DNA from: Geosporobacter ferrireducens
GTDB lineage: Bacteria; Bacillota; Clostridia; Peptostreptococcales; Thermotaleaceae
Assembly (NCBI RefSeq): GCF_001750685.1
Contig: NZ_CP017269.1
Coordinates: 1,465,416-1,529,415 of the forward strand
Length of the DNA: 64,000 bases
Direction: 5' to 3'
Shown here: piece after piece, positions 1 through 64,000 of the stretch
Numbering within the stretch: position 1 is the first letter of the stretch
Layout of the letters: each line of letters begins with the position of its first letter
Notes under the pieces: model-generated
Seen by the model: the letters and a program-made list of their open reading frames with translations, nothing else
What the model was told of the DNA's origin: nothing
Databases searched by the model: none
Program-made: the position numbers and the translations under genes

Positions 1-386
1 GCACCGTGGGCCAGGGCCGGCATAGTAAGGGTTAATGTGGTGATACCAGGAGTTATCCCCATAAGCATATAAGATGGAATCGCAGCAGGAATCATTTCTG
101 TATAAATGAAAAAGTAGGCAATTAAAAAGCAGAAATAGAAAACAAATATGCCGTAGGCAACATAGATTTGCAGTTCTTTTTTTTGTTTCCATCGCAAAAT
201 TCCATAAAGGGTAAACCCTAAGCAAACAATCCCCAGCAAGCTCCCAAATACAGTCCAATGAAAAACTTGTTTTTCTGTAAATTCTGTATGTAAGAACCAA
301 AATATCCTTGCAAATATCCCCATCATTAACAACTGTGGAAGGGTTACCGTAAATAGGATAAAAAACGGATTATACAGCTTTTTCAT
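1..386 (-). CDS. polytopic membrane protein, partial (N-terminal part; C-terminus lies beyond window start)
   Basis: Reverse-strand ATG at 384-386 (cat) opens a hydrophobic reading frame MKKLYNPFFILFTVTLPQLLMMGIFARIFWF... that runs off the left edge. It is not in the ORF track because it is truncated. It overlaps the stop of the next gene by about 17 nt. Confidence 0.4.
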   Translation of the reverse strand, partial: MKKLYNPFFILFTVTLPQLLMMGIFARIFWFLHTEFTEKQVFHWTVFGSLLGIVCLGFTLYGILRWKQKKELQIYVAYGIFVFYFCFLIAYFFIYTEMIPAAIPSYMLMGITPGITTLTLTMPALAHG

Positions 387-939
387 ATTTTCCCTCTTTT
401 CTAATCAACTTTTCAAAAAGAACATAAATAATACATAGATAGATCCAGTAAAATAGTACCCCTATAGATTGATGGAGGAATCTTTCTGAAGTGGTACTTT
501 CAACAATAGCCAAATTCAAAATTCCTATAGCTGTAATAATTCTGGATGCATTGGCAAAAATTGTGATCCCATAGGAAAATAAGACAAAACCGAAAGTCAT
601 CATATACTTTTTCCCAATACTTTTCACCCTGGATACAAAGGAAAAACCTAGCATACAATAAACAGCAATCCAAAATCTGATACCAGAACATGCTTGATTG
701 ATCACCACATTTCCTTGTTGGCTCACAAATCCAAGATCCTGATCATAATAAAATCTAATTCCCAAAGCTTTTTCCACCAAAAATGCAACAGGTTTGATAA
801 TAAACAGCAAATCTTCTACAGACCCGTACCGGTAAAGCAAGTATAATCTAAAAGCAGCCCCAATCATACACAGATATAATACGACTAATGCTAACAGCCT
901 AGCTTTCTGTCTCTCCATCCTGTTCATTATCCCCCTCAC
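370..939 (-). CDS. polytopic membrane protein, possibly exosortase/archaeosortase-family (conserved Cys in ...NQACSGIRFW...)
   Basis: 189-aa ORF with several predicted TM helices. The ACSG-type cysteine motif plus downstream Arg/Asn-rich loops resemble the exosortase family. Family assignment is from memory only. Confidence 0.4.
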   Translation of the reverse strand: MRGIMNRMERQKARLLALVVLYLCMIGAAFRLYLLYRYGSVEDLLFIIKPVAFLVEKALGIRFYYDQDLGFVSQQGNVVINQACSGIRFWIAVYCMLGFSFVSRVKSIGKKYMMTFGFVLFSYGITIFANASRIITAIGILNLAIVESTTSERFLHQSIGVLFYWIYLCIIYVLFEKLIRKEGKYEKAV

Positions 940-1141
940 TTTCTACATACTCTAAAATATCTCCAGGCTGGCAGCGCAACTCTTTGCATATTGCCTCTAA
1001 AGTAGAGAAGCGAATAGCCTTTGCTTTATTATTTTTTAAAATAGATAAATTTGCAGGGGTAATCCCAATTCTATTGGCCAATTCCATGGCACCTATTTTG
1101 CGTTTGGCCATCATCACATCTAGATTGATAATAATTGCCAT
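899..1141 (-). CDS. XRE-family (Cro/C1-type) helix-turn-helix transcriptional regulator
   Basis: 80-aa ORF MAKRKIGAMELANRIGITPANLSILKNNKAKAIRFSTLEAICKELRCQPGDILEY is a classic HTH_3 fold. It sits immediately downstream of a DUF2975-type membrane gene, a known conserved pair. Confidence 0.8.
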   Translation of the reverse strand: MAIIINLDVMMAKRKIGAMELANRIGITPANLSILKNNKAKAIRFSTLEAICKELRCQPGDILEYVESEGDNEQDGETES

Positions 1142-1154
1142 GATACCCCTCCTT

Positions 1155-1625
1155 CTATATGGTATAGTCGTTCTCTACTTTTACTTCTACGGCTTTCCGA
1201 AAAACCTCTGCTAAAATAATTGAAAAAAATCCGGCAATCACAAAGATCATCAAAATAATAATGGTGAAAAAAGAATTTAGGAAGAATATTTTGGTTCCAT
1301 AACAAAACGCAATGGCAAAGGAAAATATGCCCATGTGCTTCAAACTCTTTACATTCTCTATGATGAAGGGATCTTTTCCATTTAATGTGTTAAATATCCT
1401 TCGGATTTCTCTTACAATGCCCAGGGCTAATATACCTGTAATTGCTAATAATCCAAGTAGAAAATAGTACATCCTTTCGTCCCTGCTGCCATGGACATGA
1501 GCCAGATACCATCGTACAGAGACAGGCAGTGAGAGCAGTATTCCAATCCCGCTAAGAAAGATTAAATCCAGTAAAATCTTTACAGCCGATGCCAGTGATT
1601 TCTCACCGATTATTTTCATTTTCAT
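1155..1625 (-). CDS. DUF2975-family membrane protein
   Basis: 156 aa, 4 TM segments, motif NGKDPFIIENVKSLKHMG typical of DUF2975. Paired with the XRE regulator. Confidence 0.65.
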   Translation of the reverse strand: MKMKIIGEKSLASAVKILLDLIFLSGIGILLSLPVSVRWYLAHVHGSRDERMYYFLLGLLAITGILALGIVREIRRIFNTLNGKDPFIIENVKSLKHMGIFSFAIAFCYGTKIFFLNSFFTIIILMIFVIAGFFSIILAEVFRKAVEVKVENDYTI

Positions 1626-1687
1626 AACTCCTTTCTATGACCCTCCGAATATATATCTGAATCTATCTTATACGATTTAATCTAATT

Positions 1688-1729
1688 TTTCAATAATTTT
1701 TTATCGTTTTTCAATAATTTTTTATTTCT
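1688..1729. repeat. tandem direct repeat (2 x ~21 bp: tttttcaataattttttatcg / tttttcaataattttttattt)
   Basis: Seen directly in the sequence, between the IS110 transposase 3' end and the DUF2975 gene start. Confidence 0.6.
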
Positions 1730-1879
1730 TATCAATATCAATCCAGACCAGCTAACTGATGTCAAGAGTAAATTTTAAATAACGATTTACTGATAAGGGG
1801 CATAGGAATCAGCCCTTTTATTCTGCCGAACTTTTTAAAAGAGCTAAAGTAAAATATTCAGTTTAGCTAATACATTTCT

Positions 1880-3148
1880 CTAGGCTACTATCTTCACATT
1901 AGACCGATGCATTTTCACTTGCTCTTCAGGCGTGATTAAGACAAATGGATTCTCATTTTTAAGTACAGAAAATATGATCCTTACGAGTTTGTTCATCACT
2001 GCTCCTAAAGCTTGTTTTTTAGCTTTGATCTGTATCTTTTTGTGATAGTAGTCATAAATAACTTTGTTGACGTACTGCCCGTTAGGGTTTTGTCTAATGG
2101 CTACTGTGGCTGCAATATAGAGTGCCTTGCGAATAAATCTAGATCCTCCCTTTGTAAATTTATTCTTTGTCCCAATGAAGTTACCTGATTGTTTAACGGA
2201 TGGGTCAATGCCACAATAGGCTACAAGCTGCTTAGAACTTTGAAACCTTGCAATGCTTCCAATCTCTCCAGCTATGATAGGAGCTAGATTTTTACCTATA
2301 CCAGGAATACTACGAAGTAGCTGAATTGCAGGTATGTTGATTGCTAAAGCCTCTATCTTTTTATCTATCAAATCAAGTTGTTCATTAATATGCTTTAAAT
2401 GATTTGCATAGACAATGATGATTTGTTCATAGGCAGTTAATAGAATTCCAGTCTCCTTCCCTTCCTGTGCACTCTTCAGAATGAGTTCATATTTTTTCGT
2501 AGCATAGGCCATAGATGTTCTCGAGGTAGTTCTGACGATTTGAACAATATCATCTTTGGTTCCTTCTAGAAAAGATGTTGGAGACGGATAACGAACTAAT
2601 AATTCTAGGGATGTTTTACAGGAAATACTTTTAAAAACCTTTGTAAATCCGGGCATAACCTGTTCGATAGCAGCTTTTAACTGATTCATTACACTAACTC
2701 TTTGCTCTGAAAGATGATAATGGGTACGGGTTAATATCTTTAGGTTCTCAAGGTACTCATCCTGCATTTGATGTTCTTTTAAGTTCATAAAGAAGTACAT
2801 CTTTGCAAGTTCCTCAGCGTCTACCTTATCTGTTTTGACTTTCCTAACCGTGGAATTTTTGATAGAATGAGATAGGAGAGGGTTAATTAAATATACCTTC
2901 AAGTTATGGCGTGTGAAGAAGTGGACGAGGCGATTTGAATAGTGACCAGTGGATTCTAAGACGATTACTGGTTTCCTATTAAAGGCTTTCTCCACTTTTT
3001 CTATTTGGTTGATGACTGAAGCTAGTCCTTCTCCTGTGTTTAAAGCCTTAAATGGTTTGAGATAAGTTTCACCTGTTGGAGAAAGCGCAGCATAGTAGCA
3101 AAAGTCTTTTGCCACATCAGCCCCTATTACTGGAAATTCTCCTTTCAT
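1880..3148 (-). CDS. IS110-family transposase (DEDD_Tnp_IS110 N-domain + Transposase_20 C-domain)
   Basis: N-terminus MKGEFPVIGADVAKDFCYYAAL matches the VGIDVSK-type DEDD motif. C-terminus LLRSIPGIGKNLAPIIAGEIGSIARFQSSKQLVAYCGIDPSVKQSG matches the Transposase_20 signature. The track ORF extends to 3193; the likely true start is the MKGEF ATG at 3146-3148. Confidence 0.85.
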   Translation of the reverse strand: MKGEFPVIGADVAKDFCYYAALSPTGETYLKPFKALNTGEGLASVINQIEKVEKAFNRKPVIVLESTGHYSNRLVHFFTRHNLKVYLINPLLSHSIKNSTVRKVKTDKVDAEELAKMYFFMNLKEHQMQDEYLENLKILTRTHYHLSEQRVSVMNQLKAAIEQVMPGFTKVFKSISCKTSLELLVRYPSPTSFLEGTKDDIVQIVRTTSRTSMAYATKKYELILKSAQEGKETGILLTAYEQIIIVYANHLKHINEQLDLIDKKIEALAINIPAIQLLRSIPGIGKNLAPIIAGEIGSIARFQSSKQLVAYCGIDPSVKQSGNFIGTKNKFTKGGSRFIRKALYIAATVAIRQNPNGQYVNKVIYDYYHKKIQIKAKKQALGAVMNKLVRIIFSVLKNENPFVLITPEEQVKMHRSNVKIVA

Positions 3149-3760
3149 ATGAAATTCCTCCTTAGTATAGTTTTGGAGGATTATCCATTCCATTCCCTAG
3201 AGATTACAGCCTTGCGCGTTAAACGGGAATAAGTGATCCCAACCAGCCAAAACGTATATGCTTTTGAAATGGAATAATAGTCTGAATGTCGGGTATAGAA
3301 AATTCTTCCCTGGGACGGTTACATTTATATCCTTCAAAATGCATATACCCTTTTTGATGATTGTTCGGACTTTTAAAATCTTAAAATGAATAATCCTTCT
3401 AACTACATATTACAAGGGATGGTTCTTGAATTAAGGTCAATCTCCCTCAAAACTTGAGCCATAATTAATTATTATATTGAAAAAAACTACCCCTTCTATT
3501 TATAACAAAAGGAGTAGTAATCAGCTTTAATATTTTGGCCTTTTCCGTTTCTATATCAAGAACTCTAACACATAAGATTCCATAAAATAGACACTCTTCC
3601 TTTGTATGTTTTCGCTACTAACCAAAGGAAGAGCCTTTCCAAAACCCTATCCAAAAGTACCGCTACTTGTGGTAAGATTTACCGTATCAATTTTACAATT
3701 ACTAAGTTCCAAACTAAAAAATCTGATTTACTAAACGGATACTCAATGTTATTAATTCAT

Positions 3761-5050
3761 TCAAATTTCTTTAACTCCTAACTTTCTTAACATTCCTTGC
3801 AATTCCTGAATATCTACATTTTTTACGCTGCTATTGTTTTTAATCGCCAGAGATGCTGCTGCTCCTGCTGCTGTTGCAATATTCATAATCGAACCTAAAG
3901 CCCTAAATGCTCCAAAAGCTACATCATCTGCTGCTATACATTTACCATTGGCTATTACATTATCTAACGTTTTGGTTAGCATACTTCTATACGGTATTTT
4001 ATATATCCCATTACCGCCAATCTTTATAAATTCAACACTGGAGTTTTTGTTTGTCCTCACATGCAGATCTACAGGATAGACACCTACAGCAACCGAATCC
4101 TTAAAAGTTTTACAGGCTATGAGATCATCTCCTGTTAATTCATACATACCATCTATTCTTCTTCTGTCTCTAACTCCAATTGACGATGCTATACCACTTA
4201 AATAAGCGTTCTTACATCCTCTCACATTTTCTTTAATGAACGGAATAATCCTGTTGATTTGCTGACGCAATTCGATCAATGCCATTGAAATATCTTCTAT
4301 GGACTCATGGTCAATATTCTCACACCTCGTACAATTTATAACAATATCATTTGTACCCGGAACCCTTAGCATGCTCATAATATTACTAGGTAAAATAGAG
4401 CTTGTAGTACCTTTTAATATTATATCCTGTATTTCATCTGTTTTGAGTTTATTAAACTCAACGATATTAACTCCGCCCATCTTAAATATTTCAGTTACAG
4501 CTTGTTTCTTATCTTTACAGGTTGATACTGTTTTCTCTCTAAGCATATAAATACATTCTGAATTACCCGTGGAATCAATTAGTACTCGTCCATCTATAAT
4601 CAAATCTTCATATAAATTTGTCAGCGTAATTTGGATATTATTATTACTATTTTCAATTGTTTTTATATTACTACAGAAGAATAATTGAATATTTTCCTTA
4701 GCAACCATTTCATCTAATACAATTTTCAAGTATTCGCTGTTGTATCTAACTCTATCAACCTGTATTGCAGGGTTCGATGTCATTGGTATATTGTCCTCAA
4801 ATAATGCTGCTTCTCTTTTTGCAAGATTATTTATGATTTCTTCTCCAATAGAAGAAACCACTATCTCACCATTCAAATAGGCTCCATTTATTTCTCCGAG
4901 CATACTAGCAGTGGCAATGCCGCCTAAACAACTTCCTTTCTCAATCAAAATAACTTTATATCCATTTCTAGCTGCAATAATTGCGCTAATTACTCCTGCC
5001 AATCCTCCTCCGACAACAATTACATCTGCAGCATATTTCTTATTTGGCAT
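3761..5050 (-). CDS. FAD-dependent oxidoreductase (FAD_oxidored/GIDA-like family)
   Basis: N-terminal dinucleotide-binding motif DVIVVGGGLAGVISAIIAARNGYKVILIEKG, a strong GGAGG RBS, and a start codon overlapping the stop of the dctQ-like gene. Confidence 0.75.
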   Translation of the reverse strand: MPNKKYAADVIVVGGGLAGVISAIIAARNGYKVILIEKGSCLGGIATASMLGEINGAYLNGEIVVSSIGEEIINNLAKREAALFEDNIPMTSNPAIQVDRVRYNSEYLKIVLDEMVAKENIQLFFCSNIKTIENSNNNIQITLTNLYEDLIIDGRVLIDSTGNSECIYMLREKTVSTCKDKKQAVTEIFKMGGVNIVEFNKLKTDEIQDIILKGTTSSILPSNIMSMLRVPGTNDIVINCTRCENIDHESIEDISMALIELRQQINRIIPFIKENVRGCKNAYLSGIASSIGVRDRRRIDGMYELTGDDLIACKTFKDSVAVGVYPVDLHVRTNKNSSVEFIKIGGNGIYKIPYRSMLTKTLDNVIANGKCIAADDVAFGAFRALGSIMNIATAAGAAASLAIKNNSSVKNVDIQELQGMLRKLGVKEI

Positions 5051-5633
5051 TTATATGTCCTCCCAATAAGCCCCTCATAATATTCTCTATACAGCACATC
5101 AACATAAAAATGAAACTGATCATCAAAGCAATGGTGTGTGTTGATCTTGAGATTTTCAAAACCACCGTTTTGTAAAACATTTGATTTGGTATTGAAATAT
5201 AACAGCTATATATCAATACTGCAAAAATTAAGAGCATAAATACGTTATTGCCTATATCTATAATTTTTTTTATATTTTCCGATTTATTTCTGACAAACAT
5301 ATCAACAGCTATATGCTTTTTTTCTTTAAAAAGAATAGCTGATCCAAAAATAACAAGCCAAATAAATGATGCACTAGCTAATTCTTCGACTCCAGGAATT
5401 GGACTTTTTAAAAAATATCTGAATATGACTTGAATAGCTAAAATAACTGGTATTATAATTGAGGCTGTATAAACGATAATGTAGAACATTCTGATAATTA
5501 AACTTTGTATCTTTTTATATATTGAATACATTACATTACTCCTTCCACTTGGAACTATCTTGAACTTTGTGTAATTCCCTATCTTAATATAGTGATTAAC
5601 TTCAAAATAGACATTTGCTAAAATCCTGTTCAA
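5040..5633 (-). CDS. dctQ: TRAP transporter small permease (DctQ family)
   Basis: Small 4-TM hydrophobic protein located between the DctP and oxidoreductase genes in the TRAP operon. True start probably an internal Met (MYSIYKK...), giving about 165 aa. Confidence 0.6.
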   Translation of the reverse strand: MNRILANVYFEVNHYIKIGNYTKFKIVPSGRSNVMYSIYKKIQSLIIRMFYIIVYTASIIIPVILAIQVIFRYFLKSPIPGVEELASASFIWLVIFGSAILFKEKKHIAVDMFVRNKSENIKKIIDIGNNVFMLLIFAVLIYSCYISIPNQMFYKTVVLKISRSTHTIALMISFIFMLMCCIENIMRGLLGGHINAK

Positions 5634-5756
5634 TTTTTGTATTAGAAAACAAAATGATTAAAAACTTTACCCATACTCTACACTGATACAATCAAGGGGC
5701 AGACTAACCTAATAGCTTTCTACCCCTTAATAGTAACGAATAAGTATATATATAAA

Positions 5757-6809
5757 CTACTTCAAACTTTGTACGTAATCATATAATCCTTCTGGCCACA
5801 ATCGGTCCTTTTCACTTTTTTCTACTACACTTTCCATTTTAGCTTGAAAAGCAGCAATATCAGGTGTTTTATTGATGGTTACACCTTGGTTCATCATTTC
5901 TTGTACCTTTATATCAGCAGATTCCGAATCGTATTTTGAAAATAGTTTTCCTGTCTCGAAAGCGCTTTCCCTAATAATTGTCTTTTGTTCCTCGGTCAAC
6001 TTGTTATATGACTTTTCATTGATAACCATTACATATGGGCTGTAAATATGATTAGTCATTGTAATATATTTAGCTGCTTCATGGAATTTCATGCCATAGA
6101 TAGAACCTAGCGGCGACTCCAACGCATCAACTGTACCTTGCTGTAATACCATATATGCCTCTCCCCAAGGTACTGAAACAGCGTTAACACCTACACCAGT
6201 CCATGTTTTAAGATACATCTCAATTTCAGGAACCCGCATATTAATGCCCTTCATATCCTCAGGCGTGTTGATTGGTTTTTTAGATATGACGACTCTTGGA
6301 GCAGCTACGCCATTATCTGCTAATACTCTTAATCCCGCCTTATTTACTATATTTGCTTTGAATTCTTCATTTTTACTACTTGTCAAAAACATATTCAGGT
6401 GTTCTTGGTCTCTAAACAAAAATCCCATTGAAAGTATATTCCAGCCTGGCTCAAATTTTGAATACCAATCAATAGCTCTCCATGACATATCTACAGAACC
6501 CGTTTGCAGCAATTCTGTTAAATCATCTCCCGTACCTAATTGTCCTACTGGATAATAATCAATCATCACTTCACCATTCGTTTTTTCTTCTACCATTTTT
6601 TTGAAATCTTGTCCAGATACTTCTCCTGGTGTACCTACCGCACTTTCCACTGCTAGCTTTAGAACAATTGGTTCTTTTTTCCCCGTCTGCTGTGATTTTT
6701 GCTCACTTGGTGATGAGCCAGATGAACTAGCGTTTTGACTACATCCTGCTAACAACACCATGAACATGGCTACTACTAAAACTAAACCTACTACTTTCTT
6801 CATTTTCAT
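5757..6809 (-). CDS. dctP: TRAP transporter substrate-binding lipoprotein (DctP family)
   Basis: Lipoprotein signal ...LLAGCSQN followed by a Ser-rich linker and a DctP-type fold of about 330 aa. Adjacent to the DctM and DctQ genes. Confidence 0.8.
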   Translation of the reverse strand: MKMKKVVGLVLVVAMFMVLLAGCSQNASSSGSSPSEQKSQQTGKKEPIVLKLAVESAVGTPGEVSGQDFKKMVEEKTNGEVMIDYYPVGQLGTGDDLTELLQTGSVDMSWRAIDWYSKFEPGWNILSMGFLFRDQEHLNMFLTSSKNEEFKANIVNKAGLRVLADNGVAAPRVVISKKPINTPEDMKGINMRVPEIEMYLKTWTGVGVNAVSVPWGEAYMVLQQGTVDALESPLGSIYGMKFHEAAKYITMTNHIYSPYVMVINEKSYNKLTEEQKTIIRESAFETGKLFSKYDSESADIKVQEMMNQGVTINKTPDIAAFQAKMESVVEKSEKDRLWPEGLYDYVQSLK

Positions 6810-6818
6810 CTCTCCTTT

Positions 6819-8099
6819 TTACTTAATAATTAAATTGGGTAACCATAAAACCGTTTGATCAAAATAAGTAATAATCAATAGAGATATTAGTAATGGTATC
6901 AGCAATGGAATAACTGATTTAACCATTCTTTCGAATGAAATATTTGCAAGTCCACTGACAATATATAAATTCCAACCTACTGGTGGCGTAAGCAATCCTA
7001 TTGTTAAGTTTAAGGTCATTACAATACCTAAGTGTACTAAATCAATATTATACATGGATGCTAAAACAACAAGCGTAGGTGTAGCAATAAGTATTGAAGA
7101 TGTAATACTCAAGAAACATCCTAAGAAAAGTAAACATATATTTATCAATAGGAGTACAATCCATTTACTTGCACCTAGGGCAAATAAATAATTCCCTACT
7201 AAATCCGGCACTTTTGCAATTGTTATAACCCATCCAAATAATGCTGATGCTATTACTATAAAACAAATCTGAGCTGTTGTATTAAATGCAGCTTTCATGA
7301 TTTCTATAAATTTTGAAAGAGTAAATCGAGTATAGTAATAACAAAGAAAAAGTGAATAAATCACCGCTACTGCGCCTGCTTCTGTCGCAGTTGTTATTCC
7401 TGTGACAATACCTAAAATTATAATTACTGGTGTAATTAAAGGAAAAATTGCTTCTTTGAACGCAACAAATCTGTCTTCCCAACTGTTTTTGCTTCTAGTT
7501 GGAAAATTATATTGTTTTGATGCAATAAATGTGACGTACATCATCATAAGTGTGCACATAATAATACCTGGCATTAATCCACCCAAAAACAATCTAGCTA
7601 CTGATACTTCAGCCACTGTAGCATATACAATTAAAGTTGTACTAGGTGGTACAATAGGCCCAACAGTTGATGATGCAGCTGTTATTGCTGCACTGAATCC
7701 CGTATCATAACCTTCTTCTTCCATGGCTTGCATTTCTATTTTACCTAGACCAGCCGTATCTGCAATAGCAGACCCTGACATTCCTGCAAACAACATACTC
7801 GCTAATATATTGACATGAGCAAGGCCACCTTTAACATGTCCTATGAAGCTTAATGGAAGATTAAATAATCTTCTAGTTATTCCAGCAGAGTTCATAATTT
7901 CCCCTGCCATAACGTATAATGGTAACGCCAAAAGAGAATATGAGCTTACCCCACCTACCACTTTAGTGGCAATATTGGCTAAGCTTAGGGTTGGGTCCAT
8001 TATTATGTACACAATAGAGGCACCAAACATAGTCATAGCTACAGGAACTCCAAGAAGCATTAATGCTATGAAAGTAAATAATAAAGCAATAAGCTCCAT
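6819..8099 (-). CDS. dctM: TRAP transporter large permease (DctM family)
   Basis: 426 aa, about 12 TM helices, typical DctM composition. First gene of an operon in the order M-P-Q-oxidoreductase. Confidence 0.85.
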   Translation of the reverse strand: MELIALLFTFIALMLLGVPVAMTMFGASIVYIIMDPTLSLANIATKVVGGVSSYSLLALPLYVMAGEIMNSAGITRRLFNLPLSFIGHVKGGLAHVNILASMLFAGMSGSAIADTAGLGKIEMQAMEEEGYDTGFSAAITAASSTVGPIVPPSTTLIVYATVAEVSVARLFLGGLMPGIIMCTLMMMYVTFIASKQYNFPTRSKNSWEDRFVAFKEAIFPLITPVIIILGIVTGITTATEAGAVAVIYSLFLCYYYTRFTLSKFIEIMKAAFNTTAQICFIVIASALFGWVITIAKVPDLVGNYLFALGASKWIVLLLINICLLFLGCFLSITSSILIATPTLVVLASMYNIDLVHLGIVMTLNLTIGLLTPPVGWNLYIVSGLANISFERMVKSVIPLLIPLLISLLIITYFDQTVLWLPNLIIK

Positions 8100-8226
8100 T
8101 TTCTCCCTCCTATTTCTTAATAATTTTTTAGTTACTGAATGAAATCGTTCTCCTTTCGTATAATTACAGTCACTTAGTTCATTTTTATTATAAATTTAAT
8201 TTAGCTCATCTATCAATTCAGTTTTT

Positions 8227-8261
8227 CCTGTCATTTATTCACATTCAGAATAAATGACAGG
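8227..8261. promoter_or_regulatory. perfect 14-bp inverted repeat (cctgtcatttattc-N7-gaataaatgacagg) with central ATTC-N7-GAAT (T-N11-A) core; candidate LysR operator in the divergent dctM/lysR promoter region
   Basis: Seen directly. Located in the 550-bp intergenic region between the divergently transcribed TRAP operon and the LysR gene. T-N11-A is the established LysR-box architecture. Confidence 0.45.
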
Positions 8262-8711
8262 AAAATCTTTCTGTTTATATTGATTTTTTATAGAAATAAT
8301 TATATTCTTTAAAAAACAAGATAGTTTTAAGAAATTTTCGAAAACTATGCACAACAAAAAATCTCAGAAAAAAAGAGTATCATCGTATACGAAAAACTGT
8401 AAATTATTAAAATACATACAGTCATCATTTTATGACTCTCAAAATTTCTAAGATTAATGCTTAAAACTATAAGTTAAGAAGGTGCATTTGGAAAGTTTGA
8501 TTAGGATCTGCCATTTGGCAGATATGTTTCGCTCCTTATCTGGGACAGACAGGCGATTAGACAGCAATGGTTTTTTTATAGATGGTCATTTCTCATGTTT
8601 ATATAATTGGAGGTTTATCCGCAATAAGCTTCTTATATTTTAGACTCTGGATTGCTAATCTTTGGGAACGCTAGCGGTGTTAACAATCCCAAAATAAAAG
8701 AGGGTGGATAT

Positions 8712-9626
8712 GTGAATTTTTTACAACTTGAATATTTTATCAGTATTGCCAAAAACAAAAGTTTTACAGAAGCATCTAATGAGGTATTATTATCTCAGTC
8801 TTCATTATCTAAACATATTGCAAAATTGGAAAAAGAGTTAGGTGTTAAACTATTTAATAGAAATACTAGAAACATTTCCCTAACATTAGCAGGCGAAGAG
8901 TTACTACAACATGCTAAAATATTATTAGATGAATATTACAATACTCTACAGAAAGTACAATTGTATAGTAACAGTCACTCAATAAATATCGGTAGTATAG
9001 AACATATGAGTAAAGTAGGACTAACAACCCCAATTGCTTCTTTTTTAGATAAGTTTCCAAGTCTTGATATAAATATCAAACAAGGTGATACTATATGCTT
9101 AATGGATATGCTAATCAGTTGTAAGATTGATATGGCGTTTATCGCTCACATCATATACCCGTTCTTAAATAGTTCAAATATTTCAAATTACTCTTTAGAA
9201 AACTTAAATCTATTTACACTTTTAGAGGATGAATACTATTTAATCGTTAATAAGAATCATAAGCTTGCTTCGAAAACGAAAATAGATTGGGGTGAATTAG
9301 CTAACGAAAAACTTGTTATACTTGACAATGGATACAGCCTAAATACTGTGATAAAAACTACGCTTAAATATTTAAATATTCCCGCTAAAATTGCGTTTGA
9401 ATCGAATCAGGTAGATACAATATTGGGATTAATCAATGAGAATTATGGAGTATCACTGCTATCAAAAAAAGTAGCTACGGGAAACGATAATTTAGCAACG
9501 CTAAGGATAAATAATCCCATTAGAAGAAACACTGCTATTGTCACGCATAAGGATGTTCGTTCGAGTACTATTCAAAAATTTATTGAACATATTTTATCTT
9601 ATTATAATAATCTAGAAACGTTATAG
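8712..9626 (+). CDS. LysR-family transcriptional regulator
   Basis: N-terminal HTH FLQLEYFISIAKNKSFTEASNEVLLSQSSLSKHIAKLEKELGVKLFNR plus a LysR substrate-binding domain. Probable GTG start at 8712 with AAAGAGGGTGG RBS. Divergent from the TRAP operon. Confidence 0.8.
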   Translation: MNFLQLEYFISIAKNKSFTEASNEVLLSQSSLSKHIAKLEKELGVKLFNRNTRNISLTLAGEELLQHAKILLDEYYNTLQKVQLYSNSHSINIGSIEHMSKVGLTTPIASFLDKFPSLDINIKQGDTICLMDMLISCKIDMAFIAHIIYPFLNSSNISNYSLENLNLFTLLEDEYYLIVNKNHKLASKTKIDWGELANEKLVILDNGYSLNTVIKTTLKYLNIPAKIAFESNQVDTILGLINENYGVSLLSKKVATGNDNLATLRINNPIRRNTAIVTHKDVRSSTIQKFIEHILSYYNNLETL

Positions 9627-9803
9627 ATTACCGAAAAGTAGATTGGTAAAGTGGCTTCCCTGGTCGCTATTTGTAATCTCTGGTTTTCTTGTAGATAATG
9701 CTCTTTTTAAGCAATCCGTTACAAAGTTTTTTTCTAATGAACTGGATAACTCGTCATCTACAATGCATCTGCTGTACCAAGCAATTATGACAAATAAATA
9801 CAT
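9621..9803 (-). pseudogene. remnant of IS3-family transposase (OrfB integrase core fragment)
   Basis: 60-aa ORF ...IIAWYSRCIVDDELSSSLEKNFVTDCLKRALSTRKPEITNSDQGSHFTN matches the IS3 OrfB segment ending in the HSDQGSQYTS DDE motif. Only about 180 nt survives. Confidence 0.55.
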
Positions 9804-9884
9804 AAAACTCTTATATATACTTCTTCAACTACTCCGAGTAAACTTTAGACTATATAAAAACAATGCTGCTGCAAAGGCTGACAC

Positions 9885-10340
9885 CTAATAAAAAAGTATC
9901 GAGAAAGATTCAGATTGGGCAGTCGGCAAGCGGAATGTGACAACGAAAGACGGACTATCGGCGTAAAGCTGATAACCCGTCTTTTGTATTTTGAGGGGTA
10001 GGGCAAAGCCGCGACACTCAAAATAGGGTTTCCAAAGGGGCACCCTTTGGCACACAACTTTGCGAATCAAAGTGTAGTGTGTTATACGCTCTGCCAGCGT
10101 TGCCGCCGGGGAGGGCAAGGGCGTTTGAAACGGCAGGAAAGCCGCCAATGACAGTCCGATTTCAGCAGCGGACAGGGCGTATATGAAGCCCCGTCTATCG
10201 TCTGAACTTCGGGACAAATTGGCCCAAAGTCCCGCAAGGTATCCAGAGGCGTCCCCCCTAGAACTCCGTCCGTGGAGCATATGCCCTATTCCTGTTCTTT
10301 GGAGGAGGCGCGGGGCAGGGCCCACTGCATAAACCAACCA
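9885..10340. other. GC-rich (>55% GC versus ~33% background) non-coding block with many GC stems; foreign origin; candidate structured RNA or intron/mobile-element fragment
   Basis: Sharp composition jump. Track ORFs across it (9885..10337, 9845..10057) give Ala/Arg/Gly/Pro-rich nonsense. Stems visible such as AGACGG...CCGTCT and CCAAAGGGGCACCCTTTGG. Confidence 0.4.
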
Positions 10341-10476
10341 ATTGCCACAAACGTAGCGAAGCCGTTTAGATGCTTTTGCGGGATTACTCTTTCTTTTGCA
10401 TCAACCCTATTGATAAGATAGGATTTATAAGCTCATCATAATGCTTCATTCCCCTGCTAAGCTAAATTAGAAAATA

Positions 10477-11859
10477 CTAATTTAGCAACCTATCTGCCAT
10501 AGCTTCATCAAAAATTTCCGCCATATCAGACTGTTTACCATATTCGAAACCTATCCTTCCATCATATGTCATGGAATCACAGGAATCGGTAGCGATAAAT
10601 ACACGCAGAATTTCGCCGTCCTCGCGTGTGAACTTTATCGAAGCAATGTAAGGACAGCCGGAAAAACCGTATATCTCCTCGCTGTTTATCGCTCTATTCA
10701 TGAGCTTTGACAACGCATTGAGCTTTTCCGGAGTATTTACGGTCTGCGACCGCAAATCAGTGGTATAGGAGCCATCGGCTTGCTCTACACTTTCCGGAAA
10801 ATCAATACTGGCACTCTTGAGAGGAATTTTAAACCATTGTGCATCAAAGCTTCCGTAGTCTATTTCCATGACATTCTTTATTTTATCCATAACAAAGCTA
10901 TATACGGCTTCGTTGTATTCAAGGGCAATAAATCCCTGCTCATCCATAGTAGACATGATATAACCTGCTGAATTACTATTGCCCATAAACTCATATTGCT
11001 TCCCGTCTATATGCAGTCTGGCACCTGTTGAGCGTATGGAGCTGTCTTCTTCATGCAGATACTTCCATGCATCTTGTCGTGATTTTACATTATCTATACC
11101 CTCCGAAGATGAGAATAGGCTGCTAATTTCTTCGAGTTCATTGCCGCTTATGTTGATGAAACAGGAGTATGGCGATGAATAGAAATTTATGGTATCCTTG
11201 TCTTGATAATAAAATTCAATGCGGGGAGAATTTGCGCTATATAACGACAAACCTGCGTTTTTTCTAATAAAATCAAGCCGATCTCTTCCATTTTGCGTAA
11301 ATGCAAGAATGAATGTCTGATTTGCATATTCATCAGAGCTTTTGCTTTCACTGAAGCAAAAGCAGTCAAGGTTTTTATTCCCAAAAGGTAACTCAAGAAG
11401 ATCATAGCCTTCAAGCTCATATAGAATGTTTGAATCAATATCCTTATCGTAATAGCCGATTTGAAGAACTTCATTCTTTACACCGGCTTCTGAAAAATAT
11501 CCTATATCAATGCTGCTAAAATCATCATATACGGGAGCATCCTTACGTCGGACGGCCAAGTAATAATCCATGCCATCTCCTGCTGTTCGCCCTATGATAT
11601 CGTAATGTCCCATCAGCATATCAGATACTTGTTTTGTTCTGCTTTCGTCCATCTGCTGAAATGAAGCACCATCAATATAGCTTTCAACAAGAGCAATATA
11701 CTCTTCCAGCGGAGTAAGCGGCATTGGCTCCGGTGTTGCATTCATTGCCGTTGGAAATATGGAATCCGTATGCCTATCACTTTCAGAAGCTGGCCTCGTA
11801 CACGAAACTGTTAAAAGTGTAACAAATAGTAATATAGCAAATAAATACGTTTTTTTCAT
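10477..11859 (-). CDS. secreted lipoprotein of unknown function (cargo gene inside the GC-rich remnant)
   Basis: 460 aa. Signal peptide with lipobox LLTVSC. About 42% GC, intermediate between host and the flanking GC-rich blocks. No recognisable catalytic motif. Confidence 0.65.
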   Translation of the reverse strand: MKKTYLFAILLFVTLLTVSCTRPASESDRHTDSIFPTAMNATPEPMPLTPLEEYIALVESYIDGASFQQMDESRTKQVSDMLMGHYDIIGRTAGDGMDYYLAVRRKDAPVYDDFSSIDIGYFSEAGVKNEVLQIGYYDKDIDSNILYELEGYDLLELPFGNKNLDCFCFSESKSSDEYANQTFILAFTQNGRDRLDFIRKNAGLSLYSANSPRIEFYYQDKDTINFYSSPYSCFINISGNELEEISSLFSSSEGIDNVKSRQDAWKYLHEEDSSIRSTGARLHIDGKQYEFMGNSNSAGYIMSTMDEQGFIALEYNEAVYSFVMDKIKNVMEIDYGSFDAQWFKIPLKSASIDFPESVEQADGSYTTDLRSQTVNTPEKLNALSKLMNRAINSEEIYGFSGCPYIASIKFTREDGEILRVFIATDSCDSMTYDGRIGFEYGKQSDMAEIFDEAMADRLLN

Positions 11860-12064
11860 ATTTCAGGTACCTCCCAAATATAGATATGATTATTGAACTT
11901 TAACTGGCATGATGTGCTGCCAAGTATTTATTTTCCATACGATCTTACCAAATAAGTCCAAGCATTACAAGTTTATTTCCGCTTCTTCCTGCGTTTCCTC
12001 TTAGAAATATTCAAATGCTTGGATTTCGCCAATACCTTCATCAGCAATTGAAATTCCTCCGGTG

Positions 12065-12560
12065 TCAGCTTGGTATAATCAATCCCCAGTTGGCGGCTTC
12101 CAACAGCCGGATATGGGTATCCTCCCCGCCAGGCTGATACTTCTCCGTGATTTTCACCCTTGCCATATCCACCAGCGTATTCAGGTTTTGTATCTGCATA
12201 CGGGCAATGCCGTCCACATAAATCTCAATGTCAGCCAACAGCTTCACAAAGTCCTTATGCGCCGCCATCTCACAAAGCAGGCGGGTATTGATTTTCCTGC
12301 TTTTTAATAGCCCTAGCATTTCATCACTCAAATGTAGTTCCGCAAGGTCTGCATTTGGGTGATTTTTTGTTTCGGTCAGCTCTAACAGCTAATCAGCGGA
12401 CACGCCGTAGAATTTCGCCAGCGTCAAAATGCTGGTATGGCTGATGTCCTTGTAATCCTCTATTTCATAGTTTCCCAAAGCGGATTTTGAAATACCTGTC
12501 TGCTTCTCCAACTGCTCCAGCGTCAGGCTGTTTTCCAACCTTGTGGATATACGGAACGGG
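12065..12560 (-). pseudogene. XRE-family regulator of the Tn1549/CTn conjugative-transposon type, disrupted by an in-frame TAG (Tyr codon to stop)
   Basis: The reverse strand reads ...ENSLTLEQLEKQTGISKSALGNYEIEDYKDISHTSILTLAKFYGVSAD*LLELTETKNHPNADLAELHLSDEMLGLLKSRKINTRLLCEMAAHKDFVKLLADIEIYVDGIARMQIQNLNTLVDMARVKITEKYQPGGEDTHIRLL. The conserved FYGVSADYLL motif is interrupted by TAG. No ATG was found at the N-terminus. Confidence 0.6.
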
Positions 12561-12589
12561 CGGTCAAAAAAGTATACACTTGGATTAGT

Positions 12590-12850
12590 TCATCAGTGGA
12601 CAGCACAAGTGAATGACCGTTCGAAAGGGATCCCACCGCAGGAGAAGCACAGCCATGAACCGCACTTCGGGCCTCGTCGGCGCAAAGCCTCGTAGCTTTG
12701 TGGGGGCCCCAATACCCGAAGTGCGGGGACCGTGCTAATGTGGGGAAACGCCGCCATAAGGGGGCAGGAACGGCTTTCAGGGAAAACGGCAAAGGAACAG
12801 GAAAACGGCATAGCCAAAACTGACTATGCCGGGTGCTGTACAAATACTTC
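12590..12850. other. GC-rich palindromic/structured non-coding block (long hairpin CCGCACTTCGGG...CCCGAAGTGCGG and others)
   Basis: Seen directly. It is the highest-GC part of the window. Track ORFs 12523..12843 and 12593..12817 are composition artefacts. Confidence 0.35.
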
Positions 12851-13200
12851 TTTATTGGGGGCGTGCTAAAGGGATCACTGTTTTTATTTTAGTTTACTAA
12901 TCGTTTTTAACATACCTTAGACAGAAATTTCAATTATAGCTATTAGGGCCTCCTGCCGTAAAGTTTATCTGTTCTATGATAAGATTATTGTTACTGTATT
13001 TGTAATTTACAATGAAATATCCGATATAAGAACCATGAGTAAAGCGGAGGCTGATATTCACGCTTATTTTATTGTTTTCTACAAAATAACGTATTTCTTC
13101 ATTGTACGCTTGCCTTGTTTCATCAGCAGCGTCTCCTATCAACAGACATATAGCCAGTAAGCCGATTGCACTACCGGGCACAATTCTTTTTTCTCCCAAT

Positions 13201-13677
13201 TTACAACTCATTCCATCCTTTACAGCAATCAATCCATTGAAGAAACCTTGAATATTTCTCTAGCTCATCTATCGTCAATTCAATTGCGCTATTCCCGCTG
13301 CCACAAGCAGGAAAAACGGTTTCAAAGCGCTTTAAAGATACATCTAAATAAATCTCTACCTCTTTATTCACGGCAAATGGGCATACACCTCCGACAACAT
13401 GACCGATCAGCGCTTCAACTTCATTAAAATCAAGCATTTTTGCTTTTACTCCAAATTGCTCTTTATATTTTCGATTATCAATTTTGGCATCACCGGCTAC
13501 AACAATTAATATCACGCTATCCCCTAAATGAAAGGAAAGTGTTTTTGCTATTCGCTGAGGCTCACAGTGTAATGCTTGTGCGGCAAGTTCTACCGTTGCG
13601 CTGGATTCAGAAAACTCTAGGATCTTGTCTGCCATGCCGTATTGTTTAAAATATTCTTTAACCTTCTCTATTGCCAT
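13201..13677 (-). CDS. ybaK: YbaK/EbsC-family aminoacyl-tRNA deacylase domain protein
   Basis: 158 aa with YbaK-type motifs: GHVVGGVCPFA, the conserved Cys, and SGNSAIELT. Confidence 0.7.
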   Translation of the reverse strand: MAIEKVKEYFKQYGMADKILEFSESSATVELAAQALHCEPQRIAKTLSFHLGDSVILIVVAGDAKIDNRKYKEQFGVKAKMLDFNEVEALIGHVVGGVCPFAVNKEVEIYLDVSLKRFETVFPACGSGNSAIELTIDELEKYSRFLQWIDCCKGWNEL

Positions 13678-13710
13678 GTTTTTCTTCTCCTATCATGTAT
13701 AACAGCTCAT

Positions 13711-14745
13711 TTATTTTACTTCAACGATCCAGCCTTCGGGCGCTTTCACATCTCCGAATTGAATTCCACAAAGTATATCATAGAGCTTTTTAGTGACTGG
13801 TCCTACTTCCTTTTCGCTATGGAATACATGAAGTTTCCCATTATATTCTATCCCTCCGATAGGCGTAATGACTGCGGCGGTTCCGCAAGCTCCGGCCTCT
13901 GCAAATTCATCCAGCTTATCAATCAGGACATCTCTTTCTTCAACTTCCATACCCATATATTCTTTCGCCACATGCATCAAAGAATACTTCGTGATACTTG
14001 GAAGGATGGATTCGGATTTTGGTGTAACAAATTTATTATTCTTAGTAATTCCAAAGAAGTTGGCAGCACCAACCTCTTCGATTTTACGGTGAGTCAAAGG
14101 GTCCAGGTAAATACAGTCTGCAAAGCCTTTCTTTACAGCCACCTCATGGGGCATCAAGCTTGCGGCATAGTTGCCTCCTACCTTGGCAGCACCTGTTCCG
14201 TAGGGTGCTGCTCTGTCATACTCGGAAACAATAAAGTTGACAGGCGTCATGCCTCCTTTAAAATAGGGCCCTACAGGGATGCAGAATACGCCAAAAATAT
14301 ATTCCGGAGCAGGCTTCACACCGATATTGTCCCCAACTCCGATTACATAAGGCCGGAGATAGAGGGTAGCACCTGTGCCATACGGCGGTACATAGTGTGC
14401 ATTAGCCCTTACAACTTGTACACAAGCACCGATGAATTTTTCTTCTGGGATTTCAGGCATCAAGAGCCGTCTGCAGCTGCTTTTCATACGCTTTGCATTC
14501 TGATCCGGCCTGAAGAGTTGTATCTTCCCATCCTTTGTTCTGTATGCCTTCAAGCCTTCAAAGCACTGTTGTCCATAATGAAGAGCCGCTGAGCCTTCAC
14601 TTATGGTCAGGGTATTGTCTTCCGTTAACTTACCGTCGTCCCAGCTTCCAGACTTCCATACAGAGATATAGCGGTAATCTGTCTTTATGTAGTTAAAACC
14701 CAATTTGCTCCAATCAATATCTACCGCTTTCGTCATATCAATCAC
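13711..14745 (-). CDS. ilvE: branched-chain amino acid aminotransferase (PLP fold type IV)
   Basis: 344 aa. Motifs [24 protein letters not shown] and others are characteristic of IlvE. Confidence 0.9.
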
Positions 14746-14968
14746 CTCTCTAAATTTTTATAATATTTAATAAAAGCTTCTTATTCCATCGTAACAAAAA
14801 AAGGCATTGCACACAATGTTATCATTGTATACAATACCATTTTCTTTACTGTACAGCGGCAATTAATATTCTCAGTTATTTTTTAATATACGAATACTTC
14901 CTGACGAACTTTTAAGTACCACTTTATTGTTCTTCATAGCAATCTATTTTTTTCCACCTTTTTTATTT

Positions 14969-16036
14969 TTAGAGCAAGGATTTTACCCATTCCCGTTTAT
15001 TCCATAATGCACACCCGCCCTTCGGTTCATTCAGTCCGGTATGGTTTTGACGGATTTTTTTCATCAATTCGGACTGTAGCGCCTCTTTTAATGATACTTC
15101 TCTTATATTTACATCAGAATAGGGCGCAAATGGACAAGGTTCCACGTCGCCTTCAGCACTGACATGAATAAATCCCCGCCCTGCCGAAAGACATCCACCA
15201 TAATCCTTCTCGTCGCCCGGAAAACTTACAAACAGTCCCGGGAATTTAGCCCTGAAGGAATCCAAAATTTGGGCAAGCGCAATCCGCTGTTCTTCCAAAA
15301 TCACAAGATCCTCCGTCGCTTCCTTTACCGGAATATACTCCACAAAGAAAAACAATTGACAGCCCGATGCCAATAATTTATTGATAAAGGCTTCGTCAGT
15401 CAGTGTATCAAAATTCTTTCTTGTAACAGTAAATGAGTAACCGAAAAAGATACCGGAATGCTTCAGTTTCTTTATCGTTTTCTGAAGGTGTTCATAAACA
15501 CCGGAGCCTCTTCTTTCATTTGTATCTGTTTCATATCCTTCCATACTGATTATGGGGACTACATTTCTTTGATTTCTTAGTCGAGTAATGATCTCGTCAG
15601 TAATCAGTATTCCGTTTGTGAAAAGAGGAAAGATTATTTCCGGATTTTCATTTGTTATGTCAAGGATGTCAGGCCTCATAAGCGGTTCACCGCCCGCAAG
15701 AAAAATGAACGAGATACCCAGACCTTTTGCCTCCAGAATTACTGATTGTAATCTATCACAGCTCATCTCTTTTTCAACTGGTCTGTGCTGTGCCTTAGAA
15801 TAGCAGCCTTTGCACGCAAGATTGCATCGGTTCGTTATACTGATGATCATATATGGTGGAACCTTAAGTTCCTGCTTTTCATATTCCATCCTTGTTTGAG
15901 CAGCTTTCTTCTGAAAGTAAATGCTTTGAAGGACAAACTCCATCATTGCTGGTTTTTTTACGATAATCCTCAGGGCATCATGAAAGAAATCACTTATCGA
16001 ATTGTTCAGCTTAATACTATAATCATTATTTTTCAA
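14969..16036 (-). CDS. radical SAM protein (with C-terminal Cys-rich SPASM-like region)
   Basis: CNLACKGCYSK CxxxCxxC motif and glycine-rich GGEP. Additional C-terminal cysteines. Downstream of, and likely co-transcribed with, the TetR gene. Confidence 0.7.
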   Translation of the reverse strand: MKNNDYSIKLNNSISDFFHDALRIIVKKPAMMEFVLQSIYFQKKAAQTRMEYEKQELKVPPYMIISITNRCNLACKGCYSKAQHRPVEKEMSCDRLQSVILEAKGLGISFIFLAGGEPLMRPDILDITNENPEIIFPLFTNGILITDEIITRLRNQRNVVPIISMEGYETDTNERRGSGVYEHLQKTIKKLKHSGIFFGYSFTVTRKNFDTLTDEAFINKLLASGCQLFFFVEYIPVKEATEDLVILEEQRIALAQILDSFRAKFPGLFVSFPGDEKDYGGCLSAGRGFIHVSAEGDVEPCPFAPYSDVNIREVSLKEALQSELMKKIRQNHTGLNEPKGGCALWNKREWVKSLL

Positions 16037-16133
16037 GTTGATATCCTCCCTTTATATTGGATTTGAATTGCTTTAGCTGCGAATGAACATTTTTTAATTC
16101 ATTCACTTATTGACAAAAATAAATACACCGTAT

Positions 16134-16721
16134 TTATTTTTGCCGGCAATCAGTCAGACCTTTCATTATAAATTCCTCTAGGTATTCCAGAATTCGGGGG
16201 AAATATTGTATTCCCAGTTCTTCCTTATGAATGTCAATATAAGGTATGGAACTAAAAATGGCCAGTATCATATCGTCATCTATATCATCCCTTAACTTTC
16301 CTTGGGCTTTCCACGCTTTTATTATTTCCATCAAACTGCCGTTCATTAATTCGTTTATGCGCTTTATTCCGCCCAATTTATAAAATTCCTTCTCAAGCTT
16401 GCTGAAGAGATCCCTATTATACCATTCCTTCAGTATCGGATTCGATCTCATGCCGTCAAGGTTATTTGCAATTATTTCTTGTACAATTTTTATAGGATCT
16501 CCGTCCAATTTTACTGATTTCATAATACTCTTTTTCAGTTCTTCGTTTTCTTTCAGATAAATCTCCAAAAAAAGTTCATCTTTTGAGGCATAGTATTTAT
16601 AAAATGTTCCTGTCCCTATCCCAACTTTTTTCGTAATGTCTGAAATGTTGGTATCTTTATAGCCTTTGGTACTGAATAGTTCTTTCGCACAATTAAATAT
16701 ATCAGCTTTTGTATCTTCCAC
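16134..16721 (-). CDS. TetR/AcrR-family transcriptional regulator
   Basis: N-terminal HTH KADIFNCAKELFSTKGYKDTNISDITKKVGIGTGTFYKYYASKDELF. Confidence 0.8.
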   Translation of the reverse strand: MEDTKADIFNCAKELFSTKGYKDTNISDITKKVGIGTGTFYKYYASKDELFLEIYLKENEELKKSIMKSVKLDGDPIKIVQEIIANNLDGMRSNPILKEWYNRDLFSKLEKEFYKLGGIKRINELMNGSLMEIIKAWKAQGKLRDDIDDDMILAIFSSIPYIDIHKEELGIQYFPRILEYLEEFIMKGLTDCRQK

Positions 16722-16727
16722 TTTATA

Positions 16728-16755
16728 ACCTCCATGCTAGAATGAATTAAATTTA
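16728..16755. promoter_or_regulatory. perfect palindrome TAGAATGAATTAAAT/TTAATTCATTCTA immediately upstream of the TetR gene; candidate TetR operator
   Basis: Seen directly, 7 bp upstream of the TetR start codon. Confidence 0.5.
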
Positions 16756-17002
16756 ATTCATTCTAATTGTAGCATAGAAATTTCTTTTTGTCGATATCCT
16801 TTTCAAAATTCAACTAAATTCTTCTGATCCCTTTTAATTAAAAAACCTCGCTTTTCTATAAAAAAACAATTGCCCAGCTGATTCAATTCTAAATATAGCA
16901 TTAAATCAGCTAAGCAAGCTTTATGATTATCTCATTCAATTTTTAATAAGTGTGTTTTTGAAAAGTAAAGTTTTTCTATTAAAATTCTCAAATCCCTTTG
17001 TA

Positions 17003-18241
17003 CTAAACTAAAACTGACTTATTGATTGTTGCTGCAATCTCATTTTCTGTAAAGCCATCTGTAAAAACCTCACTGATTTTGCCATCTTTTATCATTACAA
17101 TACAGGGCACGTCCTTTACCCCTAGTCGATTAGCTATACCTGCAGATTTATAGATATCCACCTTTGTAAATCTAGCTTTTCCTTTATATTCCTCTTCCAT
17201 TTTTTCTATAGTCGTTAAATATTCTCTGGATTTAGGGTCGACGGCATTATATATATAAATAATACCAGTTATATCATCTTTCATAATTTGCTGATGGAAA
17301 AGTTCGCTTTCTGCTATATATTTTTCAGCACCAAAACCTGCTATGGCTCCATCTCCAACAGCCGTAGCAACTTGTTTAAGAAACTTATCTCTTACATCTC
17401 CGACTGCAAATACACCCTCTATATTTGTCTCCATTTTCTCATTGGTAATTAAGTAACCCCCTCGATTCATATCCAAAATATCTTTGAATATTTCCGTATT
17501 GGGAAGGTAGCCAATAAATAAGAAACAAGAATCTACTTCAACAGGAATACGTTCATTGGTTTTTAAATTTTTCAAGATCACGGTTTGCAAATGTCCTTCT
17601 CCTGCAAATTCCTCTACTACTGTATTCCAAATAAACTCCATTTTGGGATTAGATAAAGCTTGCTCCTTCGCAATTTCGTTACAATCCATTTTTCCAACAT
17701 CATGTAGTACGGAGACAATTACTTTTTTTGCGAATTTCGTGAGGAACATACCCTCTTCAATCGCTGCATCTCCACTACCAACGACAAGAACCGTTTTATC
17801 TGTGTTTGCAGCTGCGTCACAAGTAGCACAGAAGGATATCCCTTTGTCATACAAGTAATCTGCTTCTCCTTTTGCACCAGTCAATCTAGGCTTCCCGCCA
17901 GAGGCAACAATAACAACCTTTGCTTCATAATTAGTTCTAAAGGTTTCAACGATCTTGGTTTCACCTGCTAGCTGCACACCTTTTACATCTGTTAACTTAA
18001 AGCTCACGCCAAATTTTTTCGCTTGTTTGTGAAATAGATCCATTAAGCCCAGACCGGTTGTTCCTTCTGGAAAACCAGGATAATTTTCTATTTCATTGGT
18101 GTATGTTGCAAGTCCTCCTACCAAGGACTTTTCTATAATCAGGGTTTTTAACCGGGCACGACCACAGTAAATACCCGCGGTCAGACCAGCCGCTCCGCCA
18201 CCGATAATTACTACATCATACTTCTCTACTTTCTTCTGCAT
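17003..18241 (-). CDS. thioredoxin-reductase-like FAD/NAD(P) oxidoreductase fused to a C-terminal thioredoxin-fold domain
   Basis: YDVVIIGGGAAGLTAG FAD motif, redox-active CATC, and the second Rossmann motif VLVVGSGDAAIEEG. The extra C-terminal domain of about 100 aa (VPCIVMIKDGK) is Trx-like but has no CxxC. Confidence 0.8.
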   Translation of the reverse strand: MQKKVEKYDVVIIGGGAAGLTAGIYCGRARLKTLIIEKSLVGGLATYTNEIENYPGFPEGTTGLGLMDLFHKQAKKFGVSFKLTDVKGVQLAGETKIVETFRTNYEAKVVIVASGGKPRLTGAKGEADYLYDKGISFCATCDAAANTDKTVLVVGSGDAAIEEGMFLTKFAKKVIVSVLHDVGKMDCNEIAKEQALSNPKMEFIWNTVVEEFAGEGHLQTVILKNLKTNERIPVEVDSCFLFIGYLPNTEIFKDILDMNRGGYLITNEKMETNIEGVFAVGDVRDKFLKQVATAVGDGAIAGFGAEKYIAESELFHQQIMKDDITGIIYIYNAVDPKSREYLTTIEKMEEEYKGKARFTKVDIYKSAGIANRLGVKDVPCIVMIKDGKISEVFTDGFTENEIAATINKSVLV

Positions 18242-18256
18242 GAATACCCCTCCAAA

Positions 18257-18790
18257 CTACATAAAGAATTTTACCAGCAGCTTACTCCCTATTACAGCAC
18301 CAGCAAATAGGAAAATAGCAAACACCCATCCTGATAATGATAATGAAGCAATCCCACTAAATAATGCACCAATATTGCAGCCAAAGGCAATCCTTGCTCC
18401 GTATCCCATTAATAAACCACCCACGCACGCAGCCACAACTTGCTTGCCTGATTTAATCTTTTTAATTTTAAATTGTGAAGCAAGTAAGGTGGCCAATAAA
18501 GCTCCTACGATTGTACCTAGATTTCTAATTGAACCAGGATCCTTTAAAAATCCAGCTTCTAAAGTAGCCTGAGCACCTTCACTGCTAAAGTAATACCATT
18601 TATCTACATTACCGCCTACCGCTCTGTAGAGCCAAGCTCCCCAATTGGCAAAAGCTCCGCTAACACCCCAGGGATCACCGGTAGAGGCCAGTGTTGCAAT
18701 CTGGAAAATCGACAAAAGAATTGCGCCTGTCACATAGGTCCAAGCACCCTTCACCCATATTTTATAAAACTTGCTTTCATAAAGGTTCAA
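18257..18790 (-). CDS. YeeE/YedE-family sulfur/selenium (thiosulfate) transporter, C-terminal half
   Basis: GGLLMGYGARIAFGCNIGALFSG motif typical of the YeeE/YedE (TsuA) repeat. Confidence 0.75.
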   Translation of the reverse strand: MNLYESKFYKIWVKGAWTYVTGAILLSIFQIATLASTGDPWGVSGAFANWGAWLYRAVGGNVDKWYYFSSEGAQATLEAGFLKDPGSIRNLGTIVGALLATLLASQFKIKKIKSGKQVVAACVGGLLMGYGARIAFGCNIGALFSGIASLSLSGWVFAIFLFAGAVIGSKLLVKFFM

Positions 18791-18810
18791 AATTTCACCC
18801 CCAAATAAAA

Positions 18811-19038
18811 CTACTTGGTCTTTTCAATAATAATTTCCCATTCCCCATCATCTACTTCTTCAATTTCAACATTGTGCCCTTCTTTTCTTGCCCATTCAGG
18901 AACATTTTTCATTGCACAGCTATGGTCAATTTGAACGATTAAAAAGTCACCCACTGCTAATTCTTTTAGTTTGTTTTCTGTTTTAACCAATGGTACTGGA
19001 CAAGCTTCTCCTAAACAATCTAACATTACCTCTTTCAT
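18811..19038 (-). CDS. TusA-like sulfurtransferase (YedF/TsuB-type)
   Basis: 75 aa with the CPxP motif (DCLGEACPVP). Sits between the two YeeE halves. Confidence 0.75.
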   Translation of the reverse strand: MKEVMLDCLGEACPVPLVKTENKLKELAVGDFLIVQIDHSCAMKNVPEWARKEGHNVEIEEVDDGEWEIIIEKTK

Positions 19039-19068
19039 AAAATAATCCTCCTTAACAATTTATGAATA

Positions 19069-19758
19069 TTATTGCTCTTGATTTCTGTTCTCCCACTTAT
19101 CAGCAAGGATATATAATCCAGCAATCAGTAAAAGTTGAACAGCAACTGCTCCAAACCATCCAAAGAGATCGGGTAAAAATACCGTTGGTCCCTTCAGCAT
19201 AAAATTTAACTTCCACCATCCATAGTCATGAGCGCCCCAAAGGGAACCGATGACAAAGAAAATCAAAGATAAAATTTGCATCGTAAAGCCTTCGCCAACA
19301 CGCATGAGTGTCCCTGAAGCACAGCCACCAGCGATAACCATACCGATACCAAACAGCAAAGCGCCTACAGCTGTGGCTAAACTGATTGGCACTACATAGC
19401 CTTGGCCAGGAATCGGCAAACCCTTGCTATAATAGCCGTATTTGATAGCTGTAAAGCCGATGGTAGTTACTGCAAACGCTATCAGAACAGCTCTAGTAAC
19501 AGAAGTGCTTCCTGTAAGATATGGGTCTCTCATGGAAGCCGTAAAACAAAATCTAGACTTCTGAAGAATCACCCCAAAGCAGCAACCTAGTATCCAGAAA
19601 AGAGTAAGCTTAGCAGAGATCGTTGATAGATAGATGCCAAATGCAATTACGCCTACCAGTAGCGCAATCCCATAGGGCTGTTGCTTTTTCTTAGGCTTTC
19701 TACCGGCACCTTCTCTTCTTCTGGAGGAAGTACGGCTGCTAACATTTGATTCAGACAT
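19069..19758 (-). CDS. YeeE/YedE-family sulfur/selenium transporter, N-terminal half
   Basis: GGCASGTLMR and ILGCCFG motifs. Unusual N-terminal basic tail (SRRREGAGRKPKKKQQ). Confidence 0.75.
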   Translation of the reverse strand: MSESNVSSRTSSRRREGAGRKPKKKQQPYGIALLVGVIAFGIYLSTISAKLTLFWILGCCFGVILQKSRFCFTASMRDPYLTGSTSVTRAVLIAFAVTTIGFTAIKYGYYSKGLPIPGQGYVVPISLATAVGALLFGIGMVIAGGCASGTLMRVGEGFTMQILSLIFFVIGSLWGAHDYGWWKLNFMLKGPTVFLPDLFGWFGAVAVQLLLIAGLYILADKWENRNQEQ

Positions 19759-19991
19759 AGCATCACCCTCCTTAAAATCGATACTTTTTTAACAATGATG
19801 ACTAAATACATTATATCATAGATGAAAATTTATGATTATTTGATATGATTATATAATATAAAGATAAGTTATAATGCATCTTGGGGTATAAGATATAATT
19901 ATAGTAAAGTCTATGCTATAATAATGTTAAAAAGATAACACAAAAATCATGGGTAAGAAGTTAGGGTATCTGCTGAGCAGGAGGGATTCAA

Positions 19992-20888
19992 GTGAATATT
20001 GAATATTTAAAGTATTTTTATGAAGTGGCCACAGCGAAAAGTATTTCGAAGGTAGCAGTTAATTTTCACATTTCACAACCTGCATTAAGTCAACAAATCC
20101 AACGATTGGAAGAGATGTTGGGATATAAGCTTTTAAACAGAAGTAATAAAGGGGTGGAGCTTACGGAAGCAGGTCAGATTGTCGAAAAGTATGCTAGAAC
20201 CTTAGTCAAGGGCTATGGAAATATGCTTGAGGATTTAAAAGCCATCAGCAGCAATCATGCTACCATACGAATCAATTCTAATGTAACATTAGCGACCTAT
20301 GCACTGCCCTGTACATTATACACCGTTCAGCAAAATTTTCCTGAATTGCTATTTAATCTTGCATCAGCCTTTTCAAATCAGGTCGAGCAGAATGTTCTCA
20401 ATGATGTATGTGACGTGGGATTTATTTACGGGAAGCCCGAAGATAAAGATCTATCCTATGCAAAGGTTGGGGCCGAACAATTAATTGTTGTGGCATCAGA
20501 AGGCTTCAATATTCGACAGGATGTATGTCTAAAGGATTTAATCAGCTATCCACTCTTTATGTTAAACAACATCCATAGAGAACAAAAACAGATCAATCGA
20601 TATTTAATGGATTTAGGCTATAACTTGGATCATTTTAATATTTCCCTGTCTTTAGACTCCATTGAATCACTAAAATCAGCAGTAATCAAAGGATATGGAC
20701 TTGCAATTGTACCTTATATCTCCGCTAAAAAAGAAATCTATACAAAACAGCTCAAGCAGATTTACATTGGCGATTTTGACATGAAGCAGGATATCTATAT
20801 TCTCTATAAAAAAGAAAAACTGCATAATAGCAGTGTAAAAGCGTTTATTCAATACATAAAGAAAATCGGAGAACAAAGCTTTTGCTAA
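19992..20888 (+). CDS. LysR-family transcriptional regulator (divergent from the YeeE-TusA-TrxR operon)
   Basis: HTH ISKVAVNFHISQPALSQQIQRLEEMLGYKLLNR. GTG start with GGAGGG RBS. Confidence 0.8.
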   Translation: MNIEYLKYFYEVATAKSISKVAVNFHISQPALSQQIQRLEEMLGYKLLNRSNKGVELTEAGQIVEKYARTLVKGYGNMLEDLKAISSNHATIRINSNVTLATYALPCTLYTVQQNFPELLFNLASAFSNQVEQNVLNDVCDVGFIYGKPEDKDLSYAKVGAEQLIVVASEGFNIRQDVCLKDLISYPLFMLNNIHREQKQINRYLMDLGYNLDHFNISLSLDSIESLKSAVIKGYGLAIVPYISAKKEIYTKQLKQIYIGDFDMKQDIYILYKKEKLHNSSVKAFIQYIKKIGEQSFC

Positions 20889-21103
20889 AGCTTTGTGATA
20901 AATATCTCCCAGATACCATTCATTACTTCCTGAGATTCTACTTTCAAACTCTTTTTACTATAGTGGTCTAAGATAGATTGCAAAACGCAGCTGTGATCTG
21001 TAATAACCTTTATTGTATCATTAGCCGACATTGACTTTAGCGCTTCTTTAATTCTTAGAACAGGAATCGGACAAAATTCGCCTAAGCAATCTATCTCACG
21101 CAT
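20885..21103 (-). CDS. TusA-like sulfurtransferase (second copy)
   Basis: 72 aa with DCLGEFCPIP CPxP motif. Confidence 0.7.
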   Translation of the reverse strand: MREIDCLGEFCPIPVLRIKEALKSMSANDTIKVITDHSCVLQSILDHYSKKSLKVESQEVMNGIWEIFITKL

Positions 21104-21282
21104 GTTATCCCCTCTTTATTCATTATTTACTACTTTTATTATACCATTTACATATAAATTTTGTACGAGTATCCTTAAACTGTGGTTAGATATTTATGAT
21201 CAATCCTCTGAGAAACTACCCTTTCTATATCTAATAAATCTGTGATTGCAAATGTATCGCTCAATTTAAATGGGGGCTTGCT

Positions 21283-22434
21283 ATGAATATTTCTTTTTAT
21301 GAACCTTACTATATCGGTACAGAAATCAACCATATCAGAGAGGCTATGGAACAACATCAAATTAGTGGAGATGGCCACTATACAGAAAAAGTTGTATCCC
21401 TACTGAAAAATAAGTTTGAAATCCTAAATATGGTCATGACCACTTCTGCCACCCATGCCCTTGAAATGGCAGCATTATTGATAGACTTAAAGCCAGGGGA
21501 TGAAGTCATCATGCCCTCCTTTTCTTTTCCTTCTACTGCAAATGCAGTGATGCTTCATGGAGGAAAGCCTGTATTTGCAGAAATTGAAGAAGCAACCTTA
21601 AATATTGATGTAAAAGACGTAGAAAGGAAAATTAGCAAAAACACAAAAGCGATCATTCCTGTACATTATGGAGGAATTGCGTGTAAAATGGGTGAGATAA
21701 TGACATTGGCAGAGACCTATCATTTGTATGTTATTGAAGATGCTGCACAAGGAGTCAATGCAAAGTTTAAAGAAAAGCATCTGGGGACTTGGGGACATAT
21801 GGGATGTTATAGTTTTCATGGCACAAAAAACTATACCTGTGGAGAGGGAGGCGCGCTGCTGTTAAATACCAGTGATGAGCAACTTCTGTATCGAGCTGAA
21901 ATCATTAGGCAAAAAGGGACCAATCGCAGGCAATTCATGCTTGGGGAAATTGATAAATATTCATGGGTAGATATGGGATCAAGTTATACTCCCTCAGATC
22001 TTTTAATGGCTTTTTTATATGCGCAGCTCGAGTCAATGGATCATATCACTCAAAAAAGAAGAGCCATTCACAGCTATTATGAAAACTTTCTTAAAAGGTA
22101 TGTGGATAGAGGAATCATTAAAATGCTTCAAACACCCATTGACTGCACACCCAATTTTCATTTGTTTACCATTTTGTGTAGAAATGAGAGAGAGAGAAAT
22201 ACGCTAATGGGCAATTTGAAAAAGAAAGGAATCGCTACTGCTTTTCACTTTGTTCCATTGCATAGCTCCACAGCAGGACAAAAACTCGGCTATCATCAGA
22301 ATGATTTACCCCTCACTGAAAACCTTAGCAAGTGTTTGCTAAGATTGCCCATCTATCCAGGGATGACTGCAGAACAGCTTGCCTATATACAAAAACACCT
22401 TTCCAGCTGTCTCGACGCGTTTGGGGAATTATAA
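21283..22434 (+). CDS. wecE: DegT/DnrJ/EryC1/StrS-family PLP aminotransferase, WecE/RffA-like (dTDP-4-keto-6-deoxyhexose 4-transaminase)
   Basis: Very strong similarity, recalled from memory, to E. coli WecE across the whole length: GDGHYT, TSATHALEMAALLIDLKPGDEVIMPSFSF, VHYGG, EDAAQG, SFHGTKN (PLP Lys) and GEGGALL. Confidence 0.8.
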   Translation: MNISFYEPYYIGTEINHIREAMEQHQISGDGHYTEKVVSLLKNKFEILNMVMTTSATHALEMAALLIDLKPGDEVIMPSFSFPSTANAVMLHGGKPVFAEIEEATLNIDVKDVERKISKNTKAIIPVHYGGIACKMGEIMTLAETYHLYVIEDAAQGVNAKFKEKHLGTWGHMGCYSFHGTKNYTCGEGGALLLNTSDEQLLYRAEIIRQKGTNRRQFMLGEIDKYSWVDMGSSYTPSDLLMAFLYAQLESMDHITQKRRAIHSYYENFLKRYVDRGIIKMLQTPIDCTPNFHLFTILCRNERERNTLMGNLKKKGIATAFHFVPLHSSTAGQKLGYHQNDLPLTENLSKCLLRLPIYPGMTAEQLAYIQKHLSSCLDAFGEL

Positions 22435-23172
22435 ATGGTCATTCAGATTTCAGTTGTTATCCCTGTTTATAATAGTGAAAAAACACTTGCTGAGTTGATT
22501 CTGCGGCTTACGCATACGCTTCAAAAACTATGCACTATACAATATGAAATCATCCTTGTGGATGATCATAGCCAAGATGATAGTTATAGGGAACTGCAGC
22601 GATTAAAAAAACACCATCCACAGATTAAACTTATACAGTTAGAAAGAAACTTTAGTCAGCAAAATGCCTTAATGTGCGGTTTGCATTATGCAGAAGGTAC
22701 ATTTATTATTACCATGGATGATGACTTACAGCATCCTCCGGAGGAAATAGAAAAACTTCTGAAAAAGCTGGAGGAAGGCTATGATGTGGTTTTTGGTATT
22801 CCCATAAAAAAAAATCATCCCAAATATCGCAACGTTGGAACCAAGCTGATTCGATGGTTATTTAACAAAATATGTGCAAAACCTTCTGGTGTTCAAGTCA
22901 GCAGTTTTCGAATCATGCGAAGAAATATTGTAAAGCAGCTTATTTTGAACACAACATCTTTCGTCTATTTAGCGCCGATTATTTTTAAAGTCACATCCAA
23001 TGTAGCAGACATTCCAGTTATACATGACCAGAGGAAATGCGGAGAATCAAATTATAACCCCTATACATTAATCAAGCTATTTATAAAGGTCATTCTCTAC
23101 TATTCAAGTTTTTCCAAATACTTGCCGTTTCCGAAAAAACCGCAGTTTGTAATAAAAAATATTCAATGGTAA
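22435..23172 (+). CDS. GT2-family glycosyltransferase, polyprenol-phosphate sugar transferase-like (ArnC/DPM1/GtrB type)
   Basis: VIPVYNSEKTL ... ILVDDHSQDDS ... ITMDDDLQH motifs. Start codon overlaps the wecE-like stop (ATAAATGG). Confidence 0.75.
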   Translation: MVIQISVVIPVYNSEKTLAELILRLTHTLQKLCTIQYEIILVDDHSQDDSYRELQRLKKHHPQIKLIQLERNFSQQNALMCGLHYAEGTFIITMDDDLQHPPEEIEKLLKKLEEGYDVVFGIPIKKNHPKYRNVGTKLIRWLFNKICAKPSGVQVSSFRIMRRNIVKQLILNTTSFVYLAPIIFKVTSNVADIPVIHDQRKCGESNYNPYTLIKLFIKVILYYSSFSKYLPFPKKPQFVIKNIQW

Positions 23173-23184
23173 GGAGTATGTTCC

Positions 23185-24423
23185 ATGAAAATTCTAGTTT
23201 TAGGTGGAAGTAACATTCAGTTAAATGTAATCCAGCGAGCAAAGGAAAAAGGCCATACTGTAATTGTGTCTGATTTCTATCCTCATGCTCCTGGGAAAGC
23301 CTATGGAGATTATAGCGAAAACGTTAGTACCTTTGATATTGATGGAAATATCCAAGTTGCTAAAAAATATGGAATTGACGGGGTTCTTACCATCGGAACA
23401 GATCAGCCTGTGTATACTGCCGCAAAAGTTGCGGAAGCGCTTAACCTTCCTTCTCCCATTGATGCAAAAACTGCAAAGGCTGTAACGAATAAAAAAGTGA
23501 TGAAACAAATATTTGCTCAAAATAAAATTCCTACCGTTGCATTTGCACTATTAAAGAAAGACTTTGCAGACAGTGATTTATATAGCTTTCAATTTCCAGT
23601 CGTCATTAAACCACTGGACAGCCAAGGGCAAAGAGGCGTATATAAATTAGATTCCATGAATGATATCCGCAATCTATTTGATGATGTATTGAGTTTTTCG
23701 CGGAAAAAGGAGATTTTACTTGAAAGATTTTATCCCAGTGATGAGATTACCGTTAGCGGTTGGGTAATTAATGGAGAAACCTATGTTTTTTCCATTGTAG
23801 ATCGATTAACCTTTAACAATTATCCTCATATCGGTGTTTGTATCGGTCATCATTTCCCCTCTAAATATATGAAAAAATATTATGATGAAATTCTCTCCAT
23901 TACAAAAAATATTGTAGCCGCCTTTCAAATCAAAAATGGCCCTATCTATTTCCAAATGCTCATTGGCGAGGAAGGCATAAAAGTCAATGAAATTGCCTGC
24001 CGTATTGGAGGAGCCTATGAGGATGAATATGTTCCACAAATTATAGGCATTGATCTTTTGGATATGCTTATTGATAGTGCCCTTGGAAAAACTATCGATC
24101 CTACTGGACTCAAGCACTTTGACTTGTATTCAACGGATAAACATGTTTCCGTAGAAATGTTTTTTGCGAAGACTTGTATTATTAAAGCTTTAACAGATAT
24201 GGAGAAAATCAAAAAACTCCCTGGTGTATTGCAGGCAAAGCACAACTTTCAAATTGGAACAGAAATCAAAGAAATCGCCAATGCTACCCAAAGAGCAGGC
24301 TATATGATCATTCAAGGAAAAAGTGCTGTGGATTTGTCATCAAATATTAAACGTGCTTATGACCAGTTAGGCATATACGACGAAGCTGGTAACAATATGC
24401 TGATTCGGTTCAATGGCAAATAG
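23185..24423 (+). CDS. ATP-grasp family ligase
   Basis: MKILVLGGSNIQLNVIQRAKEKG pre-ATP-grasp domain followed by an ATP-grasp core. 12 bp downstream of the GT2 gene. Confidence 0.7.
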   Translation: MKILVLGGSNIQLNVIQRAKEKGHTVIVSDFYPHAPGKAYGDYSENVSTFDIDGNIQVAKKYGIDGVLTIGTDQPVYTAAKVAEALNLPSPIDAKTAKAVTNKKVMKQIFAQNKIPTVAFALLKKDFADSDLYSFQFPVVIKPLDSQGQRGVYKLDSMNDIRNLFDDVLSFSRKKEILLERFYPSDEITVSGWVINGETYVFSIVDRLTFNNYPHIGVCIGHHFPSKYMKKYYDEILSITKNIVAAFQIKNGPIYFQMLIGEEGIKVNEIACRIGGAYEDEYVPQIIGIDLLDMLIDSALGKTIDPTGLKHFDLYSTDKHVSVEMFFAKTCIIKALTDMEKIKKLPGVLQAKHNFQIGTEIKEIANATQRAGYMIIQGKSAVDLSSNIKRAYDQLGIYDEAGNNMLIRFNGK

Positions 24424-24465
24424 ATTGCAATATAATTAATAATGGAGCAGAAATCTGCTCCATTA

Positions 24466-26025
24466 TTAATTATCACGGACTTTATAAATCTTTATTTTCC
24501 AATCCTTTGTACTCATATATCTAACGATTCGAATGCCATAGACAGAGTCGGTGAATTCATAGACTTTATCACATTTTTGTGTTAAAAATGCTTTCATTTC
24601 TTCATAATAAACCAAATTTCCATAAAGCCCATACCAGACCGGACGGGTATCATAAATAAAATCCATCTCTTCCGGATAAATAATATATTGAATTTGATTT
24701 TTATAAATATACTCCTCAAAATCCATCTCATGATTTTTCAAAAATGCTAAATTTCGATAATCATAAAGTTTCCCATTTTCAAAATAATACTCTGTATTGA
24801 GGTTTGCAAGCACAACAGAATCAGAGGGTACAACCTTAGAAATTTCAGCAATATATTGATCGTAAGTAGGATTAGCAAAAGGAAGTATCTGCATCGTTGT
24901 TGCCATTAAAATCAAAAAAAAGATGATTCCAACAGACAGTCTTCGATAAAGCATAGGCAGATTTTTCACAGCATAAATAACTAAAATATAAAATAATGGA
25001 AATAAAAAAATAACACTGGTCTGATTATACCTGCCAATGATTATATTCCCACCATTTACTGCAAAAATCCCTAAAAGAATTGACAAAATATTCTCTTTCT
25101 CTCTCCCCTTCCTTCTAAAAAGTATTATCGTTGAAAAAAATAAGGCGCTTAAAAATAATATCGCTTGAAGTTTTATATTGGGCGTATAGTAAGTTCCACT
25201 CACTTGATAAAATAGTTTCAGATAGTAATACTTTACCTGGAGTATTTTTGAAGAAATCGGCTGCAAGACTTCAAATTCGCTTTGTCCATAAGCCATATAA
25301 TTTCTAATAAAATTGGGGTCAAAGGAAATACTCAAAAGCACAAAGCCTGCTGCAAAGCCTACTACAGTAAAAGCATACAGTAATAAATTCATTAGGTGCG
25401 TTCTTTTTGTAAGGCAGATGTGGTACAAATAAATAAGACCAAAGGGCAAAGCAATCACAAAACTGTTTGGATGCAGTCCAATGCTTAGTCCAACCAGTAC
25501 TCCAAGCAAAAGATCCTTTTTGTATCCTTTTTCATCCATTCGAGAAAACATAAAGTATAGTCCATATGATAATACACAAACAAGCAAAATCTCCTGCCGT
25601 GCAAAATGGGAGGCATAGATGAATTGTATATCCATACTCAGCAATAGCATGGCCAATACAGCCCACTTGGAAGAATTAAAAATATATGCACTTAGTTTAT
25701 ACATATACCCTAAAGAGAGCAACCCAAATAAAAGCGATATCATACGCATATTGAACAGGCTATAGCCAAAGCATTGAATAAATAAAACCTGAATCATATG
25801 AAAGAGTATTTTTATAGCATGGGGATTCCTGATTTTTAAATCATAGAAGGACTCTGTCACCGAAAAGCTTTTATTCTCCAGCATATTTCTAGATAAGCCG
25901 CTTAACCAAGATTCGTCAGAGTGTATAAAGGGAAATCTGGTCAAAAAAATGGTATTCAGTAAAAAATACCCGATAAAAAAAGCATATAATAAATATTTTT
26001 TATGCAACTGCTTCTGTTTTGTCAT
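24466..26025 (-). CDS. GT-C membrane glycosyltransferase (family 39 / PMT_2 / ArnT-like, polyprenol-phosphate-sugar dependent)
   Basis: About 12 TM helices in the N-terminal two thirds, a soluble C-terminal domain, and a conserved RFPF-I-HSDE loop after TM1. Likely start MTKQKQ at 26025 with AAAGGAG RBS; the track ORF runs longer to 26163. Confidence 0.6.
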   Translation of the reverse strand: MTKQKQLHKKYLLYAFFIGYFLLNTIFLTRFPFIHSDESWLSGLSRNMLENKSFSVTESFYDLKIRNPHAIKILFHMIQVLFIQCFGYSLFNMRMISLLFGLLSLGYMYKLSAYIFNSSKWAVLAMLLLSMDIQFIYASHFARQEILLVCVLSYGLYFMFSRMDEKGYKKDLLLGVLVGLSIGLHPNSFVIALPFGLIYLYHICLTKRTHLMNLLLYAFTVVGFAAGFVLLSISFDPNFIRNYMAYGQSEFEVLQPISSKILQVKYYYLKLFYQVSGTYYTPNIKLQAILFLSALFFSTIILFRRKGREKENILSILLGIFAVNGGNIIIGRYNQTSVIFLFPLFYILVIYAVKNLPMLYRRLSVGIIFFLILMATTMQILPFANPTYDQYIAEISKVVPSDSVVLANLNTEYYFENGKLYDYRNLAFLKNHEMDFEEYIYKNQIQYIIYPEEMDFIYDTRPVWYGLYGNLVYYEEMKAFLTQKCDKVYEFTDSVYGIRIVRYMSTKDWKIKIYKVRDN

Positions 26026-26228
26026 AGCATACTCCTTTGCATTGATACTAAAATCATTATAGCACACTCTTTTAATTGGGATATACGCCTTTGACCCTAT
26101 GGGTGTATCAAATAATTCGATATAATATTTGAAAAACTTATAACAATAGCAGAAAGGAATCAAGTATAATAAAAGGAGAATTGTGCATTATTTAACAATA
26201 TTGATTTCTATATGAAGGGGGCAAAAGT

Positions 26229-27143
26229 ATGAAAAGAATGGTAAGATCGATATTTATTATTTTAATAGCTACTTTAATGCTTTTGACAATAGGGTGTACT
26301 TCTACAAAAGTAGAGGGGAGCGGACAAAATATTATTGAAGCAGGCAACGTATCAGCTTTGTTAAATGAAAATCACGCGGTTTTAGTCGATATGCAGAGTG
26401 CAGAAGAATATGCAACAGCACATATTAAAGGCGCAGTAAATATTAAGCGAGAGGATATTACGATAAATGTACCCGTTTCAAATATGTTAGTCTCAAAAAC
26501 AAAAATTGAAGACCTATTAGGAAAAAGCGGAATCGGAAATGATACTACGGTGATCATCTATGACAATACCAACAATATGGATGCAGCTCGACTTTGGTGG
26601 ACGCTGAAGGTTTACGGTCATGAAAATGTAAAGGTGGTTAGCGGCGGATATAAAGCCCTTAAAAATGCTGGTCTTGAGGTTACTTCAGATGTACCTGGTA
26701 TTATGGAAACAACCTATGCAGCAAAAGACAAAAATACAGACATGATTGCTACCATAGAAGATGTAAAAGCACAAGTCAATGACCCTAGTAAGGATGTTGT
26801 TCTATTGGATACCCGTACAGAAGAAGAATTCAACGAGGGCACGATACCGGGTTCTATCCTCCTTGATTATATCCAAAACAACTATAAGGATGGTACATAC
26901 AAATCCATTGAGAATATCAAGATCCAATATATCGAAAAGGGAATTACCCCTGAAAAAACTACTATTCTTTACTGTAAGACTTCTATCAGAGGTGCACAAA
27001 CCTATCTAGCTCTTTATAATGCCGGTTATCGCAATCTTAAGCTCTATGACGGCGCCTGGGTAGAATGGTCTGCAAATCCTTCCTTGCCAGTTCAAAGACC
27101 TGAAGGCTTAAAAGTAGAGTCAAATCAACAGGACAATTCATAA
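26229..27143 (+). CDS. tandem rhodanese-domain lipoprotein (thiosulfate sulfurtransferase-like)
   Basis: Lipobox LLTIGC. Two rhodanese domains; the second has the active-site CKTSIRG. Confidence 0.8.
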   Translation: MKRMVRSIFIILIATLMLLTIGCTSTKVEGSGQNIIEAGNVSALLNENHAVLVDMQSAEEYATAHIKGAVNIKREDITINVPVSNMLVSKTKIEDLLGKSGIGNDTTVIIYDNTNNMDAARLWWTLKVYGHENVKVVSGGYKALKNAGLEVTSDVPGIMETTYAAKDKNTDMIATIEDVKAQVNDPSKDVVLLDTRTEEEFNEGTIPGSILLDYIQNNYKDGTYKSIENIKIQYIEKGITPEKTTILYCKTSIRGAQTYLALYNAGYRNLKLYDGAWVEWSANPSLPVQRPEGLKVESNQQDNS

Positions 27144-27153
27144 ACCCTCTTAA

Positions 27154-27180
27154 AAAGAACTAGAAAAACCTAGTTCTTTT
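27154..27180 (+). terminator. rho-independent terminator (9-bp stem AAGAACTAG/CTAGTTCTT, then T-tract)
   Basis: Seen directly after the first rhodanese gene. Confidence 0.5.
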
Positions 27181-27313
27181 ACATTTTATAAAAGGATTGA
27201 TTATAACAAATGCTTATGCTATATAAGGAAAACGATTACAAGATAAGTATGTCTTTCTGCTATAATTAATTATGACAAAAAAATAACAGAGTAATTGATT
27301 GTAAGGGGGAGAA

Positions 27314-28264
27314 ATGATGAAAAAAAATAGCTTTAAGTTTCTTGTAGCTCTACTTATTTTAAGCTTATCTTTCAGTTTAGCCGGCTGCGGAGCAAAACAA
27401 GAGCCACCGGCTCCTGCTCCTGCAGCTCCTGAGACAAGTGCTCCAAGTGCAGTAGAAACAGCCGCAAATGCCTACTTTGCAAACATGCCTCAAGATGTTT
27501 ATAAAATTAGTCAAAAGGATTTTATTGACAAAGTAAAAGCAGGAGAAGATATGTTCATCTTAGATATCAGACAGGCAGATGTATATGATAAAGGGCATGT
27601 AAAAGGGGCAGTCAATGCGCCTTGGGGAACAGCCATTAGCGATAACCTGAGCAAATTGCCTAAAGACAAAACCCTTATGGTATATTGCTACACAGGACAA
27701 ACGGCTGGTCAGGCAGTAGCATTATTAAATATGGCAGGTTTTGATGCAAAATCTGTAAATCTTGGATGGGATTTTGGTATATCTAAGGTTGAAGGCATTG
27801 CAGATGTCACAGAAACAGAATCCAATGATTTCCCACAGGGAACACCTGCCGATATCCCTGCAGATGTCAAAACTGCAGTAGAAGCCTATTTCAAAGGATT
27901 AGCCGACGTAAAAGGTACAACTTATGCTAATTACAAAATTAGTGAAGATGATGCAAAGGCTCTATTAGATGCAAAGGATGATAGTGTGATTTTCCTTTCC
28001 ATCAGAAGTGCAGAAGACTATGCTAAGGGTCATATTGAAAGCGCTATGAATATTCCATTCGGTAAGGGAATGGAACAAAAATTCAACACATTACCTAAGG
28101 ATAAGAAAATTATAGTCTACTGCTACACAGGCCAAACTGCCGGTCAAACCGTAGCAGGTTTAAAGATGCTTGGCTATGATGCAGTTTCATTAAATGGCGG
28201 CATGGGTATGGAATCCAATGCGCCACAAGGATGGATCAATAAAGGTTTTCCTGTTGTACAATAA
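27314..28264 (+). CDS. tandem rhodanese-domain lipoprotein
   Basis: Lipobox SLAGC and a Pro/Ala linker. CYTGQTAGQ active-site loop occurs twice. Confidence 0.8.
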   Translation: MMKKNSFKFLVALLILSLSFSLAGCGAKQEPPAPAPAAPETSAPSAVETAANAYFANMPQDVYKISQKDFIDKVKAGEDMFILDIRQADVYDKGHVKGAVNAPWGTAISDNLSKLPKDKTLMVYCYTGQTAGQAVALLNMAGFDAKSVNLGWDFGISKVEGIADVTETESNDFPQGTPADIPADVKTAVEAYFKGLADVKGTTYANYKISEDDAKALLDAKDDSVIFLSIRSAEDYAKGHIESAMNIPFGKGMEQKFNTLPKDKKIIVYCYTGQTAGQTVAGLKMLGYDAVSLNGGMGMESNAPQGWINKGFPVVQ

Positions 28265-28724
28265 TTTAGACCTATAAACAATAAAAGGGGTATATCAAAT
28301 TTTGAGCCAAATACTCGAAATTCGATATACCTTTTTGTTTTACTGATATTGAGATCTAGGAAACGATGTTTTATCAGTACCCCTGCATTTTAATTTCTAT
28401 ATTTAATGTATCAATATTTTATTACGCTTTAACTTCCTTTTGCTTGATAGTGCAATAGTTATATCACTTTTTCATATTCGTCCTTTGATCTTACAACTTC
28501 ATTTTCTTCAGATCTTTTACAATATCTTGTAGTATATGATTTCTCTTAATTTTCATCCACATAGATATAGTACAATTTTTACAAACTGTACCTTAACCTC
28601 ACATTATTTGTACGCATTTCACGCACTCATAACTTATCATTTTTTATAAATGCTCTGTTAAAGAATAGTGTTGAAATCATAACATTTTATTTGTGTACCT
28701 CTTATGGTAAAATTAAGTCGTAAT

Positions 28725-28960
28725 AGTTGGATAGTGCGACCCAAAGATCCTTCACTCCATTTAGGATGACAATTCATCCTACGGACGACCACAGGTCGCC
28801 CCTACAATTTATTCTTAACGGTCCAGCACCGTAGGGGATGAAATCCCCTGCCGCCTTCAGGAAGGTGCTCAGACAGCTTTGCTGTCGTCGAAGGAAACCT
28901 AGGGTTTCCTAGCGAAAGCGTCCTAGACACTCTTTTTATAGGGAAAGATTTCCCTCATAA
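28725..28960. other. GC-rich structured element beginning GATAGTGCGAC (solo copy of the end sequence of the 58.3-kb MITE-like element)
   Basis: Its left end GTTGGATAGTGCGAC matches the GTAGAATAGTGCGAC inverted-repeat terminus at 58275. Internal GC hairpins (GGGGATGAAATCCCC etc.). Lies in a 900-bp non-coding leader of the WYL gene pair. Confidence 0.35.
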
Positions 28961-29161
28961 TTTATTCCATACCAATGTATAAAATTCCTTCTCCTTTCAG
29001 CTTTGTTTCTATTATACACTGGAAAATCTGATAAATCTTTTAAAAAAGTTTGCGAAGGGATTTTATAGAAAGTAAAAGGTCTACATGTTATAATCTAGTT
29101 GATACCTCCTTAACGAACAAAGCTAGTGTTTATTATGACTTAATTATTTTGGAGATGGCTT

Positions 29162-30403
29162 ATGGCAGGATATACGGAACTTATTAAAAATTTTGAAAAA
29201 ATTCGTTCCTTTACCAGGGACTTCTTTATCTATGGCTTCAAAGGAAGAGGCGATTTCGATGGACTTTCACCACGCACTTATGACAATGAGCGCAGACGGA
29301 TAGAAAGTTATCTTAGTGAACTGATTGTTAAAACCCATGATAGTAAAGGAAAAAGCATTTCAATATCCTCAAATACCATTGCAAAAACATCCAATCCACT
29401 TTTTAAAGTATGGCAAACCAAGTCTTTTACAAAAAAAGATTGCTTTCTTCACTTTGTAATTCTCGACATTTTTTCAAAGCATACAAGCTTAAGTGTAAGA
29501 GAAGTTGCTGAAATCATTAGTGATGATTATACTACAGCCTTCAGCGCCAGTGAGCCTATGGATACCATGACGATTCGCAATAAGCTTAAAGAGTATACCC
29601 AGCTCGGTATACTGGAAGGGAAAAAATCCGGCAAAACCCTGCATTATTCTTTGCCACCTAACCCACTTCATCGTCTCTCCCCTAAAACAAGTGAAAGCCT
29701 CAACATGGCTTTATCCTATTATAAAAACATTTTGCCGGGAGGCTTCATGGGTCATTCCATAAACAATGAGCAGGACAGTCCTTTTATCTATAAACAAATT
29801 TATTTTTCACAGACATTGGACGATGAAATTGTATTAAAACTGCTTGAGGCCATAGAGATGAAACGGATGGTCACGCTGACAATGATCCCTGCTAAAGGTG
29901 ATAGAAATAGAAAAAATCCTTGTGTTCCCATTCAGATTTTAAGCAATACAAAATCTGGAAGGCGTTATGCAGCTATATACCATGAGAACAGCAGGAAATT
30001 CTCCACAGTACGAATTGATTATATAAAGGACGTGGATTTTGGTGAAATCTGTCCTGAATTTGACAACCTTTTTAGGGACTATCAACTTCGTATGAAACAT
30101 TCTTTTTCAATTACCCCTCAAACGAAAGAAAAACTCCATAACCTAACTGTGCGTCTTCAAATAGATGAAGCTACCGAACAATATGTACTTGAACGTATTC
30201 GAAGAGAAGGTCAACATGGTACGCTTACGAAAATAGAAGATAATATTTTTGAATACAGTATAGGCATACCGGATAGTCTTGAAATGGTTCCATGGCTTAG
30301 AACATTTATTGGTCGTATTCTTCAGATTGAGGGCAGCGAGGCCCATATCATTTCACAGTTTAAAAGAGATATTCATGCTATGCTGGCAATGTATGAAGAC
30401 TGA
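29162..30403 (+). CDS. WYL-domain transcriptional regulator (wHTH - WYL - WCX architecture), long form
   Basis: WYL-like core RMVTLTMIPAKGDRNRKNPCVPIQILSNTKSGRRYAAIYHENSRKFSTVRIDYIKDV and a C-terminal WCX-like segment EMVPWLRTFIGRILQIEG. Confidence 0.6.
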   Translation: MAGYTELIKNFEKIRSFTRDFFIYGFKGRGDFDGLSPRTYDNERRRIESYLSELIVKTHDSKGKSISISSNTIAKTSNPLFKVWQTKSFTKKDCFLHFVILDIFSKHTSLSVREVAEIISDDYTTAFSASEPMDTMTIRNKLKEYTQLGILEGKKSGKTLHYSLPPNPLHRLSPKTSESLNMALSYYKNILPGGFMGHSINNEQDSPFIYKQIYFSQTLDDEIVLKLLEAIEMKRMVTLTMIPAKGDRNRKNPCVPIQILSNTKSGRRYAAIYHENSRKFSTVRIDYIKDVDFGEICPEFDNLFRDYQLRMKHSFSITPQTKEKLHNLTVRLQIDEATEQYVLERIRREGQHGTLTKIEDNIFEYSIGIPDSLEMVPWLRTFIGRILQIEGSEAHIISQFKRDIHAMLAMYED

Positions 30404-30436
30404 TATATGCCAATCTATTTTTAGAAGGTGTGAACG

Positions 30437-31420
30437 ATGGATAGTATCTATAATGAAATATATGGCTTGTACTATTGGATGTTAGAAAAAATACTTAAAA
30501 AAGCAATGTCGTCTGAGCTTACCCTGAAAGATATCCATGATATTGTTGCACAATATGGTTTTTCTGAAAGCAATCTATATTTTACCCCTGAGGTTATCGC
30601 TCAGGGAAAACAGGGATATAATCTGCTTAAAGAATCCGGCGCCGGTTATGCTTCTATTCTTCAGTCCAGTCCTGCAAAGCCCTTGACAAATTTGCAGAAG
30701 TCCTTTATAAAAAGTGTCCTTTCTGATAAAAAGATCCATTTGTTTTTTGACGAAGACATGCTTAAAGAAATCCATGAAGCCCTATGGGATACGGCTCCCC
30801 TTTTTAATGTGGATAACATTGCCTTTAAAGAAACTGCCTTGGATAGAGATGATTATGCCGATGAGAAATATATTTCTAATTTTAAGTGTATTCTTGGGGC
30901 AATAAGGGATAACCGGGCACTAAAAATCTGCTTTAACACTTCAAAGGGTGAGCGTAAGACAATGAAACTTGCGCCTTATAAACTGGAGTATGGAATTCGT
31001 GATGATAAGTTTCGCATATGTGGTATTCGCATACAGGAAGAAAAGGAAAATCTCTATGTGAAAATCAATCTTGCCAGAATCGTATCGATAACTGTGCTCA
31101 AGCAATCCTTTCTGTTGGATTATGAATCTTTCATCGCTGCCAAACGCAAAACAGAGCCTATTGAGATAGAGGTCTATAATCTTCGCAAAGGCTTCGAACG
31201 CGTGTTTATTGGCCTGTCCAATTATGAAAGAATCTCCAGCTTTCATGAAGAATCTGGTAAATGCAGTATTAAAATCTATTATACCGATGATGATGAGCAG
31301 GAGCTTTTAATTCTACTCCTTTCCTACGGACCTGCTATAAAAGTATTAGGTCCTCCAGATTTTAGAACCAAATTTATTGAAAGGGTACAAAAACAGTTCC
31401 ATATGTTCAATAGGCCCTAG
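30437..31420 (+). CDS. WYL-domain transcriptional regulator (second, tandem)
   Basis: WYL core KLAPYKLEYGIRDDKFRICGIRIQEEKENLYVKINLARIVSITVL and a classic WCX C-terminus ELLILLLSYGPAIKVLGPPDFRTKFIERV. Confidence 0.75.
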   Translation: MDSIYNEIYGLYYWMLEKILKKAMSSELTLKDIHDIVAQYGFSESNLYFTPEVIAQGKQGYNLLKESGAGYASILQSSPAKPLTNLQKSFIKSVLSDKKIHLFFDEDMLKEIHEALWDTAPLFNVDNIAFKETALDRDDYADEKYISNFKCILGAIRDNRALKICFNTSKGERKTMKLAPYKLEYGIRDDKFRICGIRIQEEKENLYVKINLARIVSITVLKQSFLLDYESFIAAKRKTEPIEIEVYNLRKGFERVFIGLSNYERISSFHEESGKCSIKIYYTDDDEQELLILLLSYGPAIKVLGPPDFRTKFIERVQKQFHMFNRP

Positions 31421-31442
31421 GTTCACAGCCTAAGGCCTATTT

Positions 31443-32567
31443 TCATTTCTCTTGTGCTACCAGTTGACTTAACTGCTCCAATATTCCAGCGTTTGCTGAA
31501 AGTGAGATACTTCCAACCTTATCACAGATACGCTCCAAATACTCTAGCTCCTTTAACTTATACAAGGTCTTATTCTCTTCCATTAACCTTGCAGTATTTA
31601 ACAAGCTTCTTGTGGAGGCGGTTTCTTCCCTCCTGGTTATTACGTTTGCAAAGGCTTTTTTCTCCGCAATCAAGACTGTATTCAGTATCTCTTTTATATC
31701 TCCAGGCAAGATAATATCTTTAACACCTGCCTCTATTAACGCTATACCAAACTCATCCTGCTTATGTCTGACAGAATTAAGTATGATACTGCCTATTTCA
31801 TGCTTCTGTGCAAGAAGTTCATCCAGCTTTCTGGTAGCTACATATTCTCTTAATGCAAGCTGCATGGTTATATACAGCTGCTGCTCAAAATCATCAAATT
31901 CCATGGTTACTTTGACAGGATCTACTATTTTATACTGGCATATATAATTCATGCGAAGGGTTACTTTATCTTCAGACAGTAGTTCCTGTCCCGATATTTC
32001 AAGCAGTTGTTTCCTTCCATCTACTATTCTTACCTCTACAGTGTTTATCCCCCTTACGAAATAATGGCTTCCCGATGAAAGGATTTTTAAAAACGTACCA
32101 TTGACCGTAAGAATTCCAATTTTACCTGCAGGTACACTGTATGAATGAATATACTTAAAACCCTCTTTTCTGAAATATTCTCTACCGAATATATTCAGAT
32201 CAACACGATCTGGTAAAAAGGGAGAGTTTGTATCGATTACAACAAATGTATGCTTCTTTATGGTATTGAAATAGGCGTGAGAGCCATAGACAAGAATATC
32301 GCAGAAGTTCCCATCAACATAATGCAATGCAATTTCGTTATCCTTCAGATTGATAACATCCAATTTATTTGCCAAAAAATCATCATCTAAGAACAGGGAT
32401 AATTCGTGCCCCACTTCAAATTTACCTGCCATATCTACTGAAAGTATCCATTTTTTTGTAAAAGGCATCATATAATAGGTTTTTGAAGGTAATGCCTTGA
32501 TAAAACTGTTATTTTCAAACAACAGACCTACCTCATGGGTATTTACTATGTACTTCATACGTCTCAC
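31443..32567 (-). CDS. SPFH/band-7 (stomatin-prohibitin-like) domain protein
   Basis: C-terminal region IALIEAGVKDIILPGDIKEILNTVLIAEKKAFANVITRREETASTRSLLNTARLMEEN typical of SPFH proteins. N-terminal 120 aa of unknown type. Confidence 0.6.
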   Translation of the reverse strand: MRRMKYIVNTHEVGLLFENNSFIKALPSKTYYMMPFTKKWILSVDMAGKFEVGHELSLFLDDDFLANKLDVINLKDNEIALHYVDGNFCDILVYGSHAYFNTIKKHTFVVIDTNSPFLPDRVDLNIFGREYFRKEGFKYIHSYSVPAGKIGILTVNGTFLKILSSGSHYFVRGINTVEVRIVDGRKQLLEISGQELLSEDKVTLRMNYICQYKIVDPVKVTMEFDDFEQQLYITMQLALREYVATRKLDELLAQKHEIGSIILNSVRHKQDEFGIALIEAGVKDIILPGDIKEILNTVLIAEKKAFANVITRREETASTRSLLNTARLMEENKTLYKLKELEYLERICDKVGSISLSANAGILEQLSQLVAQEK

Positions 32568-32834
32568 CTCGTTTATATTTTAGACACATTCAGGTGTCCT
32601 ATTTGCGCAGGACTGTTTAAGGGACTTAAAACAAATTCTGACGGGCTCAAATTAAGTATGCCTTAAATCAACCGAAAGGCAGTAAGTCCTTTGAGTCAAT
32701 TTAAAAGTAGTACTCGCCTACCCTACATACGATATCCTTTTATGCACAAGGTCAGTTTCTGCCTGTCTTGCAGGATAATTTCCTGCCGGACTAAGCCCTC
32801 TTATCCAGCCACTTGATTTGAATTTACCTTAACA

Positions 32835-32918
32835 GGGTAACCTAGAGGGGAGTCGAACCCCACACCATAGGTGCAACCATAGCTGACCGCTCTACCAATT
32901 GAGCTACACAAACCCCTG
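32835..32918 (-). pseudogene. degenerate tRNA-like sequence (intact D-arm GTAGCTCAATTGGTAGAGC and T-arm GGGGTTCGACTCCCC, no foldable anticodon stem); a second T-arm-like hairpin GAAGGTTCAAATCCTTC at 32924-32940
   Basis: Seen directly. I could not fold a cloverleaf: the anticodon region carries a CTATGG direct duplication, and the acceptor strands do not pair. Confidence 0.3.
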
Positions 32919-33199
32919 AGGTTTGAGGAAGGATTTGAACCTTCTACACATCAGTTCTCTTAGGGCAAGCTCAGGCATACATAGGATCATGGATCAAATG
33001 CACCGCGCAGTCTCAAAACTGCCGCATTAAGCTTGCTTCCACAGCACTCGGCTGTAATTATATATTATAATGAATTGCTTTTGTTTTCATGAAAAAAAGT
33101 GTGCGAAGTTTTATTTGGGATAGTAGACGCCAATCTCTTTCCTACCACATATGATAGTAGAAAGGTGGTTTTGGAGGTGTTCCTAAAACATTTCCCTTT

Positions 33200-33661
33200 A
33201 TGGGAGTATTAAGATTAGAATCAAGGGGTCAAGTACTGCAAGCCGCTTATCCTGTTGCTATTGGTAAACCCAGTATAGCTAGTCCTACAGGTACTTTCAA
33301 AATCACGGAAAAAGCCCCCAATCCAGATGGTGTATTCGATACACGACGGATGCGCTTCTATAAGGATTATGGCATCCACGGCACCAACAATCCTGCTTCG
33401 ATTGGTAACACCGTATCTAATGGCTGCATCCGTATGTTCAATGAGGATGTGAATTTCATCTATGCAGTGGTCACCATCGGCACAGATGTTCGGATCATTC
33501 CTTCTGAAAGAAGTTTCCGTACCTATGCGGTACAGCCAGGAGGCACCTTGTATTCTATTGCTTTGAGATTTGGCGTATCCTTTTCGGATCTTCTTAGCGC
33601 AAATGTCGGCGTGGATAATGTAGATGTGATCTATATAGGACAGGAGTTGGTTATTCCTTAA
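33200..33661 (+). CDS. small L,D-transpeptidase (YkuD catalytic domain) with C-terminal LysM domain; the only intact member of a dispersed repeat family
   Basis: Catalytic HGT...SNGCIRM (His/Cys) motif, and the LysM segment TYAVQPGGTLYSIALRFGVSFSDLLSAN. Confidence 0.8.
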   Translation: MGVLRLESRGQVLQAAYPVAIGKPSIASPTGTFKITEKAPNPDGVFDTRRMRFYKDYGIHGTNNPASIGNTVSNGCIRMFNEDVNFIYAVVTIGTDVRIIPSERSFRTYAVQPGGTLYSIALRFGVSFSDLLSANVGVDNVDVIYIGQELVIP

Positions 33662-33854
33662 AGAAAACCTTTTTATTTTATAGTGTTATCAGCATATATT
33701 ATTGTATGGATATATAATCTTGGAAACAACCCAAGCGTCCCCAAGGCTTCTATTGAGCAGACAAAAATGATGCCACGAAAACCCAGTGGTTCCCTGACAA
33801 AAGGTTATCTTGGTAACCATTTGAAAACGCTTTCTGTGTCAAATGATTATCCTA

Positions 33855-34511
33855 TTACTTTTCCTGTAATTCCTTCAATTTTTCTATGTCAGAAATAATA
33901 TATTCTTTTCCCTTTTCTTTTTTTAATACTCCCAACTCACAGAATTGCTCAATGACGTATAGCACATGACGATAACTAACATTCATATATTCAGAAACAT
34001 CTGTATGAGGAATACTATATATACTATTTTGTTGATATTGAAGAATAAACGCCGCAAGTCTTCTATTCAAAGAATAATTTAAGTTCTCACTCATTCGATA
34101 ACTTCTGGCTAATAATTTGTTGGCAATATACGATGCAAAATAAAAAGAAACTTTTGCATTTTCTTTGCACAATTTTCGTAATTCATTCATATTAAATTCC
34201 AAGCATTCGACATCTTGAAGAACTCTATTTTCTTTTATGTCTGATTCATAGCAGAACAAGGAAAGCTCCCCTAACCAGTCATTTTTCCCTACAAAGTCAA
34301 GGATTGAACGTCGCCCGTTTTTATGATCGATATAAATTTTAGCAGTCCCAGACAGAATAAAATAGCAATATACTGGACTACTGTTCAATTTATAAATATT
34401 ATCTCTTTTTAAGAAAGTCCTTTTCTTTCCGATTTCAAATACTACCGTCGGCATCTCATTATCAAAAAACATATATATTTCTCTCCAAATATGATATTTC
34501 TCATATTTCAT
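33855..34511 (-). CDS. Crp/Fnr-family transcriptional regulator
   Basis: cNMP-binding-like beta-roll plus C-terminal HTH SVSEYMNVSYRHVLYVIEQFCELGVLKKEKG. Confidence 0.8.
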   Translation of the reverse strand: MKYEKYHIWREIYMFFDNEMPTVVFEIGKKRTFLKRDNIYKLNSSPVYCYFILSGTAKIYIDHKNGRRSILDFVGKNDWLGELSLFCYESDIKENRVLQDVECLEFNMNELRKLCKENAKVSFYFASYIANKLLARSYRMSENLNYSLNRRLAAFILQYQQNSIYSIPHTDVSEYMNVSYRHVLYVIEQFCELGVLKKEKGKEYIISDIEKLKELQEK

Positions 34512-34572
34512 TTCCCTTTTTTATTATAACATGTTTATAAAAATAAGAATATTGCATTATCTGAGGTGAAAT

Positions 34573-35199
34573 ATGATTCCACAACATACGAAAAAGTTAT
34601 TATATTCAGTATTGGCTTTCCTGACGCTGGGCTTAGGTATTTCTCTGCAAATCAAAGCTGGGATTGGGCAAAGTATGTTTAATGCCTTTTCTTTGATTTT
34701 GGCAGAGTTATCTAATTTAGAGATCGGAACTGTGCTTAACTTTTTAAATATGTCATTTCTTATAATTTATCTCATGGTCCGACGGTCTCAAATTAACCGC
34801 CGAGATATTGTTCAAATAGTTGCGACTATAGTAAATGGCTATATCGTTAACTTTTATATTTACATCATTTTGAACCATTTAATAATTCAAACATACTTGA
34901 TGAAAGTATTGTTATTTATGATTGGGCTTATATTAGCTTCCATTAGTCTCGGGGCAATTCTAGCTATGGAGATCATTCAGTTCCCTCTAGAAAGTTTATG
35001 CATTGCATTGGCTCAAAAGCTTGGATGTAAACTGACGACAATTCGAATGCTATTTGATATTTTCTTTGCGATTAGCACTCTGATACTTACTTCAATAACC
35101 AGTCGTGGCCTATATATAAGAGAAGGAACTATCATTAGCTTTTTCATGCTCTCAAGGTTAATGGGTTTCTCATACTATTTTCATAAAAAACATTTATAG
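34573..35199 (+). CDS. YczE/YitT-like polytopic membrane protein
   Basis: 208 aa, 5-6 TM helices, motif IKAGIGQSMFNAF. Family call is tentative. Confidence 0.5.
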   Translation: MIPQHTKKLLYSVLAFLTLGLGISLQIKAGIGQSMFNAFSLILAELSNLEIGTVLNFLNMSFLIIYLMVRRSQINRRDIVQIVATIVNGYIVNFYIYIILNHLIIQTYLMKVLLFMIGLILASISLGAILAMEIIQFPLESLCIALAQKLGCKLTTIRMLFDIFFAISTLILTSITSRGLYIREGTIISFFMLSRLMGFSYYFHKKHL

Positions 35200-35214
35200 A
35201 AGGAGTTGTAGATT

Positions 35215-35889
35215 ATGTATAATATCATTTTAATGGACTTAGACAATACTATTTTGGATTTTGATGCTGCGGAAAAAGAAAGTTTCAGAAAAATCATAGA
35301 ATTATCAGGACTAAACTATACAGATGCGTTATTGCAACAATATAAAAAAATAAACAAATCTTTATGGAATCGTCTCGAACAAGGACATCTTCCAAAAGAT
35401 GTCGTATTGAATACGCGTTTCAGTGAGTTTTTTGAGCTTTATGGCATTCAAGTTGATGGTAGCGATATAGAAAAAAAGTACAGATTTTACCTTGATAATT
35501 CTTCCTCGCTCATTTCCAATGCAGAATACACCTTAACAAAACTTAAGATGATGGGAAAAAGAATTTATTCAGCATCTAACGGTGTATATACAACACAAAT
35601 CAAGCGCTTGTCAAACGCTGGCATAATTGACTTGTTTGATGGACATTTTATCTCTGACAAAATAAAATATGAAAAGCCTTCCCCTTATTTCTTTGGATAC
35701 TGCCTCAAAAACATATATGGAGCTTTAAACAGTTCCATAATCATGGTAGGAGATAACCCTACTTCTGATGTGCAGGGAGCCGTTAATGTCGGAATTGATT
35801 CTTGTTTTTATCAACACAGCAAAAATGTTGAATGTACCTATGCCAACTATATCATACATGACATATCCGAACTTTTAGATATCGTATAG
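35215..35889 (+). CDS. HAD-superfamily hydrolase (subfamily IA, YjjG-like nucleotidase)
   Basis: DxD motif ILMDLDNTILDF, a cap domain, and C-terminal GDNPTSDVQGA. Confidence 0.8.
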   Translation: MYNIILMDLDNTILDFDAAEKESFRKIIELSGLNYTDALLQQYKKINKSLWNRLEQGHLPKDVVLNTRFSEFFELYGIQVDGSDIEKKYRFYLDNSSSLISNAEYTLTKLKMMGKRIYSASNGVYTTQIKRLSNAGIIDLFDGHFISDKIKYEKPSPYFFGYCLKNIYGALNSSIIMVGDNPTSDVQGAVNVGIDSCFYQHSKNVECTYANYIIHDISELLDIV

Positions 35890-36253
35890 TTTTTTTTATT
35901 AAAGATGATTATTCTCAATTTATCAGTAAGCAAAAGTCCTCGACGATCATCCCCACACTCAATGGGTTCTATCCATTCTCATTGTTTTCTTTTCTCAGTT
36001 TTCAAACTTCGCCAGGTGCTCCACATGTATTATTTTTGAAAATTAAAGCAAACGCAACATTGATCAGGTCTCCTCAACTCTATGCAAAATGTCCAATATC
36101 AAGTTTGTTCACTTAACCCTATCCATTTTTATACCATAGATATTCTTTTCCACATTCAAAAATAAAGATTTCCAAGCACCAGTTCTTTTCTATCAGATAC
36201 TCATTCGGAAAGTCCCATGCTCGGAAACCCTATATTTCGAGCCTACTATTTAA

Positions 36254-37258
36254 TTAGCATATCCTGGGGAGCATATCTCCCTCAAGAGGCCCAACAATTC
36301 TCCTGCCCCCAATAACTGTTTCCATCACTACCTTTGGAAATAGTCCAGTGGAAAGAAAGCTACCAATGATTGCTGCATCTTCACAGTCTTCACATTGCCA
36401 AATTTCCTCTAGTACCGCTCTAGCCTTCTGCTTGTCAACCACAATGATCAGCCTGCCCTCACAGGCATGATATAGTGGGTCTAGTCCTAAAAGCTCATTG
36501 ATAGATTTCACTTCCACAGCTATCGGAATAGCCTCTTCTAATAGCTGAATTCCGCGTCCTGATGCCTCTAGGATTTCATTTAAGGCAGTTGCCAAACCTC
36601 CTCTGGTAGGATCCTTCATTAACTTAATACTTCCCATATATGTCTGAAGCTTTTCAAGAATATGATTTAATGGTCTACAATCGCTTTTTATATTTTCTTC
36701 TACTTTTATTCCATACCGTTCCACCGCTATGGTAGTGCCATGCTGGGCAATTCCCCCAGTGATAATAATTTGATCTCCCGCTTGAATGGGTTTTGGTTGA
36801 TACTGAGCCTGAACCACGCCTATTCCAGAAGTATTGATGAATACCCCATCTACTGAGCCTTTCTCCACCACCTTTGTATCTCCTGTGATTATTTTCACTC
36901 CTGTTTTTCTACAGGTCTCTCCGATGGAGGCTGCAATTCTCTCAAGCAGCTCCATATCAAAGCCCTCTTCAATGATAAAGCCACAGCTTAAATATAATGA
37001 TCTGGCTCCTGCTGCAACGAGATCATTTATGGTACCACAGACAGCTAATTTGCCAATGTTTCCCCCTGGAAACACCAGAGGCTTTACAACAAAGGAGTCT
37101 GTTGTAAAGGCCAGTCTCCCATGAATCCCATCAAATACAGATGCATCTAGAGAATTTACTAACATATCGTTATGAAAATGCTTATAAAAGATATCCTTGA
37201 TCAGTATGCTTGTATGTTTTCCTCCGTCTCCATGGCGGAGCATCACTGTTTTTTCCAT
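36254..37258 (-). CDS. hypE: [NiFe]-hydrogenase maturation factor HypE (carbamoyl dehydratase)
   Basis: AIR-synthase-like fold: LRHGDGGKHTS N-terminus and C-terminal PRIC. Start MEKTV at 37258, one nt after the hypD stop. Confidence 0.9.
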   Translation of the reverse strand: MEKTVMLRHGDGGKHTSILIKDIFYKHFHNDMLVNSLDASVFDGIHGRLAFTTDSFVVKPLVFPGGNIGKLAVCGTINDLVAAGARSLYLSCGFIIEEGFDMELLERIAASIGETCRKTGVKIITGDTKVVEKGSVDGVFINTSGIGVVQAQYQPKPIQAGDQIIITGGIAQHGTTIAVERYGIKVEENIKSDCRPLNHILEKLQTYMGSIKLMKDPTRGGLATALNEILEASGRGIQLLEEAIPIAVEVKSINELLGLDPLYHACEGRLIIVVDKQKARAVLEEIWQCEDCEDAAIIGSFLSTGLFPKVVMETVIGGRRIVGPLEGDMLPRIC

Positions 37259-37259
37259 T

Positions 37260-38354
37260 CTACACTTCCTCCCCATACCGATAGTCAATGGAACAAGCCC
37301 CCTCTGTAGACACCATACAAGGCCCCTGAGGGCTCATTGGGTTACATCCTTTCTTAAAAAGCTTACATTCCCTCGGTGTCTTCTTTCCCAGTAAAATATC
37401 CTTACAATCACAGCCCATACTGACTTTTACCTGTTGATTTTCTAGCACAAATACCTTTCTTGCATCAAATCTAGCATATTTTTCTTTAATCTGTAGAGAA
37501 GAGTTTTCTATGTTACCAATTCCCCGCCACTCTCCATCTAAAATATTGAATACCTCATCTATCAACAGATTGGCAGTGGTATTCCCTTGAGGGCTTACAC
37601 ATCTTTTATATAGATTTTGAAAGGCGTCTTCTTTCCCTTGGGTGATCTGCTTCACCAGATAATATATCCCTGCTACAATGTCAACAGCTTCAAATCCACA
37701 TACGGCAGCTGGAACATGGTACTTCCTATTTATAAACTTAAAATAATCAGATCCCTTAATCGTAGCCACATGGCCTGGACAGATAAATCCATGGATCTGA
37801 TTGTTAGATTCCTTTAAAATATAATGCAGGATTGGTGCCATTAGCTTGAGGGAGGTAAGGAAATATAGGTTATCAATGCCCCTCTCCGCAGCCGTTTTAG
37901 TTGCTAAAGCTATAATAGGAGCTGTAGTTTCAAAACCTACCCCTAGAAAAACAATTTGTTTTCCTCTGTACTTTTCTGCTATATCAATGATGTCTAAAGG
38001 TGAATAAATTATCCTGACATCCTTCCCCTTCCCCTTTTCCTCCAGCAGGCTTCCCTTTCTTCCCCTCACTTTCATCAAGTCTCCAAAGGTAACCACTGTT
38101 ACATTATATCTATTTAAAATCTCTATAGCCCAGTCAATATACCTTTCTTCCGTTACACAGACAGGGCATCCTGGACCTGATAAAAGCTTTATTTTGGAGG
38201 ATAACAGCGTTCTTAGCCCCAGCTTAGCAATCATCTGAGTGTGGGTACCACAGACCTCCATAATCTTTATTTCTTCTGTGACCATGGAATTCACCTCATT
38301 GATTAGGTTGGTTAACAAATCCTTATCTATATCTATCTTCCTTCTCATTTCCAT
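37260..38354 (-). CDS. hypD: [NiFe]-hydrogenase maturation factor HypD
   Basis: Motifs MEVCGTHT, GPGCPVCV and FxCPGH. Start region overlaps the hypC end. Confidence 0.9.
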   Translation of the reverse strand: MEMRRKIDIDKDLLTNLINEVNSMVTEEIKIMEVCGTHTQMIAKLGLRTLLSSKIKLLSGPGCPVCVTEERYIDWAIEILNRYNVTVVTFGDLMKVRGRKGSLLEEKGKGKDVRIIYSPLDIIDIAEKYRGKQIVFLGVGFETTAPIIALATKTAAERGIDNLYFLTSLKLMAPILHYILKESNNQIHGFICPGHVATIKGSDYFKFINRKYHVPAAVCGFEAVDIVAGIYYLVKQITQGKEDAFQNLYKRCVSPQGNTTANLLIDEVFNILDGEWRGIGNIENSSLQIKEKYARFDARKVFVLENQQVKVSMGCDCKDILLGKKTPRECKLFKKGCNPMSPQGPCMVSTEGACSIDYRYGEEV

Positions 38355-38562
38355 CCACCATACTTTCAAGTATACCTAGTAAATCATCATAATAGCTTCT
38401 GTCAATCTTCTCAATAGCACACCCCACATGGATTAGCACATGCTCTCCAACCTTTAAATGTTCAATTAATTGTATATTGACAATCGTTTCTACACCCATG
38501 ATTTTTACCCTCGCCTCGGGAGAAAATAATTCAATAACTTCCCCAGGAACTGCAATACACAT
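38323..38562 (-). CDS. hypC: [NiFe]-hydrogenase maturation factor HypC/HupF
   Basis: N-terminal MCIAVPG (essential Cys2). 79 aa. Confidence 0.85.
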   Translation of the reverse strand: MCIAVPGEVIELFSPEARVKIMGVETIVNIQLIEHLKVGEHVLIHVGCAIEKIDRSYYDDLLGILESMVDGNEKEDRYR

Positions 38563-38563
38563 A

Positions 38564-40858
38564 TCAACCCTTCCCTTCTATTGCAGCTGCTATCCCTAAT
38601 TGTCCAACTGAAATCCCACTATCATTGGTGGGAATTTGTTGATGATAATAAACGTCGTAGTCTCTTTTCTTTAACCCCTTTACTACATAAGACAATAGAT
38701 AGATATTTTCAAAAACCCCTCCGCTGAATACGATATTGTTTATATGATATCTTTCCTTTATTCTAGTGATCATCTCTAGGGTCACATTGCCTATAGTATT
38801 ATGAAATTTAGCTGAAACAGCAGAAGGAGATAATTCATCCTCTATATCTTTTAAAACCCCCATTAGAATACTTTTATAATCAATTTGATAAACTCCATTT
38901 TCTTCTCCTATATGATAAGAATAGTATTCTTTAACTGAAGGGTCTAAAATATTTTCTAATTCAATGGCAGCCTGAGCATCGTAGGTAATTCGCTGTCGTA
39001 GATTCAGTAAGGCTGCCACACAGTCAAAAAGCCTTCCCATACTAGAACTTTCAAAGCAGTTTAAGTTTTGATCCAAAGCCTGTCTGACTGTATAAATACT
39101 TTTTTTGTCTACTTCTCTCAAAACCTTCTTATACTTATAATCGATTGCATGTATATAGCTGATGGCAATTCTCCAGGGTTCTTTGATTGCTTGATTCCCG
39201 CCTTGTATGGTGACATATTTTAAATGTCCTACTCGACTAAAACTCTCCCTTGTACCTACAAAAAACTCTCCGCCCCATATTTTGCCGTCTGTCCCTAGAC
39301 CCGTTCCATCAAAAACTACCCCTATCACAGGAGAAAATAGTCTGTGCTCCACCATACAACTAACCATATGGGCATGATGATGTTGTACTGCTATTTTTTT
39401 ACCTGCTATCGATTCTGCATATTGAGAGGATAAGTAGCTCCCATTGTAGTCATGAGCGATTACTTTAGGCTTCAATCCTAATAGGTTTACTAAATTTCCT
39501 ATTGCTTTTTCATAGATCCCATAAGTATCAAAATCCTTTAAGTCTCCTAAATACTGACTCATATACCCGTATTGATTTTGAGCAGCACAAAATGTACTTT
39601 TTTCCTCTGCCCCCAAGGCTAATGCTTCTTGTGTTATATTAATTGGAAAGGTGAAGGGGATATAGCCTCTTGCCCTTCTTACCAAAACCTCTTGGTCGTT
39701 TACTACCTTTATAACGGAATCCTCCACTGGGATATGTATATCTCGATTATGCATTAAGAAATAATCAGCAATCCTTCTTAGGTTCTCAATGGCTTCATGA
39801 TTTTCATATTGTACTGGAGCACTGCTTCTATTGCCACTGGTCATGACAAGCGCTGTGATTGTCCCCTCAAACAGTAAATAATGTAACGGTGTATAAGGGA
39901 GCATCACTCCCAATTTTTTCATATTCGGAGCAATTTCATCAGGTAGTGTCTTAGACGCCTTTTTTTCTAATAGAACAATAGGTCTTTTATTGCTTAACAG
40001 GATTTTTTCTTCTATTTCATTGATCATACATAATTCTCTTGCTACCTCTATATCCTTTACCATAAGAGCAAAGGGCTTATGGGGCCTGTTTTTTCTTTTC
40101 CTCAAAGCTTTTATAGTCTCTTGATTTCCAGCATCACAGGCTAAATGATATCCTCCTAGTCCTTTAATAGCCACTATTTTCCCTCTCTGCAAAAGGTCTA
40201 TGGTTTTTTGAATAGGATCAGTGCACAGCACTTTCCTTCCTTCATTCGTCAATACATATACAGAGGGTCCGCAATTTGGACAACAATTGGGTTGAGCATG
40301 AAATCTCCTATCCGCTGGATCATTGTATTCTCCCCTGCAGCTAGGACACATTTGAAAGTCATCCATGGTTGTATGAATTCGATCATAAGGCAATTTCCTA
40401 AGAATAGAATACCGAGAGCCACAAGCTGTACAATTTGTAAAGGGGTAATGATATCTCGGGTTATGTATATTAAATATTTCTTCTAGACACTGGGGACAAG
40501 TAGCCACATCTACACCGATAAATTTAAGCCCTTTTTCATCAGAGGAGCTGAATTTAATTTGAAAGTCTATATAGCCCTTATATTCCTTCGAAATTAATTG
40601 TATCTTTTCTATGATGGACAGATTAGGAGGATTCTTAATAATTTTTATTAAAAAATCTCTTATGGCTTTCCCTTCTCCCTCTATATCTAGGAGAACAGCA
40701 CTTCCCTGATTGCTAACCCAGCCTTTAATGTTAAAAAACTCAGCCTGGTTGTAAATATAAGGCCTGTATCCTACCCCTTGGACGATTCCATAAATTTCTA
40801 TTATGTACCTTCTCTTATCGATATCCTTAAGACGATTGTTATAGTTCAAAGGTCTCAC
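38564..40858 (-). CDS. hypF: [NiFe]-hydrogenase maturation carbamoyltransferase HypF
   Basis: 764 aa: acylphosphatase domain, two CxxC-x18-CxxC zinc fingers (CPQC...CTAC, CPSC...CPNC), YrdC and Kae1-like domains. Confidence 0.9.
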   Translation of the reverse strand: MRPLNYNNRLKDIDKRRYIIEIYGIVQGVGYRPYIYNQAEFFNIKGWVSNQGSAVLLDIEGEGKAIRDFLIKIIKNPPNLSIIEKIQLISKEYKGYIDFQIKFSSSDEKGLKFIGVDVATCPQCLEEIFNIHNPRYHYPFTNCTACGSRYSILRKLPYDRIHTTMDDFQMCPSCRGEYNDPADRRFHAQPNCCPNCGPSVYVLTNEGRKVLCTDPIQKTIDLLQRGKIVAIKGLGGYHLACDAGNQETIKALRKRKNRPHKPFALMVKDIEVARELCMINEIEEKILLSNKRPIVLLEKKASKTLPDEIAPNMKKLGVMLPYTPLHYLLFEGTITALVMTSGNRSSAPVQYENHEAIENLRRIADYFLMHNRDIHIPVEDSVIKVVNDQEVLVRRARGYIPFTFPINITQEALALGAEEKSTFCAAQNQYGYMSQYLGDLKDFDTYGIYEKAIGNLVNLLGLKPKVIAHDYNGSYLSSQYAESIAGKKIAVQHHHAHMVSCMVEHRLFSPVIGVVFDGTGLGTDGKIWGGEFFVGTRESFSRVGHLKYVTIQGGNQAIKEPWRIAISYIHAIDYKYKKVLREVDKKSIYTVRQALDQNLNCFESSSMGRLFDCVAALLNLRQRITYDAQAAIELENILDPSVKEYYSYHIGEENGVYQIDYKSILMGVLKDIEDELSPSAVSAKFHNTIGNVTLEMITRIKERYHINNIVFSGGVFENIYLLSYVVKGLKKRDYDVYYHQQIPTNDSGISVGQLGIAAAIEGKG

Positions 40859-41099
40859 CTTGGAGACTATGAATAATGGCTGTCTGCTCCTCTATATCTT
40901 CTCTTTGTAATTTAATCCGTAGGGCATCTCCTATGCATTCCTTACTATGAATCTCTAAGTGTTCCCGTAAGCTCTCTTCATTAACATGACTATGATGGTT
41001 CACCACCAATGTAAATGCTTCTATTTTCTTCAGTTTATATTCCTGACATAGTTCCTTTAGGGATTGTGCTATTTTATTTAATAAATAAGTATCATGCAT
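40839..41099 (-). CDS. HypA-like nickel metallochaperone N-domain protein lacking the C-terminal Zn-ribbon
   Basis: MHDTYLL N-terminus resembles the HypA MHE nickel-binding start, but no CxxC...CxxC is present. Position in the operon matches hypA. Confidence 0.45.
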   Translation of the reverse strand: MHDTYLLNKIAQSLKELCQEYKLKKIEAFTLVVNHHSHVNEESLREHLEIHSKECIGDALRIKLQREDIEEQTAIIHSLQGETFEL

Positions 41100-41111
41100 T
41101 TTAAACCCTCC

Positions 41112-41552
41112 TTATGATTTGATAATGAATTGATACACTTCCTCACATATATGAGAGAGCCTGGTTTCTAATACGTTGCTCAGTTTTAAACTAAAATCAA
41201 TCTCTTCCACTTCGATACCAACGATAAATCCGTCAACAGATTTTCCATAGATCTTTAGGAGGTGAACGAAACTTGGTTGGTGCTGTGAATAAGCTTGCGG
41301 ATGCGCTTTAATAGATTTATCAATCGGAGTAAAGGTTACAGTACCTGGTTTCACATTAAAGTAGGTTGCATCAAGAATAAATAAAAAATCTCCGTCCTCA
41401 ATTTTGCTTAAGGTAAAATCAATATCTGTCTCTCCTAGTATTACTTCGATGCCAATATGCTTCAACCGTGGTGAAAGTTCCTCTCCTACCCTGATTCCTA
41501 TGCTATCATCCCCCATGATCCGATTGCCAATCCCAATACATTTTACAGCCAT
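41112..41552 (-). CDS. hydrogenase maturation endopeptidase (HyaD/HybD/HycI family)
   Basis: IGIGNRIMGDDSIGIRV motif. Likely start MAVKC at 41552 next to the large-subunit stop. Confidence 0.85.
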   Translation of the reverse strand: MAVKCIGIGNRIMGDDSIGIRVGEELSPRLKHIGIEVILGETDIDFTLSKIEDGDFLFILDATYFNVKPGTVTFTPIDKSIKAHPQAYSQHQPSFVHLLKIYGKSVDGFIVGIEVEEIDFSLKLSNVLETRLSHICEEVYQFIIKS

Positions 41553-41553
41553 C

Positions 41554-42963
41554 TTATACAATCCTAATCTGCACCAAAGAATATCCACCACTTAATACAT
41601 GAGTGGCACAGGAAACACAGGGATCAAAGGACCTAACAATTCTTCCTATTTCCACAGGTTTTTTCAAATCTTCTATGGTTGTTCCTATCAATGCTTTTTC
41701 TACTACTCCCTTGAGTCCTCTAGAATCTTCTGGTGATAGATTCCATGCAGTGGGGGTAATAATCCCATAGTTTTGAATGCCTTCATCTTGAGTGGTAACC
41801 CAATGACCTAGGGCTCCTCTCGTAGTATCGATAAGCCCCTTTCCCTTGGCTTCACCTGGAAACGCATATCTTCCTTGTTGCGTTGGCTTAAACTCTACCC
41901 GTTCCAAAAGACCCTCCATAATTTCGATGATTTTTCCTACTTCTAACACCCTGGCAATGATTCTATCCATAGTTGAAATACCTCTGGTATAGTTACCACT
42001 TAACCACATCCTTGCAAGGGGGCCAACTTCCATGGGATTTCCTTCATACCGTGGTGCTTTAATCCAACTATAGCCCTCCTCCTTATACACATTTTCTTCT
42101 ACCGTTGGCTCCGTTGGTCTTTGTTCTGTCTGCCTTGCCTCATACCAAGCTCGATGAATGTTTTCAGTAATTTTTTCGGGGTTGAATCCTTGTAGCTCTC
42201 CATTGATAAATACCTGGGGACCCACATAAAATAGGTCTTTTTCCACGTAAGTATCAAATACCCCATAGGTCATTAGATTTTTATATCCTACTCCATTTTT
42301 AAAGTAATCAGGGTAATATTCTGCAGTGGTATATACATCAGGTATCATTCGTGTTACCACAAAATTCTTAATGGAGGCTAATATGGATTTGACCTTAATC
42401 CATTTCGCCGCATCTAGGTTCACTGTCACACCCCCTACAAATATGCCATGGGTATGGGGGGCTTTACCTCCAAGTACAGCTAACATTTCATGGGCTAGCC
42501 GGCTGTACTCAAGAGACTCCACATAGTTTCCAGATAACTCCCTATTCAACTCCTCAGGCAATCTATAATCATTATGAGTAACATTGTATAAAGGTTGAAT
42601 CTCCGGCCCCCTTACAAAGTCTGGCAAGGTATATTGGTAGAAATGCCTTAAATGGTTTTGAATAAATTCACATCCATGCATAAAATCTCTAATCATCTTG
42701 TCATTTTCATTAGGACAAATGTCTAATATATCTTCTAAGGCTAAAGTAGATCCCATGGAATGGGCAGTAGAACAAATACCACAAATTCTTTCTGTAAAAT
42801 AGATGGCATCCAAAGGCGGTCTTCCCCTTAACATTTTTTCAAAACCCCTAAAGAGCATACCACTACTTTTAGCATCGATAATTTGATTTTCTTCAACCTC
42901 TACTTGAATTTCTAAAAACCCACTGATTCGGGTAATTGGGTTGATGGTAATTTTACTTCCCAT
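41554..42963 (-). CDS. [NiFe]-hydrogenase large subunit
   Basis: N-terminal RICGICSTAHS (RxCGxC) and C-terminal DPCVSCATH (DPCxxCxxH), followed by a 14-aa extension removed by the protease. Confidence 0.9.
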   Translation of the reverse strand: MGSKITINPITRISGFLEIQVEVEENQIIDAKSSGMLFRGFEKMLRGRPPLDAIYFTERICGICSTAHSMGSTLALEDILDICPNENDKMIRDFMHGCEFIQNHLRHFYQYTLPDFVRGPEIQPLYNVTHNDYRLPEELNRELSGNYVESLEYSRLAHEMLAVLGGKAPHTHGIFVGGVTVNLDAAKWIKVKSILASIKNFVVTRMIPDVYTTAEYYPDYFKNGVGYKNLMTYGVFDTYVEKDLFYVGPQVFINGELQGFNPEKITENIHRAWYEARQTEQRPTEPTVEENVYKEEGYSWIKAPRYEGNPMEVGPLARMWLSGNYTRGISTMDRIIARVLEVGKIIEIMEGLLERVEFKPTQQGRYAFPGEAKGKGLIDTTRGALGHWVTTQDEGIQNYGIITPTAWNLSPEDSRGLKGVVEKALIGTTIEDLKKPVEIGRIVRSFDPCVSCATHVLSGGYSLVQIRIV

Positions 42964-42984
42964 AGTTTCCTCCCAAGTATTATT

Positions 42985-43863
42985 CTAATATCTTACAAAG
43001 GGCTCCATTCCGTCTGGAAACCTTTCTTGAGCACAGCCTATACAGGGTGTGTTATCTTCAATAGGCCAGTTTACATATCCATTCCACTGTCTTACAGGAC
43101 AATCGGTTCTAGTGACAGGCCCTCGGCAACCTAATTTAAACATACATTCTGGATTTCCTAGCTTTGTAGCAAAAATACCATTATCAAAATATGACCTTCG
43201 AGTACATCGATCGTGGATAGTAATACCATAAAATATTATGGGTCTGCTTTGGGCATCTAACTCTGGCATACCAAAGGCGATAAGGTTAGCGATTGTTCCG
43301 ATAGCCCAATCTGGATGGCTAGGACAACCTGGCACTCTGATCACTTCCTGATTTAAAAACTGTGGCACGCTGACACTTTGGGAAGGATTGGGTCGTGCAG
43401 CAGAAGGTCCTCCATAGGAAGCACAAGTTCCTACTGTCACCACGTACTTAGCCTTTTCCCCTGCCATTCTCACTGCCTCCATGGCCGTTACCAGCCCCCC
43501 TTGGTATCGGGCAATCACGGTGTATAGTCCATCATCCTTCGTAGCTACTGCCCCTTCGACCACCAGGATAAACTCCGTCTCTAAGGTATCCAAAAACTGC
43601 TGAAAGGCTGCCTCTCCTTCTGCAGCCATTAGACTATTGTTATATTTTAATGTCACCATCTGATCCAATAAATAAATTACATCTGGATTTTCTGCATTAA
43701 GTAAAGAAATAATATTTCCTGCACACCCCGTTGCCTCTAACCAGATTAAATTCATTTTATTCATACTAGCATTTTTGATTTTCTCTATTGCTAAACCCAT
43801 TATTCTTCTCGCTGTAATTGTTTTTGAATTGATCATTGGACAGTTACTTGATATCTCATTCAA
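42985..43863 (-). CDS. [NiFe]-hydrogenase small subunit (three Fe-S cluster type, no Tat signal evident)
   Basis: GTCASYGG, PGCP, and medial and distal cysteine motifs (CMFKLGCRG...DCP, CIGCAQ). The N-terminus lacks an RRxFxK twin-arginine motif. The first proximal-cluster Cys position appears as Ala (EATGCAGN). Confidence 0.85.
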   Translation of the reverse strand: MNEISSNCPMINSKTITARRIMGLAIEKIKNASMNKMNLIWLEATGCAGNIISLLNAENPDVIYLLDQMVTLKYNNSLMAAEGEAAFQQFLDTLETEFILVVEGAVATKDDGLYTVIARYQGGLVTAMEAVRMAGEKAKYVVTVGTCASYGGPSAARPNPSQSVSVPQFLNQEVIRVPGCPSHPDWAIGTIANLIAFGMPELDAQSRPIIFYGITIHDRCTRRSYFDNGIFATKLGNPECMFKLGCRGPVTRTDCPVRQWNGYVNWPIEDNTPCIGCAQERFPDGMEPFVRY

Positions 43864-43878
43864 ATGACTCCCTCCAAT

Positions 43879-44328
43879 CTATGGCTTTAACACCCCAACT
43901 TGAGGTAAGTTTCTTAAAATCTCAGGCCTCCCGCTATGGCAGCCCATAAAAGCGCCAGTTAAATCTCTACCAGCATACAAGCTAAAATGGGTACCTCCTC
44001 CCCAGGTTGCTTCTAAGCTTACATCGTAAACAATTCCATTTACTGCGACATAGGCAGACCTCCCATCTGAGCCATCATATTGGGCCAGCTCTTCCAGAGT
44101 GAACTCCCTTTGATTGGGTAGTGCATTTTCATCGACTTGATTACTTGGTTGGCTAGGCGGTTGGGCATACAATTGCAAATATTTCAAACGTCTTACCTCG
44201 TTATTGAATAGACCTTCGTAAATCATTCTTTGATAGGGATCTGAGCTTAATATAATCATCTGCTGATAATATTGTATATTGTGATAAATGAGAGACTTTT
44301 CTTTATCATACCAACGATTCGCCTTCAC
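43879..44328 (-). CDS. cytochrome b5-like heme/steroid-binding domain protein (possible hydrogenase redox partner)
   Basis: C-terminal FTLEELAQYDGSDGRSAYVAVNGIVYDVS...GRDLT resembles cyt-b5/MAPR. First gene of the hydrogenase operon. Confidence 0.55.
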   Translation of the reverse strand: MKANRWYDKEKSLIYHNIQYYQQMIILSSDPYQRMIYEGLFNNEVRRLKYLQLYAQPPSQPSNQVDENALPNQREFTLEELAQYDGSDGRSAYVAVNGIVYDVSLEATWGGGTHFSLYAGRDLTGAFMGCHSGRPEILRNLPQVGVLKP

Positions 44329-44644
44329 TCCATCTCCTCCAACATTCTTGATTTTATAAATTTTATGTTACGAAATCAGGAATTATTAGCCTTAACGGTT
44401 AGACCTCTACAAATTTGGTCCCTAGAGATTCTAAGAAGTTATATATCCATAACTATGATTTATAGAATTCTAACCAGTTCCTTACTTTTATAAAATCTCT
44501 TTGTTTTGCGAAATTTTTCCCCCTATAAAGCAAAGACCCCTAAACTTATCGTCTAGAGGAACATCCATCATTTTTTATTTTCATCTAAGACTTGCTAAGC
44601 TACTGATTTTAACCTACTTCTTCTCTATCAAAACCACACATTCT

Positions 44645-44880
44645 ACATCTCAAACGGCTGCGTCCGTATATTTAAAGAAGATGTTAATTTTATATAAGCG
44701 CTGGACACCATCGGTACAGCGGTTCGAATCATTCCTTCTGAGAGAGGTTTCCGTACCTATGCGGTGCAGATGAGATGTACCTTGTATTCCATTACCTTAA
44801 GCTTCGGAGTATCCTCTGAGAATCTTGTTGGTGTAAATGTGAGTGTGGATGCGATTACTGCTATTTTTTTGGGTAAAGCG
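44645..44880 (+). pseudogene. 3' fragment (catalytic Cys to LysM end) of a YkuD-LysM L,D-transpeptidase paralog
   Basis: Aligns at the nucleotide level with 33415-33660 of the intact copy (NGCVRIFKEDVNFI*...IIPSERGFRTYAVQ...) with frameshifts and stops. Homology starts abruptly at CAAACGG. Confidence 0.6.
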
Positions 44881-44966
44881 TTATTTACTGGTTAACAGCC
44901 TATTTCAGCGGGAAAAAGAGCGCAATGGTCATTATATTCCGGATGTAAAAAAGGATTGTTAGCTGA

Positions 44967-46070
44967 TTAGTGATCGGATTTAAGACCTGCTCCACACATA
45001 GGGATCAAGCAATCGGATAGCTTTTCATTTAATTCACAATACTTTAGGTAGGCTGCAAAAGTGGCTGCTGTTGTATGCTCACAATAAATACCTTTTGCAG
45101 CAAGAACTGTCCTGGCTTCCATAATTCGATTTTCAGGAGCTGTAATGATTTTAATATTGTGCTTATAGGTATATTCTAAAATTTCCTCGCCACGTATGGG
45201 TATGCCAATAGCAATTCCCTCAGCCATTGTTGGCTCAGGCTTCACCTTAACTGGATACTTTTCTTTTGTAACAAATGCTTTTGCAAAAGGATCACAGTAT
45301 TCGCTTTGAACGGCTATGATATTGGGCATTTTCTCAATGACAGCGCTCTCAAGAAGTTCTTCCAATGCCTTCACAATACCAATAAATAGCGTACCGTTAC
45401 CCAGGGGAACAAAAATATTTTCAGGAATTCTGTGCATTTGCTCATAGACTTCATAAATATATGTTTTTGTGCCTTCATAGAAGAACGGATTATACACATG
45501 GCTTGCGTAATATTTTCCCTCAGTATCCACTTTTGCTCTGCAGGCATCCGCACAGTCATCCCTTGTACCATGAACCACATTTACCCGTGTATTATGGGAT
45601 TGAATCATATTGATTTTTTTTGGTGATGTTCCTTCAGGAACAAAAATCTCACAATCTATACCCGCTTTTGCACTGTAAGCTGCCACACTATTTCCGGCAT
45701 TGCCACTGCTGTCCTGCACAACAGAATCTACCCCAATAGCTTTGCAGTGGGCAATCAATACGGCGGCACCTCTATCTTTAAAAGACAAGGTCGGCATGAA
45801 ATAATCCATTTTAAGTAGGACATCTTCATCAAACTGAATCACAGGGGTCATACCTTCTCCTAAACTGATTTTACGCCAGTGTTCTCCTTCCAATGGCATG
45901 AAAGCTCGATAACGGAAAATGCTCCAAGTATCACGATCCACTAAGGATAGATCAAACTTTGGAGGCTTATAATCCAATTTCCAAAGACTCCCACAGTCGC
46001 ACTTTGCCCTTTTCGTTGTTACCTCCGTCCCTATACCACACTTTGAACAGGTATATTTCATTTTTGACAC
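44967..46070 (-). CDS. thrC: threonine synthase-like PLP enzyme (Trp-synthase beta fold with N-terminal Zn-ribbon)
   Basis: CSKCG...CDCG zinc ribbon, SFKDRG PLP-lysine motif and GNAGNS glycine loop. Confidence 0.65.
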   Translation of the reverse strand: MSKMKYTCSKCGIGTEVTTKRAKCDCGSLWKLDYKPPKFDLSLVDRDTWSIFRYRAFMPLEGEHWRKISLGEGMTPVIQFDEDVLLKMDYFMPTLSFKDRGAAVLIAHCKAIGVDSVVQDSSGNAGNSVAAYSAKAGIDCEIFVPEGTSPKKINMIQSHNTRVNVVHGTRDDCADACRAKVDTEGKYYASHVYNPFFYEGTKTYIYEVYEQMHRIPENIFVPLGNGTLFIGIVKALEELLESAVIEKMPNIIAVQSEYCDPFAKAFVTKEKYPVKVKPEPTMAEGIAIGIPIRGEEILEYTYKHNIKIITAPENRIMEARTVLAAKGIYCEHTTAATFAAYLKYCELNEKLSDCLIPMCGAGLKSDH

Positions 46071-46079
46071 ACCTCCGCA

Positions 46080-46441
46080 ATCGCTTCAATTTCTATAAGA
46101 CATCCAAAGTGGAGTTTACCAACAGGCACAACTGTCCTTACTGGTTTGTGTTCGCCAAAGAATTCAGTATACACTTGGTTAACGATGTCTCACTGGTCGA
46201 TATCTGATACATACACTCTACACTGGACAACATCATTACGATTAAGCCCAGCTTCTTCTAGCACTCGGTCAACATTTTCCAGAGCAAGTTTCGCGTGTGC
46301 TTCGATTCCCCCATCTGGCACATTCCGGGTATCTGGATCTATAGATAGTTGTCCAGATATATACAACATTCCATTTGAAATAATTCCAGGTGTATAATGG
46401 CCTTTGTTTTCACCACGGTATTTTGGTTCTATCTTATACAT
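46080..46441 (-). pseudogene. ridA: RidA/YjgF-family deaminase interrupted by an in-frame TGA
   Basis: The frame reads ...RVYVSDIDQ*DIVNQVYTEFFGEHKPVRTVVPVGKLHFGCLIEIEAIAEV. The stop aligns with the conserved aromatic residue before the VNEVY motif. Confidence 0.6.
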
Positions 46442-46574
46442 ATTTTTTCCCCTCTCACTTCGTCTTGGTAACTTATGAATATATCATTCGTTTTTTCAAT
46501 TGTCAATATTAGATTCTTACACCCATTTACAAGTTTAATTAAGCTTCCTAAGCCTTATCAAGGAAGGCCTATAC

Positions 46575-46955
46575 TGCTTCTATTTCATTACATTACTTGT
46601 AAACGGGTGATATAACTTCAAGAACACGAATATACAGCAGGATTTAAAGGAGTTCATGCTTTTATGTAGAAGTTCGTTATGATACAAAAGATTTACACAG
46701 GAGGTACTGATATGAAAAAGGCGGTACTGATTTTAAGGTAGGTGGCTTAAATCATTTAACAAAACAAGGATGGCTTAGTACGATTATCACCATAGTTATA
46801 TTTATCGGAATATGGTTTTTTCTTTCTCAATGAGAATAATAGATGGTAGAATGAATCGAAAAATCCAGCGACGGGTGTACCCACCACGGGCTGGATTCGT
46901 TTCTTTGAAGACTATGGCACCCATGGAATCAACAATCCTGCTTGGATTGGCAACG
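46575..46955 (+). pseudogene. leader plus 5' fragment of the YkuD-LysM paralog (repeat family copy)
   Basis: Shares CATTACATTACTTGTAAAC...ACTTCAAGAA-ACGAATATA-AGCAGGATTTAAAGGAGTTCATGCTTTTATG and GGTAGAATGAATCGAAAAATCCAGCGACGGGTGTACCCACCACGGGCTGGATTCG with the 57.6-kb and 59.6-kb copies. Homology to the gene stops at GGCAACGG. Confidence 0.55.
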
Positions 46956-47077
46956 GGGAGACAAACGAAACGTCCCCAAGCCCTTATTGATCCCAAACCT
47001 GCTTCCGCTCTATCTGTGCTACAGGATTGTATGTAAAACCTATCCTATAATGAATGAAAGTTGGGTCATATATAATT

Positions 47078-48931
47078 TTATCGAACACACGCATAAAGCT
47101 TGTGATAGTCAAAGCTACAAAGCTCTTCCACCGTTTCAAATCTTGGAACATTACAGAAATGGTTATTATCAATCGTTTCGTAACTCAATAGAAAAATATA
47201 ATTGCTAACAACAAAGCTTTCTGTTCCCTCATGGGGAATATACTGTACTTCTTCGAAAGGATTTTTATTCAATATTCTAAAATATACATAGAATTCAAGA
47301 TCGAATTCCTGTCTTTCCGTAATTTTCTTTTCCACTGCTTGAAAGAATTCCTTCACAGGGTCTTTTTGGTATTCCTGCTTTATTTGTTGATTGATACGCA
47401 TCTGAGTGACTATGGGGGAAATATTTTTAACAATCGTATCAATTAATAATACCTCTTCTTCTTTTAAGCTGTCCCTTGTTTCGATTACCACTAAAAATCC
47501 CATAGGAGAAGATTTTTCGTAAGCACAGCTGCTCCCTGACCCCATAGGAGAAATTACCAAGCAATTAGAACTTCCTATTACATCTACCAGTGATTCCTCA
47601 AAAAAATCTTTTATTGCACCTTGGTGGAAATCTTGGATTGTCTCTCGTTGCTGTGCTTTCTGCCAAGCATCATTTATTGTAAAGCTTATCTTTTTATCTT
47701 CTAAACCTATACTATGCGTTATGGCATATTTTTCTTGATCTTGGTATGCAAAGAAAGCTTTTTTTATACCAAAATTTATTGTCAAAACCTTTAAGACTAG
47801 ATCTGACAATTCTTCAATACTATTACTTAAGTTAACGGTACGTATAACCCTATTCAGGGTATCTAGTATACTAAATTTCCTCTCCACTCTCTCTTTTTGT
47901 GTGAGCATTTCTTTGAATAATAGGGCATTGGAAATCGCAATATGGGTAAAGGAAGCCAAAGTTTCAACCAGTTCAAAGGTAGCGTCATCATAGAGCCGAT
48001 CATTGACAGCCTCGCTCAAGGTAATCACACCTAAAATTTCATCCTTTACAAGCAAAATTACATATTTAGCCTGTAGGGCATAGAATTCTTCCCAGTTTGT
48101 AAAAATAGTTTGAATGCTCTCTAAATCCTTCTCAATATCTAAAACAATCTTATATGCGTGATAGCTGCGATTTGAAATATGTAACTCCGTAAGGAATTTT
48201 GTATAATTATGTACATTTCGATAGCCTAATACCTTGATACTTTTTGAAATTGAATCATATACCCCAAAAGAAGTAACTTTACTGCAGGTAATTTCACTGA
48301 ATATATCGGTAGCTAGAGAATACAGCTTATCTAAATTAACCTCTGATAGTAAAGATTTTGCACTTTGATTGATCGCAAATAAATTAAATATTTTTTGATC
48401 CAGTTCTTTTGTTTTGAGATAAAGTTCATGGATTTGTTTACTGTTTTCTAGAGAATTTCGGAATAATTTCGTTAATGAGCTGGCGATAACCCGATCATCT
48501 TCTTCTAAATTCCCCAAAATCTTTCCATTTGAAATAATAAACCCGTAAAGATAATCATGAATCACCAGTGGAATCACAAGTTGAATATTAAAATCTTTAA
48601 TCACCTCTTCACTAAAAAATGTATCAAATCTATTTGTTATGATATCCCCATGAAGTACCGGTAGATCCTCAAAGAAGCGATTATGTGCAATGCTGTACTG
48701 TTTAATCTCGTATAACCTAGCGTTTTTAAGAACATAGTTATCTCCTTCACGAATAAACAACGCAGAAGAATTTAAAGTTAATATTTCATTTGTGAAATCA
48801 AAGGCATATGCTCCCAACTGGTCTAAATTAAACCTTTGGGTAAAAAAATCAATGGCCTGTAGCAATACTTCATAACGATATACTTTATGTGTGGTTCTCA
48901 CATCCTCCAATCTGCTTCCTCCTTTAGTCAA
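47078..48931 (-). CDS. three-GAF-domain protein with no recognisable output domain
   Basis: 617 aa with three GAF-like segments (LYGFIISNGKILG, ILGVITLSEAV..., PMGFLVVIETRD). Overlaps the upstream DUF342 gene by 8 nt. Confidence 0.5.
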   Translation of the reverse strand: MTKGGSRLEDVRTTHKVYRYEVLLQAIDFFTQRFNLDQLGAYAFDFTNEILTLNSSALFIREGDNYVLKNARLYEIKQYSIAHNRFFEDLPVLHGDIITNRFDTFFSEEVIKDFNIQLVIPLVIHDYLYGFIISNGKILGNLEEDDRVIASSLTKLFRNSLENSKQIHELYLKTKELDQKIFNLFAINQSAKSLLSEVNLDKLYSLATDIFSEITCSKVTSFGVYDSISKSIKVLGYRNVHNYTKFLTELHISNRSYHAYKIVLDIEKDLESIQTIFTNWEEFYALQAKYVILLVKDEILGVITLSEAVNDRLYDDATFELVETLASFTHIAISNALLFKEMLTQKERVERKFSILDTLNRVIRTVNLSNSIEELSDLVLKVLTINFGIKKAFFAYQDQEKYAITHSIGLEDKKISFTINDAWQKAQQRETIQDFHQGAIKDFFEESLVDVIGSSNCLVISPMGSGSSCAYEKSSPMGFLVVIETRDSLKEEEVLLIDTIVKNISPIVTQMRINQQIKQEYQKDPVKEFFQAVEKKITERQEFDLEFYVYFRILNKNPFEEVQYIPHEGTESFVVSNYIFLLSYETIDNNHFCNVPRFETVEELCSFDYHKLYACVR

Positions 48932-50531
48932 AGATAAGTTGATTGTCTACTGCGTAGAAAGTTCCAGTGGTAACTTCCTTGATACGTTTTTGAATATTTT
49001 TAATCTCCAAAAAAGTTTGAGGATATGCTTTTTCAAATATAGATATTTCTCCATCCCCTTTAGATGTCAGCATTCTCATTAGACTCTTTCTTTCTTCTTC
49101 TAGTAGAAATATTTTATGTAACAATTCTTCATGGTTTTTATAAAAGCGAATATACTCCTCTGTATTCCTAATTTCATCAGTACTCGATAATGCTGTCTCA
49201 TATATCTTTAGTTCTCTTTCATTTTTTTCTGCTTGTTCAAGTAGTTTTTTATAGTTCATCAATAGTTTGTCTAATTCTTGCTTCATTGCTTTTCTATCAA
49301 AGCCATATACTTTTACATAGGTTTTTTTATCATAAATATTGCCAACGGTACGTAAAGCAACTTTTGTTTTTGCTTCAATACTTCCCCCAATCGTTCTTCC
49401 GTTTTTTGCCTCGATCACTATATTGTCTGCCTCTAATTGACTATCTACTGTATAATAACCGATGCTAATGGTATCTCCCGCTTTGATTGTACAGTTATTC
49501 GCATATTTTGTGAAAACATTTTGCCTAGCCTCAATATAGGTCTTTCCTTTGCCGGATATACCTCCTTTAATATATATGCTGCCTTCATTTGAAACAATCT
49601 TTTCAACAGCACCAATTCCTATATCTCCTAAAATTGATATATCCTTACCTGCCTGAACAGAGAATCCGTCTTCTACGATTCCTTCGATCGTTACATAGCC
49701 CTTAAAATTGATATTCCCTGTTTCATATCCTATATTTCCATGAATAATTAAATGATCTACAACGCCGATTTTCCCTTCCTTAACCTGTAAAGCCCCAGTG
49801 ATCTTTGCAAGCAGCAGTACGCGACCTTCAACCTCAAGAACCTCTACACTTTCTTTATCAAATCGTAGGGTTCTATCATTTCCGGCTTTTGCAGGTAAAA
49901 TATCTCCTTTTATATTCATTCCTGGCTCTCCTGCACGAGGCAGTACTTTTTCTCCCAATCGTTCTCCCTTTTCTACATGTCTGAAAAGGTTCATTTCGTA
50001 GTAGTCTACGCTTCCATCATCTGTAATCTTTGGTCTTTTTTCCGGTAGATCTAGATAATTAATACTTGCATCCGCTCCGCTCTTTGGTAGTACGCCTCTG
50101 GCAATAACAATATCCGTCTTTACGCTCAGGTCTTTGTTGATCACATCGTATAGTATGCCATACACAATTTTATTTTTTTCTAATAGCTCCAATAACTCTT
50201 TGACAACTTGTTCTTTGTGCTCTTCAAATTCTTCAGCTGTCAAATTGATATGAATTTTTGCTTCCAAATTATCTGGAGAAATCGTTATATCTATTTGTGG
50301 CTTTAACTTACCAAACTCCACAGCATTTTTGCCAGGTTCCTCTAAAGCTTTCTTTAATGCAAGAAAATTGGTTACATGGATACGAGGATAAGCTTCAATG
50401 ATTCGCTGGAAATCACGGATAGGGAACCCCGTCCCAAAAGGAGTAATATATAACTTGCCATCTCGCTCACTAATAGAAAAAAATTCATTTTGCATTAGCA
50501 TACAATACACTCCTATCCCTTCTAAATTCAT
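48924..50531 (-). CDS. DUF342 / FapA-family (flagellar-assembly-protein-A-like) beta-helix protein
   Basis: 535 aa. Central right-handed beta-helix repeats (GNIGYETGNINFKGYVTIEG...GKDISILGDIGIG) and a C-terminal coiled coil, as in DUF342. Confidence 0.65.
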   Translation of the reverse strand: MNLEGIGVYCMLMQNEFFSISERDGKLYITPFGTGFPIRDFQRIIEAYPRIHVTNFLALKKALEEPGKNAVEFGKLKPQIDITISPDNLEAKIHINLTAEEFEEHKEQVVKELLELLEKNKIVYGILYDVINKDLSVKTDIVIARGVLPKSGADASINYLDLPEKRPKITDDGSVDYYEMNLFRHVEKGERLGEKVLPRAGEPGMNIKGDILPAKAGNDRTLRFDKESVEVLEVEGRVLLLAKITGALQVKEGKIGVVDHLIIHGNIGYETGNINFKGYVTIEGIVEDGFSVQAGKDISILGDIGIGAVEKIVSNEGSIYIKGGISGKGKTYIEARQNVFTKYANNCTIKAGDTISIGYYTVDSQLEADNIVIEAKNGRTIGGSIEAKTKVALRTVGNIYDKKTYVKVYGFDRKAMKQELDKLLMNYKKLLEQAEKNERELKIYETALSSTDEIRNTEEYIRFYKNHEELLHKIFLLEEERKSLMRMLTSKGDGEISIFEKAYPQTFLEIKNIQKRIKEVTTGTFYAVDNQLIFD

Positions 50532-50895
50532 TATTCATAAATAATGGAAATCTAGAAAATAAATTCTAATATTACTAATTTCGGCATATTTCGTCAATTA
50601 CTTAATAAAATTAGTGAACAGGATCGCATACGAGTGACAGGGGGACAGGGTTATCGTCACACTACACTCTTTGAATAATGCCTCTACTAACTCTTGTCAA
50701 TCTTTCAATTTGTCTAATGGATATTAAAACTTTGTATTTTATGGATAAAAAACGAATGAATAACTAACCTCATCTCTAAAGAATAGTTGTTTCATCCGTT
50801 TTTATCATGATCTCCTGAATTTATTACACCACCGTCTGCGATCCCCATTTGCCCAATCATAATCGAATAGCATTAGGTTTCTTTCGAATAAATCC

Positions 50896-51681
50896 TTAAG
50901 TTGCTGTAATCCAAGTAATACATTTATCATTCAAATCATCTTGCCACTCTTTAGGAGGTTCTTTGTCACAGATAACTGCATGTACAGCATCAATATCAAC
51001 AATCCTATAAAAATTTCTCACCCCTAATTTAGAGTGATCTGCCATTACAATCACTTCCTTTGCATGCATAATAAGCTTTCTAGACAAGGTTCCTTCTTGA
51101 ACATCATAGCTTGTTATCCCATGTTTGACGGATAAACCTCCCACTGCAATAAACGCCTTATCTAAATAAAATGCCTCCAATGTTTTTTCTGCTATAGAAC
51201 CAAAGGTGGTCATCTGTTCAGCATTAATTTCTCCTCCTAAAAAAATAATTCTACCTGAAAATAACCCTCTCTGTTTGTATTCTAAAAGAAGAGTAAGAGC
51301 TGGTATAGAGTTTATTAATACTGTTAAGTTGTTTTTATGAAGCAGATGATGAATGATTTGCAGTGTTGTAGTTCCAACATCAATTACAATCATATCATTA
51401 TCCTGAACGATATCGGCAGCTTTTTTTCCGATAATCCTTTTCTCATGAATATGAAGAGTTTCTCTGTGGTTGTAGGGGGGTTCCGAGCCATCAAAGGATA
51501 TTTTGATAGCACCACCATAAACTTTTTTTAACCGCTTTTCATTTTCTAAAATTTCCAAATCACGACGAATAGTTTCTGTACTTACCTGAAACTCCTTTGA
51601 AAGTTCTTTTACTGTAACCTTGCCATCAATATCTAACTTGTTTAAAATAATCATTTTTCTTTCTTCTCCTAATAATGACAA
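50896..51681 (-). CDS. DeoR/GlpR-family transcriptional regulator
   Basis: HTH MIILNKLDIDGKVTVKELSKEFQVSTETIRRDLEIL and a sugar-phosphate-binding C-terminal domain. Confidence 0.8.
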   Translation of the reverse strand: MSLLGEERKMIILNKLDIDGKVTVKELSKEFQVSTETIRRDLEILENEKRLKKVYGGAIKISFDGSEPPYNHRETLHIHEKRIIGKKAADIVQDNDMIVIDVGTTTLQIIHHLLHKNNLTVLINSIPALTLLLEYKQRGLFSGRIIFLGGEINAEQMTTFGSIAEKTLEAFYLDKAFIAVGGLSVKHGITSYDVQEGTLSRKLIMHAKEVIVMADHSKLGVRNFYRIVDIDAVHAVICDKEPPKEWQDDLNDKCITWITAT

Positions 51682-51693
51682 TACAAATCCTCC

Positions 51694-52719
51694 TTAGGCT
51701 AGGCTTTTAATTTCATCCCATGGTATCAACAATTCTGTCATATTTCCTTCTTTAAAATCAATTAACTTTCCGTTATTTAAAACATCTGTAATCACAGTAT
51801 GGTTATCACAGGTAATATGATAGCGGATCACATTTCCTAATATAATGATATCTACAATCTTACCTTCAAAAAGTATTCCTTCCCGCTTACTGGCCAATAT
51901 TTCGTCTTTACTCATACATATTGCTTCTGGCCGAATCGCAAATATATTGCCATGCATGTTAAATGCTGATTTAATGATTTTTTCTAGTTCATCTTTATTA
52001 AATACATTATAATTACCCATAAATCTTGCTGCAAATTCATTCTTAGGAGATGTATATATCTCTTCTGGTGTTCCTATTTGAGAAAACTGTCCATTGTTCA
52101 TCAAAAAAATTCTGTCTGAAAGAATTAATGCCTCTTCCTGATCGTGGGTAACAAATATAGTAGTGATATTCAGTTCTTTTTGTATTTTTCTTATTTGGTA
52201 TCTTAAATTTTTTCGAATTTTTGCATCTAAAGCACTCAACGGTTCATCCAGTAAAAGCACCTTTGGTTCTGTGACCAATGCCCGCGCCAAAGCTACACGT
52301 TGTTGCTGTCCGCCAGAAAGCTGCCGCGGATAATGATTTTCCTTTTCTTCCAACTCAATTAATGCAAGAATATCTTTAATTTTTCTATTTATTTCAGCCT
52401 TAGTCTTCTTCGTGATTTTTAATGCGAAAGCAATATTCTCAGCTACAGTCATATTGGGAAATAAAGCATAGGATTGAAATACCATGCCTATATTTCTATC
52501 TTTTGGACTTAAATTTGTTATTTCTTGATTCCCTATATATAAGCATCCACTATCGACCTCGGTTAATCCTGCAATACACCGAAGCAATGTACTTTTTCCG
52601 CATCCCGATGGTCCCAGTAAAGTAATCAGTTCTCCTTTTTCAATTTCAAAGCCTAGATCTTCAAAAACTTTTAGATTGTCAAAGTTTTTTGATAATTTCT
52701 CTCCGTAAAAGTAACTCAT
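51694..52719 (-). CDS. ABC transporter ATP-binding protein (PotA/PhnT-like importer ATPase)
   Basis: Walker A GPSGCGKST, signature LSGGQQQRV, and a C-terminal TOBE-like domain. Confidence 0.85.
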   Translation of the reverse strand: MSYFYGEKLSKNFDNLKVFEDLGFEIEKGELITLLGPSGCGKSTLLRCIAGLTEVDSGCLYIGNQEITNLSPKDRNIGMVFQSYALFPNMTVAENIAFALKITKKTKAEINRKIKDILALIELEEKENHYPRQLSGGQQQRVALARALVTEPKVLLLDEPLSALDAKIRKNLRYQIRKIQKELNITTIFVTHDQEEALILSDRIFLMNNGQFSQIGTPEEIYTSPKNEFAARFMGNYNVFNKDELEKIIKSAFNMHGNIFAIRPEAICMSKDEILASKREGILFEGKIVDIIILGNVIRYHITCDNHTVITDVLNNGKLIDFKEGNMTELLIPWDEIKSLA

Positions 52720-52734
52720 TGTTCTCCCTCCATT

Positions 52735-53532
52735 TTATGACTCAACGGCCCTATTCATTATTTGATTGACCTTTACCACAACAGCCGAAATAATTAAGAT
52801 AAAAACAAAATATGTAATTACAATAGCACTGGTAAGATGTCCCCTTTCAGCATTCTTATTGTATAAATAAATTTGAACGGTTTCAAAGTTACCGCCTACC
52901 AAGATATTTGCCAATACAAATTCTCCAAACAACATCGAAAAAGCAAGTAATAAAGAGACAATCACACCCTTCATCATATTAGGCAGTATGATATAAAAAA
53001 AAGCCTGTAATTTACTTGCTCCTAGCAGTTCAGCTGCATCCATCAACACATTCACTTGTATGGTCTTTAGATTGTTTTTCATACCCTGATATAGAAAAGG
53101 AAGACATACAATAAAATAGGCACCTACTAAAATCCAGATGGTTCCAGCAATTGCAAAGGGCCCTTTAGAATAAATACGAATCAACCCTACTGCCAAAACA
53201 ATTCCTGGTACTGCAAAGGGCAGCACAACAATCATATTCAAATATTTTTCCAGCTTAGGGAGATAGGCGATTGTGATAAAGATTGCAGGAATTGTCACTA
53301 CCATACTTATAGATAAAGACAGTGTGGCAACGAGTAATGATCTTCCTAAAGCAGCTAAGAACCTTGTGTCGGAAAATAACATAATATACCATTTTAATGT
53401 CAATCCCTCTGGTAATAAAGTTGTTTGCCATTTTGTTGCAATAGAATACAAGAACGTCGCAATCACCGGAATAAACAAATAAATCATAATTCCCAGTGAA
53501 ATGAAATTAGTTTTTTTAACTTTTTTACTCAT
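52735..53532 (-). CDS. ABC transporter permease (PotC-like)
   Basis: 6-TM BPD_transp_1 permease. Confidence 0.8.
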   Translation of the reverse strand: MSKKVKKTNFISLGIMIYLFIPVIATFLYSIATKWQTTLLPEGLTLKWYIMLFSDTRFLAALGRSLLVATLSLSISMVVTIPAIFITIAYLPKLEKYLNMIVVLPFAVPGIVLAVGLIRIYSKGPFAIAGTIWILVGAYFIVCLPFLYQGMKNNLKTIQVNVLMDAAELLGASKLQAFFYIILPNMMKGVIVSLLLAFSMLFGEFVLANILVGGNFETVQIYLYNKNAERGHLTSAIVITYFVFILIISAVVVKVNQIMNRAVES

Positions 53533-54376
53533 GGGACTCTCCTCCCTTATATTTTAGAAGCCTTTCATTTAATAGGGTGGCCCCGATTAATATACTTCCA
53601 AGAATAACCGCTAGCGCACTTGCCATGTTGGGATTTAAAAACATATCTCCTGAGACCAAAGCACCTATTCTGATAGGTAAAACATTATAGCTTCCTGTGG
53701 TCAAAGCATAAACCGTTGCATAGGCCCCCATAGCGTTTGCAAATAGAATGCTAAAGGTTCCTAGAATACTAGGATACAATAATGGAATTCCAATCTTAGT
53801 CCAGAATTGTATTTTGGAAGCTCCAAGCAGAGTAGCGGCATGTATACAATCCTCAGTTATCGTATCAAAGGCTGGATACATCAATAATATCCCTAAGGGT
53901 ATCTGGAAGTAGATATAGACCAGTATCAGCCCAGTCCCTGAATATAGGGTAAACACCTTACTTAAATCAAAACCAATTTTATGTAGTAAAATTGGAAGAA
54001 CTCCACTGCTTCCTAATAGGATCATAAATGCAAATGCTAAAGGTACACCAGCAAAATTAGAAGTCATATTGGATAGCATTAAAAACCTGCTCCGAAGCTT
54101 TGGTGATAGTCTTGAGATCGAATACCCTCCAAGGCACGCAATGAGAATACCAAAAAAACTGCTCATCAAAGAAATCCATATGCTGTTCTGGATACTTTGA
54201 AAATAAAAAGGATTTGTAAAAGCTGTTTTATAATTCTCAATACTCATTCCTTTCCCTTCAACCAAAAAACTATTTATGAAAATGAATATTAGAGGAAGTA
54301 TTAGAAAGTTTATGATAAAAAAAACAAAGGGAATAAATCCTAATAGCATAATAAATTTTTCTTTTTTAAAAATCAT
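53525..54376 (-). CDS. ABC transporter permease (PotB-like)
   Basis: 6-TM BPD_transp_1 permease. Overlaps the next permease start. Confidence 0.8.
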   Translation of the reverse strand: MIFKKEKFIMLLGFIPFVFFIINFLILPLIFIFINSFLVEGKGMSIENYKTAFTNPFYFQSIQNSIWISLMSSFFGILIACLGGYSISRLSPKLRSRFLMLSNMTSNFAGVPLAFAFMILLGSSGVLPILLHKIGFDLSKVFTLYSGTGLILVYIYFQIPLGILLMYPAFDTITEDCIHAATLLGASKIQFWTKIGIPLLYPSILGTFSILFANAMGAYATVYALTTGSYNVLPIRIGALVSGDMFLNPNMASALAVILGSILIGATLLNERLLKYKGGESHE

Positions 54377-54438
54377 TTACTCAACTCCTGTTCTAACATG
54401 GAATTTTTATAGAATAAAACAACTATGACATTCTGCTA

Positions 54439-55263
54439 TCAGCAGAATGTCATACCAGAAGAACTTATATCGACCATTTTTTTCGATTTAGGTATATTCA
54501 ATAACTGACAAAGTAATGGTGCTATACATAGCTGAGAAATCTCTTGAGGAAATTGTCTATTTTCTAAAACAGATCCAATACCCCATAAGGGTACTATTCG
54601 TTCGTCCTCTCCCGTTCCACCATGCTGGCCAAAGGCATTCATACCATGATCTCCTGTAATTAAAACCTGATAATCTAATTCCATCCAGAGGGGTAAAAAT
54701 CTTGATAAAATACTATCCATTTGAATAATTTTCTCTGCATATTCCTTTGACTCGCAGCCATATCTATGTCCTACATAATCCAGGCCCATTGGGTGAATTA
54801 ATAAGAAATGTGGGTCATACTTTCTTCGAAGCACTTCGCCATCTAAAATCAGATGACTATCGGGATAATCATCCTCAAAATAGAATTTGCCCCATCGTAT
54901 AAACCCATTGTCATCTTCATATTCTCTATCCTGTAAGTGGTCAAAGGGTGCACGATTATATAGCTCACTAAACCAATAGTATGCAGCGGCGGCTGTTACC
55001 AAATCTTTTTCTTTTGCTATTTGAAAAACGCTTTTTTCTCTGGATCTCCGTACGATATAATTGCTTGTGATCCCATTGTCAAAAGCAGGAGTACCTGTTA
55101 AAACCACCTCATAAGCTGGCCTTGATAAGGTTGGCAATTCAGTCTTAATTTTTCTGCACCAAGCCTTCTTAGACTCCACTAGATGTTCTAAAAAGCCCAT
55201 CATTGCTCTTCCCTTATGATAGTGTAAACCGTCTATTAGTAAAAGAATGACTTTTTGTTGCAT
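54439..55263 (-). CDS. alkaline-phosphatase-superfamily enzyme (nucleotide pyrophosphatase/phosphodiesterase or phosphonoacetate-hydrolase-like)
   Basis: LLIDGL...TLSRPAY...ITGDHGM metal-site motifs of the AP/NPP/PhnA fold. Embedded in the ABC importer operon. Confidence 0.55.
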   Translation of the reverse strand: MQQKVILLLIDGLHYHKGRAMMGFLEHLVESKKAWCRKIKTELPTLSRPAYEVVLTGTPAFDNGITSNYIVRRSREKSVFQIAKEKDLVTAAAAYYWFSELYNRAPFDHLQDREYEDDNGFIRWGKFYFEDDYPDSHLILDGEVLRRKYDPHFLLIHPMGLDYVGHRYGCESKEYAEKIIQMDSILSRFLPLWMELDYQVLITGDHGMNAFGQHGGTGEDERIVPLWGIGSVLENRQFPQEISQLCIAPLLCQLLNIPKSKKMVDISSSGMTFC

Positions 55264-55276
55264 TAAAAAACAGCTC

Positions 55277-56398
55277 CTATTTTACATGTATAAGTACTTT
55301 CTCTTGCCATTTTTGAGGTATTTCCTTAGCTGTATTTTCCCATACGGTAAAATCTTTAATCGGTTTAACATTTTTATACTGATCCAATGGAAGCATTTTT
55401 TCTTTTACATCCTCCGGTAAATTAACATTGTCTCTAATAGGGCGGGCATAGCCTTTTGCTAGATTAATCTGTCCTGCATCACTGAGTATGTACTCTCTGG
55501 CTAACATGGCTGCATGAGGATGGGGTGCATATTTATTGATAATCGTTGCGTAGCCACTGACAATAGAACCATCGGCCGGAATAGTGACTTCATAGTCTTC
55601 TCTATTAAGCAGATCTCTATAGGACAGTGCATTGAAATCCCATAAAATTGCCATCTCCACTTCTCCATTTTCGAAGTTTGCAGGGGTTGGATTTACCAGC
55701 GATAGTCTTCTTTGCTTGGCTATCTCGCTAAAAAATTCATATGCTGCATCAATATTGGATTCGTCTCCACCCTTTGCCATGGCTACAGCGAGCAGTGCAT
55801 TTTGCGCTTGAGCAGCCTTGGCTACATCACCAACAGCTACTTTGTAGTCTCCATTCAGTAATTCATCCCAAGTTTTTGGTGGATTCTGAATGAGCTTTTT
55901 ATTCGTTATAAATGCAATGGTTCCTTGATAACCCAACATCCAGTGTCCTTCTTTATCCTTTGCCCAATCAGGAATCTCATTCCAATAAGAAGTTTTATAG
56001 GGCTGGGTTACACCTTTTTGTACAGCTACTGGAGCAAATGCCATCCCTACATCTCCAATATCTGCAGTGGGCTTCTCCTTCTCTGCTTCAAATTTTGCAA
56101 TCTCCTCAGCGGAGGACATGTCCGTATCGGAGTGCTCCAATCCATAAATGGTTTTTAAATCCGCCCAAGTATCCTTCCAGTTCGCCCAATCATCAGGCAT
56201 CCCTACGCTAATCACCTTGCCTTCTTCCTTTGCCAATTTTTCAATTTCTTCAAGGGATAACTCTTTTGGCAATGAATCTGCAGCAGCTGTAGATTCTGCT
56301 TTTTTTTCTGCACTACATCCTATTAAGCTTAAACACATTGAAATTGTCATCAAAAATGCAGCAACTTGTTTAAACCATTTTTTACTTTTCATATACAA
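55277..56398 (-). CDS. ABC transporter substrate-binding lipoprotein (PotD/PhnS-like)
   Basis: Lipobox LIGCSAEKK. About 350-aa type-II periplasmic binding fold. Confidence 0.75.
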   Translation of the reverse strand: MYMKSKKWFKQVAAFLMTISMCLSLIGCSAEKKAESTAAADSLPKELSLEEIEKLAKEEGKVISVGMPDDWANWKDTWADLKTIYGLEHSDTDMSSAEEIAKFEAEKEKPTADIGDVGMAFAPVAVQKGVTQPYKTSYWNEIPDWAKDKEGHWMLGYQGTIAFITNKKLIQNPPKTWDELLNGDYKVAVGDVAKAAQAQNALLAVAMAKGGDESNIDAAYEFFSEIAKQRRLSLVNPTPANFENGEVEMAILWDFNALSYRDLLNREDYEVTIPADGSIVSGYATIINKYAPHPHAAMLAREYILSDAGQINLAKGYARPIRDNVNLPEDVKEKMLPLDQYKNVKPIKDFTVWENTAKEIPQKWQEKVLIHVK

Positions 56399-57016
56399 CC
56401 CTCCATATCTTTTTATTTCTTGTCCTCTTAATCATACCGATTCCAATTAAAAAGATAATTAAAAGCTTGTAATTATTTTGTAAATTTTGTGGTTTTTATT
56501 TGTGTTTCTTTGCTTTTTGTTGTTTTATTCCCAGCTTGCCTTAGCATTATAATAGAAAAGGTAAGCATATTTTCGTTTAACGAATCGATCTGCTTACCTT
56601 TATGATTTATTGGCTTATTTGGAGACATGCTTCGTCTCTATGCTCATTAATAAAAGAAAAACGAATTTTATGCGGTTTTCATATAGCCTTCCTTATGATT
56701 AATCTTATATTCTTCACTACAAATATAACACAAACTTAACGTGCCTATAAACATCCTGAACCTTAGCACAGTTATAACGTAATTGGTTCATCTTCTATGG
56801 ATGATCTCTTTTGCTTCATGTCTTTTCGTTAAATTTTTTATGAAAGTCTGTGAATTACTTTATGCGAGGATGGATTATCTACAGAAAAAACGAGTCAGAA
56901 CTAAAGCCAGAATCTTATGAGATTAATCGTTTTTTAGACACGGCTCCATCGGAGAACATTCAGCTACAGGTTTTTAAGCCTAAATAAGAAGGCTATCTAT
57001 ATAAGATAGATAACCT

Positions 57017-57520
57017 CTATACGCAACCTACTCGACTACCCTTTTTTGACAGCTTATCTGCAATCCCTGTGGATGCATAGGATTCTGGTTTAATACAGCA
57101 TTTAAACCCTAATGCCCCCACCCAACCTGCAATTTCCTTTACTAAATACTTCGTATCTCCACCCTCACCAATATCTACGTGCACCTCTAAGGCAGCACGG
57201 ATTTCCTTCTTTTGAATATACTCCATAACCTTTGCAGCTAATTCAAGACTATATTGGGTTTCCACAAATATCTTATGCCGGAGATCATTAATTATTTTCA
57301 ATCTTTTTATATCATAAAAAAAGATGCCTCCCTTGGACTTGCGAACCAGGGTGATTACAGAAACCATTTTTGTAAGACCACTGAAGTTTTGAGAGTCTGT
57401 TCCAATAGAAATCACATAGGTACATTGTAAATCCATGTCAATGTAATCTTTTATTTTTTCACATACTTCTTGAAAACTTAGTTCCCCATAAGTGATACTT
57501 TTCATCCTATACACCTCCAA
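57017..57520 (-). CDS. YkuK/DUF458-family RNase-H-fold protein
   Basis: ISIGTDSQ motif characteristic of DUF458. 167 aa. Confidence 0.5.
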   Translation of the reverse strand: MEVYRMKSITYGELSFQEVCEKIKDYIDMDLQCTYVISIGTDSQNFSGLTKMVSVITLVRKSKGGIFFYDIKRLKIINDLRHKIFVETQYSLELAAKVMEYIQKKEIRAALEVHVDIGEGGDTKYLVKEIAGWVGALGFKCCIKPESYASTGIADKLSKKGSRVGCV

Positions 57521-57629
57521 GAACTTTTCTAAACTGTCATATTTATATCATACGCCTTCAGTATTTTCTTACGAGGTTTTAATATTAAGATTTTCTAAAT
57601 TTCATGTTAATCATACACCAGTTTTCAAA

Positions 57630-57897
57630 CTATTTCATTACATTACTTGTAAACTGTTGTTAAAGTTAAAGTTAAGCATTAAATATAACTTCAAGAAAAC
57701 GAATATAAAGCAGGCTGCCACAGCCTGTTTTTATCATACTGATAGGTTCCCTAAATTTTTAAACATAAGGATTAGCGAGATACAGCAGGATTTAAAGGAG
57801 TTCATGCTTTTATGCAGAATATGGTTTTTTCTTTTCAGATGAGCGCAGTGGATGGTAGAATGAATCGGAAAATCCAGTCTTTTCAGTAAAATACCTT
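57630..57897 (+). pseudogene. leader plus extreme 5' fragment of the YkuD-LysM paralog (repeat family copy), truncated at AAAATCCAG
   Basis: Same leader as 46575-46870, with an internal 70-bp insertion/duplication. Ends ...GGTAGAATGAATCGGAAAATCCAG, then unrelated sequence. Confidence 0.55.
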
Positions 57898-58274
57898 ATT
57901 GATATCACAAAGCAAAGGAAGTGCAAAATAACACTTCCTTTGACAGCGCCTAATTACATATAAAAGAATCCACATTTACCATACGTGTTCCGATAAACAA
58001 GAAAGCGCGTGATGAAATGAAAAGAGTAATTTTGCTCAAATTTTTTTGTTAGCGATACTGCTATTATAGTCTCCTCAATGGAACGAGCTCTCATAACTGC
58101 TGAGAGCTCTATATTATAAAGAGGGGGATAACCTCATAAATACAGTTTAAAACAAGATTATGAATAAACTATGAACAAACTATGAAGAATTTATCATTTT
58201 TTGTAAAATAAAAAATCAAGGGTATGTTTAAGAAAGTGGTTGAAAATGATATATCCTTATAAAGTTATTTTGCA

Positions 58275-58540
58275 ATTGTAGAATAGTGCGACATACAGGG
58301 GAACACCACAGGGAGTGTTCCATGCATCACATACCGACAGGCTGTTATTTCCTGTAGGGGAGAACATTGTTCTCCCGATGCATATCATTAGCGGGCGCAC
58401 ACTGTGCGCCCCTACATTGTCTCCCACATAAGGATAGCGGTAGGGGCAGACCTGTGTGTCTGCCCAAAGAGACGGCAAAATTAACGGGTGGACACATAGG
58501 TCCACACTCCACCAATATGTCGCACTAATCTACCTATGCG
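58275..58540. mobile_element. MITE-like non-autonomous element with 18-bp terminal inverted repeats (GTAGAATAGTGCGACATA ... TATGTCGCACTAATCTAC) and an internal array of GC hairpins
   Basis: Seen directly. GC-rich. Internal hairpins GGGAGAACATTGTTCTCCC, GGGCGCACACTGTGCGCCC, GGCAGACCTGTGTGTCTGCC and GTGGACACATAGGTCCAC. The ORF 58257..58505 across it is Cys/Pro/Gly-rich nonsense. Confidence 0.5.
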
Positions 58541-58785
58541 CTATATGATTAATCTCTGATATCATAGAAAAAAAAGTAATAGGATAGAATGAAAGAGACT
58601 GGCAAGGAAAATATATCATCACAAGTAAGTATATCTAGAAGACAAACGAATCGTCCCCACAAGTCCTACATTGTATATTTAAATAGGAAATAAATTACAT
58701 TTTCTCTATTGACTGTACTTGCATCAATGGATAAACTAGATACAAAGAATTATAATCGACTATCCTATCTATTAAAACGGAGGTA

Positions 58786-59562
58786 ATGGTCATGTCAAAT
58801 TATGTTTTGTCATTAGATAACGCTAGAATAGCTTATGACGTTACTGGGCACGGACCAGCGATCTTGCTAGTTCATGGCATGGGATCAAAGGTGAATAAAA
58901 ACCTATGGAAGGACACTGGCTGGGTAGAAAAACTCACTCCTCATTTCACTGTGATTACAATGGATTTGAGGGGGTTTGGCGAGAGTGATAAATCCCACGA
59001 TCCAGAATTTTACTCAATCAATAATATTATTAATGATATTCATGCAGTTATAAATGCCTGTGGGTTTAAAGAATACCACTATTTTGGACATTCTTATGGG
59101 GCAACAATTGGACTACAGACATGTATTTTAAGTAAACATGTACAAAAGGTCATTTGTGCCGGTACTACATTTGGAGATAGTTTCTTCAAGGAGTCAGTAC
59201 CAAAATGGATTGATGAATATGAAATCTTAAATACTTGCAAGCAAACTAAAACTTATAGTAATCAAGATTTGGCAGAAGAAGATATCGAATGGGTAGAAAA
59301 TACGGATATAGAAATAATAATCGCTCAACTAATGGCTATGAAGTCTTGGAAAGGCATTGATGTTTGTGATATTACTAAAAAATTAGCAGTATATACAGGC
59401 TTCAATGATAATCCTTTGGTTCTGGAAAACTTTGAGCAAAACGAGAATCAACTAAAGCGCAACGAAATCGCTCATAAAATATTTGATAACCTTAACCACA
59501 GCGATCTAGTTAGTAAAGTTGATACTGTCTTACCTTGGGTATTGGAATTTCTCCTTCAATAA
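58786..59562 (+). CDS. alpha/beta-fold hydrolase
   Basis: LLVHGMGS oxyanion motif and nucleophile elbow GHSYG. 258 aa. Confidence 0.8.
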   Translation: MVMSNYVLSLDNARIAYDVTGHGPAILLVHGMGSKVNKNLWKDTGWVEKLTPHFTVITMDLRGFGESDKSHDPEFYSINNIINDIHAVINACGFKEYHYFGHSYGATIGLQTCILSKHVQKVICAGTTFGDSFFKESVPKWIDEYEILNTCKQTKTYSNQDLAEEDIEWVENTDIEIIIAQLMAMKSWKGIDVCDITKKLAVYTGFNDNPLVLENFEQNENQLKRNEIAHKIFDNLNHSDLVSKVDTVLPWVLEFLLQ

Positions 59563-59624
59563 TAACTTGCTGCACTTTTAGCTTAATGAAATATAGCAAG
59601 CATAGCCCCTATAGAAGAATTTAA

Positions 59625-59884
59625 AAATCCAGCGACTGATGTACCCACCACAGGCTGGATTCGTTTCTTTGAAGACTATGGTATCCCATGGCACCAATCA
59701 TCTTGCTTCGATTGGCAAAGCTGTTTCCAATGGCTGTGTCCGTATGTTCAATGAGGATGTGAACTTCATCTATGCTGTGGTAACCATCGGTACTCAGGTT
59801 CGAAGCATTCCTTCTGAGAGAAGCTTCCATACTTATACGGTACAGCCTGGAGATACTATGTATGCCGTAGTCTACAAAATATAA
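59625..59884 (+). pseudogene. 3' two-thirds of the YkuD-LysM paralog (from AAAAATCCAG to the stop), frameshifted relative to the intact copy
   Basis: ...YPPQAGFVSLKTMVSHGTNHLASIGKAVSNGCVRMFNEDVNFIYAVVTIGTQVRSIPSERSFHTYTVQPGDTMYAVVYKI*. Aligns to 33300-33560 with indels. Confidence 0.6.
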
Positions 59885-59886
59885 AA

Positions 59887-59927
59887 AGTAGGCTTTATAC
59901 TTGTGTCAAATATAAAGCCTACTTTTT
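59887..59927 (+). terminator. rho-independent terminator (12-bp stem GTAGGCTTTATA/TATAAAGCCTAC, then TTTTTTA)
   Basis: Seen directly, right after the paralog fragment stop. Confidence 0.6.
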
Positions 59928-60051
59928 TACGCTATACCATTGTTTTGCGATGCCATTAGTAAATTATTCCTGCTCCGATAGTAGGATGGTTTTACATTTT
60001 CTATTGCCAGCAGAACCTTCCCTTGTAACACATAAGCTAAGAACTTCTGTT

Positions 60052-60819
60052 TCACCAAGCGATTTCAAATATAGAATCAATTAGTCTTTTTGTATATTCA
60101 TTTTGCGGATTCTGGATAATTTCGTCTGTGGATCCATCTTCAATCACCTGGCCATTATACATAACCAGTACACGGTCACATACTTCCTGTACCAGTGCTA
60201 TATCATGACTGATGAACAAATAAGCCATCTTCATTTCCTCTTTTAATTCTTTCATAAGTTTTACAATTTGTGCCTGTACGGTAACATCCAATGCACTTGT
60301 TACCTCATCGCAAATTAGCAGCCTTGGCTCTACGGCAATCGCCCGGGCAATGGAGGCTCGCTGACACTCTCCTCCGCTTACCTGATGGGGGTATCGACCA
60401 GCAAATTCCTTTGGTAGCCCACATATCTTTAAATATTCCCCTGCTTTTACCTTTGCTTCGCCTCTTGAAACCCCATGATTGATCATACCTTCCATAATTG
60501 ATTCGCCGAACTTAAGTCTTGGATTAAAAGATTCCACCGGATTTTGAAACACCATCTGGATGGATTTGTATACCTCTCTCAATGTTTTTCCAGACGCATC
60601 AGCAATGTCTTTGCCATTTAAAAAAATCTCACCGGAATCTACGCTTTCCAAGCGGGAAATCATCTTAGCAATGGTACTCTTTCCACAACCACTTTCTCCA
60701 ACCAACCCCACACATTCACCTTCATAAATCTCAAAACTTACATTCTTAACCGCATGAACCTTTCTGTTTCTACCCATATAAGATTTGTTTATCTTCTTTA
60801 CTTCCAAGACTGATTCCAT
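60052..60819 (-). CDS. oligopeptide/nickel ABC transporter ATP-binding protein (OppF/DppF/NikE-like)
   Basis: Walker A GESGCGKST and signature VSGGECQRA. Confidence 0.85.
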   Translation of the reverse strand: MESVLEVKKINKSYMGRNRKVHAVKNVSFEIYEGECVGLVGESGCGKSTIAKMISRLESVDSGEIFLNGKDIADASGKTLREVYKSIQMVFQNPVESFNPRLKFGESIMEGMINHGVSRGEAKVKAGEYLKICGLPKEFAGRYPHQVSGGECQRASIARAIAVEPRLLICDEVTSALDVTVQAQIVKLMKELKEEMKMAYLFISHDIALVQEVCDRVLVMYNGQVIEDGSTDEIIQNPQNEYTKRLIDSIFEIAW

Positions 60820-60822
60820 AAC

Positions 60823-61629
60823 TCATCCCCTTCTGATTTTAGGTACCGCCTGAATCAATCTCTGTGTGTAGGCCTCTTGCGGATTGCTTATGATTTCCTT
60901 TGTGGCTCCGTATTCCAACAGGCGCCCCTGATACATCACAGCCGCTTTATCTGCCATATAGGAAACAAGGCCGATATTATGCGTCACAATTACGATGGCA
61001 GTACCGAATTCATCTCTAAGCTTCATCAATTCCTTCACCACTTGTGCCTGCACGATTACATCCAGGGCAGAGGTAGGTTCATCGGCAAATAACAAGGCAG
61101 GTTTAAGCATCATGGCCATAACAATACCTACCCTCTGATTCATCCCTCCTGATAATTCAAAGGGATAGCTTTCTAATATATTTCTTCCATCAGACAAATT
61201 CATTTTTTCAAAAAGATCAAGTGCCCTATCTATAACTTTTTCCCGGTTTCTTTGATTATGTTGTTCCATCAATTCAAATAACTGATCGCCAATCCTTCGT
61301 ATAGGACACAGGGAGCTGGCACAGTTTTGAAAAACCATGGCGATTTCCGGTCCTCGCATTTTTCGCAGCGCTTCAGGTTTCATATGCAGAAGGCTGTTAC
61401 CCTTGTAAAGAATATCTCCCCCGGTTATTCTCCCCTGATTTCCCAACAAACCCATGGCAGCTTTAATCAAGGTGCTTTTTCCACTTCCCGATTCCCCAAC
61501 GACTCCAAGAATCTCTCCGGGTTTCAGCACTAAATTCACATCATGTACAACTGGTTCACCACCATAGCTAATCTCAACATGGCGCATTTCCAACAGTGAT
61601 TGCTGCATATTCTCATCCTTTTCCTTCAT
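60823..61629 (-). CDS. oligopeptide/nickel ABC transporter ATP-binding protein (OppD/DppD/NikD-like)
   Basis: Walker A GESGSGKST and signature LSGGMNQRV. Confidence 0.85.
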   Translation of the reverse strand: MKEKDENMQQSLLEMRHVEISYGGEPVVHDVNLVLKPGEILGVVGESGSGKSTLIKAAMGLLGNQGRITGGDILYKGNSLLHMKPEALRKMRGPEIAMVFQNCASSLCPIRRIGDQLFELMEQHNQRNREKVIDRALDLFEKMNLSDGRNILESYPFELSGGMNQRVGIVMAMMLKPALLFADEPTSALDVIVQAQVVKELMKLRDEFGTAIVIVTHNIGLVSYMADKAAVMYQGRLLEYGATKEIISNPQEAYTQRLIQAVPKIRRG

Positions 61630-61639
61630 GGCAATCCCG

Positions 61640-63187
61640 TTAATTCTTGTCTAAATCCGCTGTTATTTCATAATAATCCGATGGATGTGCCGTAAAACCT
61701 GTTATTCCCTTCTTCATGACAAATGACATTTTTAAATGAGAAGCATAGATATATGCGTTATCATCCAGTACTTGCTGTACGATTTTTACAGCCAGATTAC
61801 TTCGTTTATTCAAATCAAACTCATTACGAAGCTCCTCCACCCATTTTTCAACCTTATCATTATGGTAATATCCCCTATTGTAGTCAGACCCATCTACCAA
61901 ATGGGTTGTAAAATAATATTGAGGATCCCCCGTAGGGGCAGCAACAAAGGCATTGGCAAACACATCATACTTTCCAGCCTTGAGGAAATCCTTATAACTA
62001 TCTGTTGCATTCACCTTCACCTCGATACCAGCTTTTTTATAGGATGCCTGAACGGATTCAGCCAGCAATGGTAATTCCTGTCGGGATGTATAGGTCAGCC
62101 AGTCAATTGAAAGCTTCTGTCCATTCTTTTCTCTGATCCCATCCCCGTCGGTGTCCACCCATCCTGCAGATTCAAGGACTTCTTTTGCCCCTTCAATATC
62201 ATAGGGGACTTCTTTGACAGCATTCCCTCCGAATTTAAAGTTATCCGGAAAAGGCCCAACAGCAGGAGATCCATTGCCCTGAAGCAATACAGCGGTAAAG
62301 CCCTCCTTATCTGTGCACATAGCCATGGCCTTTCGTACTGCACTGTCTTGAATCATCTTTGAATGATAATTTAGTGCAGCCTGATAGACCCTTGAGGTTT
62401 CTGTAGAACTTATGGTATATCGATCATCATTTTGGAACAATTTAAGACTTGCATAGGGAAGACCCTGGGCTGCATCTATTTCTCCGCTTTGCAGAGCCAT
62501 GGTTAGAGTATCTCCGTCTGAAATACTTTTAATGTTCACCTTATCCACCTTCGGTACGCCATTCCAATATTTGTTGTTGGCTTCCAGATGAATCTCTGTA
62601 TCAGAAACTTTTACTGCTACATAGGGTCCAGTCCCCACCACGTTTTTATCTTCACTTACGCCTGCTTCCATATCAATGATTGCTCCATAAGGGTCAGCCA
62701 AGTAGTTCACAAGCCCAGGAACTTTGTTTTCAGAAACAATCGTTACGCTTTGCCCCTCTGCAGCTATGGATTTTATCTGCAGATCCTTAGGAGCACGGTC
62801 GTGAACAGTTACAAGGTTTTCTAGGCACACTTTCACCGCTTCTCCGGTCATTTTATTCCCATTGGAAAAAAACACATCATCCCTTAAGTTTATTTTAACA
62901 GTATACTCATTTACCTGCTGATAATCCTTTGCAAGCCAAGGTTCCAACTCCATAGAGGCATTGAATTTGAAGAGGGTTTCTCCCACGCCGTAACGAACCG
63001 TCGACCATCCGCTATATCCTTCATGTGGATTTAAACCGGCATTCCCCATGGCAACCCCATAAGCCATGGTTCCATAATTAAATACCTTTTCTGTTGTATC
63101 TGCTTTTGTATTTGTACATCCTGTCATGCTACTAACCACCAATGCCACGGCCAGCAGCATTCCTCCTATTTTTCTATATTGTTTCAT
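61640..63187 (-). CDS. ABC transporter substrate-binding lipoprotein, family 5 (OppA/DppA/NikA-like)
   Basis: Lipobox SSMTGCTNTK. About 500-aa SBP_bac_5 architecture. Confidence 0.85.
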   Translation of the reverse strand: MKQYRKIGGMLLAVALVVSSMTGCTNTKADTTEKVFNYGTMAYGVAMGNAGLNPHEGYSGWSTVRYGVGETLFKFNASMELEPWLAKDYQQVNEYTVKINLRDDVFFSNGNKMTGEAVKVCLENLVTVHDRAPKDLQIKSIAAEGQSVTIVSENKVPGLVNYLADPYGAIIDMEAGVSEDKNVVGTGPYVAVKVSDTEIHLEANNKYWNGVPKVDKVNIKSISDGDTLTMALQSGEIDAAQGLPYASLKLFQNDDRYTISSTETSRVYQAALNYHSKMIQDSAVRKAMAMCTDKEGFTAVLLQGNGSPAVGPFPDNFKFGGNAVKEVPYDIEGAKEVLESAGWVDTDGDGIREKNGQKLSIDWLTYTSRQELPLLAESVQASYKKAGIEVKVNATDSYKDFLKAGKYDVFANAFVAAPTGDPQYYFTTHLVDGSDYNRGYYHNDKVEKWVEELRNEFDLNKRSNLAVKIVQQVLDDNAYIYASHLKMSFVMKKGITGFTAHPSDYYEITADLDKN

Positions 63188-64000
63188 TTCCCTTCCCCCT
63201 TCTTTGAATGATTCTAGGATCTAACAGATCCCGTACAGTGTCCCCAAATAGGTTAAACAGCATCACCGATATAAAAATTGCACAACCGGGAGCTAAAATT
63301 ACCCAGGGTGACGTTTGAAGCATACTCCTGCCATTACTCATCATGGAACCCCATTCAGCAGTGGGAGGCATTGCTCCTAAACCTAAAAAGGAAAGTCCTG
63401 CCAATTCCATGATCATTGTCCCAATATCAAGGGTGGCAGTTACCAGAATGGTTCCTATAATATTCGGTATAATATGTTTGAAAATAACCTTTAATGTTCC
63501 CGAGCCGCTCATTTTAGCGGCTGCAATATATGGCATGGTTTTAACAGATAATACCTGTCCTCTTGCCAGCCTTGCGTATTTTGGCCAAGATATGCAGGCC
63601 AAAGCTATCACCGCGTTCATGATTCCTCCGCCAAGGACCCCGGCAACTGCTATGGCGAAAACCATTCCTGGAAAGGCCAGGAAAACATCGGAAACTCTCA
63701 TAATGAAGGTATCGATTTTCCCCCCTATATATCCGCAAACCACACCGATCCATGTCCCTATGATCGAAATGATGCCTACCAGCAATAGGGAAGTAAAAAT
63801 TGTGGACTGCGCCCCCATCATGACACGGGACAGCATATCTCTTCCATAACGGTCTGTCCCCAGCCAATGAGCACTGCTTGGAGGCTGTAGTGCCTTTGAT
63901 AAATCCTGAGCATATGGATCAAAGGGTACTAACCGATGGGCAAAAGCTGCTATCAGCAATAATCCTCCTACCAATGTCAAAAGAACATAAAATTTTATAA
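63174..64000 (-). CDS. ABC transporter permease (OppC/DppC/NikC-like), N-terminus runs past the window end
   Basis: Motifs LGTDRYGRDMLSR and the EAA-loop region. The reading frame stays open upstream of the track start (a TTG at 63980) to the right edge. Confidence 0.75.
   Translation of the reverse strand, partial: IKFYVLLTLVGGLLLIAAFAHRLVPFDPYAQDLSKALQPPSSAHWLGTDRYGRDMLSRVMMGAQSTIFTSLLLVGIISIIGTWIGVVCGYIGGKIDTFIMRVSDVFLAFPGMVFAIAVAGVLGGGIMNAVIALACISWPKYARLARGQVLSVKTMPYIAAAKMSGSGTLKVIFKHIIPNIIGTILVTATLDIGTMIMELAGLSFLGLGAMPPTAEWGSMMSNGRSMLQTSPWVILAPGCAIFISVMLFNLFGDTVRDLLDPRIIQRRGKGNETI

What the first reader, a model, noticed from the sequence alone, without database searches (positions are those of the whole stretch)
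57880..59640. 1.7-kb insertion splitting a paralog copy, flanked by a short imperfect direct duplication (AAAATCCAG core), carrying a MITE and an alpha/beta hydrolase
The 57.6-kb copy ends ...GAATCGGAAAATCCAG and the 59.6-kb copy resumes ...GAATTTAAAAATCCAGCGAC. Together they reconstitute one gene. The 9 bp AAAATCCAG are duplicated perfectly, and about 21 bp imperfectly, on both sides of a 1727-bp insert. The insert contains the TAGTGCGAC MITE-like element and a 258-aa alpha/beta hydrolase, but no transposase. This fits an old target-site duplication from a non-autonomous or since-decayed element that delivered the hydrolase gene.
Basis: seen in the sequence. Interest (0 to 1): 0.55.

Follow-up and report, generated by a model that had tools for sequence, protein, structure and literature searches.

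The report
Indel between two decayed gene copies
A 1.7-kb stretch carrying an intact hydrolase gene separates two pieces of dead-gene debris that lie side by side in another copy 11 kb away, but nothing marks it as a transposon insertion, so it is most likely ordinary genome decay at a short chance repeat.

Summary
The pieces at 57630-57877 and 59612-59884 are contiguous in the copy at 46580-46955. AAAATCCAG is perfect on both sides of about 1.73 kb, and the repeat extends to 13/16, or 18/22 with one gap. That stretch holds a hairpin-rich repeat and an intact alpha/beta hydrolase.

The transposon reading lacks every hallmark except the repeat. The insert has no terminal inverted repeats, no transposase or integrase remnant and no other copy, and no relative shows an empty site. 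The "uninterrupted paralog" is itself a dead chimera: an orphan 5' segment fused to the 3' part of a YkuD/LysM L,D-transpeptidase pseudogene, with the fusion point inside the repeat.

Perfect 9-mers recur about 14 times in these 2.3 kb. Most other length differences between the two copies, and between this strain and its relatives within 1 kb, are deletions at short repeats.

My best reading (about 0.45) is that the long arrangement is older and the 46.8-kb copy lost the 1.7 kb by deletion between the 9-bp repeats. Insertion into a 46.8-like sequence is not excluded.

The whole of 57612-60031 is a lineage-specific islet at a synteny break, and at least its right-hand kilobase was recently exchanged between lineages. 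The "MITE" is a REP/BIME-like hairpin cluster whose allele differs between near-identical strains. Interest is low.

The parts
57612..60031 (.). Lineage-specific islet at a synteny break. It holds both paralog pieces, the hairpin element and the hydrolase.
   Evidence: Homology to the L029/L030 lineage (92%) stops at about 57611-57615. Homology to the L031/L032 lineage (93-94%) starts at about 60032. The two flanks are not neighbours in those relatives.
57630..57877 (+). 5' piece: an orphan leader plus '5' segment', not YkuD sequence.
   Evidence: It matches 46580-46868 in blocks of 86-100% identity. The 40-aa ORF of the 46.8-kb version has no homolog among 1.84 billion representatives. No database protein joins it to YkuD.
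57715..57789 (+). 75-bp stretch absent from the 46.8-kb copy, bounded by ATAAAGCAGG and ATACAGCAGG.
   Evidence: Families D8 and D13 overlap on 46632-46641. This is the same 'long form with flanking repeat' signature as the 1.7-kb indel.
57856..57877 (+). Left repeat TAGAATGAATCGGAAAATCCAG (perfect 9-mer core at 57869-57877).
57878..59611 (+). The roughly 1.73-kb stretch absent from the 46.8-kb copy.
   Evidence: No inverted repeats at its ends. No protein-family remnants in its non-coding parts.
58278..58533 (.). REP/BIME-like hairpin cluster (the 'MITE'). It has an 18-nt inverted repeat GTAGAATAGTGCGACATA and three GTAGGGG-headed palindromes in +,-,+ orientation.
   Evidence: Fold energy -121.6 kcal/mol, z = -8.6. 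Inverted repeat. GTAGGGG units. The interior differs between strains that are 99.7% and 98.8% identical. The L021 allele is highly similar (my estimate about 90%) to 28722-28835.
58630..58672 (+). Short motif (AGACAAACGAATCGTCCCCA...) also found beside two other YkuD copies (33713-33756 and 46957-46990).
58792..59562 (+). Intact alpha/beta-fold hydrolase of 256 aa. GGAGG lies 8 nt upstream, and a promoter-like site lies at 58728-58756.
   Evidence: Pfam PF00561/PF12697/PF12146. No NCBIfam model reaches its cut-off. 100% identical to the G. ferrireducens protein P0001; the next homolog is 68% identical and sits in an unrelated context. GHSYG nucleophile motif is visible in the translation. GC is 0.32-0.38 against 0.40-0.47 in the ABC genes.
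59612..59632 (+). Right repeat TAGAA-GAATTTAAAAATCCAG (perfect 9-mer core at 59624-59632).
   Evidence: L021 and L027 read TATAAAAG where the window reads TATAGAAG.
59626..59884 (+). 3' piece: YkuD C-terminal half plus the start of LysM. It is a pseudogene with a +1 frameshift near 59683 and a truncated LysM.
   Evidence: Pfam YkuD, E=2.6e-7. 81% identical to 33348-33553. Alignment to intact 235-aa genes shows homology only from the N-P codons AATCCAG onward.
59883..59927 (.). Bidirectional terminator-like hairpin that closes the hydrolase/YkuD-remnant unit.
46580..46955 (+). The 'uninterrupted' reference copy. It is itself a dead chimera: orphan 5' segment, then the single repeat, then 86 bp of YkuD, then the motif.
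   Evidence: It is structurally identical in a second strain.
33200..33661 (+). N-terminally truncated but open YkuD+LysM paralog (153 aa; identified with P0121 by length and organism, sequences not compared directly).
44610..44895 (+). Older, more decayed YkuD/LysM fragment.

Best explanation
The 1.7 kb is one of several length differences between two decaying, duplicated copies of non-functional DNA. It arose by illegitimate (RecA-independent, short-homology) recombination at the 9-bp sequence AAAATCCAG, not by transposition.

The most likely direction is deletion. The long arrangement (orphan leader and 5' segment, about 900 bp of non-coding DNA, hydrolase, YkuD/LysM remnant) is the older state. 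A copy of it at 46.6 kb lost the 1.7 kb by deletion between the two chance 9-bp repeats, which left one hybrid repeat and fused the orphan 5' segment to the YkuD remnant.

The hairpin element is an independent REP/BIME-like repeat that happens to lie inside the stretch.

Shown: collinearity, the repeat, the absence of transposon hallmarks, the chimeric nature of the reference copy, deletions nearby, and the islet boundaries. Inferred: the direction of the event.
For: 1. No transposon hallmarks. The insert ends have no terminal inverted repeats. There is no transposase or integrase remnant. There is no second copy in the window, plasmids or phages.

2. The 46.8-kb 'reference' is a chimera. YkuD homology starts only at AATCCAG. 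The upstream 5' segment has no homolog anywhere. It is never joined to YkuD in 5.8 billion proteins. A deletion that fused two unrelated neighbours at the repeat explains this fusion directly.

3. The single repeat at 46.8 kb is a one-switch hybrid. It is left-type at three discriminating sites and right-type at the fourth, as a repeat-mediated deletion predicts.

4. Short perfect repeats are abundant, with about 14 pairs of 9 nt or more in 2.3 kb, and P=0.36 for a chance 9-mer linking the two regions. The substrate for such a deletion therefore needs no special origin.

5. Other differences between the same two copies point to deletion.
- A 75-bp stretch flanked by ATA[A/C]AGCAGG is present only in the long copy.
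- The 139 bp present only at 46.8 kb carry a ribosome-binding site, a start codon and a hydrophobic ORF that runs across the junction, so they were lost from the 57.8-kb copy.
- The 46.8-kb copy has clearly lost the YkuD 3' half and LysM.

6. Within 1 kb to the left, this lineage lost the RimK and NT5C genes (about 0.8 kb each) that the L029 lineage retains; Anaerosolibacter also keeps RimK. The junctions lie at short imperfect repeats.

7. The repeat is too diverged (4 differences in 22) for a 22-bp duplication made within the period allowed by the paralog divergence of 13-14%.
Against: - No copy or lineage was found in which the 46.6-kb locus still holds the hydrolase or remnants of the 1.7 kb. 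No second, diverged hydrolase paralog exists in the protein database, which holds nothing between 100% and 68% identity.
- The hydrolase has lower GC than its neighbours, and its nearest homologs are in other genera. This fits foreign DNA inserted into native debris.
- The hybrid repeat is equally predicted by integration at a short core, which is the reverse reaction.
- Both directions need one coincidence: the YkuD truncation point lies within about 10-25 bp of the repeat.
- I could not show that the sequence just left of the right repeat is YkuD-derived, which would have excluded insertion.
Confidence: 0.45

Rival explanations
1. Integration of hydrolase-bearing DNA into a 46.8-like debris sequence by recombination at a short shared core (AAAATCCAG). 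This could be Campbell-type or microhomology-mediated, or driven by a site-specific recombinase acting in trans. It would leave one hybrid repeat on each side.
For: - A perfect 9-bp core with imperfect flanks is what attL/attR or a microhomology crossover would leave.
- The hydrolase has low GC, and its nearest homolog is 68% identical in an unrelated context.
- The hydrolase/YkuD-remnant tract is 97-99% identical to lineage L027, while the adjoining ABC operon is about 93% identical (third codon positions 3.8% against 12%). It has therefore moved between lineages recently.
- At the same position, a sister lineage has decayed tyrosine-recombinase sequence plus an APH gene.
Against: - There is no integrase or remnant in the islet.
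- The recently exchanged tract runs about 400 bp beyond the right repeat and ends at the islet boundary, not at the repeat.
- The stretch contains repeats that occur elsewhere in this genome.
- No empty site is known.
Confidence: 0.25
2. A DDE-type transposon or non-autonomous derivative with a 9-bp (IS4/IS1/Tn10-like) or longer target-site duplication inserted into the paralog and delivered the hydrolase, and its ends have since decayed.
For: A 9-bp perfect direct repeat sits exactly at both homology boundaries. A length of 9 bp is typical of several IS families (my own knowledge).
Against: - The ends of the stretch have no terminal inverted repeats although the 9-mer is still perfect.
- There are no transposase remnants.
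- There are no other copies.
- The content is a mosaic: non-coding DNA, a repeat family and a motif that both recur elsewhere in this genome, and one gene with only 46-60 bp of 3' flank.
- The only inverted-repeat element inside is a separate 256-bp unit with its own ends.
Confidence: 0.12
3. The two pieces are independent partial copies whose ends overlap by chance.
For: Truncated YkuD fragments are scattered in this genome and in relatives. Short repeats are common.
Against: The pieces are in the same order and orientation, 1.7 kb apart. Their ends overlap by exactly the repeat on the reference. They share derived features with the 46.8-kb copy, namely the extra codon after N-P and the same 5' boundary. 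Three related assemblies have the same junctions.
Confidence: 0.05

Closest known systems
Deletion between short direct repeats (illegitimate recombination or replication slippage) and the deletional bias of bacterial pseudogenes. From my own knowledge: lacI deletion studies of Albertini et al. 1982; Mira, Ochman and Moran 2001.
   Same: The long form has a 9-bp repeat at both ends, and the short form keeps one hybrid copy. The DNA is non-functional. Neighbouring gene-sized deletions with short junction repeats have known polarity.
   Different: The polarity of this particular indel is not shown. The deleted stretch would have included an intact gene copy, and no trace of it remains.
Target-site duplication by IS or transposon insertion (families with 9-bp duplications such as IS4, IS1 and Tn10; IS1634-type long duplications).
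   Same: A direct repeat flanks the extra DNA exactly at the homology boundaries.
   Different: There are no terminal inverted repeats, no transposase, no other copies and no empty site in relatives. The extended 22-bp repeat is too diverged.
Integrase-less islets bounded by att-type core repeats (for example CIME elements of Streptococcus thermophilus; my own knowledge).
   Same: Small gene-bearing DNA lies between short direct repeats without a recombinase of its own. Integrase debris sits at the equivalent site of a sister lineage.
   Different: The repeats lie inside the islet, not at its borders. No cognate integrase is known. The 9-bp core is within the range of chance repeats.
REP/BIME elements (repetitive extragenic palindromes with a GTAG head, linked to RAYT transposases; my own knowledge), compared with the 'MITE' at 58278-58533.
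   Same: It has GTAG-headed GC-rich palindromes in alternating orientation, an intergenic location, and different unit content at the same site in near-identical strains.
   Different: It occurs in a Clostridia-class genome. An 18-nt outer inverted repeat encloses the cluster. No RAYT gene could be looked for. A family member at 28.7 kb overlaps the Rfam Clostridiales-2 RNA hit.

Membership tests
IS / DDE-transposon insertion (autonomous, composite or non-autonomous) | Short direct repeat of the target flanking the element | tested here: met
   AAAATCCAG is 9/9 at 57869 and 59624; 13/16 ungapped.
IS / DDE-transposon insertion (autonomous, composite or non-autonomous) | Terminal inverted repeats at the two ends of the inserted DNA | tested here: not met
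   No inverted pair joins 57878... with ...59611/59623 among the 25 longest of the 67 inverted pairs found with seed 7, and reading the two ends directly shows none.
IS / DDE-transposon insertion (autonomous, composite or non-autonomous) | Transposase gene or recognisable remnant | tested here: not met
   The only ORF with a family hit is the hydrolase. The ten longest stop-to-stop ORFs of the non-coding parts gave no Pfam hit at E<=1.
IS / DDE-transposon insertion (autonomous, composite or non-autonomous) | Further copies of the element, and an empty site in relatives | tested here: inconclusive
   No other copy in the window, plasmids or phages. L021, L001 and L027 all have the filled state. 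The rest of the genome was not available.
MITE (element at 58278-58533) | Small size, terminal inverted repeats, no coding capacity | tested here: met
   256 bp; 18-nt inverted repeat, 94% complementary; only spurious ORFs.
MITE (element at 58278-58533) | Target-site duplication flanking the element, and presence/absence polymorphism | tested here: not met
   There is no direct repeat outside either candidate boundary. Strains differ by allele replacement at the same site, not by presence or absence.
REP/BIME | GTAG-headed GC-rich palindromes, clustered in alternating orientation, intergenic, variable between strains | tested here: met
   GTAGGGG plus palindrome at 58354(+), 58415(-) and 58440(+): 5 matches against 0.76 expected in the window. 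Strain variation. A related hairpin occurs in another genus-level relative, L025.
REP/BIME | Cognate RAYT (Y1 transposase) in the genome | not testable with these tools
   The complete genome could not be searched.
Site-specific integrative element | Integrase, and att core repeats at the element borders | tested here: not met
   There is no integrase remnant in 57530-58790. The repeats lie inside the islet 57612-60031, not at its borders. Integrase debris exists only in the sister lineage L031.
Repeat-mediated deletion product (the 46.8-kb copy) | The long form has the repeat twice, and the short form has a single hybrid copy with one switch point | tested here: met
   46847-46868 is left-type at three sites and right-type at one. 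The 75-bp indel shows the same pattern.
Repeat-mediated deletion product (the 46.8-kb copy) | An outgroup showing the long form to be ancestral | tested here: inconclusive
   The second strain has the same 46.8-kb structure. Metagenome scans gave no further copy of the 5' unit.
YkuD (L,D-transpeptidase) + LysM paralog family | Pfam YkuD and LysM domains, and an intact reading frame | tested here: not met
   The 33.2-kb copy has both domains. The split copy has only a YkuD C-terminal remnant with a frameshift and a truncated LysM. Its '5' piece' is not YkuD.
Alpha/beta hydrolase fold-1 | PF00561 match above cut-off and a G-x-S-x-G nucleophile motif | tested here: met
   74 bits against a cut-off of 25.8. 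GHSYG is in the translation. No specific NCBIfam equivalog reaches its cut-off.

The most novel reading that the evidence does not exclude
The whole 2.4-kb islet (57612-60031), rather than the 1.7 kb, may be a discrete cassette without an integrase that moves between Geosporobacter/Thermotaleaceae lineages. It would land at a hot spot just past the 3' end of the ABC operon, and the internal AAAATCCAG repeats would be cores at which cargo (the hydrolase) is swapped in or out.

The hint is as follows. The part of the islet seen in lineage L027 (59003 onward; that contig starts inside the hydrolase) is 97-99% identical to the window. The adjoining operon is about 93% identical, and the change falls at the islet border. 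A sister lineage that is closer to L027 in the operon carries an APH gene and integrase debris there instead.
Probability: 0.08. Interest if true: 0.5.

Novelty: already known. Interest (0 to 1): 0.17.

Why it matters
The main value is as a caution. A short direct repeat flanking "extra" DNA relative to a paralog is not evidence of transposition when the paralog is itself decaying, because repeat-mediated deletion leaves the same picture.

The locus does show that a small accessory hydrolase sits in a variable islet that has been exchanged between lineages. It also shows that a REP/BIME-like hairpin family in this Clostridia lineage changes allele between strains that are 99.7% identical. Neither point changes current understanding.

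Tried and rejected
- **Exact-protein look-ups.** The hydrolase (both start choices), the 162-aa RNase H-like protein and P0119 found nothing.
- **Genome-collection scan.** The YkuD protein query did not return G. ferrireducens itself, only relatives at 66% identity or less plus two short partial fragments at 78-86%.
- **5' segment.** It looked like the N-terminus of an ABC permease or a membrane-anchored YkuD. I rejected this. No protein joins it to YkuD, and a full HMMER scan found only one spurious repetitive protein.
- **Does YkuD homology extend left of the right repeat?** That would have excluded insertion. Ungapped identity was 48-50% over 21-33 nt (my hand count from the alignment rows), but local alignments were at shuffle level. 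Inconclusive.
- **Remains of a YkuD copy or of the 46.8-kb flank inside the stretch.** I found only the 20-45-nt motif. A 10-mer CCTTATTGAT match is at chance level.
- **Flanks of the two copies.** No homology beyond the known blocks.
- **Rfam on 57500-60000.** Only sub-threshold noise.
- **Metagenome scan with the junction pattern.** No match.
- **Literature searches.** "Clostridiales-2" and the species name gave nothing useful.
- **Orthologous locus in other genera.** There is no synteny, so no empty site could be read.
Full report
**Source and gene content**

The window comes from Geosporobacter ferrireducens. The hydrolase is 100% identical to an NCBI protein of that species, and several neighbouring proteins are exact matches.

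The "paralog" is a YkuD (L,D-transpeptidase) plus LysM family (Pfam). Intact members in this species and its relatives are about 235 aa and consist of PG_binding_1, YkuD and LysM (P0117-P0120).

The window holds four remnants, all on the + strand:
- an open but N-terminally truncated 153-aa copy at 33200-33661;
- a badly decayed fragment at about 44610-44895;
- a copy at 46580-46955;
- the split copy at 57630-57877 plus 59612-59884.

**Check of the observation**

The left piece aligns to 46801-46868 and the right piece to 46847-46953, so 22 bp of the 46.8-kb copy are represented on both sides of the intervening DNA.
- Left repeat: TAGAATGAATCGGAAAATCCAG.
- Right repeat: TAGAA-GAATTTAAAAATCCAG.
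- Single copy at 46.8 kb: TAGAATGAATCGAAAAATCCAG.

Nine bases are perfect. The match is 13/16 ungapped and 18/22 with one gap.

The intervening 1.73 kb holds:
- about 400 bp of non-coding DNA;
- a 256-bp hairpin element (58278-58533);
- about 250 bp containing a short motif and a promoter-like site;
- an intact 256-aa alpha/beta hydrolase.

**What the two pieces are**

They do not reconstitute a gene. YkuD homology in both the 46.8-kb and 59.6-kb copies is demonstrable only from the N-P codons (AATCCAG) rightward.

The DNA to the left of that point at 46.8 and 57.8 kb is a leader followed by a short hydrophobic ORF. The ORF has no homolog among 1.84 billion representative proteins. It is never found joined to YkuD (every hit covers only the YkuD part of a chimeric query).

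The "uninterrupted" copy is therefore a dead chimera whose fusion point lies inside the duplicated 22 bp.

The 57.8-kb copy lacks 139 bp (46669-46807) that carry the ribosome-binding site, the ATG and part of the hydrophobic ORF. It also carries an extra 75 bp (57715-57789) bounded by ATAAAGCAGG and ATACAGCAGG, where the 46.8-kb copy has one ATACAGCAGG.

The 59.6-kb piece has a +1 frameshift and a LysM domain cut after about 12 residues.

**Tests of the transposon reading**

- No inverted repeat joins the two ends of the 1.73 kb.
- Stop-to-stop ORFs of its non-coding parts hit no Pfam family at E<=1.
- The stretch has no second copy in the window, in 72,556 plasmids or in 50,697 phage records.
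- No empty site exists in any relative I could reach. A second strain (L021/L028, 99.6-99.9% identical) has both junctions and the same 46.8-kb copy. L001 (98.8%) and the metagenomic lineage L027 (94.6%) have the same right junction.
- A 9-mer repeat is not unusual here. Twenty-one 9-mers (about 14 pairs) recur in 57630-59900. One of them is TCTTTTCAG, the first nine bases of the stretch, which also occurs 48 bp upstream. A chance 9-mer shared by the two piece regions is expected with P=0.36.

**Direction of the event**

The data fit either an insertion at 57.8 kb or a deletion at 46.8 kb. The one-switch hybrid structure of the single repeat is predicted by both, because integration at a core and deletion between repeats are reverse reactions. 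Both also need the YkuD truncation point to lie next to the repeat.

I favour deletion, at about 0.45, for these reasons:
- It needs only a commonplace mechanism and chance repeats, which are abundant here.
- It creates the otherwise unexplained fusion of an orphan segment to YkuD.
- The 75-bp difference has the same signature, and no mobile element of that kind is known.
- The two indels whose polarity can be inferred are both deletions. The ORF that straddles the 139-bp junction shows that those 139 bp were lost from the 57.8-kb copy. The 46.8-kb copy has clearly lost the YkuD 3' half and LysM.
- Within 1 kb to the left, this lineage demonstrably lost the RimK and NT5C genes (about 0.8 kb each) at short imperfect repeats. 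L029 serves as outgroup for both genes, and Anaerosolibacter for RimK.

Against deletion:
- There is no trace of a second hydrolase copy.
- The hydrolase has a lower GC content than its neighbours.
- The nearest hydrolase homologs are in other genera.
- I could not show that the DNA just left of the right repeat is YkuD-derived, which would have excluded insertion.

**Wider context found on the way**

Homology to related lineages stops at about 57611-57615 on the RNase H-like side (L029/L030, 92%). It resumes at about 60032 on the ABC-operon side (L031/L032, 93-94%). The two flanks are not neighbours in those relatives. The whole of 57612-60031 is therefore a lineage-specific islet at a synteny break. 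The paralogous unit starts 18 bp inside its left edge.

Against lineage L027, the tract from the hydrolase to the YkuD remnant is 97-99% identical up to about 60,025. From there on, the ABC operon is 89-95% identical in most 200-bp windows (third codon positions 3.8% against about 12%).

L001 shows the opposite pattern. Its operon is 100% identical except for one short 94.7% tract at 62423-62722, while its hydrolase tract is 98.3-99% identical and shares seven variant sites with L027.

In the operon, L027 is closer to L031 (95.7%) than to the window. Even so, L031 carries an APH gene and decayed tyrosine-recombinase sequence where L027 and the window carry the islet.

The islet, or at least its right kilobase, has therefore been exchanged between lineages recently. 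The exchanged tract ends at the islet border, not at the right repeat.

**The "MITE"**

The element at 58278-58533 folds into five GC-rich hairpins (z = -8.6). It is enclosed by an 18-nt inverted repeat that begins with GTAG. It contains three GTAGGGG-headed palindromes in +,-,+ orientation. I read this as REP/BIME-like.

Its interior is replaced by different sequence in L021 (118 bp in place of 219 bp) and again in L001, while the flanks are 99-100% identical. The L021 allele is highly similar (my estimate about 90%) to window 28722-28835, which runs into the Rfam Clostridiales-2 RNA hit at 28817-28898. The same type of hairpin occurs upstream of an intact YkuD gene in another relative (L025).

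This element is independent of the 1.7-kb indel.

**Verdict**

The transposon/TSD interpretation is not supported, although insertion by some route is not excluded.

The locus is ordinary genome decay and islet turnover around an accessory hydrolase. Novelty is low and interest is about 0.17.

The decisive test is to look at all copies of the 5' unit, and at the 46.6-kb locus, in the complete genome and in the lineages that are 93-95% identical.

Noticed in passing
window 28722-28898: A second member of the TAGTGCGAC/GTAGGGG hairpin repeat family lies directly 5' of, and overlaps, the Rfam Clostridiales-2 RNA hit (28817-28898, 69 bits). Strain L021 carries a highly similar copy (my estimate about 90%) at the 58.3-kb site. 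The Rfam 'sRNA' may therefore be part of a dispersed repeat.
   Followed up: partly
window 58278-58533; L021 9060-9225; L001 7540-7626: Three strains that are 98.8-99.9% identical in the flanks carry three different hairpin-element alleles at exactly the same site. This is allele replacement, not presence or absence.
   Followed up: partly
window 59003-60025 vs L027 1-1023; L001: The hydrolase/YkuD-remnant tract is 97-99% identical to a lineage whose adjacent ABC operon is about 93% identical. The break falls at the islet border. L001 shows the reverse pattern. This indicates recent recombinational exchange of the islet.
   Followed up: yes
L031 6350-7682: In a sister lineage, the position downstream of the same ABC operon holds a frameshifted tyrosine-recombinase fragment and an APH (phosphotransferase) gene instead of the hydrolase islet. 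The site looks like a variable integration hot spot.
   Followed up: partly
window 56569-57016 vs L029 3521-5529: The RimK and NT5C genes present next to the RNase H-like gene in the L029 lineage (Anaerosolibacter also has RimK there) are cleanly deleted here (about 0.8 kb each). The junctions lie at short imperfect repeats.
   Followed up: yes
window 33713-33756, 46957-46990, 58630-58672: A motif of about 20-45 nt (core GACAAACGAAWCGTCCCCA / CGTCCCCAAG) occurs three times, twice just downstream of YkuD copies and once upstream of the hydrolase. Its function is unknown.
   Followed up: partly
window 32840-32952 (- strand): A tRNA-like sequence with a T-arm consensus was not called by ARAGORN. 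It gives a sub-threshold match to YrlA (Y RNA-like; 29.6 bits, E=2.8e-4). No Rsr or RtcB gene lies nearby; the adjacent gene encodes an SPFH/Band 7 protein.
   Followed up: partly
window 46068-46441 (- strand): A RidA/YjgF-like gene (my reading of the translation; no family search was run) has an in-frame TGA where a tryptophan is expected (ORF called as 83 aa). It is a probable pseudogene or a sequencing error.
   Followed up: no
L006 5870-6268; L015 1010-1172; L017 3001-3137: Relatives (Anaerosolibacter, and a MAG contig binned as Pelosinus) also carry truncated YkuD fragments. These share a common 5' junction (…TCGTTCGGTAAACC). Scattering of partial YkuD copies is therefore a trait of the lineage.
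   Followed up: partly
window 57630-57826 vs 46580-46678: The leader part of the two paralogous copies is about 97% identical, while the part to the right of the 139-bp indel is about 86% identical. This suggests gene conversion or constraint on the leader.
   Followed up: no

Follow-up and report, generated by a model that had tools for sequence, protein, structure and literature searches.

The 256-bp intergenic element at 58.3 kb of the Geosporobacter ferrireducens window (the whole 64-kb stretch of DNA that was analyzed) is probably a BIME-like structure, in which four GTAG-tagged, GC-rich units are arranged in two REPIN-like doublets and, together with an extra hairpin, are bracketed by an 18-bp inverted repeat (Table 1). 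We place the interior among the REP/BIME-type clusters with high confidence, and we regard the complete element, with moderate confidence, as a REP array and not as a MITE or an RNA gene. Repeats of this type are well known from bacteria but have rarely been described in this host group.

Table 1. Positions of the repeat features in the window and, in the last five rows, of an element in metagenome-assembled genomes (MAGs). R1 is the covariance model of the REP-type unit.
Feature	Position	Strand	Remarks
Cluster with inverted ends, G. ferrireducens, 64-kb window	58278-58533		256 bp, arm outer end to arm outer end
Left arm GTAGAATAGTGCGACATA	58278-58295	+	starts with GTAG; 18-bp inverted repeat
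Right arm TATGTCGCACTAATCTAC	58516-58533	-	ends with CTAC; 18-bp inverted repeat
Hairpin A (GGAACAC-N8-GTGTTCC)	58300-58321	.	not recognized by R1; without GTAG tag; unclassified
REP-type unit B: GTAG + GGGAGAACA T TGTTCTCCC	58354-58376	+	hairpin 58358-58376; R1 58350-58380, 16.6 bits, E = 0.0013
REP-type unit C, inverted: GGGCGCACA C TGTGCGCCC + CTAC	58393-58415	-	hairpin 58393-58411; R1 58389-58419, 28.1 bits, E = 9e-8
REP-type unit D: GTAGGGGCAGACCTGTGTGTCTGCCC	58440-58465	+	hairpin 58444-58465; R1 58436-58469, 44.1 bits, E = 1.6e-13
Decayed inverted unit E: GGGTGGACACATAGGTCCACAC	58486-58510	-	hairpin 58489-58506; R1 partial 58490-58503, 16.4 bits, E = 0.0015
Head motif GTTGGATAGTGCGAC	28725-28740	+	shares ATAGTGCGAC and 16/20 nt with left arm
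Weaker GTAG hairpin adjoining the GTAGGGGCGACCTGTGGTCGTCC unit	28764-28782	-	
REP-type unit GTAGGGGCGACCTGTGGTCGTCC	28783-28805	-	R1 28779-28809, 14.7 bits, E = 0.006
Clostridiales-2 RNA (Rfam RF02937)	28817-28898	+	69.1 bits vs gathering score 58.6
First hairpin of Clostridiales-2, GTAG-tagged unit	28831-28848	+	R1 28827-28852, 11.0 bits, E = 0.13
Alphaproteobacteria MAG element, L001	~320-540	-	
Alphaproteobacteria MAG element, L003	~1090-1310	-	
Alphaproteobacteria MAG element, L004	~1160-1380	+	
Alphaproteobacteria MAG element, L113			
Alphaproteobacteria MAG element, L115			

The element lies in an intergenic gap of 940 bp, which has a small ORF or a gene for an RNaseH-like DUF protein on one side and an alpha/beta hydrolase gene on the other. 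Terminator-like hairpins are located to its left (57913-57942 and 58085-58109), and promoter-like sites of the hydrolase to its right (58709-58756). The GC content is 53.2% in the interior and 51.2% over the whole element, compared with 37.1% in the window and 29–30% in the flanks. Hence, the initial annotation was correct in giving the interior more than 50% GC, while its background value of about 33% matches neither the window nor the flanks. Its length of 266 bp described a real element but took in a few flanking bases. An 82-aa ORF spans the element, and a protein search with it gave no candidate, so the element is neither a conserved small gene nor one widely mis-called as such. ARAGORN reported no tRNA or tmRNA. 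The closest homologue of the hydrolase (68% identity) is non-syntenic and is not accompanied by the element. Taken alone, the 58.3-kb locus is ordinary, and it probably affects its neighbors little.

The rest of the window contains ordinary chromosomal genes, including those for TRAP and ABC transporters, NiFe hydrogenase maturation, and regulators. An IS110-family RNA-guided (bridge-RNA type) transposase gene is present at 1880-3193 on the minus strand (NCBIfam NF033542, 229 bits). In some species, REP sequences are the targets of IS110-family elements; the flanks of this gene showed no REP remnant. A 460-aa ORF at 10477-11859 on the minus strand has no Pfam or NCBIfam match. On either side of it, the stretches 9885-10340 and 12560-12870 have at least 50% GC, are apparently non-coding, and have no Rfam match, and the stretch 11990-12560 resembles remnants of higher-GC genes. 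This region may be a foreign or mobile segment.

Between the arms of the 58.3-kb element there are five hairpins, referred to as A to E, with stems of 6–9 bp (8–9 bp in units B, C, and D). The array had been described earlier as four hairpins with stems of 7–9 bp; the array itself is real and the loop forms given for it, ACAYTGT and CTGTGTG, are roughly right, but the diagnostic GTAG/CTAC tag on the hairpins had been overlooked. Specifically, GTAG at 58354 and 58440 directly adjoins hairpins B and D, respectively, and CTAC at 58412-58415 directly adjoins hairpin C. Read from left to right, the element consists of an arm, hairpin A, units B (+), C (-), D (+), and the decayed E (-), and the second arm. 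The orientation of the units thus alternates as + - + - over 58354-58510, and B-C and D-E are head-to-head doublets with GTAG outside. Unit E still has the family consensus at the tip of its hairpin but has lost the base of the stem and the CTAC tag. A simple finder of GTAG-tagged hairpins returned seven units in the window, where 1.6 were expected (maximum 4), and these concentrate at the two loci. Another GTAG-tagged hairpin, GTAGGCTCGAAATATAGGGTTTCCGAGC, is located at 36219-36246 on the minus strand, just downstream of an AIR-synthase-related gene (36254-37288); R1 does not recognize this hairpin, which is probably an ordinary terminator.

The units are members of a widespread extragenic hairpin family, the stems of which are kept by compensatory changes and the members of which usually form GTAG-outside doublets. 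IMG/VR was scanned with the pattern GTAGGGGCNNACCYRTGTGTNNGCCC, and the unit consensus GTAGGGGC-NN-ACC-YRTGTGT-N'N'-GCCC occurs in 89 viral-contig stretches (L014-L102) with GC contents from 35 to 71%. The free stem positions form two pairs, which are Watson-Crick in 120 of the 129 matches and use six or more different combinations. In alignment A3, composed of 98 sequences, 98.6% of the cells are paired, and pairing is destroyed when the partner columns are slid. The alignment contains 55 double-sided changes compared with 10.7 in shuffles, and none of 500 shuffles reaches 55. As six of the pairs were already set by the search pattern, this covariation evidence applies to the remaining two alone. 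Further variants of stem and loop that follow GTAGGGG in the same viral loci stay palindromic. Adjacent unit pairs in the fetched loci and the window are mostly GTAG-outside (53 of 85), with 14 GTAG-inside and 18 in tandem. The units avoid ORFs, as 40% of them fall within an ORF mask whose coverage is 84%, and an ORF 3' end lies no more than 60 nt away for 59 of the 129 units. The neighbors of viral units are ordinary phage genes without a recurrent partner. Some viral contigs carry tandem unit arrays, namely a doublet that recurs every 110 bp in L101 (2419-3066) and head-to-tail arrays of half units in L014 (936-1057) and L048 (379-496), which are BIME-like expansions.

The model R1 was trained on the viral-contig units alone and run unfiltered over the whole window. 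It returned hits with E < 0.2 only at B, C, D, and E and at two units of the 28.7-kb locus, a total of six units at two loci. Unit D has a 26-nt identity, found by BLASTN, with a unit on a Calditerrivibrio plasmid, where the latter and an inverted partner make up a GTAG-outside doublet. Plasmids of Haliovirga, Persicobacter, and Phocaeicola carry near-identical units. The plasmid hosts of the unit (L009-L013, L110-L112) belong to Deferribacterota, Fusobacteriota, and Bacteroidota, some stretches of 26–30 nt are identical between phyla, and the plasmids examined carry the unit in low copy.

REP/BIME repeats are tied to IS200/IS605-type Y1 tyrosine transposases (RAYTs), and classical REPs are lineage-specific and present in hundreds per genome. 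The signature of a REP is a GTAG followed by a GC-rich palindrome (PMC2817692, PMC3733652), and GTAG REPs are defined by stems of 6–13 bp, an unpaired GTAG, and head-to-head or tail-to-tail dimers and clusters (PMC3733652). The 58.3-kb units are likewise GC-rich imperfect palindromes, of 23–26 bp with stems of 8–9 bp and an unpaired GTAG at the end; they lie outside genes in alternating clusters with head-to-head and tail-to-tail dimers, their stems are kept by compensatory changes, and they resemble known REP sequences such as GTAGGGTGGGCTTCAGCCCACC (PMC2817692). Three features set them apart from the described REP/BIMEs. The host is a Firmicute of the class Clostridia, the unit is near-identical across several phyla and many phage contigs instead of being lineage-specific, and a non-palindromic 18-bp terminal inverted repeat, which lies outside the classical REP/BIME definition, encloses the cluster. 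Aside from the bracket, the position of hairpin A outside the unit model and the spread of the family over phyla and phages at low plasmid copy number count against the assignment. A survey of GTAG repeats in 2013 covered only Proteobacteria, Cyanobacteria, Chloroflexi, and PVC and left phages unmentioned (PMC3733652), and Group 1 RAYTs have been reported in Clostridia (PMC5581495).

The doublets invite comparison with REPINs (Bertels and Rainey; PMC3116915, PMC3337134). As in REPINs, inverted unit pairs with a short spacer dominate, and B-C and D-E are such pairs. Different from REPINs, the halves of the doublets here often differ in stem, and they therefore fold as two hairpins and not as one long one. 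For the arm bracket, the nearest precedent is provided by TIRtrons/TIRYT, whose long terminal inverted repeats bear no relation to the REP hairpins. Such long inverted repeats accompany tyrosine transposases and form moderately abundant or small families with dimers and clusters like those of REPs, and some TIRtron/TIRYT families are chimeras of degenerate GTAG units and other stem-loops (PMC3733652). In contrast to these, the arms here have no tyrosine transposase gene between them or in their vicinity, and no family of such arms emerged from the collections scanned. We found no RAYT or other Y1 gene in the window, near the units of the 89 viral loci, or beside any other unit in the fetched loci, a result that weighs against the REP-array reading. 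In L026, a 1.1-kb segment is flanked by units oriented as expected around a RAYT gene; its 346-aa ORF has no Y1-transposase match. No RAYT is annotated in 150 kb of the Haliovirga plasmid or in 50 kb of the Calditerrivibrio plasmid, and none of the IS200/IS605 copies on the latter adjoins a unit.

The 28.7-kb locus represents another member, which differs in composition and shares the head motif and the type of units. An exact copy of ATAGTGCGAC occupies 28731-28740, with a 16/20 match to the left end of the 58.3-kb element around it, and no partner arm is present. In this respect, the initial annotation was accurate in reporting a second locus that begins with the same end and lacks the partner repeat. 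Its description as a solo end captured the shared head and overlooked the tagged units and the Clostridiales-2 RNA within. By itself, the 10-mer head is not significant, as it has four matches in the window at no more than one mismatch against 1.6 expected. The link between the loci appears credible because the head stands 60–90 nt from the sole other REP-unit cluster in the 64 kb. Taken together, the 10-nt head and two or three GTAG-tagged units are common to both loci. The first hairpin of the Clostridiales-2 RNA is itself a GTAG-tagged GC hairpin like the 58.3-kb units, and two more tagged hairpins lie upstream of it on the other strand, so part of this RNA family may be repeat-derived. The 58.3-kb element differs in that the stretch 58150-58650 has no match to the Clostridiales-2 model even at E <= 10. 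In viral contigs, the Clostridiales-2 consensus pattern gave chance matches in coding DNA only. Two ORFs are located at 29162-31420 on the plus strand, which had been annotated as a WYL pair. This label has weak support from the second ORF, which scores 23.2 bits for WCX, just under the cut-off of 23.9, and E = 0.025 for WYL, and none from the first (413 aa), which has no family match.

We then weighed the reading as a true MITE, which we consider unlikely. In such a case, the arms would be the ends for a DDE (or other) transposase encoded elsewhere, the hairpins would be cargo or later insertions, and the 28.7-kb head would be a solo end. The arms are complementary at 17 of 18 positions (94%) with a spacing of 220 nt, in agreement with the single mismatch noted initially. 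At up to three mismatches, the 18-mer occurs in the window at these two sites alone against 0.04 expected, an inverted repeat far above chance. Like MITEs, the element is small, non-coding, and intergenic, and its terminal inverted repeats enable it to fold into a long stem-loop; the recurrence of the head at 28.7 kb, about 60–90 nt from REP-type units there too, also fits. However, no direct repeat of at least 3 nt flanks the arms at boundary shifts from 0 to 7, so no target-site duplication is present, as expected for Y1-type elements. The window's sole transposase, that of the IS110 family, has unrelated ends, and no transposase gene adjoins the element.

Searches with the arms offer no support for a MITE either. 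The 18-mer, with one degenerate position, has seven single matches among one genome each of 185,579 species, a set to which the source genome does not belong, five single matches in JGI metagenomes, and none in IMG/VR. A second copy of the arm pair at the right spacing is absent from the species genomes, the JGI metagenomes, and IMG/VR, the source genome being outside these sets. When both loci were compared with plasmids and phages by BLASTN, single hairpins only and no arm were matched, and no autonomous IS or transposase with such ends was found in any collection scanned. Hence, the MITE-like label survives insofar as the element is non-coding, of repeat type, and probably once mobile; as a classical MITE, it lacks a duplication and, in the collections scanned, a second copy and a transposase with these ends.

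Most arm matches elsewhere are due to chance or to an unrelated structured element of gut Alphaproteobacteria MAGs. The latter, about 190 nt long, is conserved and structured and occurs in multiple copies in low-GC MAGs labeled Alphaproteobacteria; it is often near contig ends and has no Rfam match. It carries the identical 18-mer GTAGAATAGTGCGACATA in a loop closed by GGCTGGAAG/CTTCCAGCC, and its sharing of this 18-mer with the window arm is probably a coincidence. Only one arm match, in a Clostridiales MAG with 51% GC (L005), has an extended likeness to the left end of the window element. Positions 184-209 of this contig and 58268-58295 of the window share TTTGCA(A)TTGTAGAATAGTGCGACATA, i.e., 26–27 nt, at about 130 nt upstream of a gene start and 190 nt from the contig end. 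The match may represent a promoter or operator common to both, or else a solo end from the same family of elements. As a copy of part of the left end close to a contig end, it speaks for the MITE reading, but the likeness runs 9 nt beyond the arm and halts at the arm's inner edge, unlike what a transposon end would give.

A structured non-coding RNA, i.e., an sRNA or a cis-acting 5'/3' element that is closed by the arms and functionally akin to Clostridiales-2, with which it would share the 5' head, is quite improbable. The predicted fold is multi-branched, with five hairpins enclosed by an 18-bp stem, and is very stable (-121.7 kcal/mol, z = -8.8). An RNA would also fit the position of the element as a GC island amid AT-rich intergenic DNA, the presence of a bona fide Rfam family at the sister locus, and the similar placement of the shared head in both loci. 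The two strands nevertheless fold equally well, both with much greater stability than shuffled controls (RNA z = -8.8 and -7.3, DNA z = -7.2), each into a multi-branched structure closed by the arms, as expected of DNA palindromes. Furthermore, the element has no Rfam match even at E <= 10, no convincing plus-strand promoter upstream, and no intrinsic terminator with a T run after it, and the same hairpins occur in unrelated phage and plasmid contexts. Searches of the above collections, which do not include the source genome, returned no homologue of the element as a whole, so that covariation support does not extend beyond the individual REP-type hairpins.

The initial annotation had also likened the array to the omega-RNA/reRNA right ends of IS200/IS605 elements. 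The likeness is an indirect family link alone, via the tie of REPs to IS200/IS605-type Y1 transposases, and in this spirit the proposed link holds for the interior hairpins, which are of the REP class. The RNA part of the comparison has no support. No tnpB or iscB gene is adjacent, the neighbors instead encoding the RNaseH-like DUF protein and the alpha/beta hydrolase; the strands fold alike; and no known RNA family is matched. A retron msr-msd was set aside, as no RT domain is encoded in the neighboring ORFs, and the readings as attC, group II intron, and sigma-factor promoter were dropped, the defining neighbor gene or motif being absent.

It is highly improbable that a regulatory DNA site (a -10 element TAGAAT or an operator) is what the left arm and the 28.7-kb head have in common. 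In this reading, the right arm would be an inverted copy due to chance or duplication, and the GC hairpins would be unrelated, terminator-like structures. TAGAAT is present in the left arm, which also overlaps the imperfect 20-bp palindrome TATTTTGCAATTGTAGAATA, and the 27-nt match in L005 has a position typical of a promoter, but the promoter scan of the plus strand did not yield an acceptable -35/-10 pair at this site, the sequence TGGATA in the 28.7-kb head is a poor -10, and both the 17/18 inverted partner and the GTAG-tagged hairpin family are left unexplained. The palindrome spans 58266-58285, with symmetry at 16 of its 20 positions, and extends into the outer edge of the left arm. A promoter-like site on the minus strand, TTGCAA-18-TATCAT at 58275-58246, is directed away from the element.

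For the favored reading as a REP array, known REP/RAYT biology (PMC2817692, PMC3479197, PMC8266576, PMC3116915) suggests how the cluster may have arisen. A RAYT-type HUH/Y1 transposase, with its gene at another place in the genome, would copy the units in the form of single-stranded DNA hairpins and may recognize the hairpin plus the GTAG tetranucleotide, and the array may have grown by repeated insertion beside existing units. Its present-day role may be passive or may be exerted via RNA stability, termination, or DNA topology. As the cluster lies between terminator-like hairpins and promoter-like sites of the hydrolase, it is most likely a DNA-level passenger. If read-through transcription arrives, the cluster would form a stable multi-hairpin RNA block that could act as a 3'-end stabilizer or insulator, as proposed for REP/BIMEs.

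A bolder proposal, which we consider speculative and rather doubtful, is that the GTAGGGGC hairpin represents a horizontally spreading REP lineage that phages and plasmids carry across at least five phyla. In Geosporobacter, it would be packed with the GTAG-starting 18-bp inverted repeat as a 'REP-carrying TIR element' mobilized by a TIRYT/RAYT-type tyrosine transposase, the 58.3-kb copy being intact and the 28.7-kb copy being rearranged and fused to Clostridiales-2. If true, such a lineage would run against the prevailing picture of REPs and REPINs as lineage-specific and vertically inherited.

The analysis turns an anonymous 'MITE-like' feature into a member of a recognizable class, the tagged palindromes of REP/BIME type, and extends this class to a Clostridia genome. 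Less ordinary are the wide spread of the unit over phyla and phage contigs and the possible overlap with the Clostridiales-2 motif. For annotation, it is a warning that such GC islands, possibly including part of the Clostridiales-2 motif, may be DNA-level repeats and not RNA genes. If a unit-flanked RAYT gene exists in Geosporobacter, it would offer a handle on REP biology in Firmicutes and would bear on the horizontal movement of some REP lineages with phages.
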